DNA of 44,545 bases. Source: a virus. Its lineage: Duplodnaviria; Heunggongvirae; Uroviricota; Caudoviricetes. The stretch is from IMG/VR virus record IMGVR_UViG_2737471829_000005; one strand, given 5' to 3'. The notes under the pieces were generated by a model that worked only from the letters and a program-made list of their open reading frames with translations, was not told the DNA's origin and searched no databases. Every line of letters begins with the position of its first letter. The stretch's first letter is position 1. Made by a program: the position numbers and the translations under genes. Shown here piece by piece: positions 1 to 44,545 of this stretch.

Positions 1-22
1 GATTTATAGAATTATATAACCA
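1..22 (+). promoter_or_regulatory. Copy of the recurrent AT-rich motif (ATAGAATTATATAA-like) just upstream of the ParA-like gene; cut by the window start
   Basis: gatttatagaattatataacc matches the core motif seen upstream of several other operons. Confidence 0.35.
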
Positions 23-27
23 AACAC

Positions 28-696
28 ATGGAGTCTCGACAAATGACTATCTCTGTAGGTATTTTCAACGGAAAAGGCGGCGTAACCAAATCAACAATTG
101 CCCGTGCTTTAGCAGTTGCTTATGCAAAGGCTGGCTGGAATGTATGCCTGATCGATATGGATGTGCTTAACGGAACGGTAACGCGTTGGGTACAACGCAG
201 AATGGCCAACAATATCGAACCAGCAATCGCGGCGCAGCCGTGCGGCACACCATCACAAGTCCAGAAAATCATCGAATCAGAAATATACGACCTGGTTATC
301 GTCGATGGCGGTGCCTACGCATCTGAATCAGTACCGAAGCTCTCTGAATTTCTGGATATGGTTATTTTGCCAACCAGATTCTCTACCGATGACCTGGAAA
401 CCACCGTTAACACAGCTCACGGCATCGTTAAAAAGGGTGTACCAATCAAGAAAATTTGCATGGTGTTTTCCGGCGCGGCTGAAAACGAAGCTGACTATAT
501 TGAAGCCCAAGAGTACCTGGCTAATACGCCATACTTTGTTGTCGATAAGTACATTCCCCACAAGCCAGCTCTGAGCAAAGCTCAGGATAAGGGCTTAAGC
601 CTCATTGAGTGCTCATACGTTGCGCCACGCAAAAAGGCAGACGACGTTATTCAGGGGATTATCAACCAGCTTGAGGCTCTGACTACTGCCGCGTAA
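28..696 (+). CDS. ParA/ParF-like partition ATPase; true start may be the Met at 43
   Basis: 222-aa ORF with deviant Walker A GIFNGKGGVTKST; followed by a small RHH-like ORF; GGAG lies 9 nt before the Met at 43. Confidence 0.8.
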   Translation: MESRQMTISVGIFNGKGGVTKSTIARALAVAYAKAGWNVCLIDMDVLNGTVTRWVQRRMANNIEPAIAAQPCGTPSQVQKIIESEIYDLVIVDGGAYASESVPKLSEFLDMVILPTRFSTDDLETTVNTAHGIVKKGVPIKKICMVFSGAAENEADYIEAQEYLANTPYFVVDKYIPHKPALSKAQDKGLSLIECSYVAPRKKADDVIQGIINQLEALTTAA

Positions 697-728
697 TATA
701 TAATTATAGTTTTATAGATTTATATAAG
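696..728 (+). promoter_or_regulatory. AT-rich repeat block between the ParA-like and ParG-like genes; candidate operator or centromere-like site
   Basis: atatataattatag ... tatagatttatataag, two motif-like half sites. Confidence 0.3.
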
Positions 729-739
729 AGGGGATACAC

Positions 740-988
740 ATGGCCGCACCATCAAAACCACCAAAGAAGAACAGCAAAGGCGTACCGCCATCGATCGAAC
801 AACCGCAGGTTTTCGACCCGACTGAAACGCCAACCAGAACCAAATCAGGTGGGGCACAAATGGCGTTTAACGTCGACCCTGAATTTAAACGCGAGTACAA
901 AACGTTCGCCAGCTCAATGGATATGTCATTGAAAGAAGTGCTGACAAAATCTTTTGAGTTACTCAAGGCTCAATACAACCAGAAGTAA
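740..988 (+). CDS. ParG-like small ribbon-helix-helix DNA-binding protein, partner of the ParA-like ATPase
   Basis: 82-aa ORF directly after the ATPase; basic unstructured N-terminus and RHH-like C-terminus. Confidence 0.55.
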   Translation: MAAPSKPPKKNSKGVPPSIEQPQVFDPTETPTRTKSGGAQMAFNVDPEFKREYKTFASSMDMSLKEVLTKSFELLKAQYNQK

Positions 989-1208
989 GAGAAGGTGACG
1001 GCCTCCAGCGCCAACTGTTGGCCGTCGCGACACAACAAGGGGAATTTGTTATGTCCGAGCAACAATATACACGGTTACTAAAAACTCGTCTAATAGACCT
1101 CAAACGGCTGCAAGCTGGTCGCTTATTTGCCCTGCTATCCACCAGGCCAGAATGGGTACGTGAAGCAGTTCTGAAAGGCTTAATGCGCTCAAGCGTTTAA
1201 ATTCAACC

Positions 1209-1233
1209 ATAAAAAAGGCCCCCGAAGGGGCCT
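1209..1233 (-). terminator. Intrinsic terminator; functional on the minus strand, hairpin also present on plus
   Basis: aggcccc-cgaa-ggggcct, 7-bp GC stem, preceded by A6 on plus, giving a U-run on minus. Confidence 0.55.
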
Positions 1234-1238
1234 AATCG

Positions 1239-1361
1239 CTACTTGCTGCTAATGTTTATCGTCACATTCAGAGCGTTATCAGTAATCTTCCAACCCTCCC
1301 CATGTGGCGTAAACAAAGCTCCAGTAACAACGATAAAAATACACATGTAGTATTTTTTCAT
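1239..1361 (-). CDS. Small hydrophobic peptide of about 40 aa (MKKYYMCIFIVVTGALFT...); possible membrane peptide or type I toxin candidate
   Basis: Internal ATG at 1361 with AAGGG RBS 7 nt upstream; hydrophobic N-terminus; terminator directly downstream. Confidence 0.25.
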   Translation of the reverse strand: MKKYYMCIFIVVTGALFTPHGEGWKITDNALNVTINISSK

Positions 1362-1425
1362 TGTGTGGCCCTTACAGGCCGTTTCACGGCATCCCCACCG
1401 ACGAAAATGACGCGAGAGCAAGCAC

Positions 1426-1445
1426 GCTGTTTGTGCCTGCGTGGT
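1426..1445 (+). repeat. Direct repeat copy 1 (gctgtttgtgcctgcgtggt)
   Basis: 19/20 identical to 1676-1695, 250 bp apart, in an ORF-poor region. Confidence 0.5.
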
Positions 1446-1633
1446 ACGGCAAGTGGATAATCCTTTCCTGAAAGTCAGTGCCCGGGTGCGAATCGGCGGA
1501 AAGGCCCCAAGCCATATTACACGTCATACCCTTCATAATGAAGGAATAAAAAACGCTTTTATTACATAAGATTACACGTAAATAAGTTAAAAACCTTCAT
1601 TTTGCATGAGCTAATGAGCTAAATTTTTTTATA

Positions 1634-1651
1634 TGAATAGTGGACTATTCA
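1634..1651. promoter_or_regulatory. Perfect 8-bp inverted repeat tgaatagt-gg-actattca; operator-like
   Basis: Palindrome lying between the two direct repeats. Confidence 0.35.
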
Positions 1652-1675
1652 CCTCAGTTGGGTAAGAATGTAGTT

Positions 1676-1695
1676 GCTGTTTGTGCTTGCGTGGT
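1676..1695 (+). repeat. Direct repeat copy 2 (gctgtttgtgcttgcgtggt)
   Basis: 19/20 identical to 1426-1445. Confidence 0.5.
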
Positions 1696-1751
1696 TGTAT
1701 TAGTACAACGACGTTATGCTGAAAGGACCGCGAATCCGATCAGCACGAAAG

Positions 1752-1779
1752 AACCGTCCTCAAAAGGACGGTTTTTTTG
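1752..1779. terminator. Intrinsic terminator; strong on plus, overlaps the stop of the minus-strand HTH gene
   Basis: aaccgtcc-tcaaaa-ggacggtt followed by T7. Confidence 0.6.
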
Positions 1780-2332
1780 TTTCTCCCCCTTCCTTCCCAA
1801 ATGATTCAAATGTTAATGAGAGTGAATCATTTGATATGTTCGATTTAGCGCCGTTATCGACCCAATTTCTGTATGCTTCATCACAACAGTACCTTACAGC
1901 AGTTGGAGTAACAGGGATGCCGCCCCCAAATGAGAATCCCATTGAGCTAATGCTAACTCTTTCGAATGGCCTATTTCTCAATGCTTCAAACCCCTTGCTA
2001 TTAAAGTAACGCAGCATCAGAGGTAAAAGGTTATCCTCGTCCTGACTGATTGTTCCAGGGAAAAAGTAGTAACCATAACGGTTAAATTCGGGAATAAGAT
2101 TTTCTACCAATGACATGAAATTCACTGGAGTAATATTAAGGGCTGTGAAAGCACCAAAAAGGGCGTCAACTGTTAATACAGACTGCCCGTTCTCTATCTT
2201 TGTCCATGCGTTTGGTGTTTTTCCAGCAGCTTGAGCCAGCACTCCTTGATGCACACCTCTTTCTAGCCTAAGTTCTTTTATGATCATTAGGTGAATTGTT
2301 GAAAAACATGAGTTTTTTGACTGTTCAATCAT
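1760..2332 (-). CDS. HTH (XRE-like) transcriptional regulator with C-terminal domain, divergent from the antirepressor operon; candidate immunity repressor
   Basis: 190-aa ORF; N-terminal helix-turn-helix-like segment LAQAAGKTPNAWTKIENGQS. Confidence 0.55.
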   Translation of the reverse strand: MIEQSKNSCFSTIHLMIIKELRLERGVHQGVLAQAAGKTPNAWTKIENGQSVLTVDALFGAFTALNITPVNFMSLVENLIPEFNRYGYYFFPGTISQDEDNLLPLMLRYFNSKGFEALRNRPFERVSISSMGFSFGGGIPVTPTAVRYCCDEAYRNWVDNGAKSNISNDSLSLTFESFGKEGGETKKPSF

Positions 2333-2514
2333 TTTTTATCCCCATACTGAATTTTTTCTTGTTCCCGAATTTAACAAAATTCCACAACTCAGGACTGATT
2401 GATTCCTTACAGGAACTATACATTCCCATTTTTAGCATATCAAGAAAATTAAAAGCCCCGCATTCAAACCCACACTATGTGGTTGTCTCTGTTAAAATCC
2501 CGCCGTATTGACAT

Positions 2515-2616
2515 AAATGCGCCATTGGTGGACACTTTCCGAGCCGTAGCAAAATCTACGGCCGGGATTAGCCTCCTGAATAACACGATGGCGCATACCG
2601 CGTTAGCGGTTTTTTT
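2515..2616 (+). ncRNA. Candidate small regulatory RNA upstream of the small ORF and antirepressor (P1 c4-like position)
   Basis: TTGACA at 2508-2513; internal hairpin gccgtag...ctacggc; terminator-like hairpin plus T-run at 2597-2616; the -10 is poor. Confidence 0.25.
2597..2616 (+). terminator. Short intrinsic-terminator-like hairpin with T-run
   Basis: accgc-gtta-gcggt followed by T6. Confidence 0.4.
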
Positions 2617-2778
2617 ATGCGTAGAGCACTGTTACGCCCAAATTATGGTGGGTCGTACAGGGGCGGAGAAATCCGCGCCGGTTCGTCATTGTGTCCGGTA
2701 AGGCTAACCCTGTACGGCTCACCACCATTTGATTAGCCTCGAATGGCGGTGATAGTTCCATATACTGGAGATATCACA

Positions 2779-2970
2779 ATGACAAACCTACCCCATGACT
2801 ATTACGTCAACCTCGTAAAGATCCTTCTCAAGAAAGCCTCATACGCCGATAAATTCCGCCTGGCTGAAATCATCGAGCGCGAAGCTATGCGCATCGCCAG
2901 CAACGATAACGCTGTTTCTGACGCAAAAATCTCCCTCGTAACCAAAGTAGTTATGGGAGGTGCAAAATGA
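2779..2970 (+). CDS. Small protein (63 aa) overlapping the antirepressor start; Icd-like position
   Basis: ATG at 2779 with GGAG 8 nt upstream; stop overlaps the antirepressor ATG (ATGA). Confidence 0.45.
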   Translation: MTNLPHDYYVNLVKILLKKASYADKFRLAEIIEREAMRIASNDNAVSDAKISLVTKVVMGGAK

Positions 2971-4112
2971 AAACGCTTCCGACCGTTAACACCCTACAGC
3001 CTATCCTGCATAACCAAATCCCTGTCATTACTACCGAGTTACTAGCACAGCTTTACGGCACTGAGCCGGTGCGTATTCGCCAGAATCATCATGAGAACAA
3101 AGCACGTTTCGTTGAAGGGAAACACTTTTTCAAAGTTGTTGGTAATGACCTTAAAGAATTGCGGGTAGCTTTAAACTACTCTCAAAATCCAGTTTCACCT
3201 AAAGTCCGCTCCCTCATCCTCTGGACAGAACGCGGGGCTGCACGTCACGCTAAAATGCTCGAAACCGATCAGGCGTGGGATGTATTCGAACGGCTGGAAG
3301 ACTGCTACTTCAACCAGAACGCGCAAACGGCCGCGACCGTAACCGTCTCACCAAACAATGCTCGTGAGGTTGTCGATACGCTCAACGCTAAACCAATGTA
3401 TTACATTAAGGTGTGCAACAACGAGCCACTCACAACCTCAGCCGATGTTGCCCAGGCATTCAGCACCACAAACAATTCCATCGTTATGGCCATCGATGCG
3501 TTACGCATTCCTCGCACAGCTGCGGCGCGTCACTTCTTTAAAGAGCAACGACCGCTGGAAGGAAGCGACCGCGAAATAACAATCTATCGCATGACAAAAG
3601 ACGGATTTACCTTGCTCATGGAGAGCATCGACGGTCCAAGCGTGAAAGATATCAAGCTGGCCTACATTGAAGCCTTTAACGCTATCAGCAGCGTGTTAAA
3701 AACACAGTACGAGCGTGATCTGGCTAAACGACTATACCAGGAAAAAACGATTATCCGCGCGGCAACAGAGCATAATCGGCTATTAACGGAACCGAACTAC
3801 AGGAAGGAACTAATCAAGGAGTTTGACAAGGCAACAGGGAAAACCAAAGCGGCGCTAAGTCTGCCAGCAATGACTCAGGAAAATGTGATATCAGCCTTAC
3901 TTCTTGATCTGCTCAGAAACGCCAGAGCACTTATCAGCTTTGACGAAAACCTGAATCCTCAGCTCAAGCTACTACCACCGACAGGCAAAGTAGTCGACCA
4001 AGCAGATCACAACAGCATACTCAGCGTACTGGATGCAAACCTGCCAGCCAGGACACTACAGGATCTGATAAAAACATGTGCTGATAAGCTGGCACAGAAA
4101 AGCAGACCATAA
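2967..4112 (+). CDS. Phage antirepressor (Ant-like; ORF6N/AntA-type N-terminal domain)
   Basis: 381-aa ORF; N-terminal region typical of antirepressor/Rha-type proteins; terminator directly downstream. Confidence 0.65.
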   Translation: MKTLPTVNTLQPILHNQIPVITTELLAQLYGTEPVRIRQNHHENKARFVEGKHFFKVVGNDLKELRVALNYSQNPVSPKVRSLILWTERGAARHAKMLETDQAWDVFERLEDCYFNQNAQTAATVTVSPNNAREVVDTLNAKPMYYIKVCNNEPLTTSADVAQAFSTTNNSIVMAIDALRIPRTAAARHFFKEQRPLEGSDREITIYRMTKDGFTLLMESIDGPSVKDIKLAYIEAFNAISSVLKTQYERDLAKRLYQEKTIIRAATEHNRLLTEPNYRKELIKEFDKATGKTKAALSLPAMTQENVISALLLDLLRNARALISFDENLNPQLKLLPPTGKVVDQADHNSILSVLDANLPARTLQDLIKTCADKLAQKSRP

Positions 4113-4116
4113 CTAC

Positions 4117-4149
4117 AAGGGGCTACGGCCCCTTACTCTTTTCTCTCTT
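4117..4149 (+). terminator. Intrinsic terminator ending the antirepressor operon
   Basis: aaggggc-tacg-gcccctt followed by a T-rich tract. Confidence 0.6.
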
Positions 4150-4850
4150 ATCAACACCAGAGACTTTCTGAAAATCCTTTCGAATAGCGTCAGCGTCACG
4201 CGCCAAGCCCATACTCGAACGTGTCGCCATATGACGAAAATGATCAACTGCCGGAAACAAAGAAATAATGGACCCAATAGCTTGCAGCAAACTCGCTTTT
4301 CTACGCATCATAATTCCACCATAACCGATAGCCACCCTTCAGACACAACCCCCCCTCCCCCCATACAGGGTGCCCTTTACCGGAGTTCCGGCCCCTTCTC
4401 AAAAGCATCAAAAAAAGCTCGAGATCGAGTACCGGAACTCATGCCACCAGATAGCTCCACATCGTTTCCAATGCTTCGCCGCCGTGTGCGCCCTGTGGCC
4501 CACAATCATGCCATTGGTCGTCTGATATACCTTCTTCTGCTCATTGAGCACAGGCGAGTTGTCGCACTCCTGCCTTTCTCAGACTCGACTTAGTTTAGAT
4601 CGCTGTTCCTAGCTTGCGTCAGCACACTTTCCCCTTGTACGCATACCCGCGCGCCACTCCGCCCAAAAACACCGAACCCAACGAAGTGGCAAAGACAACG
4701 ACGCGAGCGTGAGTCTGAAACAGGCACCAGTAAAAAAGGGGTTGCAGGCGCAAAAAGATTTGATTATCTTTAGACGCAAGAAAGCCGCCCCAATCAAGAG
4801 GTGTCTTTTTAAATCCAGCCTACCAAGCAAGATTTAAATTTCAGACTGAA

Positions 4851-4880
4851 AACCGCCCGGCAAGGCGGTTTTTGTCTTTC
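4851..4880. terminator. Intrinsic terminator, likely bidirectional
   Basis: aaccgcc-cggcaa-ggcggtt with T-run on plus and A-run upstream. Confidence 0.6.
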
Positions 4881-4921
4881 TGGCGCTTACATTACACCAC
4901 CATAAAACGATCCGTAAAGGA

Positions 4922-5194
4922 TCATTTGATCCCTTGTTCCAATTCTGACGACACTTTAACCTTTTCCCATACAAGGGTTTGCAGCCTTAACAGAATCGCA
5001 TCTTTATCAAGGTGTGAAAGATCCTTAACCATATCGTCAAACGACAGAACGCGAATGGCCATCTCAATGACCCTCGGCGGCTCCCCCTTCTCATATCGCT
5101 TATATGTAGCCAACGATATCCCAAATTCTTCGGCGGCTCGCTCCTGCGTCCAGTTCATCCCACGACGCCATAATTTCAATTCATAACCCGTCAT
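4922..5194 (-). CDS. HTH (XRE-family) DNA-binding protein
   Basis: ATG at 5194 with AGGAGG RBS; HTH motif WTQERAAEEFGISLATYKRYEKG. Confidence 0.65.
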   Translation of the reverse strand: MTGYELKLWRRGMNWTQERAAEEFGISLATYKRYEKGEPPRVIEMAIRVLSFDDMVKDLSHLDKDAILLRLQTLVWEKVKVSSELEQGIK

Positions 5195-5222
5195 AGCATC
5201 CTCCTCGCACAATATTAACACT

Positions 5223-5249
5223 CGCAAAGTGTCAAAATGACACTTTGCG
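5223..5249. promoter_or_regulatory. Perfect 12-bp inverted repeat cgcaaagtgtca-aaa-tgacactttgcg between the 126-aa gene and the HTH gene; operator or attenuator hairpin
   Basis: Palindrome read directly; sits in a 60-bp intergenic gap. Confidence 0.5.
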
Positions 5250-5257
5250 CATTGTGT

Positions 5258-5638
5258 TTACTTAACGAGGAATAAAAATGGTTTATTGTTCGGCGGTGTA
5301 ATCGGGGCTGGCTCGCTTTTGCTCATGCGATCAGTGTACCAGGCCAGCTCCTTGTCAAAGTAAGCCTGATTAAAATAGGCCATGAATGTAGTTTCAAATC
5401 CATAACGACCGCTAATACGCAGCATCTGATTGCCGTTCTCTGTTTCCAGATATACCTGGGCACGTTCCTGATTCTCCTTCAGCCAGGTTAAAGCCTCATC
5501 GCACGAGGACACACGGTACTCATCATCGTAGCCGTCATCGATGCGGCTTGAAGAAGAACGGCAAATCACGCCAACAGAACCAGCCAGGATAGTTTGAATT
5601 TTAAGGAAAGCATTTTTGCGGATTTTAATCATGCTCAT
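5258..5638 (-). CDS. Hypothetical protein (126 aa), first gene behind conserved leader cassette A
   Basis: ORF begins directly at the conserved leader RBS. Confidence 0.5.
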   Translation of the reverse strand: MSMIKIRKNAFLKIQTILAGSVGVICRSSSSRIDDGYDDEYRVSSCDEALTWLKENQERAQVYLETENGNQMLRISGRYGFETTFMAYFNQAYFDKELAWYTDRMSKSEPAPITPPNNKPFLFLVK

Positions 5639-5755
5639 CGGGTTATCTCCGGTTTAACCAGGGCGGGTATCGCTCGGTTTCGGTTATAACCTTAGGAAAT
5701 TTTTTCCCACCTGTAAAGCATTTTTTATATAAATATATAATTATATAATTCTATG
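5639..5755 (-). repeat. Conserved promoter-leader cassette, copy A
   Basis: More than 90% identical to 37715-37823 and 44444-44545; holds the AT-rich motif, a TTTACA hexamer, GGGAAAAAATTTCC, and a leader ending at GGAG and ATG. Confidence 0.8.
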
Positions 5756-5801
5756 AGCACAAAAAAGCCCCTTTGCAACAGGGGCTTATCATTCGTTCTG
5801 A

Positions 5802-6101
5802 TCAGATGTTAAACGCTATTCGTTTTCCTGTGGGAAGCTCAACATCCAGGCTTAATTTGCCTCCCATAGCTTCAACGTAACGCTTTAATGTCGCCAGCTT
5901 TAAATCATTTCCGCGCTGCTCCAGCTTTGTTACTGCTGGCTGGCTTATACCCATCGCCTCAGCAACCTGTTTTTGTGATAACTGGAGTTCTTCACGCATC
6001 ATCTGCAAGCCGACCTCAAGAATCATCTCATCTGCCATTTCTTTAATTCGCGCCTGGCTTTCAGGTGAACGGCTGGCAATCACCTCATCTAATGTTCTCA
6101 T
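5802..6101 (-). CDS. HTH (XRE-type) antitoxin, HigA-like
   Basis: 99-aa ORF with HTH motif; overlaps the upstream toxin-like gene by 1 nt. Confidence 0.7.
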   Translation of the reverse strand: MRTLDEVIASRSPESQARIKEMADEMILEVGLQMMREELQLSQKQVAEAMGISQPAVTKLEQRGNDLKLATLKRYVEAMGGKLSLDVELPTGKRIAFNI

Positions 6102-6448
6102 TACTTGCTCTCCAGTGTGTTCAGATGTGCTGCAAACTCATCCTCAGCTATACGCACCAGTTTTTCATAAAACCGTTTATCGTTACTTTTGTCTCCTGCA
6201 CAAAGAACGATGGCCCGGCGAATCGGATCGAACGCATAAAAGGCTCTTATCGGACGGCCAGAAAACTGAACGCGAAGCTCTTTCATATTTTTGTACCGAG
6301 AACCTTTTACGGTATCGGCATATGGCCTGGGTAACTCAGGTCCGTAAACCTGTAGCTTTTTCAAATCAGCCAAAACCTTTTCCTGAAGAGCGTCTTCTTG
6401 CTCATTTAGCCAGTCGTCAAATCGCTGGCTAAAAAGTACCGTCCACAT
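6101..6448 (-). CDS. RelE/HigB-superfamily toxin (Gp49-like addiction-module killer)
   Basis: About 115 aa; toxin-first order with HTH antitoxin downstream; ATG at 6448 (the ORF track start at 6454 is TTG). Confidence 0.65.
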   Translation of the reverse strand: MWTVLFSQRFDDWLNEQEDALQEKVLADLKKLQVYGPELPRPYADTVKGSRYKNMKELRVQFSGRPIRAFYAFDPIRRAIVLCAGDKSNDKRFYEKLVRIAEDEFAAHLNTLESK

Positions 6449-6456
6449 GCTCAATC

Positions 6457-6503
6457 CTATAACCTGTAGTTTATATCACTAACTATATAACCTGTGGGTT
6501 ATA
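6457..6503. promoter_or_regulatory. Operator-like repeats upstream of the toxin-antitoxin operon
   Basis: Direct repeat tataacctgt twice plus inverted repeat tataacc-tgtg-ggttata, overlapping the toxin RBS region. Confidence 0.45.
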
Positions 6504-6692
6504 ATTTCAAGAAAAACGGGGCTATTTAACATAATGGACGTTATCGGCACCACCGGATCACCGTTCATTGTCGGATCTAAAAAATCCGCTCAAAAGATCA
6601 TGTTTTCCTGGGCGTTTTCCACCGTTTTTTATGTTGCTTATTTGTTAATGAAATCTCGTTTTCAGTTTCGCCTCATTTTCGACGCGAAAGCC

Positions 6693-6968
6693 CTATTTTT
6701 GTGACTTTACTCCTGGCATATGGACTTCCCAGCGACGAATCCCCATAGCTGCGCAAAAATCAGCCACATAATTCAATCCCGCCCATTCGCGGATACCACC
6801 ACGGGCTTTTTCAATGAAAACGGCAATCCCTTTTTTATTGAGAGCAAAAAGCCGCCAGCTTTTTGTCACTTCGTCCTGGGTAGCCACAACACAAGTGAAA
6901 GCTCCCATGCGATACAGGTCCAAGAACTCTTTGCGTGTTTTGCGTACAAGTTCCATAACAAACCTCAT
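6693..6968 (-). CDS. Hypothetical protein; start ambiguous (6968 or 6956)
   Basis: ORF coupled to the upstream gene. Confidence 0.4.
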   Translation of the reverse strand: MRFVMELVRKTRKEFLDLYRMGAFTCVVATQDEVTKSWRLFALNKKGIAVFIEKARGGIREWAGLNYVADFCAAMGIRRWEVHMPGVKSQK

Positions 6969-6979
6969 ATTTGCATGTT

Positions 6980-7267
6980 TCAAACATCTGTTTTGTTATC
7001 AATGAAGATTAACCCTAACCCAGCGAAGTAACACAGCAGCGCCCAGGCTGCATACGGAATGCTGGATCTGGATGTGGACTCCTTTAACATCTGCCAATTG
7101 CGAACATTGCGACTATCTTTTAAGCCAAGTTTTTTGGCCAACTGCGAGCCGCTCATTCCGGTCAGGCCAATGACTGCCCGAACTTCTCCACATGTAGGAG
7201 ACTCCCATTCATCCGCTTTTTTTAAACAAGCCGGATTCAACATTTTTAAAACAGTATCTTTATCCAT
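6980..7267 (-). CDS. Small HTH-like protein with C-terminal hydrophobic segment (candidate membrane-anchored DNA-binding protein)
   Basis: HTH-like LTGMSGSQLAKKLGL and C-terminal IPYAAWALLCYFAGLGLIF; ATG at 7267 with GGAGA RBS. Confidence 0.4.
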   Translation of the reverse strand: MDKDTVLKMLNPACLKKADEWESPTCGEVRAVIGLTGMSGSQLAKKLGLKDSRNVRNWQMLKESTSRSSIPYAAWALLCYFAGLGLIFIDNKTDV

Positions 7268-7513
7268 AACCATCTCCATTTATTATATCTACGATGGTAG
7301 GAAATCTTTTCCTATGTGGCAATAGAAATTTACTACATTGCGTATAAGACAACTTTTCTATGTCTAATAGGAAATGATGTTTCTTACGTTTTATCGCGTT
7401 CTGATGGCTACTGTGTGCGTATTTATCGACGTTTATTGATAAGGCTCCCCCTTCCTCCTGCAAAGCCCGGCCGTAGGCCTTATTTCGTCCTTATATAAAT
7501 TGATTTTGTATAG

Positions 7514-7625
7514 TTCGAAACGTGCCGTTTCGAAAAGGATGATCAGGCTACTCCATGCCTCCGGCAAGTGCCGGAGGAGGTATATTTGAGCGTAGCGACT
7601 CGAACCGGCGCGAGCTTTAGCTCGC
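7514..7625. other. Cluster of three palindromic hairpins downstream of repA
   Basis: ttcgaaacg-tgc-cgtttcgaa (7514-7534), cctccggc-aagt-gccggagg (7558-7577), gcgagct-tt-agctcgc (7610-7625). Confidence 0.4.
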
Positions 7626-7629
7626 TGCA

Positions 7630-7909
7630 AGGGCGAACATATTCACAGGCAAAGCCTGCGTAAGTTAAATAAAGAAAGTTTTAATAAAAGAAAGTGATTT
7701 TGCATTTATTTGTTTAGTGCATCTATTATAAAAAACCATTTGCATATACATATCAAAACTGTGGATAACTTGATTAGTTGATACCTGTAAAGGCGATATT
7801 TTTGCTGAGTTCAGGTTTAGAGAAAATTAATTTAGCTTGTTTTTTGAACAGCTATTTTTTTGCGACGTAGATAATCCTCCGGTAAAACCGGATTCATCAT
7901 TCAGGTGAG
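7630..7909. other. Candidate vegetative origin (oriV) of the IncFII-type replicon
   Basis: AT-rich ORF-free tract just downstream of repA with a perfect DnaA box and repeated ttgcat elements. Confidence 0.45.
7760..7768 (-). promoter_or_regulatory. DnaA box, perfect consensus TTATCCACA on the minus strand
   Basis: tgtggataa on plus. Confidence 0.5.
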
Positions 7910-8887
7910 TTAATGTTGGAGTGATTTCCAGGTCTTTCTTAGCCTGTTATAACGCTGCTCAACGAGGGATCGTAAATATGCAAGGTCAGCACCAGGATAC
8001 ATGCCATCAGCAAATTCCTGGCTAACCTCTCTAGTGATTTGATGACGAAGTTCGGCCTCTCCCTTTTCCTGAACAAGACGCGCAGCTCTCTCCGCTGCTT
8101 TCTGTTTTGCCTTTATCTCTCTGGCCGTCTTCCTCTGACGCCATACATTCTCCATCTGCTCCTGAATAACAATACGCTTATAATCAGCCTCCGTTATCGC
8201 TTTTTTAAGCCGTTCGCTATTCTTCGCATTGAAGTAATTAAGTTTCTGGCTAACCGCACGTCTCCATGCTTGTTCAGTAATACCAACGGTTTCCAGCAGT
8301 TGATCACGAATCTCTATTTTCGCTGGCCAATACTGTTTATTCACCCGATCCCAGCGACGTTCATAATCAATAAAACCTAACGCTTTCAGTTGCGACAACG
8401 CCCTTGTACAGCGCGTTATAGACTTGTTCCCAGCTTCGGATACGGTAGACAGGCCGCAAAAATCAGCCAACGCCTCAGCACTAGCCAGAACCCGCTTAGA
8501 AATGATGTTTACATGGTGCAAAATCGCAGCGATCACAGCATTAATCGCCCGACGACGATGCTCGTTTATCCGGCGCTTCCGCTCTGACGGTTGATTAACG
8601 TAGAACGCAACCTCACACGTAAGATCACGCCCATTAATGCGCTGTAAAGCATCAGATAACACCAGCGGCAGCTTGTGCGTATGGTGCTTTGGAGGCTGGA
8701 ACTCCGGCGACAAATTACAAACGTAAGCTGAACGTAGAGACGGCATTGGTCTATCCATATGTTCGCTCTTGCGTCCACGGAAAACCAACGTATAATGGGA
8801 GTTGTCGAGGCGCCCATGGTTAATTGTTGGTTTTCCGTGGATGTCGCAAGAAGCCCGCAGATTTATCTGCGGGCTTTTTGTTTCCAT
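7910..8887 (-). CDS. repA: Replication initiator RepA, IncFII (RepA1) family; true start may be internal near 8758
   Basis: Central block CGLSTVSEAGNKSITRCTRALSQLKALGFIDY matches the conserved core of IncFII RepA1 as recalled; basic coiled C-terminus. Confidence 0.75.
   Translation of the reverse strand: METKSPQINLRASCDIHGKPTINHGRLDNSHYTLVFRGRKSEHMDRPMPSLRSAYVCNLSPEFQPPKHHTHKLPLVLSDALQRINGRDLTCEVAFYVNQPSERKRRINEHRRRAINAVIAAILHHVNIISKRVLASAEALADFCGLSTVSEAGNKSITRCTRALSQLKALGFIDYERRWDRVNKQYWPAKIEIRDQLLETVGITEQAWRRAVSQKLNYFNAKNSERLKKAITEADYKRIVIQEQMENVWRQRKTAREIKAKQKAAERAARLVQEKGEAELRHQITREVSQEFADGMYPGADLAYLRSLVEQRYNRLRKTWKSLQH
8769..8796 (+). promoter_or_regulatory. Near-consensus sigma70 promoter antisense to the repA 5' region
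   Basis: TTGCGT, 16-bp spacer, TATAAT. Confidence 0.55.
8803..8880 (+). ncRNA. Candidate CopA-like antisense RNA of about 78 nt
   Basis: Promoter 8769-8796 and strong terminator 8853-8883 bracket a short plus-strand transcript antisense to the repA 5' end. Confidence 0.5.
8853..8883 (+). terminator. Intrinsic terminator of the candidate antisense RNA
   Basis: gcccgcag-atttat-ctgcgggc followed by TTTTTGTTT. Confidence 0.65.
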
Positions 8888-8922
8888 ATCTGGTCACTTT
8901 CCAACCAGACACCCACAATCAT

Positions 8923-8939
8923 AACCACGTTACGTGGTT
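8923..8939. promoter_or_regulatory. Perfect 8-bp inverted repeat aaccacgt-t-acgtggtt upstream of repA; operator candidate
   Basis: Palindrome read directly; two GATC sites nearby at 8982-9000. Confidence 0.35.
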
Positions 8940-9068
8940 TTAAGAGAACTCTACCACAACACTTTCGGTCATGCACGAAGTCTCTCACTGATCGAACGAT
9001 AATCCACCAGTAAAAGGATCTAAATTGGATCTCGTTTTGCGAGCATCATACTACTGGCCTAACTCCAG

Positions 9069-9623
9069 TCAATGATTCCCAGCCGGAAACCTGCGGTAAA
9101 GCGTGGATAAGGTAACATCGAAGATAATCGCTATCCGCTTACGTGAAACACCATTCGCAATAAGCCTTCCGATCTGTTCCCATTGCTCTGGTGCCAGCTT
9201 TGAGCGACGTCCTCCTATCCTGCCGTTAGCCCTTGCCACCGCCAATCCTGCACGCGTTCTTTCAATCATATTTTCCCGCTCCATCTCTGCGACTGCACTC
9301 AGCATCGTGTAGGCAAAGCGGCCAATTGAAGTGCTAATTTTTATCCCTTCCGTAATCGAAATAAACTCAATGTTGTTTGATAAAAAATGGTTAAGTAAAT
9401 CAACAAGATGAATCAGAGAACGCCCCATTCGATCCAGCTTCCAGACAATAACCGTATCGCCCGGCCGTAGCACCTTAAGTAGCTTATCAAGCCCTGGCCG
9501 TTTTGATTTAGCACCGGATATTTTATCTTCAAAAATCCGGTCACATCCTGAACTCCTGAGCGCCTCCAGTTGTAATTCCAAATTCTGGTCAAAAGTTGAC
9601 ACCCTCGCATAACCATATTGCAT
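9069..9623 (-). CDS. Serine DNA invertase of the Cin/Gin/Hin/Pin family
   Basis: 184-aa ORF starting MQYGYARVSTFDQ with catalytic serine context and C-terminal HTH; lies next to an inverted-repeat-flanked tail-fibre segment. Confidence 0.9.
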   Translation of the reverse strand: MQYGYARVSTFDQNLELQLEALRSSGCDRIFEDKISGAKSKRPGLDKLLKVLRPGDTVIVWKLDRMGRSLIHLVDLLNHFLSNNIEFISITEGIKISTSIGRFAYTMLSAVAEMERENMIERTRAGLAVARANGRIGGRRSKLAPEQWEQIGRLIANGVSRKRIAIIFDVTLSTLYRRFPAGNH

Positions 9624-9696
9624 ACTTTCTAAACCGCGATTGTTGCTAAAAGCGGGAAAAAATATCGTTCAGACGACACAGAGGCAATTCGCAAAA

Positions 9697-9769
9697 ACCT
9701 CGGTTTACAGGAAACGGTAAATCAGGCTTCTGGTGCGTTGCAGAAAAACCAGAATGGCGCAGATATTCC
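9697..9769. repeat. Left inverted repeat of the invertible segment; contains the crossover site
   Basis: 73 bp, reverse complement identical to 12679-12751. Confidence 0.85.
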
Positions 9770-10658
9770 GGGAAAAGATACCTTCACCAAAAATATTGGG
9801 GCCTGCCGCGCATATAGCGCATGGCTGAATATTGGTGGCGATAGTCAGGTCTGGACAACCGCGCAATTTATTTCGTGGCTGGAGAGTCAGGGAGCATTTA
9901 ACCATCCTTACTGGATGTGCAAAGGCTCATGGGCTTATGCAAATAATAAGGTCATTACAGATACAGGTTGCGGAAATATTTGTCTTGCAGGTGCTGTGGT
10001 GGAAGTTATTGGCACTCGCGGCGCAATGACCATACGCGTTACCACGCCGAGCACGTCCAGCGGTGGCGGAATTACTAACGCTCAATTCACTTATATTAAT
10101 CATGGTGATGCTTATGCTCCTGGCTGGCGACGAGACTACAACACGAAAAATCAACAACCTGCATTTGCTTTAGGGCAAACAGGAAGCACTGTCGGAAATG
10201 ATAAAGCTGTTGGCTGGAACTGGAATAGCGGGGTCTATAACGCAAACATTGGTGGCGCATCGACATTAATCCTCCACTTCAATATGAATGCGGGGAGCTG
10301 CCCTGCTGTACAGTTCCGCGTGAATTACAGGAACGGCGGCATTTTTTATCGTTCAGCGCGTGATGGTTATGGATTTGAGGCTGACTGGTCAGAGTTTTAC
10401 ACCACGACCCGCAAACCCTCTGCGGGAGATGTTGGTGCATACACGCAGGCAGAATGTAACTCAAGGTTTATTACAGGTATTCGCCTTGGCGGTCTGTCAT
10501 CTGTTCAGACATGGAATGGCCCCGGCTGGTCTGACAGGTCAGGTTATGTCGTTACGGGTTCAGTTAACGGAAACCGTGATGAATTAATTGATACAACACA
10601 GGCAAGGCCAATTCAGTATTGCATTAATGGGACGTGGTATAACGCGGGGAGTATTTAA
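9738..10658 (+). CDS. Alternative tail-fibre C-terminal variable segment (Sv'); silent in this orientation
   Basis: Shares the junction peptide ASGALQKNQNGADIP and a similar C-terminus (PIQ.YINGTWYN) with the expressed fibre; no own promoter or start. Confidence 0.75.
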   Translation: MQKNQNGADIPGKDTFTKNIGACRAYSAWLNIGGDSQVWTTAQFISWLESQGAFNHPYWMCKGSWAYANNKVITDTGCGNICLAGAVVEVIGTRGAMTIRVTTPSTSSGGGITNAQFTYINHGDAYAPGWRRDYNTKNQQPAFALGQTGSTVGNDKAVGWNWNSGVYNANIGGASTLILHFNMNAGSCPAVQFRVNYRNGGIFYRSARDGYGFEADWSEFYTTTRKPSAGDVGAYTQAECNSRFITGIRLGGLSSVQTWNGPGWSDRSGYVVTGSVNGNRDELIDTTQARPIQYCINGTWYNAGSI

Positions 10659-10660
10659 CG

Positions 10661-11194
10661 ATGATGCACTTAAAAAACATTACTGCTGGCAACCCTAAAA
10701 CAAAAGAGCAATACCAGCTAACAAAGCAATTTAACATCAAATGGCTTTATTCAGATGATGGAAAAAACTGGTATGAGGAACAAAAGAATTTCCAGCCAGA
10801 CACTTTGAAAATGGTCTATGACCATAACGGCGTTATTATTTGTATTGAAAAGGATGTTTCAGCAATTAATCCGGAAGGCGCAAGCGTCGTTGAATTACCT
10901 GATATTACAGCAAATCGCCGGGCTGATATTTCGGGGAAATGGTTGTTCAAAGATGGCGTAGTGATAAAGCGAACTTATACCGAGGAAGAGCAGAGGCAAC
11001 AAGCGGAAAATGAAAAGCAAAGCCTGCTACAGCTCGTCAGGGATAAAACCCAGCTATGGGACTCACAGCTACGGCTGGGTATCATTTCCAACGAGAATAA
11101 ACAAAAATTAACCGAGTGGATGCTCTATGCGCAGAAGGTCGAATCCACAGACACCTCCAGCCTGCCAGTAACGTTTCCAGAACAACCAGAATGA
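10661..11194 (+). CDS. Tail-fibre assembly chaperone (U'), alternative copy
   Basis: 177 aa; paralogue of 11223-11750. Confidence 0.8.
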   Translation: MMHLKNITAGNPKTKEQYQLTKQFNIKWLYSDDGKNWYEEQKNFQPDTLKMVYDHNGVIICIEKDVSAINPEGASVVELPDITANRRADISGKWLFKDGVVIKRTYTEEEQRQQAENEKQSLLQLVRDKTQLWDSQLRLGIISNENKQKLTEWMLYAQKVESTDTSSLPVTFPEQPE

Positions 11195-11197
11195 AAC

Positions 11198-11226
11198 AAG
11201 GCCCGCTATCGGGCCTTAATTTTTAT
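11198..11226. terminator. Bidirectional terminator between the convergent chaperone genes
   Basis: aaggcccg-ctat-cgggcctt followed by a T-rich run. Confidence 0.55.
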
Positions 11227-11750
11227 TCAGGCTTTTGTGGCCATTCAGGATTTGCCGTATCCACACGGCTGACCAGAACGCTGTAGCGTTCCCATGCTTC
11301 CAGTCGTGTGCGTTCCTCGTCTGTTGCCATATTCAGCCTGACAGCGCGTTCCAGCGGCTGGATGACTGATTCAGCTTCGGAAATCAACGCGGCCTTTTGT
11401 GATTCGGCCTGTTGTTGCTGTTCGTCAGCCGTATAAATCCGCTTAATCACAGCACCATCCTTAAACATCCATTTACCTGAGTCATCAGCACGTCGGTTGG
11501 CGGTAATATCAGGAACCTCGACAACGCTAAAACCTTCAGGGTTAAGCGTGGAGGCATCTTTGGTGATGGCGGCAATAATATTATTTTCGTCGTATACAAT
11601 CTTTATGGTGTCGTCCTGAAAGTTATTTACTTCCTCATACCAGTTTTTACCGTCTTCTGTATATAACCAGATAACATCAAAATTCTTTGTTAGCTGATAT
11701 TGCTCTTTTGTTTTTGGATTTCCTGACTTAATATTTTTTAAATGCTGCAT
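11223..11750 (-). CDS. Tail-fibre assembly chaperone (U), expressed copy
   Basis: 175 aa; paralogue of U'; directly downstream of the tail-fibre gene. Confidence 0.8.
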
Positions 11751-11753
11751 AAT

Positions 11754-14108
11754 TTACACCTGTGCGACGTTATACCATGTGCCATTGATGTATTTTTGTA
11801 TTGGTCTGAAGATGGCTTCATCATCGCCATCTACTTCACCAATGATTCTTAATCCGGTAATTGCGTGTCCGGCTTTTTCATAACGACCACCACGCGCCAT
11901 CAATTGAACAACACGCGTACCCAGGCGAACATCTTTCACATAACGGGAATCAAAGTTACCGTAATCCGAGGGGTTAACACGCCCTGTAATATTTATGGTT
12001 TTATTACTTTGAATGCTGCCGGAGACAAAGCGCATAACATGGACGTTATTAGCATAAACGTCCAGATTACCGTCGCCATTTTGTTTAAAGCCCGTGTCAT
12101 TATCACCCAAAACAATCGAGTTACCGCCAAGAGCACTGGATGTTCCGATGCCCAGTGCACCATTCAATTGACCTCCAGATAATGACAACGCCCCAACATC
12201 AGCAGCAGTCGGTTTAATGTGCGAACTGTAAATTACATATACAGTTCCATCTGTCAGGCCTTTTGGTTTATTCGCTGTATAAGTTGGTGATGTATGAATC
12301 GTTACGCTGGCGTTACTGGTATAATCCCACTGAATATTAACACCTGTGGCGTAATTACCTATTTCAACATAAACATCATAGGTATCACCGGATGTATTCA
12401 CCCATGCAAAATTAGTAAATCCAACCGATGTCCGTCGCCATAACGCACCAGTAAGACCTTTTGGATTTCCATTTCCCGCACGAAGAACAAGTTCAGATAT
12501 ACCAGCCTGCATAGGGGAGTTAACATTATATCCAGCACCACCAATCAGGCTTATGTAAACCACGGAACTGGCCTGGGGCATGGTTACAGTTGCCAGCCTG
12601 AACCATCCTGTACCACCACTAAAAGACATGGTTGTTGAATTTGTTGCTCCAATATTGCGCAGGAATAATCTTTTATCAGGAATATCTGCGCCATTCTGGT
12701 TTTTCTGCAACGCACCAGAAGCCTGATTTACCGTTTCCTGTAAACCGAGGTATTCGATAACGGCGGCAACGGTCGATTTCGCAAGAATATCCCGCCCGAC
12801 TTTTGTCAGAGTTGCCAGGCTGGCGACATCATTCCCCGTAAAATACGGAAACCTGTCTGCCGCAGTAGCAAGCCCGGCCAGCGCCGTCAGGGTGGCATCT
12901 TTCGGTTGCTTACCCGCAAGCGCGTTAGTCATGGTGGTCGCAAAATTCGGGTCGTTGCCCAACGCCGCAGCCAGCTCGTTCAGCGTATTTAGTGCGTCAG
13001 GCGACGAGTCCACGAGGGCAGCGATCGCAGCCATAACATAAGCCGTGCTTGCGATCTGAGTATTGTTAGTACCTTTTGGCGCAGTTGGTGTTGTTGGTGT
13101 TCCGGTCAGCGCAGGACTGTTTAAGGGCGCTTTCTTGTTCGTTTCATCCATTACCGCCTTAACAGCTTTTGGTGTCGCAGCCAGCGTTTCAGACGTGCTG
13201 TTAGTGGCACTACTGAGCTGAGTTATTCCCCTTACAGTCAGTGAAGCTACAGGCACATTTGTTATCTGCTCCCACGAATGCGTGTGATTGGACGGAGCCT
13301 TTCCGGCCGCAAGATCATACGCTGCCTTAACAGCCTTTGGTGTTGCTGCTAGCGTTTCAGACGTGCTGTTGGTGGCACTACTGAGCTGAACAATCCCTTT
13401 TCGCGCTGTGGTAGCGTCCTGTGCGGTGTATTTAGCGTTAGCAAGGTCATATGCTGCCTTAACAGCCTTAGGCGTCGCAGCAAGCGTTTCAGACGCGCTA
13501 TTGGTGGCGCTGCTAAGTTGAACAAAGCCTTTTGAGGTTAAAGTTGCATCAGGATGATTACGTGATTGCTCATGTTTCACAATGGCTTGCTTAAGCCGCT
13601 TTGCTGAAACAGCAAGGGAATCATCTGTACCTGCCTCAATTTCTTGTTCATTAGCAAATCTTGCCACCCCAACAACAGTTTCGGTCGCGGGAGGATTAAT
13701 AAACTCAATATCACCAAATGTAATATTTTTAGTATCAAGAGTCTTAATTGCTATATCACTTGATATTAAAGCGATAGTAGATGATGCTTTATTTATTATT
13801 GCTTGTTCTTGTGAGTATACAGCAAACAACGCCCCCTTATTCGTATACAATCCTATTGTATGGACAACATACTCATCTTTACTATCATCCTTCGCTGTTA
13901 CATGAATTGTATCAGGGGAAACAACTTTGCCACCTATTGTGGTAAGTCGTTTTATTTCGTTTGTTATATTTGTTTGTGAGGTTGACGTGACATAATATCT
14001 ACTACCTAAACCAACAGAAACAATCTCAACTTTATTTGTTCCTGTTTTGTTGGCATTAACCAGCTCCTGACGCCCGGCGTCAGTCATCGTAAATAATAAT
14101 TTACTCAC
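11754..14108 (-). CDS. Tail fibre protein (S); constant N-terminal part outside, variable C-terminal part inside the invertible segment
   Basis: 784 aa; repeat-rich; crossover repeat lies inside the ORF at 12679-12751. Confidence 0.85.
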   Translation of the reverse strand: MSKLLFTMTDAGRQELVNANKTGTNKVEIVSVGLGSRYYVTSTSQTNITNEIKRLTTIGGKVVSPDTIHVTAKDDSKDEYVVHTIGLYTNKGALFAVYSQEQAIINKASSTIALISSDIAIKTLDTKNITFGDIEFINPPATETVVGVARFANEQEIEAGTDDSLAVSAKRLKQAIVKHEQSRNHPDATLTSKGFVQLSSATNSASETLAATPKAVKAAYDLANAKYTAQDATTARKGIVQLSSATNSTSETLAATPKAVKAAYDLAAGKAPSNHTHSWEQITNVPVASLTVRGITQLSSATNSTSETLAATPKAVKAVMDETNKKAPLNSPALTGTPTTPTAPKGTNNTQIASTAYVMAAIAALVDSSPDALNTLNELAAALGNDPNFATTMTNALAGKQPKDATLTALAGLATAADRFPYFTGNDVASLATLTKVGRDILAKSTVAAVIEYLGLQETVNQASGALQKNQNGADIPDKRLFLRNIGATNSTTMSFSGGTGWFRLATVTMPQASSVVYISLIGGAGYNVNSPMQAGISELVLRAGNGNPKGLTGALWRRTSVGFTNFAWVNTSGDTYDVYVEIGNYATGVNIQWDYTSNASVTIHTSPTYTANKPKGLTDGTVYVIYSSHIKPTAADVGALSLSGGQLNGALGIGTSSALGGNSIVLGDNDTGFKQNGDGNLDVYANNVHVMRFVSGSIQSNKTINITGRVNPSDYGNFDSRYVKDVRLGTRVVQLMARGGRYEKAGHAITGLRIIGEVDGDDEAIFRPIQKYINGTWYNVAQV
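12679..12751. repeat. Right inverted repeat of the invertible segment, inside the tail-fibre ORF
   Basis: Reverse complement identical to 9697-9769. Confidence 0.85.
13156..13527 (-). repeat. Three tandem coding repeats (about 70 nt conserved cores) inside the tail-fibre gene
   Basis: Encode the repeated peptide SSATNS.SETLAATPKAVKA. Confidence 0.7.
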
Positions 14109-14138
14109 GCTTAATTCCTTGAATTAACAAATTGCGAA

Positions 14139-14720
14139 TTAGCACTCGCCAATTAATCGTACATAAGACACAGGCTGACAAGCACCAACAATACCGACAC
14201 CACCAGAAACATTGGCTGCTTGCGAAAATGTAAATAATGTTCTTGCCGACTTTGCGCTCTTGATACTTCTTAACGTATCTTCCAACATTTCTTTCGAAGG
14301 AACGGCACCATCAAAAGAGTTAATCGAAGCAACAATTGAGGCTGTATATGGCTCGCCAGGTGGTGATGTTTCAAACCATTCTGTTATGTTTACCTCTCCA
14401 CCCAAGCTATTTACTACATCTTCAACCGCTGCCCTTGTACCCTTTATTCGCTTTGTTCGTATTATTGATTTAAAAACAGAACGCTTTAACGATACAGGCC
14501 AACTATCCCTCCATGTATCAGCATTCCATTGCCAAGCTAAATGATCGAGAACAACTGAGTCCAGGTTATCAACAACGCTATATATTTCTGTCTTATATAT
14601 TAAATTGTTAATTGCTTGTAGTTCATCATCGATAGCTTTCGACATAGCTATCACGTTCGGATCTCTAGCTAAGTTAGGAGGTAAAACATCCAACAAGCTA
14701 ACATTAAAGATATCAGCCAT
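14139..14720 (-). CDS. Baseplate/tail protein, P2 gpI family
   Basis: 193 aa; LAWQWNADTWRDSWP and ITEWFETSPPG resemble conserved gpI blocks. Confidence 0.8.
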   Translation of the reverse strand: MADIFNVSLLDVLPPNLARDPNVIAMSKAIDDELQAINNLIYKTEIYSVVDNLDSVVLDHLAWQWNADTWRDSWPVSLKRSVFKSIIRTKRIKGTRAAVEDVVNSLGGEVNITEWFETSPPGEPYTASIVASINSFDGAVPSKEMLEDTLRSIKSAKSARTLFTFSQAANVSGGVGIVGACQPVSYVRLIGEC

Positions 14721-15837
14721 CCTCTAACCCCGCATACTGGCAATTTATATTTCTCTCTCTGGCGACCTGCGTCTCTCCAACCACAGTAAATACAGGACTT
14801 GATATTTCTAATCTTTTAGCCCCAGCATTTTTTAAACGTTGAATAATTTCATCTGGATTTATATCTCTTCCCATAACCGAACGTTGCCATTGTTTATACT
14901 CATCAATAGCTTTCTCAACCTCACTTTGAATTAATGTTGTTCTGTTTTTGTCCGATGAGTTAATCCAGTATTTAATTACTATATCGTATTCAATGCTCTC
15001 TGGTTTCTTAACAAGAACTTTATCTGTGAATGGTCGAATATTAGTTGCAGAGAGAACGCTATTTATCTGCTCCAATAGTTCATCAGAAGGTATATCTCCG
15101 TTCTCTAACAAAGAACGGATTTCTACAGTTCCGGGCGATGGTGTATATACATTCACATCTTTTATATTCTGATTGGCTGTTCTTGTCCAATATTTATAAG
15201 AATCCTCCGGCCCTGCTGTAGACAGTTTTTCCGGCGACAGTTTTATTCTTTCAGCATAATTATCATCTGACTCTGTATCAGCACCAGAATTAGATGTTGT
15301 TAGATTCCTTACGCTGGAAACATACGGCAACGGAGTCACCAACTCATTTATTTGCCCTGGTAAAAAGCCATTCCCCGATAAACCAGGTATAACAGCATAT
15401 CCTGAGACTGTACCAACTGTTTTCCCAGCAGGTATTTCCAACAAAACATCTGTTTGGAAAATAACACCATTTCCAGTTGAAACTTGAGTGCCAGAAGGTA
15501 TTGTATATATCCCCGATAATTTTGTTGACAGATTAAACTCAAATGTAGTCAAGGCAGATTGAGCTTCCAGCCTAGGCGTATCCGTCAGATAGCCTATATG
15601 GTCGAGATATTCACCTTCACCATATGTAAGAAGGTTTTGTTTTGCAGAAAAATCGATAGCTTTTCTTTGCTGTATAATAATCTCACACAATGATAAGATG
15701 AATAATCTACGTGGATCAGCAGGTGCTAATGTTTCACCTGTTATACTCTCAAAAGCCCTGATTGAACGAGTTGTTATATCAGTCGGGTTAGAATCTGCGA
15801 AAGTAATATCTGGCAAACCACCACGCGGCAACGTCAT
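14713..15837 (-). CDS. Baseplate J-like protein (P2 gpJ / Mu gp47 family)
   Basis: 374 aa; position between W-like and I-like genes. Confidence 0.75.
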   Translation of the reverse strand: MTLPRGGLPDITFADSNPTDITTRSIRAFESITGETLAPADPRRLFILSLCEIIIQQRKAIDFSAKQNLLTYGEGEYLDHIGYLTDTPRLEAQSALTTFEFNLSTKLSGIYTIPSGTQVSTGNGVIFQTDVLLEIPAGKTVGTVSGYAVIPGLSGNGFLPGQINELVTPLPYVSSVRNLTTSNSGADTESDDNYAERIKLSPEKLSTAGPEDSYKYWTRTANQNIKDVNVYTPSPGTVEIRSLLENGDIPSDELLEQINSVLSATNIRPFTDKVLVKKPESIEYDIVIKYWINSSDKNRTTLIQSEVEKAIDEYKQWQRSVMGRDINPDEIIQRLKNAGAKRLEISSPVFTVVGETQVARERNINCQYAGLEDG

Positions 15838-16154
15838 TCTCTAACTCCTATCACAAGTTTTGGCCTAATAAAACCATCAGAAACGTCCGTTCTTTCAAAA
15901 GTAACAGAATGGATAATCGCTCTAGGCTCAAACTCACTAATTTTTTGAATTATTTCTCGTGTTGCTGTAGCAATAAAAATTGGACTGGGGCTATCAACAA
16001 GACTTGAATTAACTCCTAATTTTCTGGCATATGGTACAGTGCCAATCTGAGTATTAATAATAGTAGAGACATTTTGCAAAACTTCTTCTACAACTGTTTT
16101 GGGCGACCAATCAATCGAGTAAGAAGGTGATGATATGGTAAACGTATTATTCAT
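15834..16154 (-). CDS. Baseplate wedge protein (gpW / gp25-like)
   Basis: 106 aa; conserved position. Confidence 0.65.
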   Translation of the reverse strand: MNNTFTISSPSYSIDWSPKTVVEEVLQNVSTIINTQIGTVPYARKLGVNSSLVDSPSPIFIATATREIIQKISEFEPRAIIHSVTFERTDVSDGFIRPKLVIGVRE

Positions 16155-16618
16155 AATAATTTACCTAACGCACTTCTAGTTTTTGACTCTATATTGCCAG
16201 CAATATCAACTAATGCTTCTTTCAGAGAGGTCTGTCCGACTTCCTGTAATTTAATGCCGACGATAATCACTCGCGGATTCCCAGTTGGACCGAAATAAGT
16301 CCATGATTCCTCTATATCTGTAATTATAAAATTACCAAAATACTGAATACCAATTACAACAGGATTTACTTCCTGAATTGATTGCATTGTCCTAAGTAAT
16401 GAAAGCGCAGCCAATGGAACAATGCCAAGTGTTGTATCCAACCGCATATTAAAACTAACTTCATCCAGATCTGGACCTATATCCTCCAGAACAGGTTTAA
16501 GCCCAATAACATCATGGCGCGCTACACGACGCTTTGACGTCCTTTTAAAATTGTTGAACGTATTCACTACTATTGATGAGGCAACAAAAGGCATTGTACC
16601 AAGCATACCCACAATCAT
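16151..16618 (-). CDS. Baseplate/tail-associated protein, family uncertain
   Basis: 155 aa; coupled between V-like and W-like genes. Confidence 0.5.
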   Translation of the reverse strand: MIVGMLGTMPFVASSIVVNTFNNFKRTSKRRVARHDVIGLKPVLEDIGPDLDEVSFNMRLDTTLGIVPLAALSLLRTMQSIQEVNPVVIGIQYFGNFIITDIEESWTYFGPTGNPRVIIVGIKLQEVGQTSLKEALVDIAGNIESKTRSALGKLL

Positions 16619-17235
16619 GCCTGAGCCTCCGTTGTCGAAGCGTATTCCCCCTGAGCTGTGTGATGGTGGCCTTTAGATTTAATCCCATCAACATCTATAT
16701 CACCACCAACAACCTTAACATTCCCAGAAATTGTAGCTGCGACACCTCCAGCAGAAGATCCTTTCATTCCACCTTTGAAGGTTAGTAATCCTTCAACTGT
16801 AGCATTTCCGGTAATGATGGTTTCTGGAGCATCAATAGTTACGGTTCCTGTAGCCTTAACGGTTACATCTCCGACAGCATCAACAAGGAGTAAATTAGAT
16901 TCTCTGTCTATCTCAATACGAGTTCCGTTATTAAATCTAATGACGCGTTTATTAACAGTATTAGATGGCGGCTTCTGTGTTTCATCATAAAAACTACCAA
17001 GAATAAAACCTTGTTGCGGCCCTGCGGGATGAAAGATACACAAAACTTGCTCACCAATATCTGGCATCCAGTAATCAGCATTCTTATCTGTATTTTTCAC
17101 AATAACTGATAACTTTGCCGAAGTGACGTTATCCTGATCATCGAAAGTAACTCTTGCTGTAACATCACCATCATCAATATCAGAAACAACGCCAACTCTT
17201 ATAGTCTGACGTAATAATGTTTCTAAATCATTCAT
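16615..17235 (-). CDS. Baseplate assembly protein V-like (spike/hub)
   Basis: 206 aa; Gly-rich C-terminus typical of gpV-type spikes. Confidence 0.7.
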   Translation of the reverse strand: MNDLETLLRQTIRVGVVSDIDDGDVTARVTFDDQDNVTSAKLSVIVKNTDKNADYWMPDIGEQVLCIFHPAGPQQGFILGSFYDETQKPPSNTVNKRVIRFNNGTRIEIDRESNLLLVDAVGDVTVKATGTVTIDAPETIITGNATVEGLLTFKGGMKGSSAGGVAATISGNVKVVGGDIDVDGIKSKGHHHTAQGEYASTTEAQA

Positions 17236-17237
17236 AA

Positions 17238-18239
17238 TTAATACCCATTAATTACTCTTCGGACATCAATCGAGGTGGTATAACCACTAGCCCCAATTGA
17301 ATGCACAGCTTTCGATATAAGATATTTTCCAGAAAATAAACCGAATCCGTCCAGATTTATAGTTACACCAGCTACCAATCTGGTGTCTCCAACCAATACT
17401 AAAGATCCGGTATTTTGATATCTATTTTTAAGCCGCAAAGCAGCCTTTGCCTTACGTTTTGCTTCATCTAAATTAGCTACCAGTTTTCTTATCTTAAGAT
17501 TCGACCCTTCTTCTACGGATGGATCTACCCAAGTATACGAAAGCGACTTTCTTTTTTTAGGTACGCGATATTTGCACGTGCAACTTTTATACAAATCTGT
17601 AGATTGTGTGCTAAAGCTATATCTGATTATCTCATCAATACCTAACGTAAGCGTAGCGATAGGATCTTTTTGCTCAAACATCTCTTGAGCAAATATTATT
17701 AATTGGCTATCAGTGACCTTTAACGACAACCCTTCATCCTGGCAAAGTCGATGGAGAAATTTTAAATCGCTTTCCTCCATTTGATCTTCACGCGCATAAT
17801 ATGGATTACTATCACCATCAATAAGAAACAACAGTTCAAGGTTAGCTAATTTAGCTATAGAAGTTGCTATATCTTTAAGAGTTGTTTTTTCCCATGCATT
17901 ACTTTTTAAATCACGTCTAATGCCTGATGAAACAGGAACAGAAACAGCAGTCACCTCAACAACAGAAGGTGGTCCAGAGCAAGTTATGCCATCCACCTGG
18001 AATTTCCCGCACTCAAGGACGATTTGATTTATAGGCTTAAAGCTCAAATCAATAAAATCACCCTTTTTAGGTGTCCAGTCTCCAGACCATTTCCCATCAT
18101 CATTTTTTAATATAATAGAAATATCATCGACCTGACCATCTTCATTATCTGTATAAGACATTGACAAAACATCAGGTGACATATGAGCGGTAATATTTAC
18201 ATTCTGATATATAACATCAAAAAGCGTTTTACGTAACAC
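17238..18239 (-). CDS. Tail protein, P2 gpD (late control D) family
   Basis: 333 aa; C-terminal GFGLFSGKYLISKAVHSIGASGYTT pattern. Confidence 0.7.
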   Translation of the reverse strand: MLRKTLFDVIYQNVNITAHMSPDVLSMSYTDNEDGQVDDISIILKNDDGKWSGDWTPKKGDFIDLSFKPINQIVLECGKFQVDGITCSGPPSVVEVTAVSVPVSSGIRRDLKSNAWEKTTLKDIATSIAKLANLELLFLIDGDSNPYYAREDQMEESDLKFLHRLCQDEGLSLKVTDSQLIIFAQEMFEQKDPIATLTLGIDEIIRYSFSTQSTDLYKSCTCKYRVPKKRKSLSYTWVDPSVEEGSNLKIRKLVANLDEAKRKAKAALRLKNRYQNTGSLVLVGDTRLVAGVTINLDGFGLFSGKYLISKAVHSIGASGYTTSIDVRRVINGY

Positions 18240-18447
18240 TATTGCGTCTCCACGGAGGCAAATTGTTTACTGATATTGGCATAACCGGAGCATCAGGAAC
18301 TTTAAGAATAATTCCCGCAGAAAAAAGCACCGTAAAGCGGTGCTCAGTATTAGCATCAATAAGAAGATAAGACAGGTACTCATTACCATACAACTTTAAC
18401 GCGATACTATCCCATGAGTCCCCTTGAACCGTTCTATAATCATCCAA
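18229..18447 (-). CDS. Tail protein X-like (LysM-like)
   Basis: 72 aa; between tape measure and gpD-like gene. Confidence 0.65.
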   Translation of the reverse strand: MDDYRTVQGDSWDSIALKLYGNEYLSYLLIDANTEHRFTVLFSAGIILKVPDAPVMPISVNNLPPWRRNSVT

Positions 18448-21232
18448 AACTTAATCTCCGTTGTTGGAACATATGAGCACTCAATTTCTTCTCAAAATCA
18501 GAATATCCCGCATCTAATGCTCTTTTAGCTGCCGCCTCAGTTTCCTTTGGTGAACCAGCCGGAAGATTGATTACAGGTGAATAGGTTATTCCACCAGTCA
18601 CAGCGTTAACGTTCTGGCGAGGTCCAGAAGTCCCGGCGGCAGATATCCCGTGAGGTGATAAATTTGATTGCCCGAACTTGGTTGCTATTGCATTCTGTAA
18701 GCTGTTATTCCTGCTAACACCTGATGCCAGAGTAGTCATTATTGCACCACCTGACTTTGTTAGCTGTGAGAATGGACCTTTTTTCGCGTCAGAGAACGGT
18801 AAATACTCACGTACAGAAGAAAAAACGCCTTTCACTTCATTAATTAAAGCATTTGCTTTTGATTTTATCCCAATGATTAACGTCTCAATTATTTTTGCAC
18901 CTGACTCACTCCAGTTTATTCCAGATAAATAAGCCGTTACAGATTGGAATGCTCTTATAAAGAGTCCAACTGGCGAAAAACGCATAAAAACAGATACCAG
19001 TGTATCTATGATTTTCTTTCCTGTTTCGCTCCAGTTAATGCCAGAAAGGTAATTTGTTGTAAGTTTAAATGCTTTAATTAAGAACGGAAGCGGAGACATC
19101 CATTTAAAAGCACTAATTAATGTACTGTAAATTCTTACTCCTGCCGAACTCCAGTTTATGTTGGAAAGATAATCCCATGCTTTACCAAATATAGATATAA
19201 TCCATCCATTGAGATCAAAGTTTAAGATAAAGTTTTTTATAGTCTCAAACGATTTAACTGTATATTCCTTAACAGAAGGCCAAACTCTGACAGCATAATC
19301 TCTGATCTTATCCCAGTTCTGATAGAGCAATATTCCTGCGGCAACCAGCGCAGATATAGCCATCTGAATCCACCCGAAGGGTGTTAGCTTTGTCGCTACA
19401 GATAAAGCCAGCATAGCTACCCTACACGCTATAACCACACTTTTCATGGTTAGAAACGCACCTGCCGCCATCACTATCTGAGACACAAAATTGGGGTTGT
19501 TAGCTACAAATTCACTAATTTTTGTAATCAGCGGAACCAAAACACTAAGCGCGGCATTCAAAGCAGGTTGCAAGGCCTGACCAAAACTTAATGATGCATT
19601 GCTAGCCTGAATACGTAATTGTTTCAATCGCTCCGCATTATCTTTCGTTATGTTGGCAAAATCGCGGTCAATAACAGCACTTCCAGCTCCAAGAGATGTT
19701 GCTTTGATTCTCTGGTATTCCTTCCAGTTTTGAATCATCGGACGAACAAAGTTCTGAACCTGCATATCGCCAAATAGTTCACCAAGTAACTTCTGATCTC
19801 CGTTCTTAGTCATTTTCATGACAGAATGCATTGCAGCTTCGAATGGATTCTTCCCTTTTTTCTGCGCTGTTGTGACAATTTTATATAAATCTACACCGAA
19901 ATTTTTCTTTGCTTTTTTTAGTGTTTCAGGGGAAAGTATTTTTGCCAAAAAGTTGTTCATATTATTAGCAGCCTCATCCGAAGTTGCAGCACCTTTGCGA
20001 GCTATCTGCAAAGCTGCCCCCATCGTCGCGGCGGCTTCTTTACCTCCCATTTTTAATGCCTGGAACTGAGCACCAAGCACAGGAAGATTTTTGGCCATAT
20101 CTTTAAATTCAAAGTTTCCCTCTTTCCCTGCCTGAACCAGAATCCCCATTGCAGACTTCATTTGAGATGGATCAATCTTCAATGAGTCACTTAATGTAAA
20201 TGATGCTTTCGAGACATCGAGGATATCAGAGCCAGTAGCTGTAGCTGTTCGCCCAATAGTTAGTAGATTCGCCTGAGCCTCTTTATAATCCTGCCCAGCA
20301 GCGACGAGAAAACCCTGAGCGGCCTGAATATCAGATGCAAACTGGTTGGTGGCCGTTCCGGTAACAAGCATCGCCTGCCCCATCGCCTGAACTTCTTCCG
20401 GCTTCATATCTGCCGTAAGACCAATCATTTTGTTTTCACGATTGAAATTTGCTGCATTGTTAGCAGCAGCAAATGCACCAGCCGCTACAGCACCAGTTTG
20501 TAATCCTGACCTTACAAGTTGACTCTTTGCCTCACCAAGATGCTCTCGCTTCAATTCACGCTGCCTTTCCAACGCGCGGTTTAACTCCTCCTGAGCACGT
20601 TTTACTGCAAGAACATTTTTCCGTGCTTCAGCCAACGCATTTTTATAACTGTTAATTTTATCAATACGTTGTTTTTCTAATGCCCGGTTAAGTTCCTCCT
20701 GCTGTTTTTTCACTTGCTGAACATTTGCTCTGGCTAAAGCCAAAGCCGTTCTGTAGCGGTTAACCTGCTCAACGCTACGGGCCTGAGCCTCACGATTACG
20801 ATCAATGCTTGCTTTAAGCTCTTTCTCTCTTGAGGCCAAAGCTCTGGCAGATGTATCAGCTCCCTGATACGCAGACTTTAAAGCGGCCAGTTCTTCACGC
20901 TGAGAACGTAGTGATGCTCGTAAATTTGATGAATGTGTTTTTGCCTTCTCAAAGTCACGAAGCATCGCTCTGGTTGGATTGGCCGTGTTTTTTATTTGCT
21001 TCTGTAACTCTTCAACGCGAGCGGCAGCTTTATGATATTCGAGGGCAGTCTGTCCAACCTTTACTTTTACAGATTGTAGCTTTTGAATTTCCCCATGTTC
21101 TTTCGTTAATCCAGCAAGCTCGGCATTTAATTTAGCAACAGCCTGATTAGCTGTAGTAAAACTTTTGGGGAGAGAGGCGGCAACTTTGCCGCCAATTTCA
21201 AAAGCCAGCTTAAAGTTCTTATTGCTGGCCAT
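18440..21232 (-). CDS. Tail tape measure protein
   Basis: 930 aa; coiled-coil-rich N-terminal half and hydrophobic segments; follows the frameshifted chaperone pair. Confidence 0.85.
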   Translation of the reverse strand: MASNKNFKLAFEIGGKVAASLPKSFTTANQAVAKLNAELAGLTKEHGEIQKLQSVKVKVGQTALEYHKAAARVEELQKQIKNTANPTRAMLRDFEKAKTHSSNLRASLRSQREELAALKSAYQGADTSARALASREKELKASIDRNREAQARSVEQVNRYRTALALARANVQQVKKQQEELNRALEKQRIDKINSYKNALAEARKNVLAVKRAQEELNRALERQRELKREHLGEAKSQLVRSGLQTGAVAAGAFAAANNAANFNRENKMIGLTADMKPEEVQAMGQAMLVTGTATNQFASDIQAAQGFLVAAGQDYKEAQANLLTIGRTATATGSDILDVSKASFTLSDSLKIDPSQMKSAMGILVQAGKEGNFEFKDMAKNLPVLGAQFQALKMGGKEAAATMGAALQIARKGAATSDEAANNMNNFLAKILSPETLKKAKKNFGVDLYKIVTTAQKKGKNPFEAAMHSVMKMTKNGDQKLLGELFGDMQVQNFVRPMIQNWKEYQRIKATSLGAGSAVIDRDFANITKDNAERLKQLRIQASNASLSFGQALQPALNAALSVLVPLITKISEFVANNPNFVSQIVMAAGAFLTMKSVVIACRVAMLALSVATKLTPFGWIQMAISALVAAGILLYQNWDKIRDYAVRVWPSVKEYTVKSFETIKNFILNFDLNGWIISIFGKAWDYLSNINWSSAGVRIYSTLISAFKWMSPLPFLIKAFKLTTNYLSGINWSETGKKIIDTLVSVFMRFSPVGLFIRAFQSVTAYLSGINWSESGAKIIETLIIGIKSKANALINEVKGVFSSVREYLPFSDAKKGPFSQLTKSGGAIMTTLASGVSRNNSLQNAIATKFGQSNLSPHGISAAGTSGPRQNVNAVTGGITYSPVINLPAGSPKETEAAAKRALDAGYSDFEKKLSAHMFQQRRLSFG

Positions 21233-21237
21233 TAGTA

Positions 21238-21420
21238 TTAATCCTCATTAAACACATCAATCCATGCGACGATTCGCCTCAACCGAAGCGAAAGCCAGTA
21301 GGATATAGGTGTTGATTGAGATGATTGAGATAGAGAACTCGCGGCCCTCATTATTTGCTTATCAATAGGTTTTTGCTCATCAAAACCTACGAGAGCAAAA
21401 AATTCTGTACCTTTTGACAA
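21238..21420 (-). CDS. Tail assembly chaperone extension (E' part of a predicted E+E' frameshift product)
   Basis: ORF in the -1 frame overlapping the 3' end of the gpE-like gene; slippery T TTT TTG at 21396-21402. Confidence 0.55.
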   Translation of the reverse strand: MSKGTEFFALVGFDEQKPIDKQIMRAASSLSQSSQSTPISYWLSLRLRRIVAWIDVFNED

Positions 21421-21668
21421 ACTTTAACAAAGTCTTTCGCTGGCAATCCATTCAGATACTCTATTGGACGGCCAATACAGCGAGCAGCCAAGGCTGCATG
21501 GACTTTATTATCAAGTGATGTTTGAACTGAAACATGCCCTTGAGATTGCAGTAAGTCCGATACCTCTAAAATATCACTGCCTTTTAGGTTGTCTAAATCA
21601 AGGTTGAGTTCAGTCACCGGCTCAAAGTCTTCAAAACGATATTCTTTACTTAATTTAACGGTTTCCAT
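21387..21668 (-). CDS. Tail assembly chaperone (P2 gpE-like)
   Basis: 93 aa; acidic; just upstream of the tape measure gene. Confidence 0.7.
   Translation of the reverse strand: METVKLSKEYRFEDFEPVTELNLDLDNLKGSDILEVSDLLQSQGHVSVQTSLDNKVHAALAARCIGRPIEYLNGLPAKDFVKVCQKVQNFLLS
21396..21402 (-). other. Predicted -1 programmed frameshift slippery heptamer (T TTT TTG on minus)
   Basis: Heptamer in the 34-nt overlap between the gpE-like ORF and the downstream -1-frame ORF. Confidence 0.5.
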
Positions 21669-21677
21669 TTTGTCACC

Positions 21678-22199
21678 TTATAAACCTAAATCATCACGAA
21701 CGCTTTTTAATATATCTTCACCATCAAAGATACAAATAAAGTTCAACTTATCAATTTCCAAGACTTCTTTTCCATCAATAAATAATTTGATATAGAGAAC
21801 TTCAAATTCATTCTCTGAATCAGTAGCCTTTGCCACCTGTAGCGAACCTAAATCCAGTTTTTTAGGGTTTAGCTTCATTGAAGCCCGAATAGGAACCGTT
21901 TTATATTTTCCTGTTCCTGCATCATAAACCTGCTGGCTACCGCGAAAATCTACCTGATGAGATGAGGATAGAAATAATTTTGTACCAGCAGAGGTCAGAG
22001 TTCGCCATTTAAGAGAGACGGTCATTGGTTTGAAATGCCCCAGCGTTCCGCTCTCAAGCTCTCCAGCGATACCTGCACCACTAACTGTCTCTGTCATCAT
22101 CTCAATTGATGGCAGCTTTGCGTCAGCAACACCGATAATACGGTTTCCTTCACCGTATACTGTAAAGTTAATAAGTCTCTCAGGAATTTGATTGCTCAA
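21678..22199 (-). CDS. Tail tube protein
   Basis: 173 aa, directly downstream of the sheath gene. Confidence 0.7.
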   Translation of the reverse strand: MSNQIPERLINFTVYGEGNRIIGVADAKLPSIEMMTETVSGAGIAGELESGTLGHFKPMTVSLKWRTLTSAGTKLFLSSSHQVDFRGSQQVYDAGTGKYKTVPIRASMKLNPKKLDLGSLQVAKATDSENEFEVLYIKLFIDGKEVLEIDKLNFICIFDGEDILKSVRDDLGL

Positions 22200-22215
22200 A
22201 GCAACCTCCTATTAT

Positions 22216-23679
22216 TTATTCAGAAAACAAGTTCAGCAGATAATCAGGATTATATTCCATGACGAACTCTATATCTCTGGCAGGTGAGAATGGTGTCATT
22301 TTCACATGGAATTTAACAATCCCGTCCATCAATGACGTAATCGTGTTTTCAGACTGATCAAAGGTAACAACACCACCTGCAATATCCTGATTACCTGTGA
22401 GGCCGTTAAGCCAAATATTCGCACTAGTAACAATCGATTCAATTAATCGACGGTTTGCAGGATTGTCTATTTTTGACCAATGCGAAAGAATTAACGTATT
22501 ACCCACCCAGTTAAACATACGTCGGCAAACACGAAATGCGTCTTTGGGGTCTGTAGATGTTGGATAAATAGCATTACGGTTTCCCCATGATTTCCAACCA
22601 TCAAAATTAAGGCTTGTTACAATCCCCTGTCCATTTAAGTAGTTTGCCTGGCTAATGTTAAGCCATACCTCACTGCCATCTTTACGTACAGCACCGTCCA
22701 TCTGTAGTTTTATATTTGACGGAGAACGTGATGGAATATCACCATACTGACTATCCAGCAAGCATGTTGCGGCCGCTAAATGGGTTGAGTGATGGTAAAT
22801 ATTGTCACCAAGTTTCACCATCGGCCAGCACACTGTCTGGTTAGCTGCCATATGATTATTGTTCTGCTTCCATTCAGGAACAGCAGAATAATCACTGATA
22901 GTAGATTTATCAGTCGGCGCATCGGTGATAGCTTCTGCTTTGAACAATTCACTAATCAGCGCAGCTTTAGCCGCCATTAGCTGGCCAACTTCACTATCAG
23001 AACTAAATCCAGGCGCAATCACTTGTCCTGGAACTAGTTTGAAGCGGGGATAAACATCCGACAGTAACTCAAGCCCCGTATTCGCTTTAGTGTTGGAATC
23101 CACACCACCAATAATATCGTTTTTAGTTACAGCCCCGGGATCAAGATGCGTATAACTAACCTTAAGAGTGGCGTCTTTTTCAGTAATTTTTCCTCCGCTA
23201 ATAGCGGTAATGACCGTATAGCCATTATCATCCAGCGCCAGTACATAATCTGTATCAACCGTTAACCCTGGAGAATCACCATCTGCTTTTTTCACAACAA
23301 CAGATTTATATAAGACACCATCGTTAGAGAGCGTACCTTTCCCGCCAGAAAGTTTTACTACCTCATCAGTTACGTCTTTCTTATGCTTTGCTGGATCAAG
23401 CACATTGATAAATACAACTGGCGCAATACCATATATTCCAAATGCGACTTTAATTACTTCGCTTAAAGTATATTTCTCGAAGTTTGTGCTATATCCTATT
23501 TTAGATACGGCCTCTGCGTATGTATAAGCAATGATAGGTTTATTTACCGCTGAGGCTGGATCTTCTAACTGATTAACAGGAGCTGTACCAAATGCGACAA
23601 TCAACCCAGCACTAACTTGTACTGGAGGAGTTATAGATGTAGCCAGCTCAGATATATAAATACCGTGGCGATATCCCAT
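22216..23679 (-). CDS. Contractile tail sheath protein
   Basis: 487 aa; size and position; N-terminus MGYRHGIYISE typical of sheath proteins. Confidence 0.85.
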   Translation of the reverse strand: MGYRHGIYISELATSITPPVQVSAGLIVAFGTAPVNQLEDPASAVNKPIIAYTYAEAVSKIGYSTNFEKYTLSEVIKVAFGIYGIAPVVFINVLDPAKHKKDVTDEVVKLSGGKGTLSNDGVLYKSVVVKKADGDSPGLTVDTDYVLALDDNGYTVITAISGGKITEKDATLKVSYTHLDPGAVTKNDIIGGVDSNTKANTGLELLSDVYPRFKLVPGQVIAPGFSSDSEVGQLMAAKAALISELFKAEAITDAPTDKSTISDYSAVPEWKQNNNHMAANQTVCWPMVKLGDNIYHHSTHLAAATCLLDSQYGDIPSRSPSNIKLQMDGAVRKDGSEVWLNISQANYLNGQGIVTSLNFDGWKSWGNRNAIYPTSTDPKDAFRVCRRMFNWVGNTLILSHWSKIDNPANRRLIESIVTSANIWLNGLTGNQDIAGGVVTFDQSENTITSLMDGIVKFHVKMTPFSPARDIEFVMEYNPDYLLNLFSE

Positions 23680-23969
23680 TATTTAATCTCCATGATAGAA
23701 GAAGAAACTCTAGAGTACATTACATACTCGACACTGGTTTTATCAGAAAGTCTTTTTGCTGCATCTGCAAAATCACTGGTTGCCACAAACAAACACTTTG
23801 CACCAGGAATATGTGATATTAATTTTTTACACTCTGGAGATAAGCCATTCTTAAATAGTTTATGCTTCAAAATTGAGAGTTGAGGGATTGTTGGTCCTAT
23901 ATATACAAATGTTTGAGCAACATCTTCCTTCTTTTCTATATCTTCTTTACTACTTTTCTTATTAGCCAT
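23679..23969 (-). CDS. Hypothetical protein between head and tail modules
   Basis: 96-aa ORF, coupled. Confidence 0.45.
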   Translation of the reverse strand: MANKKSSKEDIEKKEDVAQTFVYIGPTIPQLSILKHKLFKNGLSPECKKLISHIPGAKCLFVATSDFADAAKRLSDKTSVEYVMYSRVSSSIMEIK

Positions 23970-24455
23970 TTAGATAAACTCCTGAGACTGAATATTCTGA
24001 GGCTTTAATACTAGCCACGTTCCAGTTGCTTCCGTTATCCAATATGGATATGGTTGATCATCAAACATTCGCCATCTGATATCACCCTGAAAGAGAAATT
24101 TCTCTTCAAGTAAAGGCTTCTCCTGAAAATGAAACATCATCCTTTCAAGAAGAGCCATTACCCATTCATATCCAGTATGGTCCTCACAAAAACCACCTAG
24201 AAGAAACTTAACCTTAACTTCATCCGTTTCAGGCTGCATTCCTCCTTCCGTGGGCCTGATAATCACATGAGGAAATTCTGGCGGTTTATCTGGAGATGGT
24301 TGTGATTTAGGAGGCAAGTACCCTTTAAATATTGTTGGAACAAACAATTTAATATCGCTGTCTGTTTCATCATAAGGAGGCCCCTGCACTAATAAATCAT
24401 GGAAAACCTCATGTTCCAACCGATTTTTTATTGCATCTATCAAAAGATTAATCAA
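23970..24455 (-). CDS. Hypothetical structural protein (possible tail completion or neck)
   Basis: 161-aa ORF in structural operon. Confidence 0.5.
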   Translation of the reverse strand: MINLLIDAIKNRLEHEVFHDLLVQGPPYDETDSDIKLFVPTIFKGYLPPKSQPSPDKPPEFPHVIIRPTEGGMQPETDEVKVKFLLGGFCEDHTGYEWVMALLERMMFHFQEKPLLEEKFLFQGDIRWRMFDDQPYPYWITEATGTWLVLKPQNIQSQEFI

Positions 24456-24796
24456 ATCGGCATTCCTCTGTTAGTATTAACAGTGAGAGTTATTTCCAAT
24501 ACACCAACATTATCTGATACTTCATCAACAATATAATTTTTACCGTTGATTTTCATTGACTGGTCTTTGACAGGGAGAACAGGAAAATCTTTTCTTGAAA
24601 CAAATAATATTATTTGCCCCTGATTTATTCCCTCTGCAAACTCAGCATATGAGCGTTTATTCCGCTCATGAATAAGGTCTGTATCAATAACGGCAAGGAT
24701 ATCCTTGCCGTCTATGTTATATGTATCGGCAAACTCTTTTTCATTGAGGAATATTGCAGAAATGTCTTGCGCTATAACCTCTTTGAAGGAGTTCAT
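24452..24796 (-). CDS. Hypothetical structural protein (possible head-tail connector)
   Basis: 114-aa ORF, coupled. Confidence 0.5.
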   Translation of the reverse strand: MNSFKEVIAQDISAIFLNEKEFADTYNIDGKDILAVIDTDLIHERNKRSYAEFAEGINQGQIILFVSRKDFPVLPVKDQSMKINGKNYIVDEVSDNVGVLEITLTVNTNRGMPI

Positions 24797-25188
24797 TACT
24801 TCTTATTACCTTTTTTTTGCGTTGATTTTTTCGCATTACTGGTATCAGAAGTAGCTACAGATTCAGATGAATCATCAGCAACCATTTCCTCATTGCCGCC
24901 ATCATCCTCAAACTCAACCTCGAATACACAGCTACCCGCCTCCGTTCGCGTAATCAACCCCGCGTCCACAGCATCATTAACAGCAGATGCGTATCCATGC
25001 TCAAAAGCTAACTTAGCAGCATCATAGCCCCCAGCCGATGCCAAATCACCATCCTCTTTGGTGGCAATAGCATGTCCTGACGCAATCAGTTCGGCAATTC
25101 TGGAGTTATCCATTAGCCCATTAAGCAAACGGCCCGCTTTTAGCGAGCCGTGGCTTATCGTATCAATGTTTTTAATCAGTCTGGCCAT
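24796..25188 (-). CDS. Hypothetical structural protein with acidic C-terminus
   Basis: 130-aa ORF just downstream of the capsid gene. Confidence 0.5.
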   Translation of the reverse strand: MARLIKNIDTISHGSLKAGRLLNGLMDNSRIAELIASGHAIATKEDGDLASAGGYDAAKLAFEHGYASAVNDAVDAGLITRTEAGSCVFEVEFEDDGGNEEMVADDSSESVATSDTSNAKKSTQKKGNKK

Positions 25189-26232
25189 TTAAACCACCTT
25201 AGCCACCAGATAGGCATCAGCCACACCAGGATTAGGCAGTGGAGATGACTTCATGGCAACATAACGGCCAGCCGGCTTACGAGTTACCCAAGTGTCTGGA
25301 ACTCGTGGTGACTCAACAATCGTTAGAGTCTTTTCGGCGTCATCTACAAGCTCTACAGCACCATACAGCATCGTTCCTCGACCAGGAGAGCCAAAGAGGA
25401 TCTTATCTTCCGGTACTAATGGTTCAGGTTTTCCTGTTTTATCATTGCGAATAAGTTCGTCGTAACCATAAAAATCGACACCTTCAAGATTGCCATAATG
25501 AGTTACGCCTTCTTCTAACTCTTTAGGCTCAATATACCCAAGCTCTTTTCGGCGATTATCAAGATATTTAGTTACTGCTTCATTTTTAACGAAGGCATCA
25601 ACAACTTTTGCGCCCATTACGGCAACACGAGGTGTAAAACCTGAAGTTAGTGATACCCGACGTTTCCAGTTGCGAACATTGACCAACGGATCTGATTTTG
25701 CTGCACTCCATAAATCATCACCTGTCAGCTCAAGATATGGTTTATCTCCTTCCTCTTCAGGCCAAAAATAAACTGTGTCATCCACTCCTTCACCAACAAT
25801 ATCAACCTGCCCCGTAAACAAGACTTGTGCACACATCCATTCTTCACGGCGGTTAACCATTTCATCAAGCTCAAGCAAATCTTTACCTAATTGCTCGGCG
25901 GCTCGTTCTTCTGGCGATTTTGCGTTGTAAATATTCTCACCCGGAAGCCTGTTTAAAAGCAGCTCTGCTGTTGTTACCAAATCAGGTGCAACAAGCGGCG
26001 GCTCCAGAGTTCTCGTTACAAAGCCGCGTCGCTCAACGGTTTTTGAACCAAAACCTTTACCAACAAACGGAGCCATAGTACGGCCACCGCGAACAAAATC
26101 CAGATCAACTTTCTTTGTATTAAAGGTCTGAACACCAGGAAAAAAGGTACGAAGAAGAAAACGACGAGCCTTGAAATTCTGAATAACAGGCTCAAGCATC
26201 GTACGTCGTTCAAAAATATCAATATTCGGCAT
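25189..26232 (-). CDS. Major capsid protein, lambda gpE-like family
   Basis: 347 aa; FLLRTFF and other blocks resemble lambda E; position after protease and decoration genes. Confidence 0.85.
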   Translation of the reverse strand: MPNIDIFERRTMLEPVIQNFKARRFLLRTFFPGVQTFNTKKVDLDFVRGGRTMAPFVGKGFGSKTVERRGFVTRTLEPPLVAPDLVTTAELLLNRLPGENIYNAKSPEERAAEQLGKDLLELDEMVNRREEWMCAQVLFTGQVDIVGEGVDDTVYFWPEEEGDKPYLELTGDDLWSAAKSDPLVNVRNWKRRVSLTSGFTPRVAVMGAKVVDAFVKNEAVTKYLDNRRKELGYIEPKELEEGVTHYGNLEGVDFYGYDELIRNDKTGKPEPLVPEDKILFGSPGRGTMLYGAVELVDDAEKTLTIVESPRVPDTWVTRKPAGRYVAMKSSPLPNPGVADAYLVAKVV

Positions 26233-26252
26233 AAAAATACGACCTCTTTATA

Positions 26253-26636
26253 TTATGCAGATGGATTTTGTTGTGCGGTATTAAGGAATATTCCAACCTT
26301 CCGGCAAGCCAGATATACATCGGCAACTTTTGCTGATTCAGGAAGTATAACCGCATGTGCATTGAACATTCCGGTCAGCCATGCTGTTCCGACTTGCGCT
26401 GAATCAGTCGCATCAATATTGTGTTGAGCGATACAATACGGTTCTTTTGCCTCCCCTTCACCAGAGAGATTTATTGGCGCCACAGTGACAACATTTGTTG
26501 TCTGATCAATACTGACAAAAGCAAGTAACTCACCCCGTTTTACTTTACCGCTGGCAAGTTTAATACTTGTTGGAATTGCTGGCATACCACCAGAAATAAT
26601 CAGATTATCTGGTTCAAATGAAAAAGACTCTCGCAT
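26253..26636 (-). CDS. Head decoration protein (gpD-like)
   Basis: 127 aa between protease and capsid genes. Confidence 0.6.
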   Translation of the reverse strand: MRESFSFEPDNLIISGGMPAIPTSIKLASGKVKRGELLAFVSIDQTTNVVTVAPINLSGEGEAKEPYCIAQHNIDATDSAQVGTAWLTGMFNAHAVILPESAKVADVYLACRKVGIFLNTAQQNPSA

Positions 26637-26645
26637 AAACTCACC

Positions 26646-27734
26646 TTAATTTTTATCGCGGTTTTTAAATACTGACCCAATAACATTTTTTACTGCTTCA
26701 GCCTGTTTGTTACCGTTGTTTTCTGGTTGATTAACATCAACTGAATCATTCACCTCACTTGCGTCTTCTTGCCGTTGATTAAGAAAGTTTTTGTTACGCG
26801 CTCGCTCTGCATTCATAATTTCCAAAGCAAGTTCAGCCGCAGAAACTCCTGTTTTGAATTTTGCATTCTTAACCAGGTCGTCATGACCAGGAATCACGCT
26901 ATTCTCGATTGTTTCAATGCGCTCGCGTTCTGATTTAACGCCCTCGTCTTTACCAGCATTAAAAACCTGATTGTATAATTCTGGATATTTATTTTTTAAT
27001 TCATCAAGAGTCACAATATCGTCCTCATTTTGTTCATTTGATTCAGTAGATAACTCATTTTTATTTTGCGGCAACTTTGCGAGTGAATCAGGTAATTTTG
27101 AAAACCTTGATGCTTCAAAAGTTATTCCATTAAGAGAAAGCATCCCTTCTTTTATAGAAGCGGATAAGCGTATTGGTTTTTCAACTTCGTCAGCAAATCC
27201 AAGCTCTACAGCCTCTTCTGCATTTAGCCATGTTTCCTGATCCATTAGTTCAATTAATTTATCCTCAGAAAGCCCTGTTTTCTCCTTATATGCAGATAAA
27301 ATACTATTGCGTATCTTATCCATCATCTCAGCAATATCACGCAATTCATCCGCATCGCCAGCAGCAAATGTCCACGGATTATGGATCATCATCATAGCAT
27401 TAGATGGGATAATAATTTTATCACCCGCCATTGCAATAATAGTTGCAGCCGATGCAGCAATCCCGTCGATATAAACCGTAATATTCGCCTTATGACGCTT
27501 TAATGATGAAAGAATAGCTTGAGCAGTAAAAACAGAACCACCATAACTATTAATTTTTACGTTGATAGTATTTGATGAAATATCATTTAATTTATTAACT
27601 ATGTCAGAAGAAGAAACCTCATCAAATTCACCAATATACCCGTAAATTAAAAGTTCAGCCGGAGAGTCATCTTCACCCGTGCTATTTTTTATTTCCCACC
27701 AATTAGGCATCATCAGTCTCCATATTTTGTTCAT
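26646..27734 (-). CDS. Head maturation protease / scaffold (S49/ClpP-like, lambda gpC-like)
   Basis: 362 aa; ClpP/SppA-like core GGSVFTAQAI...IDGIAASAATIIAMAGD. Confidence 0.8.
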   Translation of the reverse strand: MNKIWRLMMPNWWEIKNSTGEDDSPAELLIYGYIGEFDEVSSSDIVNKLNDISSNTINVKINSYGGSVFTAQAILSSLKRHKANITVYIDGIAASAATIIAMAGDKIIIPSNAMMMIHNPWTFAAGDADELRDIAEMMDKIRNSILSAYKEKTGLSEDKLIELMDQETWLNAEEAVELGFADEVEKPIRLSASIKEGMLSLNGITFEASRFSKLPDSLAKLPQNKNELSTESNEQNEDDIVTLDELKNKYPELYNQVFNAGKDEGVKSERERIETIENSVIPGHDDLVKNAKFKTGVSAAELALEIMNAERARNKNFLNQRQEDASEVNDSVDVNQPENNGNKQAEAVKNVIGSVFKNRDKN

Positions 27735-29277
27735 TTACCTCAGAAACAGGAGGTGTAATAAGCCCCAACTCACGGCGAGCATTCTCTTCTCTGCCACAGA
27801 TTTGTGCGGTTTCTTCCCAGTTAAGACCTGACATTTCAGCCGCTTCCTTTTCACGGGTAGAGAATGTTTCCTCAACACGCAGTTTTGCAGCTTTAACTTC
27901 TTTAAGGGGATCTAATTGGCCTTGTGATGGGCCATACCATTGGGCACCGCTCCATGCAGCGCGATATTCAGGACCATAAAAAAAACCAGGGGCAATAACA
28001 CGGCCTTTTGCAACGGCTTCGGCCAACCATTCCTCATAGATCGGTTGGCAAAATGACTGAACCATCCAGTCACGTCGCATACGGAACATTTTCCAGGCTT
28101 CAAGTAATGCGGCCCTGCTAGCGCTATAACTTGCTGTAAAATGCTTTACCAAGAGTTCGTAAGGGAGTTCTAAAGCAGCCCCAATTTGACGGCATATGGC
28201 GACAACAAAACCATCAAATGCCGTATTTGGTCGCCCGGGATTTGCTGTATCTATCGACTCACCTTCACCCAAACTTACTATGGAGCCATTCCCCATTTCT
28301 TGGGTGTTATCATCATGGTTATCGATCTGCTCGTACTGAGGGATACCTGATTCACCTACTGGTCCATCAGGAGCGTCTGTTTTAATAAAGACTGTAAACA
28401 TCCCTGACACAACCGCAGCAACCAATTCAGCATCGGTGTATCGTCCTAACTGCTTCAATGCTTCAATTACAGGAGCAAGGACAGGAACGCCACGACGTTG
28501 CCCAGGCCTTTCAAAATCCTGCATGACATGCAGAATATTTCTTCTTCCTGTTTTACTCCCATATGCGGGAATACGTTCCCACTTGCGGGTTACAAAACCA
28601 GAAGTCCCGGCTGGGTGATGTTTTGCAACCCAGTACGCCACAGGCTCGCTAAATTCACCAACCTCTACGCCACCGTAAAGATTTGGTATAAAACGATCCT
28701 CTGGATTGCAAACACGATCACCTTCAATTAAATAGACGCACAAATCATATATAACACCCTTACGCTTAATAACTGGTAGCGCAGCAAATATATCGCCAGA
28801 TGTTAACGCAGATATTTGGACCAATGATTGCAATTGTCCAAAAGTACACATTCTTGATGCATCACAATTTGGAGAATCAGCCCATAATCTAAACTCACGC
28901 TCAACATGCTTTTCCCATGCTCGCGCTTCTTCCTGCGTCATCCCCAAAAAATCGGCATCAATGTTCGCATTTAGTTTTAAACCGGAACCAACAACGTTTG
29001 TCCTGATAGTTTTTATTGCGCCAACCGATAGCGGGTTTCCCATGAAGAGATCACGAGAACGCTCACGCAATTTATCTATATTTTTAACAATATCATCATC
29101 AGGAGAACCAGCTTTACTAAACCAACCCCTTAATGATTTTTTATGAGTGCTTGCACCATGACGTGAATATCCAAGGTTATTAATACCTTCAAGTGCTTCT
29201 AACCGTTTTCTTGCCAAAGCTCGATTTAATGCCCTCTGAGGTGAAAACGGCGCAATAACTCGATCAAGAATATTCAT
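27703..29277 (-). CDS. Portal protein (lambda gpB-like)
   Basis: 524 aa; position between gpW-like and protease genes. Confidence 0.85.
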   Translation of the reverse strand: MNILDRVIAPFSPQRALNRALARKRLEALEGINNLGYSRHGASTHKKSLRGWFSKAGSPDDDIVKNIDKLRERSRDLFMGNPLSVGAIKTIRTNVVGSGLKLNANIDADFLGMTQEEARAWEKHVEREFRLWADSPNCDASRMCTFGQLQSLVQISALTSGDIFAALPVIKRKGVIYDLCVYLIEGDRVCNPEDRFIPNLYGGVEVGEFSEPVAYWVAKHHPAGTSGFVTRKWERIPAYGSKTGRRNILHVMQDFERPGQRRGVPVLAPVIEALKQLGRYTDAELVAAVVSGMFTVFIKTDAPDGPVGESGIPQYEQIDNHDDNTQEMGNGSIVSLGEGESIDTANPGRPNTAFDGFVVAICRQIGAALELPYELLVKHFTASYSASRAALLEAWKMFRMRRDWMVQSFCQPIYEEWLAEAVAKGRVIAPGFFYGPEYRAAWSGAQWYGPSQGQLDPLKEVKAAKLRVEETFSTREKEAAEMSGLNWEETAQICGREENARRELGLITPPVSEVNEQNMETDDA

Positions 29278-29513
29278 AAATCTCTTATCACCACTCGTTT
29301 AATTCGTGGGCCTCGGCGTATACCTGCTGATAATCTTTCTACTTCATTACGCCAGTAATCCATCTCTTTTCTGACTTCTGATAAATCCGCACGAGTTAAC
29401 TGCCGCGTACCAAATTTATATGACTGACCGCCAATAGCAATAGCGCGATATGCTTCCCGCCAGACAGATAACATCTCTCTGGCTTCAGTCAGAGAAAATG
29501 CTTCATTGTTCAT
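29274..29513 (-). CDS. Head-tail joining protein (lambda gpW-like)
   Basis: 79 aa between TerL and portal. Confidence 0.7.
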   Translation of the reverse strand: MNNEAFSLTEAREMLSVWREAYRAIAIGGQSYKFGTRQLTRADLSEVRKEMDYWRNEVERLSAGIRRGPRIKRVVIRDL

Positions 29514-29524
29514 TTATATTTCCT

Positions 29525-31381
29525 CTATATGGTTACGCCTTTACTTATAACTCTACGGCGTCTTCTACGTATACCTGACGAGTTCTGCACATACACATTA
29601 CCTCGCATTTCCTGTTCGGCAAGCCAGTTAAAATTAGGGTTCAGAATTTCCATCGCGGCAGTTGCATAGTTACGGCAATCAAGAGGCTCGTTACGCTCGT
29701 AGACTTTCACCCACTTTTCTTTTGTCTGCCCATTTTTATATTCAAATATTTTTTTCTCTGATAATAGTCCTTTAAAGTATTCAGTATCATATCCTCTGTC
29801 AGAATCTAATGGGAAATGCATATAACCAGGACCAGGATCATGTAGTTTAATTCTTGCCATGATGGTCCCTTTACCATCATCAACCCCCAAATTAAACAAC
29901 ATAGCACCCACACGGTTATTATTACTTGGCTTTCCTATAAATGGTAAACCTACCCCACCACGCCCCCTGATAGAGTATATTCGCCTTGATTCTCTCGGCT
30001 TAGTAAAACGATATACCTCTGTCGTAAAATGCCCACCAGAGTCAATACAAACAGAAGAAATCTGTAATTTTCGACCGTCACGGAATGACCAGCTACGGAG
30101 TAAGTATTCATCAAGTTGTTTCCAGACAACATCTTGTGCGGGATCACCTGGGAATATTTTATATTCTATCCCCCATGACTCCTTACCTTTTCCCCAACCG
30201 ACCAATTCACAAACTAAATACGTGTCCTGTACGTCAACACCAGCACTTAACAATAAAACATCATCTGGTAAAAACTCTTCAAACCTTATTCTGCGTTGCA
30301 ACAAGTATTCAGGATCGATATCGTCTTTAGCATCCTCTTTCCATGGCTCACCCAGCTTAAGGTTAATAAACTCCATTAATCCATTTTTATCGCGGTTTCT
30401 GGTTGCTTCCGTAAATTCTTCAACCAGCTCTGACAATGCAACCCACGGGGAGTAAAGACTGTTAATATGAAAACCAACAATACCTTTAACTCCAGTATGT
30501 TCAGCTATCCATACCCCCTTTGCCAACCAATCAACGTCTGGTTTACCAGATCCGCGCATAATCCCGCCGCACTCACAGCACTCATATCTGGCCGTTTCCG
30601 GTAACGCCTCACCTGAATCGCTCTTATCCCATCTGACTTGCGACCATTTCATCACCTGCATGGTGCCACAACATGGACAAGGAACATGGTAGTAACGCTG
30701 ATCGGAGAGCTTAAACCACTTGTGGATTTTGCTCGTTTCCTCCAAAACAGGAGTAGAAACAAAAACTTTCTTACGATTATGAAAGTTGGTAGTACGCTGA
30801 ATACCTAGTTTTAGTGGGTCGCCCTCCTGCGTCACACCATAACGATCAATCTCATCAGCTAACAGTATTCGAATTGGCCTGGATGCAAGACCTGCTGGGG
30901 AATTAGCACCAACAAGTGCTATATATCCACCAGCGTAATGCTTCATACGTATAGTCGTGCTGGACTTTTTGGCTGCACCGCGCCCCTCTTTCCCTTCATG
31001 CAGCTTGTGTTTCAAACCAGGGGAATATTTGAACGTCGGATCAATACGCTCCTTTGAAAAAGCCTCAGCCGCCTCTACCGTTGGATAAATCATCAACTGA
31101 GGAGATGGCTCCTGATCTGCAAAGTAACCCATAACATTTAGCTGTAATTCGGATTTACCAATTTGCGAGCTACATTGCATCACTACTGTTTCTGTATCAG
31201 CGTCACCAATAACATCCATTGGTTCACGCAAATATGGCACTCGGCTTGTACGCCACGGCCCTGGCTCTGGAGACGTTCCCGGCGCTACATGACGATACTT
31301 ATCAGCCCATTCGGAAACAGTTAGCCGTGATTTAGGGCGAAGCGCACGGAAAAAAGCGGTGCTCCATACTGTTTCGCCCAT
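29525..31381 (-). CDS. Terminase large subunit (lambda gpA-like)
   Basis: 618 aa; Cys-cluster region CPCCGT...CCECG and ATPase/nuclease architecture. Confidence 0.9.
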   Translation of the reverse strand: MGETVWSTAFFRALRPKSRLTVSEWADKYRHVAPGTSPEPGPWRTSRVPYLREPMDVIGDADTETVVMQCSSQIGKSELQLNVMGYFADQEPSPQLMIYPTVEAAEAFSKERIDPTFKYSPGLKHKLHEGKEGRGAAKKSSTTIRMKHYAGGYIALVGANSPAGLASRPIRILLADEIDRYGVTQEGDPLKLGIQRTTNFHNRKKVFVSTPVLEETSKIHKWFKLSDQRYYHVPCPCCGTMQVMKWSQVRWDKSDSGEALPETARYECCECGGIMRGSGKPDVDWLAKGVWIAEHTGVKGIVGFHINSLYSPWVALSELVEEFTEATRNRDKNGLMEFINLKLGEPWKEDAKDDIDPEYLLQRRIRFEEFLPDDVLLLSAGVDVQDTYLVCELVGWGKGKESWGIEYKIFPGDPAQDVVWKQLDEYLLRSWSFRDGRKLQISSVCIDSGGHFTTEVYRFTKPRESRRIYSIRGRGGVGLPFIGKPSNNNRVGAMLFNLGVDDGKGTIMARIKLHDPGPGYMHFPLDSDRGYDTEYFKGLLSEKKIFEYKNGQTKEKWVKVYERNEPLDCRNYATAAMEILNPNFNWLAEQEMRGNVYVQNSSGIRRRRRRVISKGVTI

Positions 31382-31386
31382 GAGGT

Positions 31387-31947
31387 TTATTCTTCCTGCT
31401 TAATAAATCGGGATTCCTGGAGCGCCTGGAGCGCAAAATTAATCTCGTCTTCAATAATGCGTTCGATCTCCCTAGCTGTTTTGCCTTCACAACGGGGAGC
31501 TGCTCTTGGAGCAATACTAAATAAGCGGCTACGCAATTCATTAGCTGCCAGAAATGCATCATCCCTGACCGCATCTTTAGCGATGAGAGAGCCTTCCTTT
31601 TCTTCAAATTCAAGGCGTTTCAGCTTTGCCTGATAAATTTTTTCTGCGGTCTTAGCCTTGTTGAATTGCACCGCAACACCGGAAGTACCACCAGCTAATC
31701 CGGCATCATCAGCGGGTAACTCTGGTTGTTCCGAAGATATCCCATGCCCTCTTTTTCCGTTTTCAGCAGATACCTCACGACCAACCTGTCGGCTCGCTTC
31801 ATAAGCCGCACTTGCTTTATCAAAATCCAGCTTGCCGCTTTTCAGCACTGGAATGCGACCGGAACGACAGAGCTTCGTAACCATTGCCGGAGAAATACCT
31901 TTCCGGCGGGCAAACTCTGACTTACTGACGATGGCCATTACTTGCAA
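31387..31947 (-). CDS. Terminase small subunit (Nu1-like, N-terminal HTH)
   Basis: 186 aa; N-terminal HTH SKSEFARRKGISPAMVTKL; immediately upstream of TerL. Confidence 0.75.
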   Translation of the reverse strand: MQVMAIVSKSEFARRKGISPAMVTKLCRSGRIPVLKSGKLDFDKASAAYEASRQVGREVSAENGKRGHGISSEQPELPADDAGLAGGTSGVAVQFNKAKTAEKIYQAKLKRLEFEEKEGSLIAKDAVRDDAFLAANELRSRLFSIAPRAAPRCEGKTAREIERIIEDEINFALQALQESRFIKQEE

Positions 31948-32528
31948 CCATTAGCAAGATACTGAACAAATCCCTCATGCGTTTCATGCGCGTCGTGGTA
32001 CTGACGATAAACATCCAGCAACAATGCAATTTCCATATCCGTCGCGGGAATACGTTCTTTATCAATAGCCAGGTACTTAATTTGAACAACAGGGGAAGAA
32101 TTATCGTCTTCTTCCTGCGGCTGTTCATCGCTTAACATTTCGTCAAGCTCTGCATCATTAAACCCAAGCAGATCAATATCAAAATCATCATCCATTAACT
32201 CTTTGACTTCTTCGGCCAGAAGCTGCATATCCCAGCCAGCATTTAAGGCCAGCTTGTTATCTGCAATCCTGTAAGCCTTCTTCTGTTTTTCAGAAAGGTT
32301 ACTCAACCGAATCGCCGGAACTTTATCCATTTCAAGAATTTCGGCTGCTGCAAGCCGACCATGCCCCGCAATCAGTTCATTCTTTTCATCGATCAGCACA
32401 GGATTAGTGAAACCGAACTCACGGATACTGTTCACCAACTGTTCAACCTGCTCATCTGAATGAGTCCGTGAATTTTTGGCGTATCTGAGCAGCTTACCGA
32501 CTGGTAAATATTCGATTTTTAGAGCCAT
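31938..32528 (-). CDS. ParB/Srx-like N-terminal domain protein (paralogue of 35195-35818)
   Basis: 196 aa; GHGR motif AGHGRLAAA; full-length paralogy with the third ParB-like protein. Confidence 0.75.
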   Translation of the reverse strand: MALKIEYLPVGKLLRYAKNSRTHSDEQVEQLVNSIREFGFTNPVLIDEKNELIAGHGRLAAAEILEMDKVPAIRLSNLSEKQKKAYRIADNKLALNAGWDMQLLAEEVKELMDDDFDIDLLGFNDAELDEMLSDEQPQEEDDNSSPVVQIKYLAIDKERIPATDMEIALLLDVYRQYHDAHETHEGFVQYLANGCK

Positions 32529-33085
32529 TTTTTAACCGCCATAACACAACAGGTTAAAGAAAACTGTTTAACTTATTGATACTAAAAGAGAAAAATGACG
32601 ATCTTTTTACTCATAAAAAATCACACAAACCAGCATAATCATCTGATTTTATTAAGTTTTTATAAGTGAAAAGGATCTTGAGATGGTGTTTTGGTTAAAA
32701 GATTGGATGTATTTGCATGATTTATAACGATTTTTATCAGAACAACATCACATTGGTTAAAGATCTGCGCGTATCTTGATGATCTAAAAGAAAATTCTCT
32801 ACTTTCTTTTCACCATCACAAGCACAGCAAAAAATCACGTTTTCCCAATATTTTTCAATGAGATGGGTAAATTTCTTTTACCGCAACTTTTAACCTAACT
32901 TTTTTCACGTTTAGCTAGCCGAATATCGGGGTTCGAATGACCCGCATCCAACGCTTTTGGCCAGAAGGACCCAATTCTGCCGGACGATGAAACGATGCTC
33001 GTGCTCCCCCACAGACAGCCAGCGAGCGACGCTACAGAACACAGTGAATACACCCTGCATAACAACACCATCAACCACACGATGA
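32529..33085. other. AT-rich ORF-free intergenic region with four GATC sites upstream of the packaging genes; candidate late promoter or packaging-site region
   Basis: No credible ORF; GATC at 32600, 32674, 32762 and 32781. Confidence 0.3.
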
Positions 33086-33805
33086 TTAACGAGAGAACGT
33101 CTTAGAAAGGATGTCATCAATAGCCTTTGTGACTTCATCAGCAAACGCATCCTCACCAGCACGCAGCGCCACGCCATGCCAATCAAGACGCTGCGAATAG
33201 TTAGGTTGCTGGATGAACGTAAGGATCAACGTAGGACGCCGCCCAACGCGCTGCCAGACGCCTGGTTGAAGCGGGTTACTTGTACCAGGTCGAACAACAA
33301 AAAACTCCGTAGGCTTGCCCTGACGGCGATTTTGATGCGCATCTCGCTGAACTCTTAGGCCAGATAAGACCTGCTGTAATTGCCCCCGCGAAATATTCCC
33401 GTATTTGTCCAGCTTTGCGCCGGGACCAGGAGCAAGCTGCCAGCCGTTAGGCAAATATCCACCAGCCCTTAGCGCCCCTTCTGAGCGTTTGTACTGTCGT
33501 TGGCCACCTTCGATTTGCGGAGTCAACGTTACAGGGGCTGGCGTTCCTCCCCATTCACGAGCATACACAATGGCTGTAGGATCACTCTTCTTTGCGGCCA
33601 AAACGTAAGTAGAGTTCTGAATCCACGGCGTGGGCCTGTCAAATACCCGATTAATTTCATTCTTAATCGCAGCCTGAGAAGCCTTTGCCGTTCTGGTTGC
33701 CGCAAGCGCCATTGCGAACGGCAATTCGCGTTCTTCAAGGCGCTGGAGTTGTCGTTGAATATCCTGAGAAGAAAAATCCATCTTTATCTCAATTCTGTCA
33801 GCCAC
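33086..33805 (-). CDS. Hypothetical protein (239 aa)
   Basis: Long ORF downstream of the ParB-methyltransferase fusion. Confidence 0.55.
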   Translation of the reverse strand: MADRIEIKMDFSSQDIQRQLQRLEERELPFAMALAATRTAKASQAAIKNEINRVFDRPTPWIQNSTYVLAAKKSDPTAIVYAREWGGTPAPVTLTPQIEGGQRQYKRSEGALRAGGYLPNGWQLAPGPGAKLDKYGNISRGQLQQVLSGLRVQRDAHQNRRQGKPTEFFVVRPGTSNPLQPGVWQRVGRRPTLILTFIQQPNYSQRLDWHGVALRAGEDAFADEVTKAIDDILSKTFSR

Positions 33806-33821
33806 CAGCGCCTCCTACACA

Positions 33822-35201
33822 CTACTTAATCAACGGCCGGAAAGCCGCCAGCACATCATCAGATCGTCCGATTGTTGAACCACCAGGCAACGGCAACTCA
33901 AACTCAAAACGAACAGCTTTCTCCAGACTCGCCCAACTAAGGGAATCATCGTTAATGACGTGCAAATACCAGCTCTTACAGTTGAATATTGACCGCTTAA
34001 TCCTGAAACCATGTACACAACACAACTGCTTCACTTCATCATCAGAGTGAAACTTCTGGTAAAACCAGTGCCCCTTCCGGTACAACGCGGTAAAACCGTT
34101 ATGATCAATAAAATAAAGCCGGCTTTTGGAACTCGCCGCTTGTGTTTGCTTCAGGACTGTTTCCAGCTCTCCACGGCTACGACCAGAAAAGAATATTGAC
34201 CCACCAGCTTTACACAGGCCTTTCAGAACCGTCAGAACGGACCATTCAGCCTCAACACTATCGACCGAGTTCAAAACGCTATCGCAAATCACGTAGTCGT
34301 AACGCCCTCGCGTTTTTAAGTCGTCCACCAGCGTATCAATCATCCGGTTTGTTGCGGTCCTATCCAGAGTGTTTCCAGCGCCCTTACGGCGGAAAAGCTC
34401 GAGATCATGCAGGTTATATCCCTTTGCCCTGAGCATTCGCGCGTAGTCTCCCTGCCCCGAACCAAAATCAATTCCTCTTGGAGTCTTGGCAATGATCGGG
34501 AGGATCAACGACTCATACAGGTTTGATTTCAGGCTGCCACCATTACGCAACCGCATAAGCTGCGCATACGTCTGGATGTATGTTGTTTTCTCCAGATGAG
34601 AATACTCAAATACACCATAAGTTTTATTCAGATAACTTTGGTATTTTTCCTTCTCAACATCAGGGATCACAAACACCGTTAGCGGTGTGCGCGTCATCTT
34701 CGCTGCTAATGCATACTGAGCACAGTGAATAACCTCGCCAGACTGAGTAGCAACACAACCACCCCACGGACCATACTTGATAACCAGTTCCGCTATGTTC
34801 TTTCGAACATATGCCATTTTCGCGCGCATATTGCCTGAGATCTGGCTTGCCGATACCTGAACAAAACCATGCTTATCTTCCAGACCGGACACCCTGCAAC
34901 GCTCATCTCCGCTATCAAAATCCGTTCCGTTATGCAGTTGGTTAAACCGTACTTCGTCGTATACCGTCGTTTCACAGGGCAACACATACACCGCAGCACG
35001 CGTTATTCCCAACTTACGTAGCGCCTTCGTCCTTTGGTGTCCCGCCACCAGCAAATCGCCGCGCACTATCAATGGCTTCACAAGCCCTAGCTCCCTGACG
35101 CTTTCCGCCAGCCTCGCAAGATCATCCTCACCGATAAAACGCGGGTTATATTCCGCACCGCGTAGGTGCGTTATGTCGTAATTGAGGTGAAGCATCAGCA
35201 C
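33822..35201 (-). CDS. Fusion protein: N-terminal ParB/Srx-like domain plus C-terminal class I SAM-dependent methyltransferase
   Basis: 459 aa; N-terminal GHQRTKA; C-terminal IDFGSGQG and YDYVICDSVL Rossmann motifs; no DPPY-type amino-methyltransferase motif seen. Confidence 0.7.
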   Translation of the reverse strand: MLMLHLNYDITHLRGAEYNPRFIGEDDLARLAESVRELGLVKPLIVRGDLLVAGHQRTKALRKLGITRAAVYVLPCETTVYDEVRFNQLHNGTDFDSGDERCRVSGLEDKHGFVQVSASQISGNMRAKMAYVRKNIAELVIKYGPWGGCVATQSGEVIHCAQYALAAKMTRTPLTVFVIPDVEKEKYQSYLNKTYGVFEYSHLEKTTYIQTYAQLMRLRNGGSLKSNLYESLILPIIAKTPRGIDFGSGQGDYARMLRAKGYNLHDLELFRRKGAGNTLDRTATNRMIDTLVDDLKTRGRYDYVICDSVLNSVDSVEAEWSVLTVLKGLCKAGGSIFFSGRSRGELETVLKQTQAASSKSRLYFIDHNGFTALYRKGHWFYQKFHSDDEVKQLCCVHGFRIKRSIFNCKSWYLHVINDDSLSWASLEKAVRFEFELPLPGGSTIGRSDDVLAAFRPLIK

Positions 35202-35818
35202 ACCTCCCCAGCCAGCAATGCGGATACAAATCCGATATAGCTGCCATTATCATCAACATAACGAGACACCGCGCAGTCAAAACGATCCGCTTCCTCATCC
35301 GTTGCCGGGATTTTATGACCTCCAAATGACAGGTACTGAACTTTTACGCCTGATTTGGCCTCATCCTTCTCAAATGGGATATCCATACCCTCTGTGTCAT
35401 CGTAGACCGCCGCACTCAATAAGTTATCCAGTTCGCGCTGAGTAAAACCAATTGAGTCCAGAGCAAAATCATCGGCCGCAAGATCTGCAAGCTCCGCGCT
35501 TAACAACTCTTCATCCCAACCAGCATTCAGCGGAATACGGTTGTCGGCCAGACGATATGCCTTCTTCTGATTCTCCGTTAGCCCTTCCAGAACAATGCAG
35601 GGAACATCATCCATCCCCAACTGAGTGGCCGCAGCAATTCGACCATGACCAGCAATTACAACGTTGTTCTCGTCTATCAGGATCGGATTAGTCCATCCGT
35701 ACTCCTGTATGCTGGCAACAATCTGATCTACCTGCTCCACGGAGTGTGTGCGAGCGTTCTTTTCATAACCAATCAACACAGAAAGTGGTAAAGAAACCAC
35801 ATTAAGATGTTTTGTCAT
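35195..35818 (-). CDS. ParB/Srx-like N-terminal domain protein (paralogue of 31938-32528)
   Basis: 207 aa; AGHGRIAAA; conserved C-terminal IPATDEE block shared with its paralogue. Confidence 0.75.
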   Translation of the reverse strand: MTKHLNVVSLPLSVLIGYEKNARTHSVEQVDQIVASIQEYGWTNPILIDENNVVIAGHGRIAAATQLGMDDVPCIVLEGLTENQKKAYRLADNRIPLNAGWDEELLSAELADLAADDFALDSIGFTQRELDNLLSAAVYDDTEGMDIPFEKDEAKSGVKVQYLSFGGHKIPATDEEADRFDCAVSRYVDDNGSYIGFVSALLAGEVC

Positions 35819-35963
35819 GCCGTTTATCCGCTAAAATCCCCTCGCTTGTGCAAGCAAGTGGGCCTCGGTTTGTATCCACGGCACCCTGTGGGTATGAATG
35901 ACTGTCGTCAGGTCGCAACTGACGGCGGTCGCCCACCTTCCAGTAATAAAAAAGCCACCAGCA

Positions 35964-35989
35964 TTAACTCCACAGCGAGCTGGAGTTAA
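35964..35989. promoter_or_regulatory. 9-bp inverted repeat ttaactcca-N8-tggagttaa upstream of the ParB-like/late gene block
   Basis: Perfect palindrome in the 235-bp intergenic region. Confidence 0.35.
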
Positions 35990-36052
35990 TGAGGCAGCTT
36001 TGGTTTGCGCATTATCGCAGCCCCTGGTAAGCACAAGAGCTGCTGTAATGCT

Positions 36053-36084
36053 AAAAAAACAAAACCACCCGCAGGTGGTTTTAT
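36053..36084. terminator. Bidirectional intrinsic terminator at the end of accessory operon B
   Basis: aaaaccacc-cgca-ggtggtttt. Confidence 0.6.
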
Positions 36085-36110
36085 AAATAAATAGCAAACA
36101 GGTATCTGCA

Positions 36111-36518
36111 CTAATCAGATAAACCAAACTTCTTCTTTGCCAATGACTTGAGAAGTTCTACACCAACATCCTTCATAACAGCCAATGGCTCATTGCTAAT
36201 TTCTTTTAGTCTAGCGAAAACATCTTTGCTCTCTAGTGCACAGGCAAAATCCTGTCCCTCTGTAGTCAATCTAATATCTACATCAACAGTCCTCATTCCT
36301 GCAAAAAAATTAACATAGCCAAGACGCAGAGGATCACGCGTTTCCATCTTCATATTGCTGATAAAACCTTGCTCAATCAATTGCATATAATGAAACATGC
36401 CCTTTTCTGAGGCTATATCAAACCCCGCATCTCTTAGTTGATTTACTGTTATGAACGTGCTTTCTGAATCCAAAAACACAGTCAGCATCTTTTTTAGATA
36501 ATCTAGATCGGTGCGCAT
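36111..36518 (-). CDS. Hypothetical protein (about 135 aa)
   Basis: ATG at 36518 with AAGGAGG RBS. Confidence 0.55.
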   Translation of the reverse strand: MRTDLDYLKKMLTVFLDSESTFITVNQLRDAGFDIASEKGMFHYMQLIEQGFISNMKMETRDPLRLGYVNFFAGMRTVDVDIRLTTEGQDFACALESKDVFARLKEISNEPLAVMKDVGVELLKSLAKKKFGLSD

Positions 36519-36604
36519 TTTACCCTCCTTAAATGGAACGCAAATGTTACACAACCTTTAAAAAAGACACATTGTTTTATTTATGCCTCATTTTAATCGA
36601 CCAA

Positions 36605-36757
36605 TTACTGCCTAAATTTATCAATCAATAATTGCTCCCGCTTACGCCGAAAAGCTCTCTGCGCCACTAAGATGCGCCACAGAACACCAGCGATAACCAC
36701 CAGCGAGATACAAAAACACACGGCCACAACCATCAGAAAAATGCCAACACCATTCAT
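36605..36757 (-). CDS. Small membrane protein (50 aa; MNGVGIFLMVVAVCFCISLVVIAGVLW...)
   Basis: Not in the ORF track (under 60 aa); ATGA overlap with the upstream ORF; single transmembrane segment and basic C-terminus. Confidence 0.4.
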   Translation of the reverse strand: MNGVGIFLMVVAVCFCISLVVIAGVLWRILVAQRAFRRKREQLLIDKFRQ

Positions 36758-36960
36758 GAAACTATCCATTCTTCAATGAATATCTCCAGTAATGTCAAGA
36801 GATACGCCATCCCCAGCGCGGTTCCTACCGATATAGCTAAGACAAACCTCAAAGATAACGAGGTGTCTTTCGCTTTTCTCCAGACGTAAGCGCCAGCCAG
36901 AAATACCAACAAATCTCTTATTGGAAGCGGAAACCAGAACAAATCACTCGGCAAGTCCAC
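36754..36960 (-). CDS. Small membrane protein (68 aa)
   Basis: Two hydrophobic segments; coupled to neighbours. Confidence 0.45.
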   Translation of the reverse strand: MDLPSDLFWFPLPIRDLLVFLAGAYVWRKAKDTSLSLRFVLAISVGTALGMAYLLTLLEIFIEEWIVS

Positions 36961-36962
36961 GG

Positions 36963-37418
36963 TTATATCCTTCCATTCATTTTTATCGGATGACCAGATA
37001 GCCTTACGCAGTTGAGCTGTAAAGCTCCGGTATCAACTAACTGATCAACTAACATGATTAGAGCTTCATATTCAGACTGATAGCTAACCTGACGCATTCG
37101 ACCGCCGTTGTTCTCCAGAATGTCGGCCACCTTTGCAGCCAACTCGCTTAGACAGGAGAACTTATTCCCATATATCGTTTTATACTCGCGCTTCTGGCAT
37201 TCTTCGGCTTGCGGCTGGTTATCGAGAGCTATCAGCGACCGATGGCTATCAAGGAAGTCCACAATCTCATTCAGGCACTCTTTGGCTGCCTCATCGTGAC
37301 TTTTTCCGTATGCTTCATGGAGGACTTTCATCCTCATCATTGCTCCGTCACACATAATCGAAAGCGCGTAAAGCACATCACTAATCGCCATTTCTTTTTT
37401 GGTGCTTGTCGAAGGCAT
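36963..37418 (-). CDS. Hypothetical protein (151 aa)
   Basis: ATG at 37418 with AAGGAGA RBS, just after an internal terminator. Confidence 0.55.
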   Translation of the reverse strand: MPSTSTKKEMAISDVLYALSIMCDGAMMRMKVLHEAYGKSHDEAAKECLNEIVDFLDSHRSLIALDNQPQAEECQKREYKTIYGNKFSCLSELAAKVADILENNGGRMRQVSYQSEYEALIMLVDQLVDTGALQLNCVRLSGHPIKMNGRI

Positions 37419-37443
37419 CCCATGTTCTCCTTTGTCTGGATGT

Positions 37444-37469
37444 AAAAAAGCCCCGGCAATTGCCGAGGC
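37444..37469 (-). terminator. Intrinsic terminator inside operon B, between its first and second genes
   Basis: Minus-sense gcctcggc-aauu-gccggggc (8-bp stem) followed by U6. Confidence 0.6.
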
Positions 37470-37492
37470 TCGTTGTTCGTTATCGTTACGGT

Positions 37493-37714
37493 TTAATGCT
37501 CGCGTCGTCCGGCGACAACTTCGGATTTGTATTTCAGGTCGCCCAGCAAGAATTGCAGCTTAAGCATCTTTGCCGCCGTGTAGTTCCCTGATTCCACAAC
37601 CTCTTTCATGAGGTCATAAACGGCCGCTACATCATCAGCCAGGAACTCTTTGCGTTGCTGATCAGTCGCACGTTTGAAGGAAATACGCATTACTTTACGG
37701 TCTTGTTCTTTCAT
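37493..37714 (-). CDS. Hypothetical small protein (73 aa), first gene behind leader cassette B
   Basis: ATG directly at the conserved leader RBS. Confidence 0.55.
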   Translation of the reverse strand: MKEQDRKVMRISFKRATDQQRKEFLADDVAAVYDLMKEVVESGNYTAAKMLKLQFLLGDLKYKSEVVAGRREH

Positions 37715-37823
37715 CGGGTTATCTCCGGTTTAACCAGGGCGGGTATCGCTCGGTTTCGGGTATAACATTAGGAAATTTTTTCCCACCTGTAAAGTACTTT
37801 TTATATAAATATATAATTCTATG
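37715..37823 (-). repeat. Conserved promoter-leader cassette, copy B
   Basis: More than 90% identical to copies A and C. Confidence 0.8.
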
Positions 37824-38406
37824 ACACTTGCCAGAGAGCATCATGCAACTGGATACCTCCGTTGCACTGGTTGCCCCAGCCATGCCAGCCATCAGGTAAA
37901 TCACCGCGAGCAAACAGCTCAATACGAGGAACATCACCTAACAGTCTTACCAGCTTGTCACGAACCACATCAGGCTTCCGTGAATGTTCCAGACGAGGCG
38001 ATGTAAACGACTGAATGATCCCCGCATCAAGGCGGGTCGGCAGTTTGCCTTTTACCGCAAACAAGCAATCTTCACTGTTCGCACGAGTCATATGCCCCAT
38101 CCCCATCACCAGCTTATCTGGCTGTCGGCTACCACATTTGTTCCATGTGAAGCCCTTCATGGTCATCAGCCTGAACCCCCATGCTTTCACCACCAGCAAC
38201 GCTTCTTCTGGCTGAGTCGGAACCCACCACATGGCCAACAAACACGATTCAGGATTAGCAAGCTGCCAGACAGGAATACGAGCAATCTCCTCAGCTTTCA
38301 TCGTTGGATACTTAAAACCAGCTCCACGATTCCCATCCTTACACTTGTCTTTGTATTCCCAGGGGGGATCTGCATAAATCAGATTAAACAATGCAATTGC
38401 CTCCAT
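37819..38406 (-). CDS. MT-A70 family N6-adenine DNA methyltransferase
   Basis: 195 aa; DPPW catalytic motif near the N-terminus (LIYADPPWEY). Confidence 0.8.
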   Translation of the reverse strand: MEAIALFNLIYADPPWEYKDKCKDGNRGAGFKYPTMKAEEIARIPVWQLANPESCLLAMWWVPTQPEEALLVVKAWGFRLMTMKGFTWNKCGSRQPDKLVMGMGHMTRANSEDCLFAVKGKLPTRLDAGIIQSFTSPRLEHSRKPDVVRDKLVRLLGDVPRIELFARGDLPDGWHGWGNQCNGGIQLHDALWQVS

Positions 38407-38462
38407 GTTAGTTGTGCCTCCGGCGCTTATCTCCGGCAGTCATAACGCTGGCCAGCTCTACA

Positions 38463-38507
38463 GCAAACACAACGAAAAGGGCACTAACCAGACTGATTAA
38501 TGCCCTT
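38463..38507 (-). terminator. Intrinsic terminator about 200 nt downstream of the tRNA
   Basis: Minus-sense aagggcauuaauc-agucu-gguuagugcccuu (13-bp stem, two G-U) followed by a U-rich tract. Confidence 0.5.
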
Positions 38508-38714
38508 GCCTGTTGTGTGCCGGATATCGCCCGACAACGCTGTTTTGGTAACACGGCTACAGTTCCGTGCCGCTCCAGCTTTTACCCCTTTGCGGATAAC
38601 AGGCCCTGCCTGTACTCACTAACCAACGGCTTCCCGAAATGTGCACCAGGCACGCATAAAGATGAGCACGAAGAAGTAACTCCACCGCGCTTATCTTTAT
38701 GTGTGAGGGTGAAT

Positions 38715-38790
38715 TGGTGGCCCCTACCGGATTTGAACCGATGACCGTGCGATTATGAGTCGCCTGCTCTAACCACTAAGCTAAGGGGCC
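38715..38790 (-). tRNA. tRNA with CAU anticodon (Ile2-like or Met elongator; not distinguishable by eye)
   Basis: Reverse complement is GGCCCCTTAGCTTAGTGGTTAGAGCAGGCGACTCATAATCGCACGGTCATCGGTTCAAATCCGGTAGGGGCCACCA: 7-bp acceptor stem, D-arm, CTCATAA anticodon loop, GGTTCAAATCC T-arm, encoded CCA. Confidence 0.85.
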
Positions 38791-38801
38791 ATATTTGATT
38801 T

Positions 38802-38882
38802 GTTTGTCTGGTGTGGCGCCGCGCACGAAAATCCCAGCCAATAAATTCAGGATTTTTGGGCGCGGCGGCATATCAGACAAAC
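38802..38882. repeat. Long imperfect palindrome (33-nt arms, 28/33 matching, 15-nt centre) just upstream of the tRNA
   Basis: gtttgtctggtgtggcgccgcgcacgaaaatcc / ggatttttgggcgcggcggcatatcagacaaac. Confidence 0.6.
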
Positions 38883-38929
38883 ATGGTTGATGCGTGCGCC
38901 CATGAGAAAAGCGCATAGAATGTTGTAAC

Positions 38930-38965
38930 TATATATTTATATAATTATAGAAATATATATTACTT
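38930..38965. promoter_or_regulatory. AT-rich recurrent motif copy; candidate promoter for the tRNA unit
   Basis: ctatatatttatataattatagaaatatatattac. Confidence 0.35.
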
Positions 38966-39169
38966 TCGGCAGTTGATTTCCCATGCCCTGTTATGAGCCA
39001 GAATATCTTTCTTTGTCTGGCGGTCCATAACATCGATATCGTGATCAGTCAGGTAGATGGGCTTTACCCAATCACAGGCGGTATCAACCACCACCGGGAC
39101 GCTTCCATGACTCCCGCAGCTCGCGATCAACATCGTCATCAGCCATATGGTTAACACTCTGCTGTACAT
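38960..39169 (-). CDS. Outer-membrane spanin (Rz1-like lipoprotein)
   Basis: 69 aa; signal peptide with lipobox LIASC; overlaps the 3' end of the Rz-like gene in another frame. Confidence 0.55.
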   Translation of the reverse strand: MYSRVLTIWLMTMLIASCGSHGSVPVVVDTACDWVKPIYLTDHDIDVMDRQTKKDILAHNRAWEINCRK

Positions 39170-39362
39170 TCCCCACCTCTTTTGTCACTTCTATACGCCG
39201 CTCCGCAGTGGCTTTTACGGCGGCTGCATTCTCATTAATGCGCTGCTTTTCAGCTTCATCTTCGGCCTTTTCTCGCCCCTTCATACGACCAAAACCAAAT
39301 GCGCCGAATGCAACCAATATAATGGTGCCGATAAATGACAAAACGGCTTTCAAACCAGTCAT
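39084..39362 (-). CDS. Inner-membrane spanin (Rz-like)
   Basis: 92 aa; N-terminal transmembrane segment then charged coiled region; follows the endolysin gene. Confidence 0.5.
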   Translation of the reverse strand: MTGLKAVLSFIGTIILVAFGAFGFGRMKGREKAEDEAEKQRINENAAAVKATAERRIEVTKEVGNVQQSVNHMADDDVDRELRESWKRPGGG

Positions 39363-39901
39363 ACCACCACTCGCTCTTTCATCCAGCCATAGACAAACGA
39401 CTCATTTGCTTCGCGTTTCTCCGCCAGGTCCAGATAACGGTCGCCCTGCGTACAGTTAAGGGCCGTCAGCATTACCCGTTCGCCGTCTTTTCCCCGATTC
39501 CCAAGATAAGCACGTAATGCCGCAATGGTGCGCGGGCCGATTCGCCCATCCACATCCATATCTGGATACAACTTCCCGCCACGGTTGAAAACATTCAGCC
39601 AACGTTGAAGCATCTTCGTAGCCACAGTCGGCCCCATGTTGACGCCCGTATCGCACATCTCAGCCGCAATATCAGGGGAAAATTGCGCCACCTGGTCAAA
39701 ACGAGGCCCATACCAATAATCACCTTCAAGAATCATCAGAGCCTGTTCTCGCGTCAGATCTCGCATATCGCCACGGTATCCGTGAGCACGGGCAGTATTC
39801 TGAGTGATGCCCCACATTGTTGGGCCTCCCTTGTCGTCAGGGTGATCAACATAACCACCCTCTTTTCCAAGAATGCTGTTAAAAATCTCATCTTTGGTCA
39901 T
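39359..39901 (-). CDS. Endolysin, GH108-type muramidase with C-terminal peptidoglycan-binding domain
   Basis: 180 aa; N-terminal GKEGGYVDHPDDKGGPTMWGIT block characteristic of GH108. Confidence 0.8.
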   Translation of the reverse strand: MTKDEIFNSILGKEGGYVDHPDDKGGPTMWGITQNTARAHGYRGDMRDLTREQALMILEGDYWYGPRFDQVAQFSPDIAAEMCDTGVNMGPTVATKMLQRWLNVFNRGGKLYPDMDVDGRIGPRTIAALRAYLGNRGKDGERVMLTALNCTQGDRYLDLAEKREANESFVYGWMKERVVV

Positions 39902-40220
39902 GATTAAATCCTAATGCGTCAACTATCCGCGCCAGATTGCCCCTGAAATACAGAACAACGATGCAGATAATCAGATTTCCAATAACCACCAGCCAGTGGG
40001 ATTCTTGATAAAGACCGAACACATAACGGAAGGGAACATTGGCGTATACAATGACGTAGATATAAGCCAGAAAGGAAACAAATGGACGATGCCTGGAGTC
40101 TTTCCGTCGATAAAGCATCAGCGCCATTACTATTACTGTGCAAAGCACCGCATTAATCAGTGCTGACGGGTCACTGCTTACCATTTGAACCCCCTCCACG
40201 TAAGCGGGAAAGCATTCCAA
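39888..40220 (-). CDS. Membrane protein of the lysis cassette (holin or antiholin candidate)
   Basis: About 100-110 aa with hydrophobic helices; between holin-like gene and endolysin. Confidence 0.5.
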   Translation of the reverse strand: MECFPAYVEGVQMVSSDPSALINAVLCTVIVMALMLYRRKDSRHRPFVSFLAYIYVIVYANVPFRYVFGLYQESHWLVVIGNLIICIVVLYFRGNLARIVDALGFNHDQR

Positions 40221-40566
40221 AGATGCTACCGAGATCCTGGCTGTTTACGAACGTGAGGATTTTAATGGTCAATGCAGCCACAATAACCGCACCAAGCGCA
40301 TCCAGAGGACGATCGTTGTAGCTGGTCCATTTGGCAAGAAATGAGCCAACTAACGGCGCTCCAATCACTCCAACAATGAACGATGTAAAGAAATAGCCAA
40401 TCAGCTTGAGACGGCTAATATTCACCGCTGTAGCAACATAGAAAACAGCGCCAGCAAATGCCCCGAATACAACGCCGTAATCAATACCAGTTGCAATACC
40501 AAAAACGCTGGCACCCATCAGGCCACCAGCAGCAACGGCCGTACCGGAAATTGGTTCTGCTGACAT
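40171..40566 (-). CDS. Holin-like membrane protein
   Basis: 131 aa; several Gly/Ala-rich transmembrane segments and charged C-terminus; first gene of the lysis cassette. Confidence 0.55.
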   Translation of the reverse strand: MSAEPISGTAVAAGGLMGASVFGIATGIDYGVVFGAFAGAVFYVATAVNISRLKLIGYFFTSFIVGVIGAPLVGSFLAKWTSYNDRPLDALGAVIVAALTIKILTFVNSQDLGSIFGMLSRLRGGGSNGKQ

Positions 40567-40580
40567 TGAAATCCTCGTTA

Positions 40581-40610
40581 AAAAAAAAGCCCCGCCGAAA
40601 AAGGCAGGGC
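40581..40610 (-). terminator. Intrinsic terminator immediately upstream of the holin RBS (lambda tR'-like placement)
   Basis: Minus-sense gcccugcc-uuuuuc-ggcggggc (one mismatch) followed by U8, then GAGGA RBS and ATG. Confidence 0.55.
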
Positions 40611-40952
40611 TTCATAAAGCAACAAATTACGCGGTAATCGCTTAACGCAGTTTTACTACGTTAAATGAAACACTACACCCAGTTACCACCTAAAACAAGG
40701 TTTTCTCATAAAAAAACCTTCAAATCGTGGTTAATCGATCAATAAAAAAACAATACTCAACTTTTTGCCAAACGAACATCCCGGCCAGGACTTCCATAAT
40801 ATTCGCCGATATGCCACTGCTTAAGTTGAGTAATCTTCTCCAACTTAACTCCCATAGAGTCCAGTTTCTGCCATGTTTTCGGTTGTATGTGCTTCATTAT
40901 CCGCTCTGAATATCTGAATACTGCTCGTAATCGCATGGCTTCTCACTACAGC

Positions 40953-41396
40953 TTATATATGTTCACGACTGGACTTCCAGAATATCCACGCCAGATCAAC
41001 ATTCGGGTCCTGGTAATTCATCCCTTCGTTGGCACGAAGCAATAATGTTTCATGGTCTTTATCACCCGCATGAAACCTGACAAGTGCTTCGAACTTTTCG
41101 CGACCATCATCCGGCACTACCGGCTCTGGTTGGATAGTGACGTTGGCAAAGGCAGCACGCAAACCGGCCTTAATTTCCTCTACTTCATCAGCGCCTAGCG
41201 ATGAATCTGACAATGCGTGATGGAATGCGTAAGCCATGTCGTCGTTTACTGCAACCGGCTCGACTTCCAGCGCTGCCAGAGCAATTCGTGCCAGTTCTTC
41301 CGCTTCTTCTGCTGGCAGTACAACGTTGCTACCAGGTCCGTATGTTTCGCGCCACTGCTTGATTGTCAGCAGTCGCTCTTTGGTAATAGTGGTCAT
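40953..41396 (-). CDS. Hypothetical acidic protein (147 aa)
   Basis: ORF coupled to the upstream Cys-rich ORF. Confidence 0.5.
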   Translation of the reverse strand: MTTITKERLLTIKQWRETYGPGSNVVLPAEEAEELARIALAALEVEPVAVNDDMAYAFHHALSDSSLGADEVEEIKAGLRAAFANVTIQPEPVVPDDGREKFEALVRFHAGDKDHETLLLRANEGMNYQDPNVDLAWIFWKSSREHI

Positions 41397-41602
41397 TTGT
41401 TAATCCTCAAAACTTTATGCCCGGGCGCAAAAGCACGCGTTTTGTCTTTGCTTATTCGCCAGCCATCCTTGCGCGCCTCTTTTGCACAACCAGACCATGA
41501 CGTACCGATATACTCACCGAAGTCTGGCACTGGATATACACCTTCCGTACACTGGCGGCAGTCACAATAGAGATGCATGGTGTAACTTGCGGCAATAGCC
41601 AT
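41393..41602 (-). CDS. Small Cys-rich protein (69 aa; C-x-C-x2-C ... C), possible zinc-binding regulator
   Basis: ATG at 41602 with AAGGAGA RBS; motif YCDCRQC...SGC. Confidence 0.45.
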   Translation of the reverse strand: MAIAASYTMHLYCDCRQCTEGVYPVPDFGEYIGTSWSGCAKEARKDGWRISKDKTRAFAPGHKVLRINK

Positions 41603-42028
41603 ATCACTCTCCTTTAGTGCGCAAATGGTTTTTCCAGCGGTTTTGCGCCGCGCTGGGCTTTTTGCAAAAACCACAATCCATCATCCCGTAATGTTTCATT
41701 AACCCCATCCGTCGGTTGCTGAGTCTCACCCACTGCCAGACGCCAGGAGCGTTTCTACGAACTAACAGAATCTTTGCTTTACGGTTTTTCATCGTTTGCC
41801 CCCTGCTTTTCTGCCCTTAACACCATGCGAGAACCATCATCCAGCTCCCAATTGATTTCACCGCCTTCTGCCATGACAAGATGCCAAACGAGTTGTGCGG
41901 CCTCGTTGGTTACATCACGACCGCGATCATTGCCTACACGGCGTTTTGTTCCGTCACCTAAATCGCGCATTTTGGCCAACACGATGGTTTTTGATAGCGG
42001 TGAAAAACCAAGCTGTAGCCGTGCGGAA

Positions 42029-42649
42029 TTACTCACTGTTTGCCCCCTGAATACGTTTAAACTCAATTACCCATACCCACGGGTTAGATAGCCAGTTCTC
42101 TTGCCCGTAAATACCGCGCCAGATATCACCAAAACCAACGCGATAAACAGCTTCCGGCGGTGTAATCTTGTACGTCGCCGGAGATGCGCCTTCCGCTTTA
42201 GCATCTGCCTCGCTCATGTCATGCAGCCGTTCCACACGCACGTCGATTATTTCCAACAGAATGCGGCTGGCCCAACGTGGCATGTGAATTGACGGGGTCC
42301 AGCCCTCAGCTGGCTTGCTACTATCTGAATAATCAGCCTTGTAATCACACAGTTCAGAAGCCAGAGAGACACCATCTTTGATTTCCTGAATGACATCGTT
42401 ATCCAGCCAAAAAGCGTTGAATGTTTCACGTACCCATATGCGATCACCAACGTTACCGAACGGGCATAAACCATGTTCAGGTGCATCCATAACGTGGGTA
42501 TAGACACCATTGCGTTTCTTTGTCGGTTTACGGATAACCAGGCAGTTATCGGCCCTGACATTTTTTACAGGTCGACGAGTCTGCGTCTTCCTGCCTTCGA
42601 GGATGGCCCTGACCATCGCATCATTAAAAATCATGCCGCGCTCTTTCAT
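42029..42649 (-). CDS. Conserved phage protein with ASCH-like N-terminus (MIFNDAMVRAILEGRKTQTRR)
   Basis: ORF track 42029-42721; start moved to an internal Met to remove overlap with the upstream gene. Confidence 0.45.
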   Translation of the reverse strand: MKERGMIFNDAMVRAILEGRKTQTRRPVKNVRADNCLVIRKPTKKRNGVYTHVMDAPEHGLCPFGNVGDRIWVRETFNAFWLDNDVIQEIKDGVSLASELCDYKADYSDSSKPAEGWTPSIHMPRWASRILLEIIDVRVERLHDMSEADAKAEGASPATYKITPPEAVYRVGFGDIWRGIYGQENWLSNPWVWVIEFKRIQGANSE

Positions 42650-42654
42650 CTTGC

Positions 42655-43020
42655 TCACTTCAACTCCTCCCGACGACGTTCCTGAAGCTCTAGCATTGCG
42701 GCTCGGAAATCCTGCCACCATTCCTCATCTGCAACGGGGGTGTTCCGCTCCAGCACCTTGTCCGCATCGGCGATCAGGTTTGCCAGACTCTTGTCTGAAA
42801 TCTTCGTTACCGGAGTCGTTGGTTGCTCAACCTGCCCGATAGGTTTTATCGTGCTCAAAAGGAGGCGACGGCGGGAAAGTGGTGCCCCACAACGACGGCC
42901 ATCTTCCTTGCGATATGTTTCTTTCGGACCAACACACCAGGTTGTCGGCGTTTCGCGCAACTTCACTCTTTTCTCACCATCATTGGTAATGATTATTCCG
43001 GTATGGGTTTGGATGCTCAT
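42655..43020 (-). CDS. Hypothetical protein (121 aa)
   Basis: Coupled (ATGA overlap) to the upstream winged-helix gene. Confidence 0.5.
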   Translation of the reverse strand: MSIQTHTGIIITNDGEKRVKLRETPTTWCVGPKETYRKEDGRRCGAPLSRRRLLLSTIKPIGQVEQPTTPVTKISDKSLANLIADADKVLERNTPVADEEWWQDFRAAMLELQERRREELK

Positions 43021-43319
43021 GCCACAGCCCCTCTCAACGGCTTAACTTTGGCTAATAAGGTGTTAAACAACATGGAGTTAGGGTTCATGCCAAATGGCAA
43101 TTCCGGTTTAGCGGAGTAGTACAGGCAACCATTTATTTTCCTGGTTGTTATCTGTCCTTCGGCAACCATGCTTCTCAGTCTGCAACGCATAGAGTTCTGC
43201 GACACACCAATGTGCTCCGCGATTACGTCCACTTTTGAACATGGGTGATCGGTCAGGAAATTAATCACATCTTGGGGGTTAATAATTTTGCGTTTCATTG
43301 TCGAGGCGTCCTTATACAT
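43017..43319 (-). CDS. Winged-helix / HTH DNA-binding protein, first gene of an operon headed by the AT-rich motif
   Basis: 100 aa; DVIAEHIGVSQNSMRCRLRSMVAEGQI resembles MarR/GntR-like wHTH. Confidence 0.55.
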   Translation of the reverse strand: MYKDASTMKRKIINPQDVINFLTDHPCSKVDVIAEHIGVSQNSMRCRLRSMVAEGQITTRKINGCLYYSAKPELPFGMNPNSMLFNTLLAKVKPLRGAVA

Positions 43320-43345
43320 TTATATAAATATATAATTCTATATAC
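43319..43345 (-). promoter_or_regulatory. AT-rich recurrent motif copy upstream of the winged-helix operon
   Basis: tttatataaatatataattctatatac. Confidence 0.4.
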
Positions 43346-43365
43346 GGCGGGAGACATCCCGCCGT
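43344..43365. other. Perfect 9-bp stem hairpin downstream of the DUF3560-like gene; terminator candidate without a clean U-run
   Basis: acggcggga-gaca-tcccgccgt. Confidence 0.4.
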
Positions 43366-43375
43366 AGGCTTACTG

Positions 43376-44443
43376 TCAGGCTTTCAATAGCGATTCTTTC
43401 AGATATCGGGCATCAGCCAGGGCATTTGGAGTAATCTTGCGAACCCATGCATTACGGGTTGGACTCCACTTAAAGGCGCGTGATTTAAGCAGCGAACGAA
43501 TGTTTGCCTCTGGTTTGCCAGGGAAATAAAACAGGATGCGGTTATCCTCTGGATCTATCTCCATAGAAAAGTCGTCGTATTCTTCGCGCTGTGCTCCTGT
43601 TACAGACTTGACCGATTCAAGCTCCTTAATACGGCTCTGTAGTCGTTTGATCTCGGCGTTATTGTTGCTCAGTACGTATGAAGGGAATCCGATGCGCCCA
43701 CAGAAATCTCCGGCCAGTAACTCTTTGGCTTCGCTTTCTGTAAACCTGAGATCGATTAATGCAGAAAGCACCTGTAATTGGTCTTTTTTGTATTTGCGAA
43801 TGGCCTTATTTGCGGCCTTCATTTTGACGTGTGACTTCATGCAGCCTTGCAGCTTACGAAGCAACTTAAATAGCGCATCAGGATCATCAGACGAAATTCC
43901 ATTACGACCAACACCTGCGGCTTTGCTCTCGTAGTGTGATGCTTTACTTTCGCATTCAACAAACGCTTTTCTTAATAACGCATCAGCTTTAGACAAACGG
44001 CGGCGATGGCCTTTCGCGCTATAATGGTCAACTAAAATCGGCTGGCCTAACGGGATCACATCCAACAGGTCATGCGCTCGCTTATGCGCTACCGCACCTT
44101 CTTTTCTGGCTTTTTCTGCACGAGCAATATATCGGGCAAGACGCGCGTTCTGGCGTTCCTGATAGGTGTTTACGTAATCATCTCCGCGCTGCTGCTGTTC
44201 AAGCCATGCTTTGCGCAGATCTTCTGTTACGTCCACCAGCTCCGCAGGGATACAACCAGTTTGGGCTTCATAAGAGTAACCATCCTCATAGATACGCCCA
44301 TCATCTTCAACAAAGAAAAAGGTTTCGTGCTCATCGCTTTTGACCATACGACCATTAACATGGCGTAATAGGTAGCCAGTATCAGTGCTTAACAGGCTGT
44401 TAGGGTTGTTGATCCAGTCAGAAATAATTACTTGTTTATTCAT
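43376..44443 (-). CDS. DUF3560-like protein (355 aa), single gene behind leader cassette C
   Basis: LGQPILVDHYSAKGHRRRL and C-terminal FKWSPTRNAWVRK resemble conserved DUF3560 blocks as recalled. Confidence 0.55.
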   Translation of the reverse strand: MNKQVIISDWINNPNSLLSTDTGYLLRHVNGRMVKSDEHETFFFVEDDGRIYEDGYSYEAQTGCIPAELVDVTEDLRKAWLEQQQRGDDYVNTYQERQNARLARYIARAEKARKEGAVAHKRAHDLLDVIPLGQPILVDHYSAKGHRRRLSKADALLRKAFVECESKASHYESKAAGVGRNGISSDDPDALFKLLRKLQGCMKSHVKMKAANKAIRKYKKDQLQVLSALIDLRFTESEAKELLAGDFCGRIGFPSYVLSNNNAEIKRLQSRIKELESVKSVTGAQREEYDDFSMEIDPEDNRILFYFPGKPEANIRSLLKSRAFKWSPTRNAWVRKITPNALADARYLKESLLKA

Positions 44444-44545
44444 CAGATTTCTCCGGTTTAACCAGGGCGGGTATCGCTCGGTTTCGGTTATAACCTTAGG
44501 AAATTTTTTCCCACCTGTAAAGCACTTTTTATATAAATCTATAAT
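44444..44545 (-). repeat. Conserved promoter-leader cassette, copy C; its promoter end is cut by the window end
   Basis: More than 90% identical to copies A and B. Confidence 0.8.

Follow-up and report, generated by a model that had tools for sequence, protein, structure and literature searches.

The locus considered here raises the question of whether the long palindrome and the trailer on the two sides of a phage tRNA(CAU) gene belong to the tRNA, or whether they are parts of the phage in their own right. The window, i.e., the whole stretch of 44,545 nucleotides that was analysed, represents an E. coli phage-plasmid of ~48 kb in which RepA, ParA and a P1-type immI region are present. This phage-plasmid is widespread in E. 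coli, and one copy of it is carried by E. coli ATCC 25922, whose plasmid CP009073 matches the present locus with 98.8% identity at its 31.2–32.1 kb. The annotation of an identical plasmid contains RepA, ParA and a small serine recombinase adjoining the tail-fibre genes, and no tyrosine integrase, which agrees with the earlier remark that an integrase is absent, the small serine recombinase being the only such enzyme. The control region lies between the lysis cassette and the MT-A70, ParB-like and packaging genes, and nothing on it was found in the literature on this phage-plasmid family and on the Yersinia phages vB_YpM_39/41/44. Pattern scans of the contigs of representative genomes gave no match because those genomes do not contain this plasmid. 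The positions reported in the preliminary description were right to within 1–14 nt, and the features are as follows.

37819–38406, minus strand: MT-A70 family DNA methyltransferase, the first gene 3′ of the leader (Pfam MT-A70, 2.4e-23; PHROG DNA methyltransferase)
38407–38466, minus strand: leader from the terminator to the MT-A70 ribosome-binding site, nearly invariant (alignment A3)
38467–38507, minus strand: intrinsic terminator (stem-loop 38477–38507, U-tract 38467–38476)
38501–38614, minus strand: distal trailer with four helices, highly conserved (alignment and model R1)
38651–38705, minus strand: proximal-trailer hairpin with 27-nt arms (inverted repeat; homologous to the M5 closing stem)
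38715–38790, minus strand: tRNA-Ile2 gene with anticodon CAU and encoded CCA, by sequence (ARAGORN, anticodon CAT; Rfam; RefSeq annotation)
38801–38883, no strand assigned: imperfect palindrome of 83 bp (arms 38801–38834 and 38850–38883)
38890–38916, minus strand: small hairpin ATGCG...CGCAT, between the AT array and the palindrome
38930–38961, no strand assigned: AT-rich array of four tandem 8-bp units (plus strand TATATATT TATATAAT TATAGAAA TATATATT)
38960–39169, minus strand: Rz1-like o-spanin, the final gene of the lysis cassette

The tRNA itself was found by ARAGORN at 38715–38790 on the minus strand and by Rfam at 38718–38790 (65.8 bits, E 3e-12), both giving a canonical cloverleaf with a CAU anticodon. 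Its acceptor stem, GGCCCCU...AGGGGCC-A-CCA, carries C4-G69, C5-G68 and A73, read straight from the sequence, which are the TilS/IleRS determinants that set Ile2 apart from tRNA-Met/fMet, and all RefSeq copies and chromosomal homologues are annotated by NCBI as tRNA-Ile. The tRNA can thus be classed from its sequence as Ile2-type, a type that had been put forward as plausible, and the resemblance to enterobacterial CAU tRNAs was confirmed by an identity of 88.2% to the chromosomal tRNA-Ile present in all 5426 E. coli genomes. In E. coli, tRNA-Ile2 is encoded by ileX/ileY, carries lysidine at position 34 and reads AUA, and phage copies are known as P1 trnI and as ileZ of Stx phages. The tRNA described here shares with these the CAU anticodon, C4-G69, C5-G68, A73 and the encoded CCA, and C34 is presumably lysidine-modified. 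We take it as a functional, working tRNA that would read the rare AUA codon. Like the phage copies, it belongs to a temperate phage with ATA-rich late genes: ATA usage is 15.5 per 1000 codons overall and 19.8 per 1000 in the structural genes, where it makes up 30% of the Ile codons, as the codon-usage comparison proposed earlier now shows, while E. coli uses ATA at ~4–5 per 1000. Being full length, with an encoded CCA, and sitting on a plasmid prophage, it is phage-borne rather than an attachment-site fragment, as had been stated. Taken alone it is ordinary, a phage supplement of a scarce AUA decoder for ATA-rich late genes. What sets it apart from ileX-type copies is its place after the lysis cassette and within a conserved structured leader; and although it is 93.4% identical to the tRNA-Ile of ~90–100-kb plasmids (presumed P1-like), the similarity of the flanks ends 5–11 nt from the tRNA.

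The relatives decide to what the flanks belong. The syntenic Salmonella and IMG/VR relatives L004, L014 and L017 have no tRNA at this locus, but the other conserved parts are all there: AT block and palindrome on one side, distal trailer, terminator and MT-A70 leader on the other. The relative L018 has an orthologous tRNA with compensatory stem changes at a different junction, together with extra modules, and the palindrome in L018 and in the tRNA-less lineages precedes other modules and no tRNA. The claim that the palindrome and the trailer are the leader and the trailer of the tRNA is not supported, as three lineages keep both without it. Since the hairpin and the trailer are retained there, they are best classed, on comparative grounds, as regulatory phage parts rather than tRNA accessories, and the best reading of the sequences is that the tRNA would be a swappable cargo of a non-coding unit. 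A search of viral contigs anchored on MT-A70 returned ~70 prophages whose methyltransferase is 77% identical, and the upstream region is absent from all of them.

The long imperfect palindrome that had been noticed before the tRNA is real and spans 83 bp (38801–38883). Its arms of 34 nt each are 85% complementary around a 15-nt loop, it exceeds every other local inverted repeat of the 44.5-kb window in length, and 10 nt separate the hairpin end from the tRNA 5′ end. The RNA fold has z-scores of −6.5 (minus strand) and −8.7 (plus strand), with none of 200 shuffles folding equally well. While the lower stem is recoded with pairing preserved, the stem top (GAAAATCC / GGATTTTC) hardly varies; double-sided changes were observed in 7–8 of the 34 pairs (matched by 0 of 500 shuffles), and pairing amounts to 85–89% compared with 27–48% in slid controls. 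The mismatches are strand-asymmetric: of 18 distinct columns, 17 show A.C or pyrimidine-pyrimidine when read on the sense strand and, correspondingly, G.T or purine-purine when read on the plus strand. Because of this, the plus strand folds better (−53.7 vs −40.3 kcal/mol as RNA and −33.8 vs −25.3 as DNA), and this holds for RNA and DNA alike in each of the six variants; the mismatch bias opposes the overall C-rich bias of the plus strand. The position of the hairpin is constant behind the non-homologous lysis cassettes of the relatives, which end at the same AT block. The neighbouring small hairpin is a hot spot of micro-variation among the E. coli copies; the Salmonella and L018 types have another hairpin of 7 bp in its place (TTGYCGA/TCGGCAA), in which the U.G pair of L018 fits the sense strand only. 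The suggestion that the palindrome is a processing or regulatory element is therefore borne out as far as structure and selection are concerned, but not as a leader of the tRNA, since it is kept in tRNA-less relatives. A XerCD/dif-like site, an IHF site, parS, a P2 Ogr-type TGT-N12-ACA motif, boxA, a protelomerase telRL site and a retron msd were each rejected by eye, as neither the sequence nor the partner genes match.

The trailer (38508–38714), described earlier as about 200 nt with no ORF, does contain mechanical ORFs, two on the minus strand (42 and 48 aa) and one on the plus strand (110 aa), but none of them is conserved, as they are broken or removed by an indel of 40 nt in the terminators of Salmonella and of L018 and by a natural 102-nt deletion in pESBL3215, which takes out most of the distal trailer. 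The proximal hairpin corresponds to the closing stem of M5, a larger module in the relatives, the stems of which covary (window, AAAGATAAGCGCG/..; L018, AGAGATAGGCACTGC/..; Salmonella, AGATATGTGTACGGC/..), so that by homology it may be regarded as the closing stem of a variable module. The distal trailer forms four helices (ACAGGC/GCCUGU, CCGC/GCGG, CRCGG/CCGUG and GYCGG/CCGGC), harbors an invariant single-stranded stretch of 17 nt, UUACCAAAACAGCGUUG, and continues into the base of the terminator, CACACAAC. Mean column identity over this 105-nt four-helix segment is 95% in lineages in which MT-A70 is just 75% identical, 98.6% of the cells are paired, and all five variable pairs stay paired via G.U, on the sense strand alone. 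Model R1, which describes this segment, scores 149 bits at this locus. The whole 434-nt unit has a fold z-score of −6.5, and the parts of the region range from −4.5 to −8.7. No target complementary to the invariant stretch was found within the window, and the trailer is always physically linked to an equally conserved MT-A70 leader. A structured RNA in the trailer had been suspected, and its structure is indeed conserved and under selection, but it is not the trailer of the tRNA, being kept where the tRNA is absent. Rfam 15, applied to the window and seven related loci at the gathering threshold and at a permissive E ≤ 10, passed the tRNA alone, the miRNA matches of the permissive scan being a mere reflection of the hairpin. 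The preliminary description had counted a covariance-model match to the single tRNA against structured RNA in the flanks; that match was obtained, yet the comparative data reveal conserved structure.

A terminator had also been proposed after the trailer, and it is real: a 14-bp stem (38477–38507) with an extended lower helix CACAAC/GUUGUG is followed on the minus strand by the U-tract TTTTCGTTGTGT (also written UUUUCGUUGUGU), which runs to 38467. The G+C-rich stem-loop with a direct U-tract is that of an intrinsic, Rho-independent terminator. Its stems are recoded with compensation in the relatives (GGGCA/UGCCC, GAGCACAG/CUGUGCUC and GAGCGC/GCGCUC), with double changes in nine pairs of the A3 consensus. 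On these comparative data, the hairpin, the distal trailer and the terminator are under selection for structure or sequence. The terminator stands in the 5′ leader of the MT-A70 gene, a placement that the preliminary description had missed. The scan of 38200–39200 detected no sigma-70-like promoter between the terminator and MT-A70, so that a conserved structured segment is followed by a terminator and then by a gene with no promoter between them, as in a termination-type leader, where a conserved sensing part usually stands before a variable terminator that covaries. The region resembles attenuators and riboswitch-like leaders in its conserved multi-helix part, its less conserved covarying terminator and its leader into the first gene, and differs from riboswitches and known leaders in having no family match in Rfam up to an E of 10. 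The MT-A70 leader contains a rydB-like hairpin, CCGGAGAUAAGCGCCGG, which scores 27–29 bits against rydB in three lineages, where the gathering score is 50. No covarying antiterminator alternative was found in the leader region; the alternatives seen by eye are a 5-bp GUUGU/ACAAC pairing around helix 4 and a non-covarying AAAGGGG/CCCUUU, and a long-range trailer–leader pairing drawn by RNAalifold is accounted for by shared CCGG cores. Four strong terminators are located inside the co-directional gene array.

On the other side of the unit, an AT-rich block that was absent from the preliminary description extends over 38919–38967 and starts at the Rz1 stop codon. The array within it is nearly palindromic (inverted repeat 38930–44 / 38945–59, 93% complementary), is followed directly on the sense strand by GTTACA (38929–38924), and is one of just two 40-mers with ≥90% A+T in the window. 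The 8-bp units conform to TATAKAWW. With up to three mismatches, the motif TATATATTTATATAA has 34 matches in the window against 2.6 expected, a 13-fold excess, and 47 in the full plasmid, clustered into ~8 dispersed intergenic arrays. Every full array is intergenic and beside the 5′ end of a gene or operon; such arrays occur at parA, where two flank the promoter region, and at five other intergenic sites, and three stand before an identical unit of ~100 bp that ends in a start codon. The same motif thus recurs far above chance beside the 5′ ends of several transcription units, as in dispersed operator arrays. The AT block is identical in the Salmonella relatives, which are elsewhere 77% identical, and L018 matches 30 of 36 positions. 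It is also the only part of the region that is repeated on the plasmid, where no further copies of the palindrome or trailer were found. Plasmid systems with dispersed operators include the P1 C1 operators and the omega/ParG/KorB-type arrays, which serve partition and global regulation. The arrays resemble these as sets of short repeats that adjoin the 5′ ends of many operons, the parA promoter region among them, and the TATAKAWW units differ from them in being extremely AT-rich. The array is therefore likely to be an operator/promoter-type element, and its units could be promoter cores themselves, though no canonical sigma-70 promoter or −35/−10 pair was detected at the AT block by the consensus scan of 38200–39200. 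The arrays offer a testable handle on the silencing of lytic genes in this phage-plasmid. A second unit of array, gene and strong terminator follows directly (37824–37448).

The reading that we prefer, and to which we give about an even chance, is that the region is an operator-controlled non-coding unit combined with an attenuating leader for the MT-A70 operon, with the tRNA as cargo. The control region is conserved, modular and ORF-free and would be transcribed on the minus strand, in the order AT array, small hairpin, 83-nt hairpin, variable cargo slot (here tRNA-Ile2), closing hairpin, 105-nt four-helix RNA, intrinsic terminator and conserved leader into MT-A70. Transcripts would begin at the AT array or read through from before it, and those that stop at 38477–38507 would yield a precursor of ~400 nt, from which RNase P and RNase E-type processing might free the tRNA, raising AUA decoding in late gene expression. 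Read-through of the terminator would allow expression of MT-A70 and later genes, the distal trailer and terminator acting as an attenuator or antitermination-type leader, while the 83-nt hairpin might be a 5′-leader processing, stability or recognition element. Several observations count against this account. As the consensus scan detects no canonical sigma-70 promoter at the AT block, the unit might be no more than an extension of the lysis-gene transcript; pESBL3215 persists as a plasmid despite the loss of 102 nt from the conserved trailer; the better fold of the plus-strand palindrome is not predicted by a sense-strand RNA hairpin; the window has no M3 or M4, and the R1 matches in lambdoid leaders are weak; and an antiterminator protein (Q, N or Lpa-like) was not found in the scans of neighbouring proteins, which covered ten proteins with Pfam and PHROG.

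The original proposal, in which the palindrome is a processing or regulatory leader of the tRNA and the trailer a 3′ external spacer, possibly with a small RNA, now appears unlikely. The 10-nt distance from the hairpin end to the tRNA 5′ end speaks for it, as do the AT array and terminator that bound the whole unit, and the trailer could contain a 3′ETS-type Hfq-binding sRNA acting in trans and ending in the terminator, since it closes with a stem-loop and U-tail like Hfq-dependent sRNAs and has in its invariant 17-nt single-stranded stretch a possible seed. This is opposed by the retention of the palindrome, distal trailer and terminator in three tRNA-less lineages, by the other modules that follow the palindrome there and in L018, by the missing complementary target in the window and by the constant linkage of the trailer to an MT-A70 leader of equal conservation. 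A neutral spacer or chance structure around an ordinary phage tRNA would fit the recognition of the tRNA alone by Rfam and the one natural plasmid without 102 nt of trailer, but has next to no probability left: it is already contradicted by the covariation and conservation data, namely the compensatory changes in the palindrome, the terminator and the M5 stem, the 95% identity of the distal trailer against 75% for the neighbouring protein, and the fold z-scores of −4.5 to −8.7. Also distinctly doubtful is an RNase III-type processing or retro-regulation site that parts the lysis mRNA from the tRNA and ncRNA within a single long late transcript, the AT block being then an insulator or operator only. 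Neither a terminator from the Rz1 stop to the tRNA nor a canonical promoter was found, the sense RNA would form a helix of ~34 bp with small internal loops, similar to the interrupted helices of T7 and lambda RNase III sites, and the hairpin keeps its site behind non-homologous lysis cassettes; nevertheless, RNase III needs neither the near-invariant stem top nor the strand-biased mismatches, and the AT arrays elsewhere stand at operon 5′ ends.

It is likewise improbable that the palindrome and AT repeats act as DNA or on the plus strand, whether as a single-strand initiation or primosome site, part of a lytic origin, a recombination site or an antisense-strand hairpin, but here the asymmetry of the palindrome has to be faced. 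Of the 18 distinct columns, 17 have a mismatch that reads as G.T or purine-purine on the plus strand, and that strand folds better in six of six variants, against its overall C-rich bias. This is unexpected for a symmetric duplex protein site or a sense-RNA hairpin, and in lambda ori and IncQ oriV repeats are followed by an AT-rich stretch and, after it, by a large palindrome. The AT arrays are, however, dispersed over ~8 loci and are therefore not a unique origin; the cumulative GC skew is uniformly negative with no switch at the palindrome; and no replication initiator or nickase gene is annotated near it, repA being ~30 kb off in window coordinates or ~17 kb by the short arc of the circular plasmid. 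With no skew switch, near initiator or unique iterons, an origin is not indicated, although a strand-specific hairpin is still compatible with these data. For an antisense transcript, the scan detected no plus-strand promoter, and, because the cargo varies, there is no conserved sequence to the left for one; all the neighbouring helices have sense-strand-specific wobble changes. Against a DNA site here, the Yersinia phage records start upstream of terS, in an intergenic position at ~32.5–33.1 kb, so that packaging probably begins there.

To return to the preferred reading of an operator-controlled unit with an attenuating leader, it shares with phage morons, which are promoter-gene-terminator inserts, an upstream array and a strong downstream terminator that bound it between two phage gene blocks, and a cargo that differs among relatives. 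It is unlike them in yielding a non-coding product and in having flanking non-coding modules with a higher conservation than that of the cargo. A broader and rather unlikely extension is that temperate enterobacterial phages have an undescribed class of leader RNAs, long, modular and structured, which would control terminator read-through and of which the region would be a reduced member. The interchangeable modules would be long hairpins, M3, M4, CACAAC/GUUGUG-closed helices, T-loop-like hairpins and embedded tRNAs; the leaders would stand behind repressor-controlled promoters and control read-through of the many intrinsic terminators of the downstream operon, with no dedicated N- or Q-like protein or with some further factor, and the 83-nt hairpin would possibly be read on the non-coding strand. 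In lambda, N/nutL is located in the early-left leader. Two modules of the relatives, M3 and M4, are met again in 98 phage records, among them phiNP and Stx2a_1447, at ORF-free gaps of 0.9–1.3 kb from a cI-like repressor to the early-left genes; similar modules fill the ~1-kb gap at the lambda N/nutL position in ~100 sequenced temperate phages, including Stx2 phages. At the present locus, several hundred ORF-free nucleotides that no curated RNA family covers surpass the adjacent proteins in conservation.

The put RNA of HK022 (putL/putR), which lies shortly after an early promoter, is a cis-acting processive antitermination RNA, and read-through depends on this RNA and on the zinc-binding domain of the RNAP beta′ subunit. 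It comprises ~70 nt with two stem-loops (PMC9378689). By analogy, the promoter-proximal structured RNA described here, which stands before the terminators of a long operon, is a candidate for an antitermination role, and the modules of the relatives occupy the N/nutL place in lambdoid early-left leaders; the single 83-nt hairpin with separate modules is unlike put. HK022-type put RNA was rejected, as blastn of the HK022 PL/PR region at 27.6–30.1 kb against the window region and related leaders gave no match at E ≤ 1. If such leaders do control terminator read-through, they would be a second case after HK022 put, and a far more widespread one, of RNA-centred phage control, which would bear on the biology of Stx phages and phage-plasmids. 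The window itself has neither M3 nor M4 and just short motifs in common with lambdoid leaders, and R1 finds only marginal matches in them (best E ~0.1). The closing-helix motif of the terminator, CCGGCACACAAC...AAGRGCA / UGCYCU..CGUUGUG, recurs in the lambdoid leaders L118, L124, L125 and L128 of IMG/VR, with L118 being identical to phiNP across the region queried.

The tRNA(CAU) was found to lie in a control region that is conserved, non-coding and covered by no curated family. The arrangement reported in the preliminary description (tRNA, palindrome, trailer and terminator) was confirmed with small coordinate changes, as follows:

38929-38959: AT block, an array of tandem 8-bp AT-only repeats, overlooked in the preliminary description
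38801-38883, upstream of the tRNA: imperfect palindrome, 34-nt arms, 85% complementary, 15-nt loop
38715-38790, minus strand: single tRNA, anticodon CAU, placed by both ARAGORN and Rfam
about 200 nt downstream of the tRNA, minus strand: trailer, with mechanical ORFs, none conserved
38467-38507, minus strand: terminator, 14-bp stem-loop and U-tract

In the Rfam scan of the window and related loci, the palindrome, trailer, terminator and MT-A70 leader were all unrecognised. Thus, of the idea that a further structured RNA might accompany the tRNA, the covariance-model part failed, the tRNA alone being recognised in this region, yet the comparative data show conserved structure in the palindrome, trailer and terminator. 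We propose that the region might be an operator-controlled non-coding unit, which would double as an attenuating leader of the MT-A70 methyltransferase operon and would carry the tRNA as cargo; we consider this regulatory model about evenly poised between right and wrong.

The carrier is a phage-plasmid. E. coli plasmids of 48-52 kb, e.g., pZ0117EC0148-4 and pFDN11_2, match the window at 100% identity; the figure is 98.8% for the 48.5-kb ATCC 25922 plasmid and 97% for Yersinia phages vB_YpM_39, 41 and 44. The annotated plasmid encodes RepA, ParA, head, contractile tail and a tail-fibre invertase and contains no integrase, in agreement with the earlier view of a phage-borne tRNA. Nearly all local genes, and the features of the region likewise, are on the minus strand, in the order holins, endolysin, Rz/Rz1, studied region, MT-A70 methyltransferase, small ORFs, ParB-like genes, terminase and structural genes. 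Three other RNAs scored above the Rfam gathering score:

1211-1509, minus strand: ryfA, 134.6 bits
2543-2616, plus strand: isrK, 68 bits
2641-2729, plus strand: C4 antisense RNA, 70.8 bits

The isrK and C4 RNAs are placed upstream of an ORF6N antirepressor, and together these form an immI module of P1/P7 type; the plasmid has half the size of P1. A 557-nt AT-rich intergenic stretch (32521-33077) was also observed upstream of the ParB/Srx-terS-terL genes; all three Yersinia phage GenBank records start and finish inside it, upstream of terS, and therefore it is probably the packaging-site region in which packaging begins.

The frame around the tRNA is kept where the tRNA is missing. Salmonella plasmids pAR-0407-1 (L004) and CP053324 (L014) and IMG/VR contig L017 are syntenic and without the tRNA, and they retain the AT-rich block (identical or one base different), the palindrome, the distal ~105 nt of the trailer, the terminator and the MT-A70 leader. 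The place of the tRNA is taken by two non-coding modules absent from the window, M3 and M4, plus M5, a larger form of the proximal-trailer hairpin, and in the most diverged relative (L018) M3 and M4 are present and an orthologous tRNA-Ile2 separates M4 from M5. The slot thus takes interchangeable cargo, of which the tRNA is one kind. It is enclosed by a conserved frame, with the AT block and hairpin before it and the distal trailer, terminator and leader after it; since the non-homologous Salmonella-type lysis cassette upstream ends exactly at the AT block, the frame travels with the downstream genes. The hairpin and trailer, described earlier as leader and trailer of the tRNA, are thus not parts of it.

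The occupant itself is genuine, a phage tRNA-Ile2 of a kind already known. All RefSeq copies of the window tRNA are annotated as tRNA-Ile, and it shares 88.2% identity with a chromosomal tRNA-Ile that every one of 5426 complete E. coli genomes carries; with the tRNA-Ile of ~90-100-kb plasmids, whose size suggests that they are P1-like, the figure is 93.4%. The acceptor stem (GGCCCCU/AGGGGCC, with A73 and an encoded CCA) contains C4-G69 and C5-G68, the TilS determinants that tell tRNA-Ile2 from tRNA-Met, and both the anticodon stem and the T stem of the L018 orthologue have changed in a compensatory way. The codon-usage comparison called for earlier gave 15.5 ATA per 1000 codons on the plasmid and 19.8 per 1000 (30% of Ile codons) in the structural and packaging genes; usage in E. 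coli is about 4-5 per 1000. The Ile2 reading, previously offered as plausible, and a codon-supply function appear well supported by these sequence comparisons, with the Ile2 identity regarded as very likely.

The trailer and terminator bear the marks of selection on RNA structure. Relatives have a 40-nt indel and a 102-nt deletion in the trailer, so that none of its ORFs is conserved; this bears out the earlier description of the trailer as free of ORFs. The distal trailer (38501-38614) shows 95% mean column identity, versus 75% for the MT-A70 proteins of the same lineages, and forms four helices with 98.6% of positions paired; all five variable pairs stay paired solely through G.U on the sense strand, which points to the distal trailer acting as a minus-strand RNA. 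The M5 stem covaries, nine pairs show double changes when the whole distal region is folded as a consensus, and the terminator stem is recoded in relatives (GGGCA/UGCCC, GAGCACAG/CUGUGCUC and GAGCGC/GCGCUC). The 60 nt of MT-A70 leader from terminator to ribosome-binding site are almost invariant, and the predicted 434-nt unit has a fold z of -6.5. A 19-mer, UGCCGGAGAUAAGCGCCGG, was identical in the leader of three diverged lineages, and sub-threshold matches to the E. coli sRNA rydB (27-29 bits, gathering score 50) were noted at 38409-38464 (minus strand), L017 8869-8932 and L018 6932-6991.

Four strong intrinsic terminators on the minus strand lie inside the co-directional gene array:

40586-40613
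38477-38507
37448-37471
36059-36084

The scan gave no promoter-like site between the studied terminator and MT-A70, and therefore MT-A70 expression seems to require read-through; the three extra internal terminators imply processive antitermination or many separate promoters. One of these three directly precedes the start codon of the holin gene. Attenuator or riboswitch-like leaders usually consist of several conserved helices and, after them, a terminator that varies and covaries, and the region is built alike. The consensus fold of the distal region gave no convincing alternative antiterminator helix, and Rfam no match to a known leader or riboswitch class. Plasmid pESBL3215 (L013, NZ_MW390530.1, 2620-2640) has a natural 102-nt deletion, equivalent to window ~38534-38635, between two TCGGG repeats, with tRNA, palindrome and terminator intact; the conserved segment is therefore dispensable for plasmid maintenance.

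In the studied AT block, four 8-bp units (TATAKAWW) stand in tandem and make up a near-palindrome. The 15-mer TATATATTTATATAA (≤3 mismatches) had 34 matches in the window versus 2.6 expected, and 47 on the full plasmid, gathered in about eight arrays, all intergenic. Arrays of tandem 8-bp AT-only repeats were located at:

window: 4-19, 710-727, 5723-5756, 37799-37824, 38929-38959, 43312-43343, 44529-44544
L003: 23039-23070, 26800-26904

Two arrays flank the parA promoter region and one further lies between parA and the next gene; several have their first base right at an upstream gene's stop codon (MT-A70 in one, Rz1 in the studied block), and the remaining arrays precede early genes. Behind three arrays is a shared ~100-bp unit with TTTACA inside and a Shine-Dalgarno sequence and start codon at its end. 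This unit (AT array, GTRCTTTACAGGTGGGAAAAAATTTCCTAAGGTTATAMCCGAAACCGAGCGATACCCGCCCTGGTTAAACCGGAGATAACCCG, then ATG) occurs before three different genes:

~5637-5760
~37715-37825
44460-44545, running off the window end

At the studied array GTTACA comes next, and no canonical sigma-70 promoter was called there by the scan. We read the arrays as putative operator/promoter-type sites for a regulator, with a logic like that of P1 C1 operators or omega/ParG/KorB-type arrays. The next downstream unit (array 37799-37824, small gene, terminator 37448-37471) has the same array-cargo-terminator layout, which supports the tRNA region being a putative transcription unit of its own.

The palindrome, earlier noted as long and imperfect, is the longest local inverted repeat of the 44.5-kb window, and no shuffled sequence folds equally well. 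Among six distinct variants, 7-8 of 34 pairs changed on both sides with pairing kept (0/500 shuffles matched this), and sliding the partners lowered pairing from 85-89% to 27-48%; the stem top (GAAAATCC/GGATTTTC) is almost invariant. On the gene-sense strand, 17 of 18 distinct mismatch columns are A.C or pyrimidine-pyrimidine, the same 17 being G.T or purine-purine on the plus strand, a bias opposing the background composition, the plus strand being C-rich overall. Each of the six variants has its better fold on the plus strand (for the window's copy, -53.7 versus -40.3 kcal/mol as RNA and -33.8 versus -25.3 as DNA). This asymmetry argues for a single-stranded, strand-specific form and does not fit a plain sense-RNA hairpin, and together with the better plus-strand folding it keeps alive a role as plus-strand RNA or ssDNA in priming, origin function or recombination, although the dispersed AT arrays, the lack of a skew switch and of an initiator gene close by speak against an origin. 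Within the model of an operator-controlled unit and attenuating leader, we are least sure of what the long hairpin does.

M3 and M4 were also found in 98 phage records; M4 has 36 predicted pairs, four of them compensatory, and neither module matched an Rfam family. Locations include:

L017: 7987-8330
L018: 6170-6480
L118 (identical to Citrobacter phage phiNP over the region queried): 6186-6320
L119: 10290-10410
phiNP, OR565852.1: 36141-36721
AP012536.1: 5246-5628

The modules are thus common to relatives of the phage-plasmid and to the gap downstream of a cI-like repressor in phiNP, Stx2a phages, SfV and others. In phiNP and Stx2a_1447 (ORF-free gap of ~0.9 kb) and IMG/VR contig L125 (~1.3 kb), the gap reaches from the cI-like repressor to the first early-left gene and so takes the position of PL-nutL-N in lambda; no N-like gene is annotated in these three gaps. 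In the IMG/VR contigs L118, L124, L125 and L128, such leaders include internal terminators, a number of CACAAC/GUUGUG-closed helices and the motif CCGGCACACAAC...AAGRGCA, which also forms the base of the window's terminator. These shared modules, helices and motifs suggest that promoter-proximal leader RNAs of modular build form a family, and the window may hold a reduced version of them. HK022 put resembles the family in position alone, with no sequence similarity, and its structure differs from those here (PMC9378689). Some of these leaders carry T-loop-like hairpins: in L125 (1374-1504) and L128 (6083-6264, minus strand), both lambdoid leaders, a CACAAC/GUUGUG-closed helix encloses two such hairpins, GGTTCAATTCC and CGTTCGATTCG, and in L128 this type of module is preceded, at 13 nt, by a tRNA-Ile2-like gene.

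Follow-up and report, generated by a model that had tools for sequence, protein, structure and literature searches.

What does a 355-aa protein encoded close to the end of a viral DNA do there, and how is the repeated leader in front of its gene to be read? The window (the whole 44,545-nucleotide stretch of DNA that was analysed) belongs to a ~48-kb myovirus phage-plasmid that is found in E. coli (e.g. ATCC 25922), plates on Yersinia pestis EV76 and is the same element as Yersinia phages vB_YpM_39/41/44. Genes for phage head, tail and lysis are accompanied by repA, ParA, an XRE repressor, a C4/ant immunity module and an 82-aa RHH-like protein (740-988). No relaxase or T4SS is annotated on the phage-plasmid, so the locus does not count as a conjugative leading region, and a Salmonella relative has been typed as non-mobilizable. 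Assignments of the element to the pSLy3/SSU5 phage-plasmid group and to phage HQ103 (a 32-kb peduovirus) were considered and rejected.

The protein is a new member of DUF3560, and in itself this is an ordinary family assignment. Its match to Pfam PF12083 covers profile positions 2-124 of 124 with an E value of 7.7e-31 and scores 107.2 bits, where the gathering cut-off is 27.2. A membership proposed in the earlier note from motifs is thereby established. PHROG 6744, of unknown function, matches over the full length, and E. coli plasmid proteins that are 98-100% identical are annotated as 'DUF3560 domain-containing protein'; RefSeq already labels the 355-aa protein DUF3560. The family was also said to be common on plasmids and mobile elements, and we find it in 432 plasmid records, 232 of them conjugative, and in 5,748 representative clusters at 50% identity. 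It is rare in ordinary phages (12/50,697 records). In the data set of Samuel & Burstein, DUF3560/YdbA makes up leading-region family 28 (1,913 members) and is given as uncharacterised (PMC11541004 supplement). Our literature search returned no experiment on any DUF3560 protein; all mentions of DUF3560 were incidental and there were none for PF12083. The function of DUF3560 is therefore argued from the company that the family keeps.

The gene is a near-constant part of the element, being present in 74 E. coli genomes as compared with 75 that have the portal gene. Moreover, all relatives and 21 viral contigs have this same DUF3560 gene driven by the leader cassette, and the idea that it had been recruited as an accessory gene did not hold. 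Positions of the gene, its protein domains and its control elements are collected in Table 1.

Table 1. Features of the DUF3560 locus and of the other two cassette copies, in window coordinates
Feature	Position	Strand	Remarks
DUF3560-family CDS	43376..44443	minus	ATG to TGA, 355 aa, stop codon included
N-terminal beta-rich acidic domain plus helix, residues 1-90	44174..44443	minus	AF2 strands 17-53, helix 67-85
Pfam DUF3560 domain, residues 94-216	43796..44164	minus	long basic antiparallel helical bundle; AF2 helices 93-129, 141-177, 190-217
C-terminal module, residues 218-355	43379..43792	minus	two short helices, long helix, beta3-alpha-beta2-alpha domain
beta3-alpha-beta2-alpha domain, residues 281-355	43379-43603	minus	motif ENRxxFxFxGKP...LK..AFKWSP.R.AWVR
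Cassette copy C	44444..44545	minus	promoter/leader of DUF3560 gene; cut by window end; repeat 44450-44545
Copy C RBS GGAGA	44450-44454	minus	predicted 5'UTR of ~42 nt
Copy C -10 TAAGGT	44493-44498	minus	weak -10
Copy C 17-nt palindrome TGGGAAA-AAA-TTTCCTA	44497-44513	minus	from palindrome search; predicted operator
Copy C -35 TTTACA	44516-44521	minus	17-nt spacer to -10 holds palindrome
Copy C A-tract and AT-rich 16-mer	44523-44544	minus	within copy C
GC-rich hairpin	43343..43366	minus	stem-loop letters 43344-43365; 10 nt past stop codon
AT-rich palindromic motif and RBS module	43320..43342	minus	heads next gene (MarR-like wHTH, 43017-43319)
Cassette copy A	5639..5760	minus	drives 126-aa ORF (5258-5638), then HTH_3 regulator gene (4922-5227); repeat 5646-5741
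Cassette copy B	37715..37836	minus	drives 73-aa ORF (37493-37714), then canonical terminator; repeat 37722-37817

The conserved leader cassette that the earlier note placed ahead of the gene is indeed there. It is ~110 nt long and occurs three times as direct repeats (family D1) that are 96-98% identical over 96 nt, all read on the minus strand and each ending in GGAGA-N6/7-ATG of a minus-strand ORF; the 5' part that copy C lacks is visible in a Yersinia phage record that is 99% identical. The cassettes occupy the same three positions in relatives from Salmonella, Klebsiella and Enterobacter, making four genera in all, and there the cassette is 88-90% identical while the DUF3560 protein is only 67-70% identical. 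An alignment of 10 copies shows that they have been homogenised within each genome, a compact case of concerted evolution of a three-copy, operator-bearing regulatory module. Behind the cassette, the 126-aa gene and the DUF3560 gene are constant in every relative and in the 21 viral contigs, and only the third slot varies: copy B lies downstream of an MT-A70 methylase and serves a variable cargo slot whose small ORF differs between relatives. The regulator gene that follows the ORF of copy A has an HTH_3 match at E 7.8e-07. An identical palindrome sits in the promoter spacer of all three copies, which makes it plausible from the DNA pattern that they belong to the same regulon. The only sigma-70-like site called by the promoter scan in the Salmonella copy was TTTACA-17-TATGGT (9/12); the corresponding site of the window and of E. 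coli, TTTACA-17-TAAGGT (8/12), falls below the threshold of that scan. Rfam gave no match at any of the three cassettes and the leader folds weakly (z about -2.3), and a known RNA element was rejected on these grounds. The leader occurs among the relatives in only two sequence types, too few for a view on covariation.

At the other end of the gene, the 9-bp stem hairpin described previously is present and conserved. It reads ACGGCGGGA-GACA-TCCCGCCGT, with a stem of 9 bp, or 10 bp as folded, and a folding energy of -19.5 kcal/mol (z -2.9), and the stem is kept in four diverged relatives in which the loop changes from TGTC to GCAA. The tail that follows, UAUAUAGAAUU, has no U-tract, and because of this neither of two consensus terminator scans called the hairpin. 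From its sequence it is possibly a non-canonical terminator or an RNA-stability element. The description of the DUF3560 gene as a single-gene unit, which relies on this hairpin without a U-tract, is plausible, and the same lack makes read-through into the next gene possible. That gene matches the MarR family (PHROG 1687). The AT-rich palindrome/RBS module at its head is kept in relatives even where the downstream gene differs, and the 16-mer TTATATA-NN-TATATAA occurs 12 times against 0.31 expected. Cassette, gene, hairpin and the next promoter-like module are kept together in the Salmonella, Klebsiella and Enterobacter relatives.

The neighbours and fusions of homologues bear on when such a protein may act. 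DUF3560 genes are found in plasmid leading and establishment regions beside ssb, ardC and klcA, as in IncW R7K (ArdC-hyp-hyp-DUF3560-ssb), PromA plasmids (kleA/RadC-DUF3560-kfrA-primase-ssb) and pO157 (klcA..ydaB-ydbA(DUF3560)-methyltransferase-ssb-psiB); plasmid F has no DUF3560 gene. Full-length homologues in Xenorhabdus and Dickeya adjoin ArdB-like, LPD29, KorA/KorB and TrwB/TrwC genes. Integrating P2-like prophages and lytic-type phage contexts have members of the family too, and a Desulfovibrio phage has DUF3560 between an ArdC-N/MPTase protein and DNA ligase. In many plasmid homologues ArdC-N stands directly ahead of the DUF3560 core, and further fusions within polyvalent proteins join DUF3560 to ArdC-N plus MPTase, ART-PolyVal, ddrB-ParB and LPD25/LPD29. 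Polyvalent proteins have been read as early-phase effectors by Iyer et al. 2017 (PMC5512222). The DUF3560 gene of pO157 was induced 5-fold by ciprofloxacin along with ssb and an antirestriction gene, plasmid DUF3560 genes are targeted by K. pneumoniae CRISPR spacers, and the establishment genes orf7-9 of R388 are repressed >500-fold and overshoot on entry (PMC3937220). Our tentative reading, in which we place slightly less than even confidence, is that the 355-aa protein is made soon after entry and, in association with DNA, serves establishment or counter-defence.

Some of the same neighbours could instead point to a replication or recombination helper, which would bind incoming DNA and recruit or aid replication or recombination proteins of the host so that this DNA becomes a circularised, primed or replicating plasmid. 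The gene lies directly downstream of an early operon with a Ref-like RecA-dependent nuclease and a DUF1064 Holliday-junction-resolvase-like gene, plasmid relatives adjoin ssb and primase genes, the phage homologue above adjoins a ligase, and one homologue (P0142) carries a fused beta-clamp domain of DNA polymerase III. The basic protein and its DNA-binding-like fold would suit such a task as well. However, the fusion partner that stands out in strength and frequency is an antirestriction pair, ArdC-N/MPTase, not a replication enzyme, and the gene has its own promoter cassette and is thus not simply part of the recombination operon. Nor does the 'primase' label of PHROG 19458 help, which proved to be an annotation artefact: two members, phage proteins annotated as primase that share the DUF3560 C-terminal module, contain no primase domain. 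We consider the helper role unlikely, and retain an early establishment or counter-defence factor as the preferred reading. Pfam detects no Toprim/DnaG or primase-polymerase domain in the 355-aa protein.

The AlphaFold (AF2) model of the protein (pLDDT 91.6) has three parts. The N-terminal domain is acidic (pI about 4.5), subfamily-specific and diverging faster than the DUF3560 core, and most members of the family, with a core of ~265 aa, have no such domain. It has no sequence match in Pfam or the PDB, and all that a profile search with it found among 5.8 billion proteins were pieces of the same gene, including one truncated by an IS element. A multiple alignment overlaid it on ArdC-N, but the hhalign probability was 0.3% and a divergent ArdC-N was rejected. 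The helical bundle that follows is strongly basic (net charge +15, pI 10.2). The C-terminal module can be aligned across the whole family, with R302, F305, F307, P311, L319, S327 and R335 invariant, and the 355-aa protein thus contains the complete ~265-aa core architecture of bundle plus C-terminal module (ENR..F.F.GKP....R..LK..FKWSP.R.AWVR). The best match of this module to a solved structure, clearly separated from the rest, is T4 MotA, a likeness at fold level with 8-9% identity. Units of the beta3-alpha kind are common among folds.

As MotA activates the T4 middle promoters, a further explanation is a sequence-specific transcription factor, in which the MotA-CTD-like domain would read a DNA motif of the element or of the host and the rest would contact RNA polymerase as a post-entry switch. 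The repeated AT-rich 16-mer beside the promoters of the element could offer such a motif. Nonetheless, the AT-rich motif is missing from very different elements in which homologues are found, and the protein has neither sequence similarity to MotA nor a counterpart of its N-terminal sigma-binding domain. Moreover, the domain is found within polyvalent effectors and fused to the ssDNA-binding ArdC-N, which would be unusual for a promoter-specific activator. This role seems to us decidedly improbable.

The family is also marked by two loop motifs, (I/V)P(F/L)GQPILVGHHSE and GGISSDDPDA, and both are found in the 355-aa protein, as IPLGQPILVDHYS and GISSDDPDA. In an alignment of 57 diverse sequences Q134, P135, L137, H140, S142, S184, D187 and P188 are invariant, and all are present here; the variant DHYSA replaces the majority GHHSE, as it does in two homologues (P0033 and P0063). 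Invariant polar residues in two loops might suggest a hydrolase or modifying enzyme, with H140, S142, S184 and D187 as an active site whose substrate would be DNA or a host defence protein, and the YdbA subfamily is named 'hydrolase' in some databases. However, the predicted bundle holds the two loops apart, one at either end, the second His and the Glu of GHHSE are replaced in the 355-aa protein, and when an enzyme was considered from the GQPILVGH motif the sole enzyme-like match, 27 residues long and to an exonuclease III chain (E 0.05), was judged to be chance. We take an enzyme to be very improbable. Least probable of all is a KfrA-like coiled-coil DNA-binding scaffold for partition or positioning in the maintenance phase, with no role in entry: the helical bundle is long, PromA neighbours include kfrA and the korA/incC/korB partition genes, and the element replicates as a plasmid with ParA, but the gene is far from parA and repA, the family extends to the integrating P2-like prophages and lytic-type phages, and its fusions are with entry-phase effector domains. 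PADLOC returned no match for the 355-aa protein as a member of a defence system.

We therefore return to the establishment or counter-defence factor, for which the following course of events can be proposed. The protein would be a stand-alone version of a module that serves mobile elements within minutes of the arrival of their DNA in a new cell. Transcription would start from a sigma-70 promoter with its TTTACA -35 and weak -10, and as the palindromic operator overlaps the spacer and the -10, the promoter would be off in the established plasmid and would fire on entry into a repressor-free cell. The product may then bind nucleic acid through the basic helical bundle and the C-terminal MotA-CTD-like beta-sheet domain, and its acidic, fast-evolving N-terminal domain may engage a host or partner protein. 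The incoming genome would thus be protected or prepared by counter-defence, counter-restriction or help with establishment, which is also what has been proposed for those relatives that are linked to ArdC on conjugative plasmids. The analysis itself shows the family, the order of the domains, the predicted fold, the genomic and fusion contexts and the conserved, jointly evolving cassettes; that the protein binds DNA and a partner, that its promoter is repressed and timed in this way and that counter-defence results is what we infer. The role could differ from that of the relatives because the DNA injected by this element is double-stranded and a relaxase and T4SS are missing, and most relatives accompany ssDNA entry. 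We counted against our explanation the fold-level nature of the MotA likeness, the DHYSA variant, the rarity of the family in ordinary phages, the PADLOC result and the E. coli-type -10 that fails the consensus promoter scan.

A broader proposal is that the phage-plasmid runs an establishment regulon in the style of conjugative plasmids, with the DUF3560 protein as a new class of DNA-binding entry factor; taken jointly, we hold this to be rather unlikely. Three unlinked units would share one operator-bearing promoter-leader, one of these units would encode the regulator that shuts it off, and an expression burst would occur only in the newly infected cell. The DUF3560 protein would be constant cargo and would consist of a basic helical stalk that bears a MotA-like double-wing domain; its N-terminal head would be exchangeable (ArdC-N on plasmids, the acidic beta domain here) and would set the target. 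DUF3560/YdbA is among the large uncharacterised leading-region families and is a recurrent module of polyvalent entry proteins. If the proposal were true, this family of leading regions would act independently of ssDNA entry and, with E. coli ATCC 25922 as host, could be dissected by the simple plating of phage. As the phage-plasmid keeps the DUF3560 gene near-core and separately promoted, it offers a tractable system for the function of the family; should the gene show no phenotype, the finding shrinks to routine annotation.

Lastly, the locus can be set beside known systems. YdbA of IncF-type leading regions (pO157p46, pMccB17) has, like the 355-aa protein, a PF12083 domain (2.9e-36 for pO157p46), shows 27% identity over the helical bundle and carries a similar FRWAP-type small-domain motif, and it lies among genes that are the first to be expressed on transfer, namely those for klcA, methyltransferase, ssb and psiB. 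YdbA differs in its length of 453 aa, in its C-terminal half and in belonging to an element that enters as ssDNA. Its small beta-domain motif is N-terminal, not C-terminal as in the 355-aa protein, a permutation that is weakly supported (hhalign E 0.0015), and tblastn with the 355-aa protein did not reach YdbA. Closer are the IncW/PromA DUF3560 proteins (R7K WP_012196444; pMNCK068 'ardC'), which are 43-45% identical over residues ~90-355, that is, bundle plus C-terminal module, and which likewise are solo proteins, there with a repressed promoter region of their own in an establishment module. These differ in being ~260 aa long without the N-terminal acidic domain, and in lying on conjugative plasmids next to ssb. 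Synteny with R7K suggests that orf9 of R388, in the block ardC-orf7-orf8-orf9-ssb, is probably DUF3560. The PromA annotation 'ArdC' is a misnomer, since the match falls in the DUF3560 core and the 268-aa product is too short to hold ArdC-N as well.

ArdC itself (pSa/R388) and the ArdC-N polyvalent proteins are frequent fusion partners or neighbours of DUF3560 and act at the same stage of the life cycle; ArdC binds ssDNA and lets R388 escape the type I restriction of the recipient (PMC7213743). On sequence criteria the 355-aa protein is not an ArdC: ArdC-N (PF08401) gives no Pfam match at E<=1, in line with the hhalign result above, and Pfam finds no zincin-like MPTase-PolyVal domain, which is readily detected in fused homologues. 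Polyvalent proteins span 700-2,869 aa with several effector domains, whereas the 355-aa protein is solo with a single family core. As regards the MotA double-wing domain (PDB 5jlt, 6k4y), the C-terminal module comes without the MotA N-terminal domain, and the modelled likeness may reflect a generic beta-sheet DNA-binding scaffold. For its regulation the nearest parallels are ArdK/StbA of R388 and KorA/KorB of IncP, where several unlinked establishment promoters are under the same operator and negative feedback leads to an expression burst on entry (PMC3937220). Unlike the plasmids that carry such circuits, the element described here is a phage-plasmid, in which the XRE repressor and the C4/ant immunity module are present as well; it too repeats a predicted operator, in three identical cassettes, one of which drives an HTH gene.

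The 355-aa ORF is a bona fide DUF3560 member, as an earlier note had proposed from motifs. In Pfam, its residues 94-216 match PF12083, scoring 107.2 bits where the gathering threshold is 27.2 (E 7.7e-31), PHROG 6744 (unknown function) aligns to it end to end, and RefSeq already calls it a 'DUF3560 domain-containing protein'. A full HMMER scan (E<=0.001) places 5,748 representative clusters in the family, whose core of ~265 aa (residues ~90-355) comprises the Pfam domain and a C-terminal module covered by no Pfam model. ArdC, primase, polyvalent-protein and strict-sense leading-region identities were each rejected for this protein because the defining features of each, when checked, were absent.

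The note's statement that the family is common on mobile elements holds for plasmids (432 records, 232 of them conjugative); phages with DUF3560 are rare (12/50,697 records), and three of these are the element studied here. On IncW R7K a solo DUF3560 gene has ArdC to one side and ssb to the other; on PromA plasmids, where it is mislabelled 'ArdC', its neighbours are kleA/RadC, kfrA, primase and ssb; and on IncF-type plasmids it appears as ydbA, with klcA on one flank and a methyltransferase, ssb and psiB on the other. Other solo genes lie beside ArdB-like, LPD29, KorA/KorB and TrwB/TrwC genes, adjoin the integrase of a P2-like prophage, or, in a Desulfovibrio phage, are flanked by an ArdC-N/MPTase protein and a DNA ligase. 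The 'ardC' of PromA plasmid pMNCK068 is 45% identical to residues 87-352 of our protein; given this match to the DUF3560 core and a length (268 aa) too short for an additional ArdC-N, the label is a misannotation. In larger proteins the core is fused to ArdC-N and zincin MPTase, ADP-ribosyltransferase, a DdrB-type ParB domain, LPD25/LPD29 or a beta-clamp domain. The same repertoire defines the 'polyvalent proteins' interpreted as first-phase invasion effectors, in an account whose main text does not name DUF3560 (Iyer et al., PMC5512222), and the Samuel & Burstein 2024 supplement (PMC11541004) counts 1,913 members in DUF3560/YdbA, which it lists among leading-region families as uncharacterised. 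Moreover, the pO157 DUF3560 gene is induced 5-fold by ciprofloxacin along with ssb and an antirestriction gene, and plasmid DUF3560 genes are targeted by K. pneumoniae CRISPR spacers. Partners such as ssb, primase, ligase and beta-clamp would suit a replication or recombination helper, which we consider unlikely; with antirestriction genes also among the neighbours, we tentatively favour, as the best-supported reading, a DNA-associated factor of the entry phase that would serve establishment or counter-defence.

An AlphaFold2 model built from 57 sequences (pLDDT 91.6) resolves a small beta domain, the Pfam domain as a three-helix bundle, three further helices and a C-terminal alpha/beta domain. 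The bundle is strongly basic (net charge +15, pI 10.2). Structure searches with the complete model gave nothing but coiled-coil look-alikes, and the PDB holds no sequence relative. In the model the C-terminal domain resembles the double-wing domain of MotA, the phage T4 middle-promoter activator, at 8-9% identity; we read this predicted fold as a beta-sheet DNA-binding scaffold and not as evidence that the protein is MotA, and a MotA-like transcription factor is less likely still than a helper. Residues are invariant in loop 1 (Q134, P135, L137, H140, S142), loop 2 (S184, D187, P188) and the C-terminal domain (R302, F305, F307, P311, L319, S327, R335); an enzyme using the His, Ser and Asp residues among them would be a distinctly improbable alternative. 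A maintenance scaffold is the least probable reading of all. The C-terminal module also stands alone in Firmicute phage and plasmid proteins labelled 'YodL' or 'primase', in which no primase domain was found. The PHROG 19458 'primase' proteins of Clostridium phage Maintenon and Faecalibacterium phage Toutatis have only this module in common with DUF3560 proteins, and their label is probably wrong because they contain no Pfam primase domain. pO157 YdbA carries a comparable FRWAP-type motif on the N-terminal side of the bundle (hhalign E 0.0015, probability 16%), a position that weakly hints at a permuted domain order.

Ahead of the core, the subfamily to which our protein belongs carries an additional N-terminal domain of ~90 residues, found in enterobacterial phage-plasmids and also in conjugative elements of Dickeya and Xenorhabdus. 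[quoted passage not shown] It is acidic (pI 4.5) and diverges faster, with 31-42% identity among distant relatives against 54-65% for the core.

At 99% identity the region matches Yersinia phages vB_YpM_39/41/44 (49 kb), and at 99-100% it matches ~48-kb plasmids carried by 74 of the 5,426 complete E. coli genomes, where 217/220 matching places are on plasmids. One of these, the 48,488-bp plasmid of ATCC 25922, combines repA, ParA, a RelE/ParE toxin-antitoxin pair and an XRE repressor with the complete head, tail and lysis genes of a myovirus; the element is therefore a phage-plasmid. The earlier note saw the gene as a recruited accessory, a view that gives way here to that of a near-core gene of this lineage, present in 74 E. 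coli genomes against 75 for the portal gene. The window ends ~100 nt upstream of the gene; beyond lies an early operon that runs divergently to the XRE repressor and counts a Ref-like nuclease and a DUF1064 resolvase-like gene among its members. A P1/P7-type C4 antisense RNA (Rfam) adjoins an antirepressor-like ORF, and with isrK the set looks like a P1/P7 immI-type c4-ant immunity module. Elsewhere, a tRNA gene is called tRNA-Met in one near-identical record and tRNA-Ile in another, which points to a CAU-anticodon tRNA of ambiguous identity.

The shared leader cassette claimed for the gene is borne out by three direct copies, each reading into GGAGA-N6/7-ATG; copy C is incomplete at the window end, and the matching Yersinia phage record (99% identity) supplies the rest. 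In the sense direction the cassette comprises AT-rich palindromic 16-mers and an A-tract, AAAAAGTG, that we take to resemble the consensus of a proximal UP element. Next come the predicted promoter hexamers, TTTACA at -35 and TA(A/T)GGT at -10, set 17 nt apart; the palindrome T(G/A)GGAAA-N3-TTTCCTA occupies this spacer and overlaps the -10. A predicted, invariant UTR of ~42 nt, which folds into a weak hairpin (z about -2.3), leads to GGAG and the ATG. In the Salmonella copy TTTACA-17-TATGGT was the sole sigma-70-like site picked by a promoter scan, and the E. coli-type -10 fell just under its threshold. Ten copies were aligned, taken from elements of E. coli/Yersinia, Salmonella, Klebsiella and Enterobacter. 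Between genera the cassettes keep 88-90% identity, compared with 67-70% for the DUF3560 proteins, and at the few variable sites copies agree within a genome and differ between genomes. Such concerted evolution is what we would expect of sites constrained to match one trans-acting factor.

Slots A and C are constant: in every relative fetched, and in 21 viral contigs besides, the cassette stands ahead of the same 126-aa gene in slot A and of the DUF3560 gene in slot C. An HTH_3 (XRE-type) regulator gene follows the slot A gene, is kept even in an Enterobacter relative without cassette A, and is a candidate repressor acting on the cassette palindrome. Slot B, behind the MT-A70 methylase, holds at least three unrelated small ORFs when the window is compared with four relatives (89-97 aa in ATCC 25922 and Salmonella, 76-86 aa in Klebsiella and Enterobacter), and is thus a variable cargo slot. 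The hairpin noted after the DUF3560 gene is present and kept among relatives with a changed loop; lacking a U-tract, it was called by neither terminator scan. A second portable AT-rich promoter-like/RBS module follows and heads whichever gene is next, MarR-like here and DndB-like in the Enterobacter relative. Slot constancy, concerted cassettes, the hairpin and this module therefore make the proposed single-gene unit in a shared regulon a plausible reading, well supported by sequence comparison. The 16-mer TTATATA-NN-TATATAA occurs 12 times (0.31 expected), often as runs that overlap in an 8-bp register. Nearly every early or accessory unit has it immediately upstream, and it also flanks parA together with the 82-aa RHH-like partner of parA; it could serve as a global operator or as a centromere-like site comparable to plasmid KorB/StbA sites.

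Features of the element and of related records (window coordinates unless stated)
Feature	Position	Strand	Remarks
ryfA sRNA family	1211-1509	-	full-length match, 134.6 bits, E 2e-34; inside plasmid-maintenance region
isrK; C4 antisense RNA	2543-2616; 2641-2729	+	region 2543-2729, Rfam; directly upstream of next row
ORF6N/Rha antirepressor-like gene	2967-4112	+
HTH_3 gene	4922-5227	-
Cassette copies	5646-5741; 37722-37817; 44450-44545	-	96-98% identical over 96 nt
Repeats, 784-aa tail-fibre ORF	13141-13533		93-nt in-frame direct, 3 copies, 77-84% identical
Repeats, 930-aa tape-measure ORF	18891-19175		45-nt, 120-nt spacing
Slot B ORF	37493-37714	-	73 aa
tRNA gene	38718-38790	-	between lysis genes and MT-A70 methylase
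Second module ATAGAATTATATATTTATATAAATGTATAAGGAnGCCTCGACA-ATG	43320-43342 plus RBS		Enterobacter relative (L014) 11100-11150
Hairpin ACGGCGGGA-GACA-TCCCGCCGT	43344-43365		10 nt past stop codon; -19.5 kcal/mol, z -2.9
DUF3560 gene	43376-44443	-	355 aa
16-mer sites	4-19; 712-727; 5725-5756; 37801-37816; 38929-38960; 43312-43335; 44529-44544
Small beta domain	residues 17-53; 67-85		strands; helix
Pfam domain	residues 93-129; 141-177; 190-217		three long antiparallel helices
Two short helices, then long helix	residues 255-280 (long helix)
C-terminal domain	residues 285-354		beta3-alpha-beta2-alpha
PromA pMNCK068 'ardC'	L003 3930-4736
Maintenon 'primase'	L015 3114-4037
Toutatis 'primase'	L016 3138-4058

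As an establishment or counter-defence factor, the DUF3560 protein would be made from a repressible promoter once the element reaches a repressor-free cell, would bind DNA via the basic bundle and MotA-like domain, and would address a host or partner protein through its variable N-terminal head. The analysis shows that the protein is a family member and how it is built, and it gives the predicted fold, the gene contexts and fusions and the conservation of the cassette; DNA binding, timing, partner and outcome we infer. The novelty is modest overall. New are the acidic head of this subfamily, the predicted MotA-like C-terminal fold, the three-copy cassette with its putative operator and variable third slot, and a dsDNA-injecting element that keeps a 'plasmid' DUF3560 gene as near-core; the main value is a phage-plasmid in which a large orphan family could readily be approached by experiment. 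In R388, ArdK/StbA repress the establishment genes orf7-9 >500-fold, and expression of these genes overshoots once transfer has occurred (PMC3937220). Our protein probably works like those encoded by the solo DUF3560 genes in the establishment regions of IncW, PromA and IncF plasmids.
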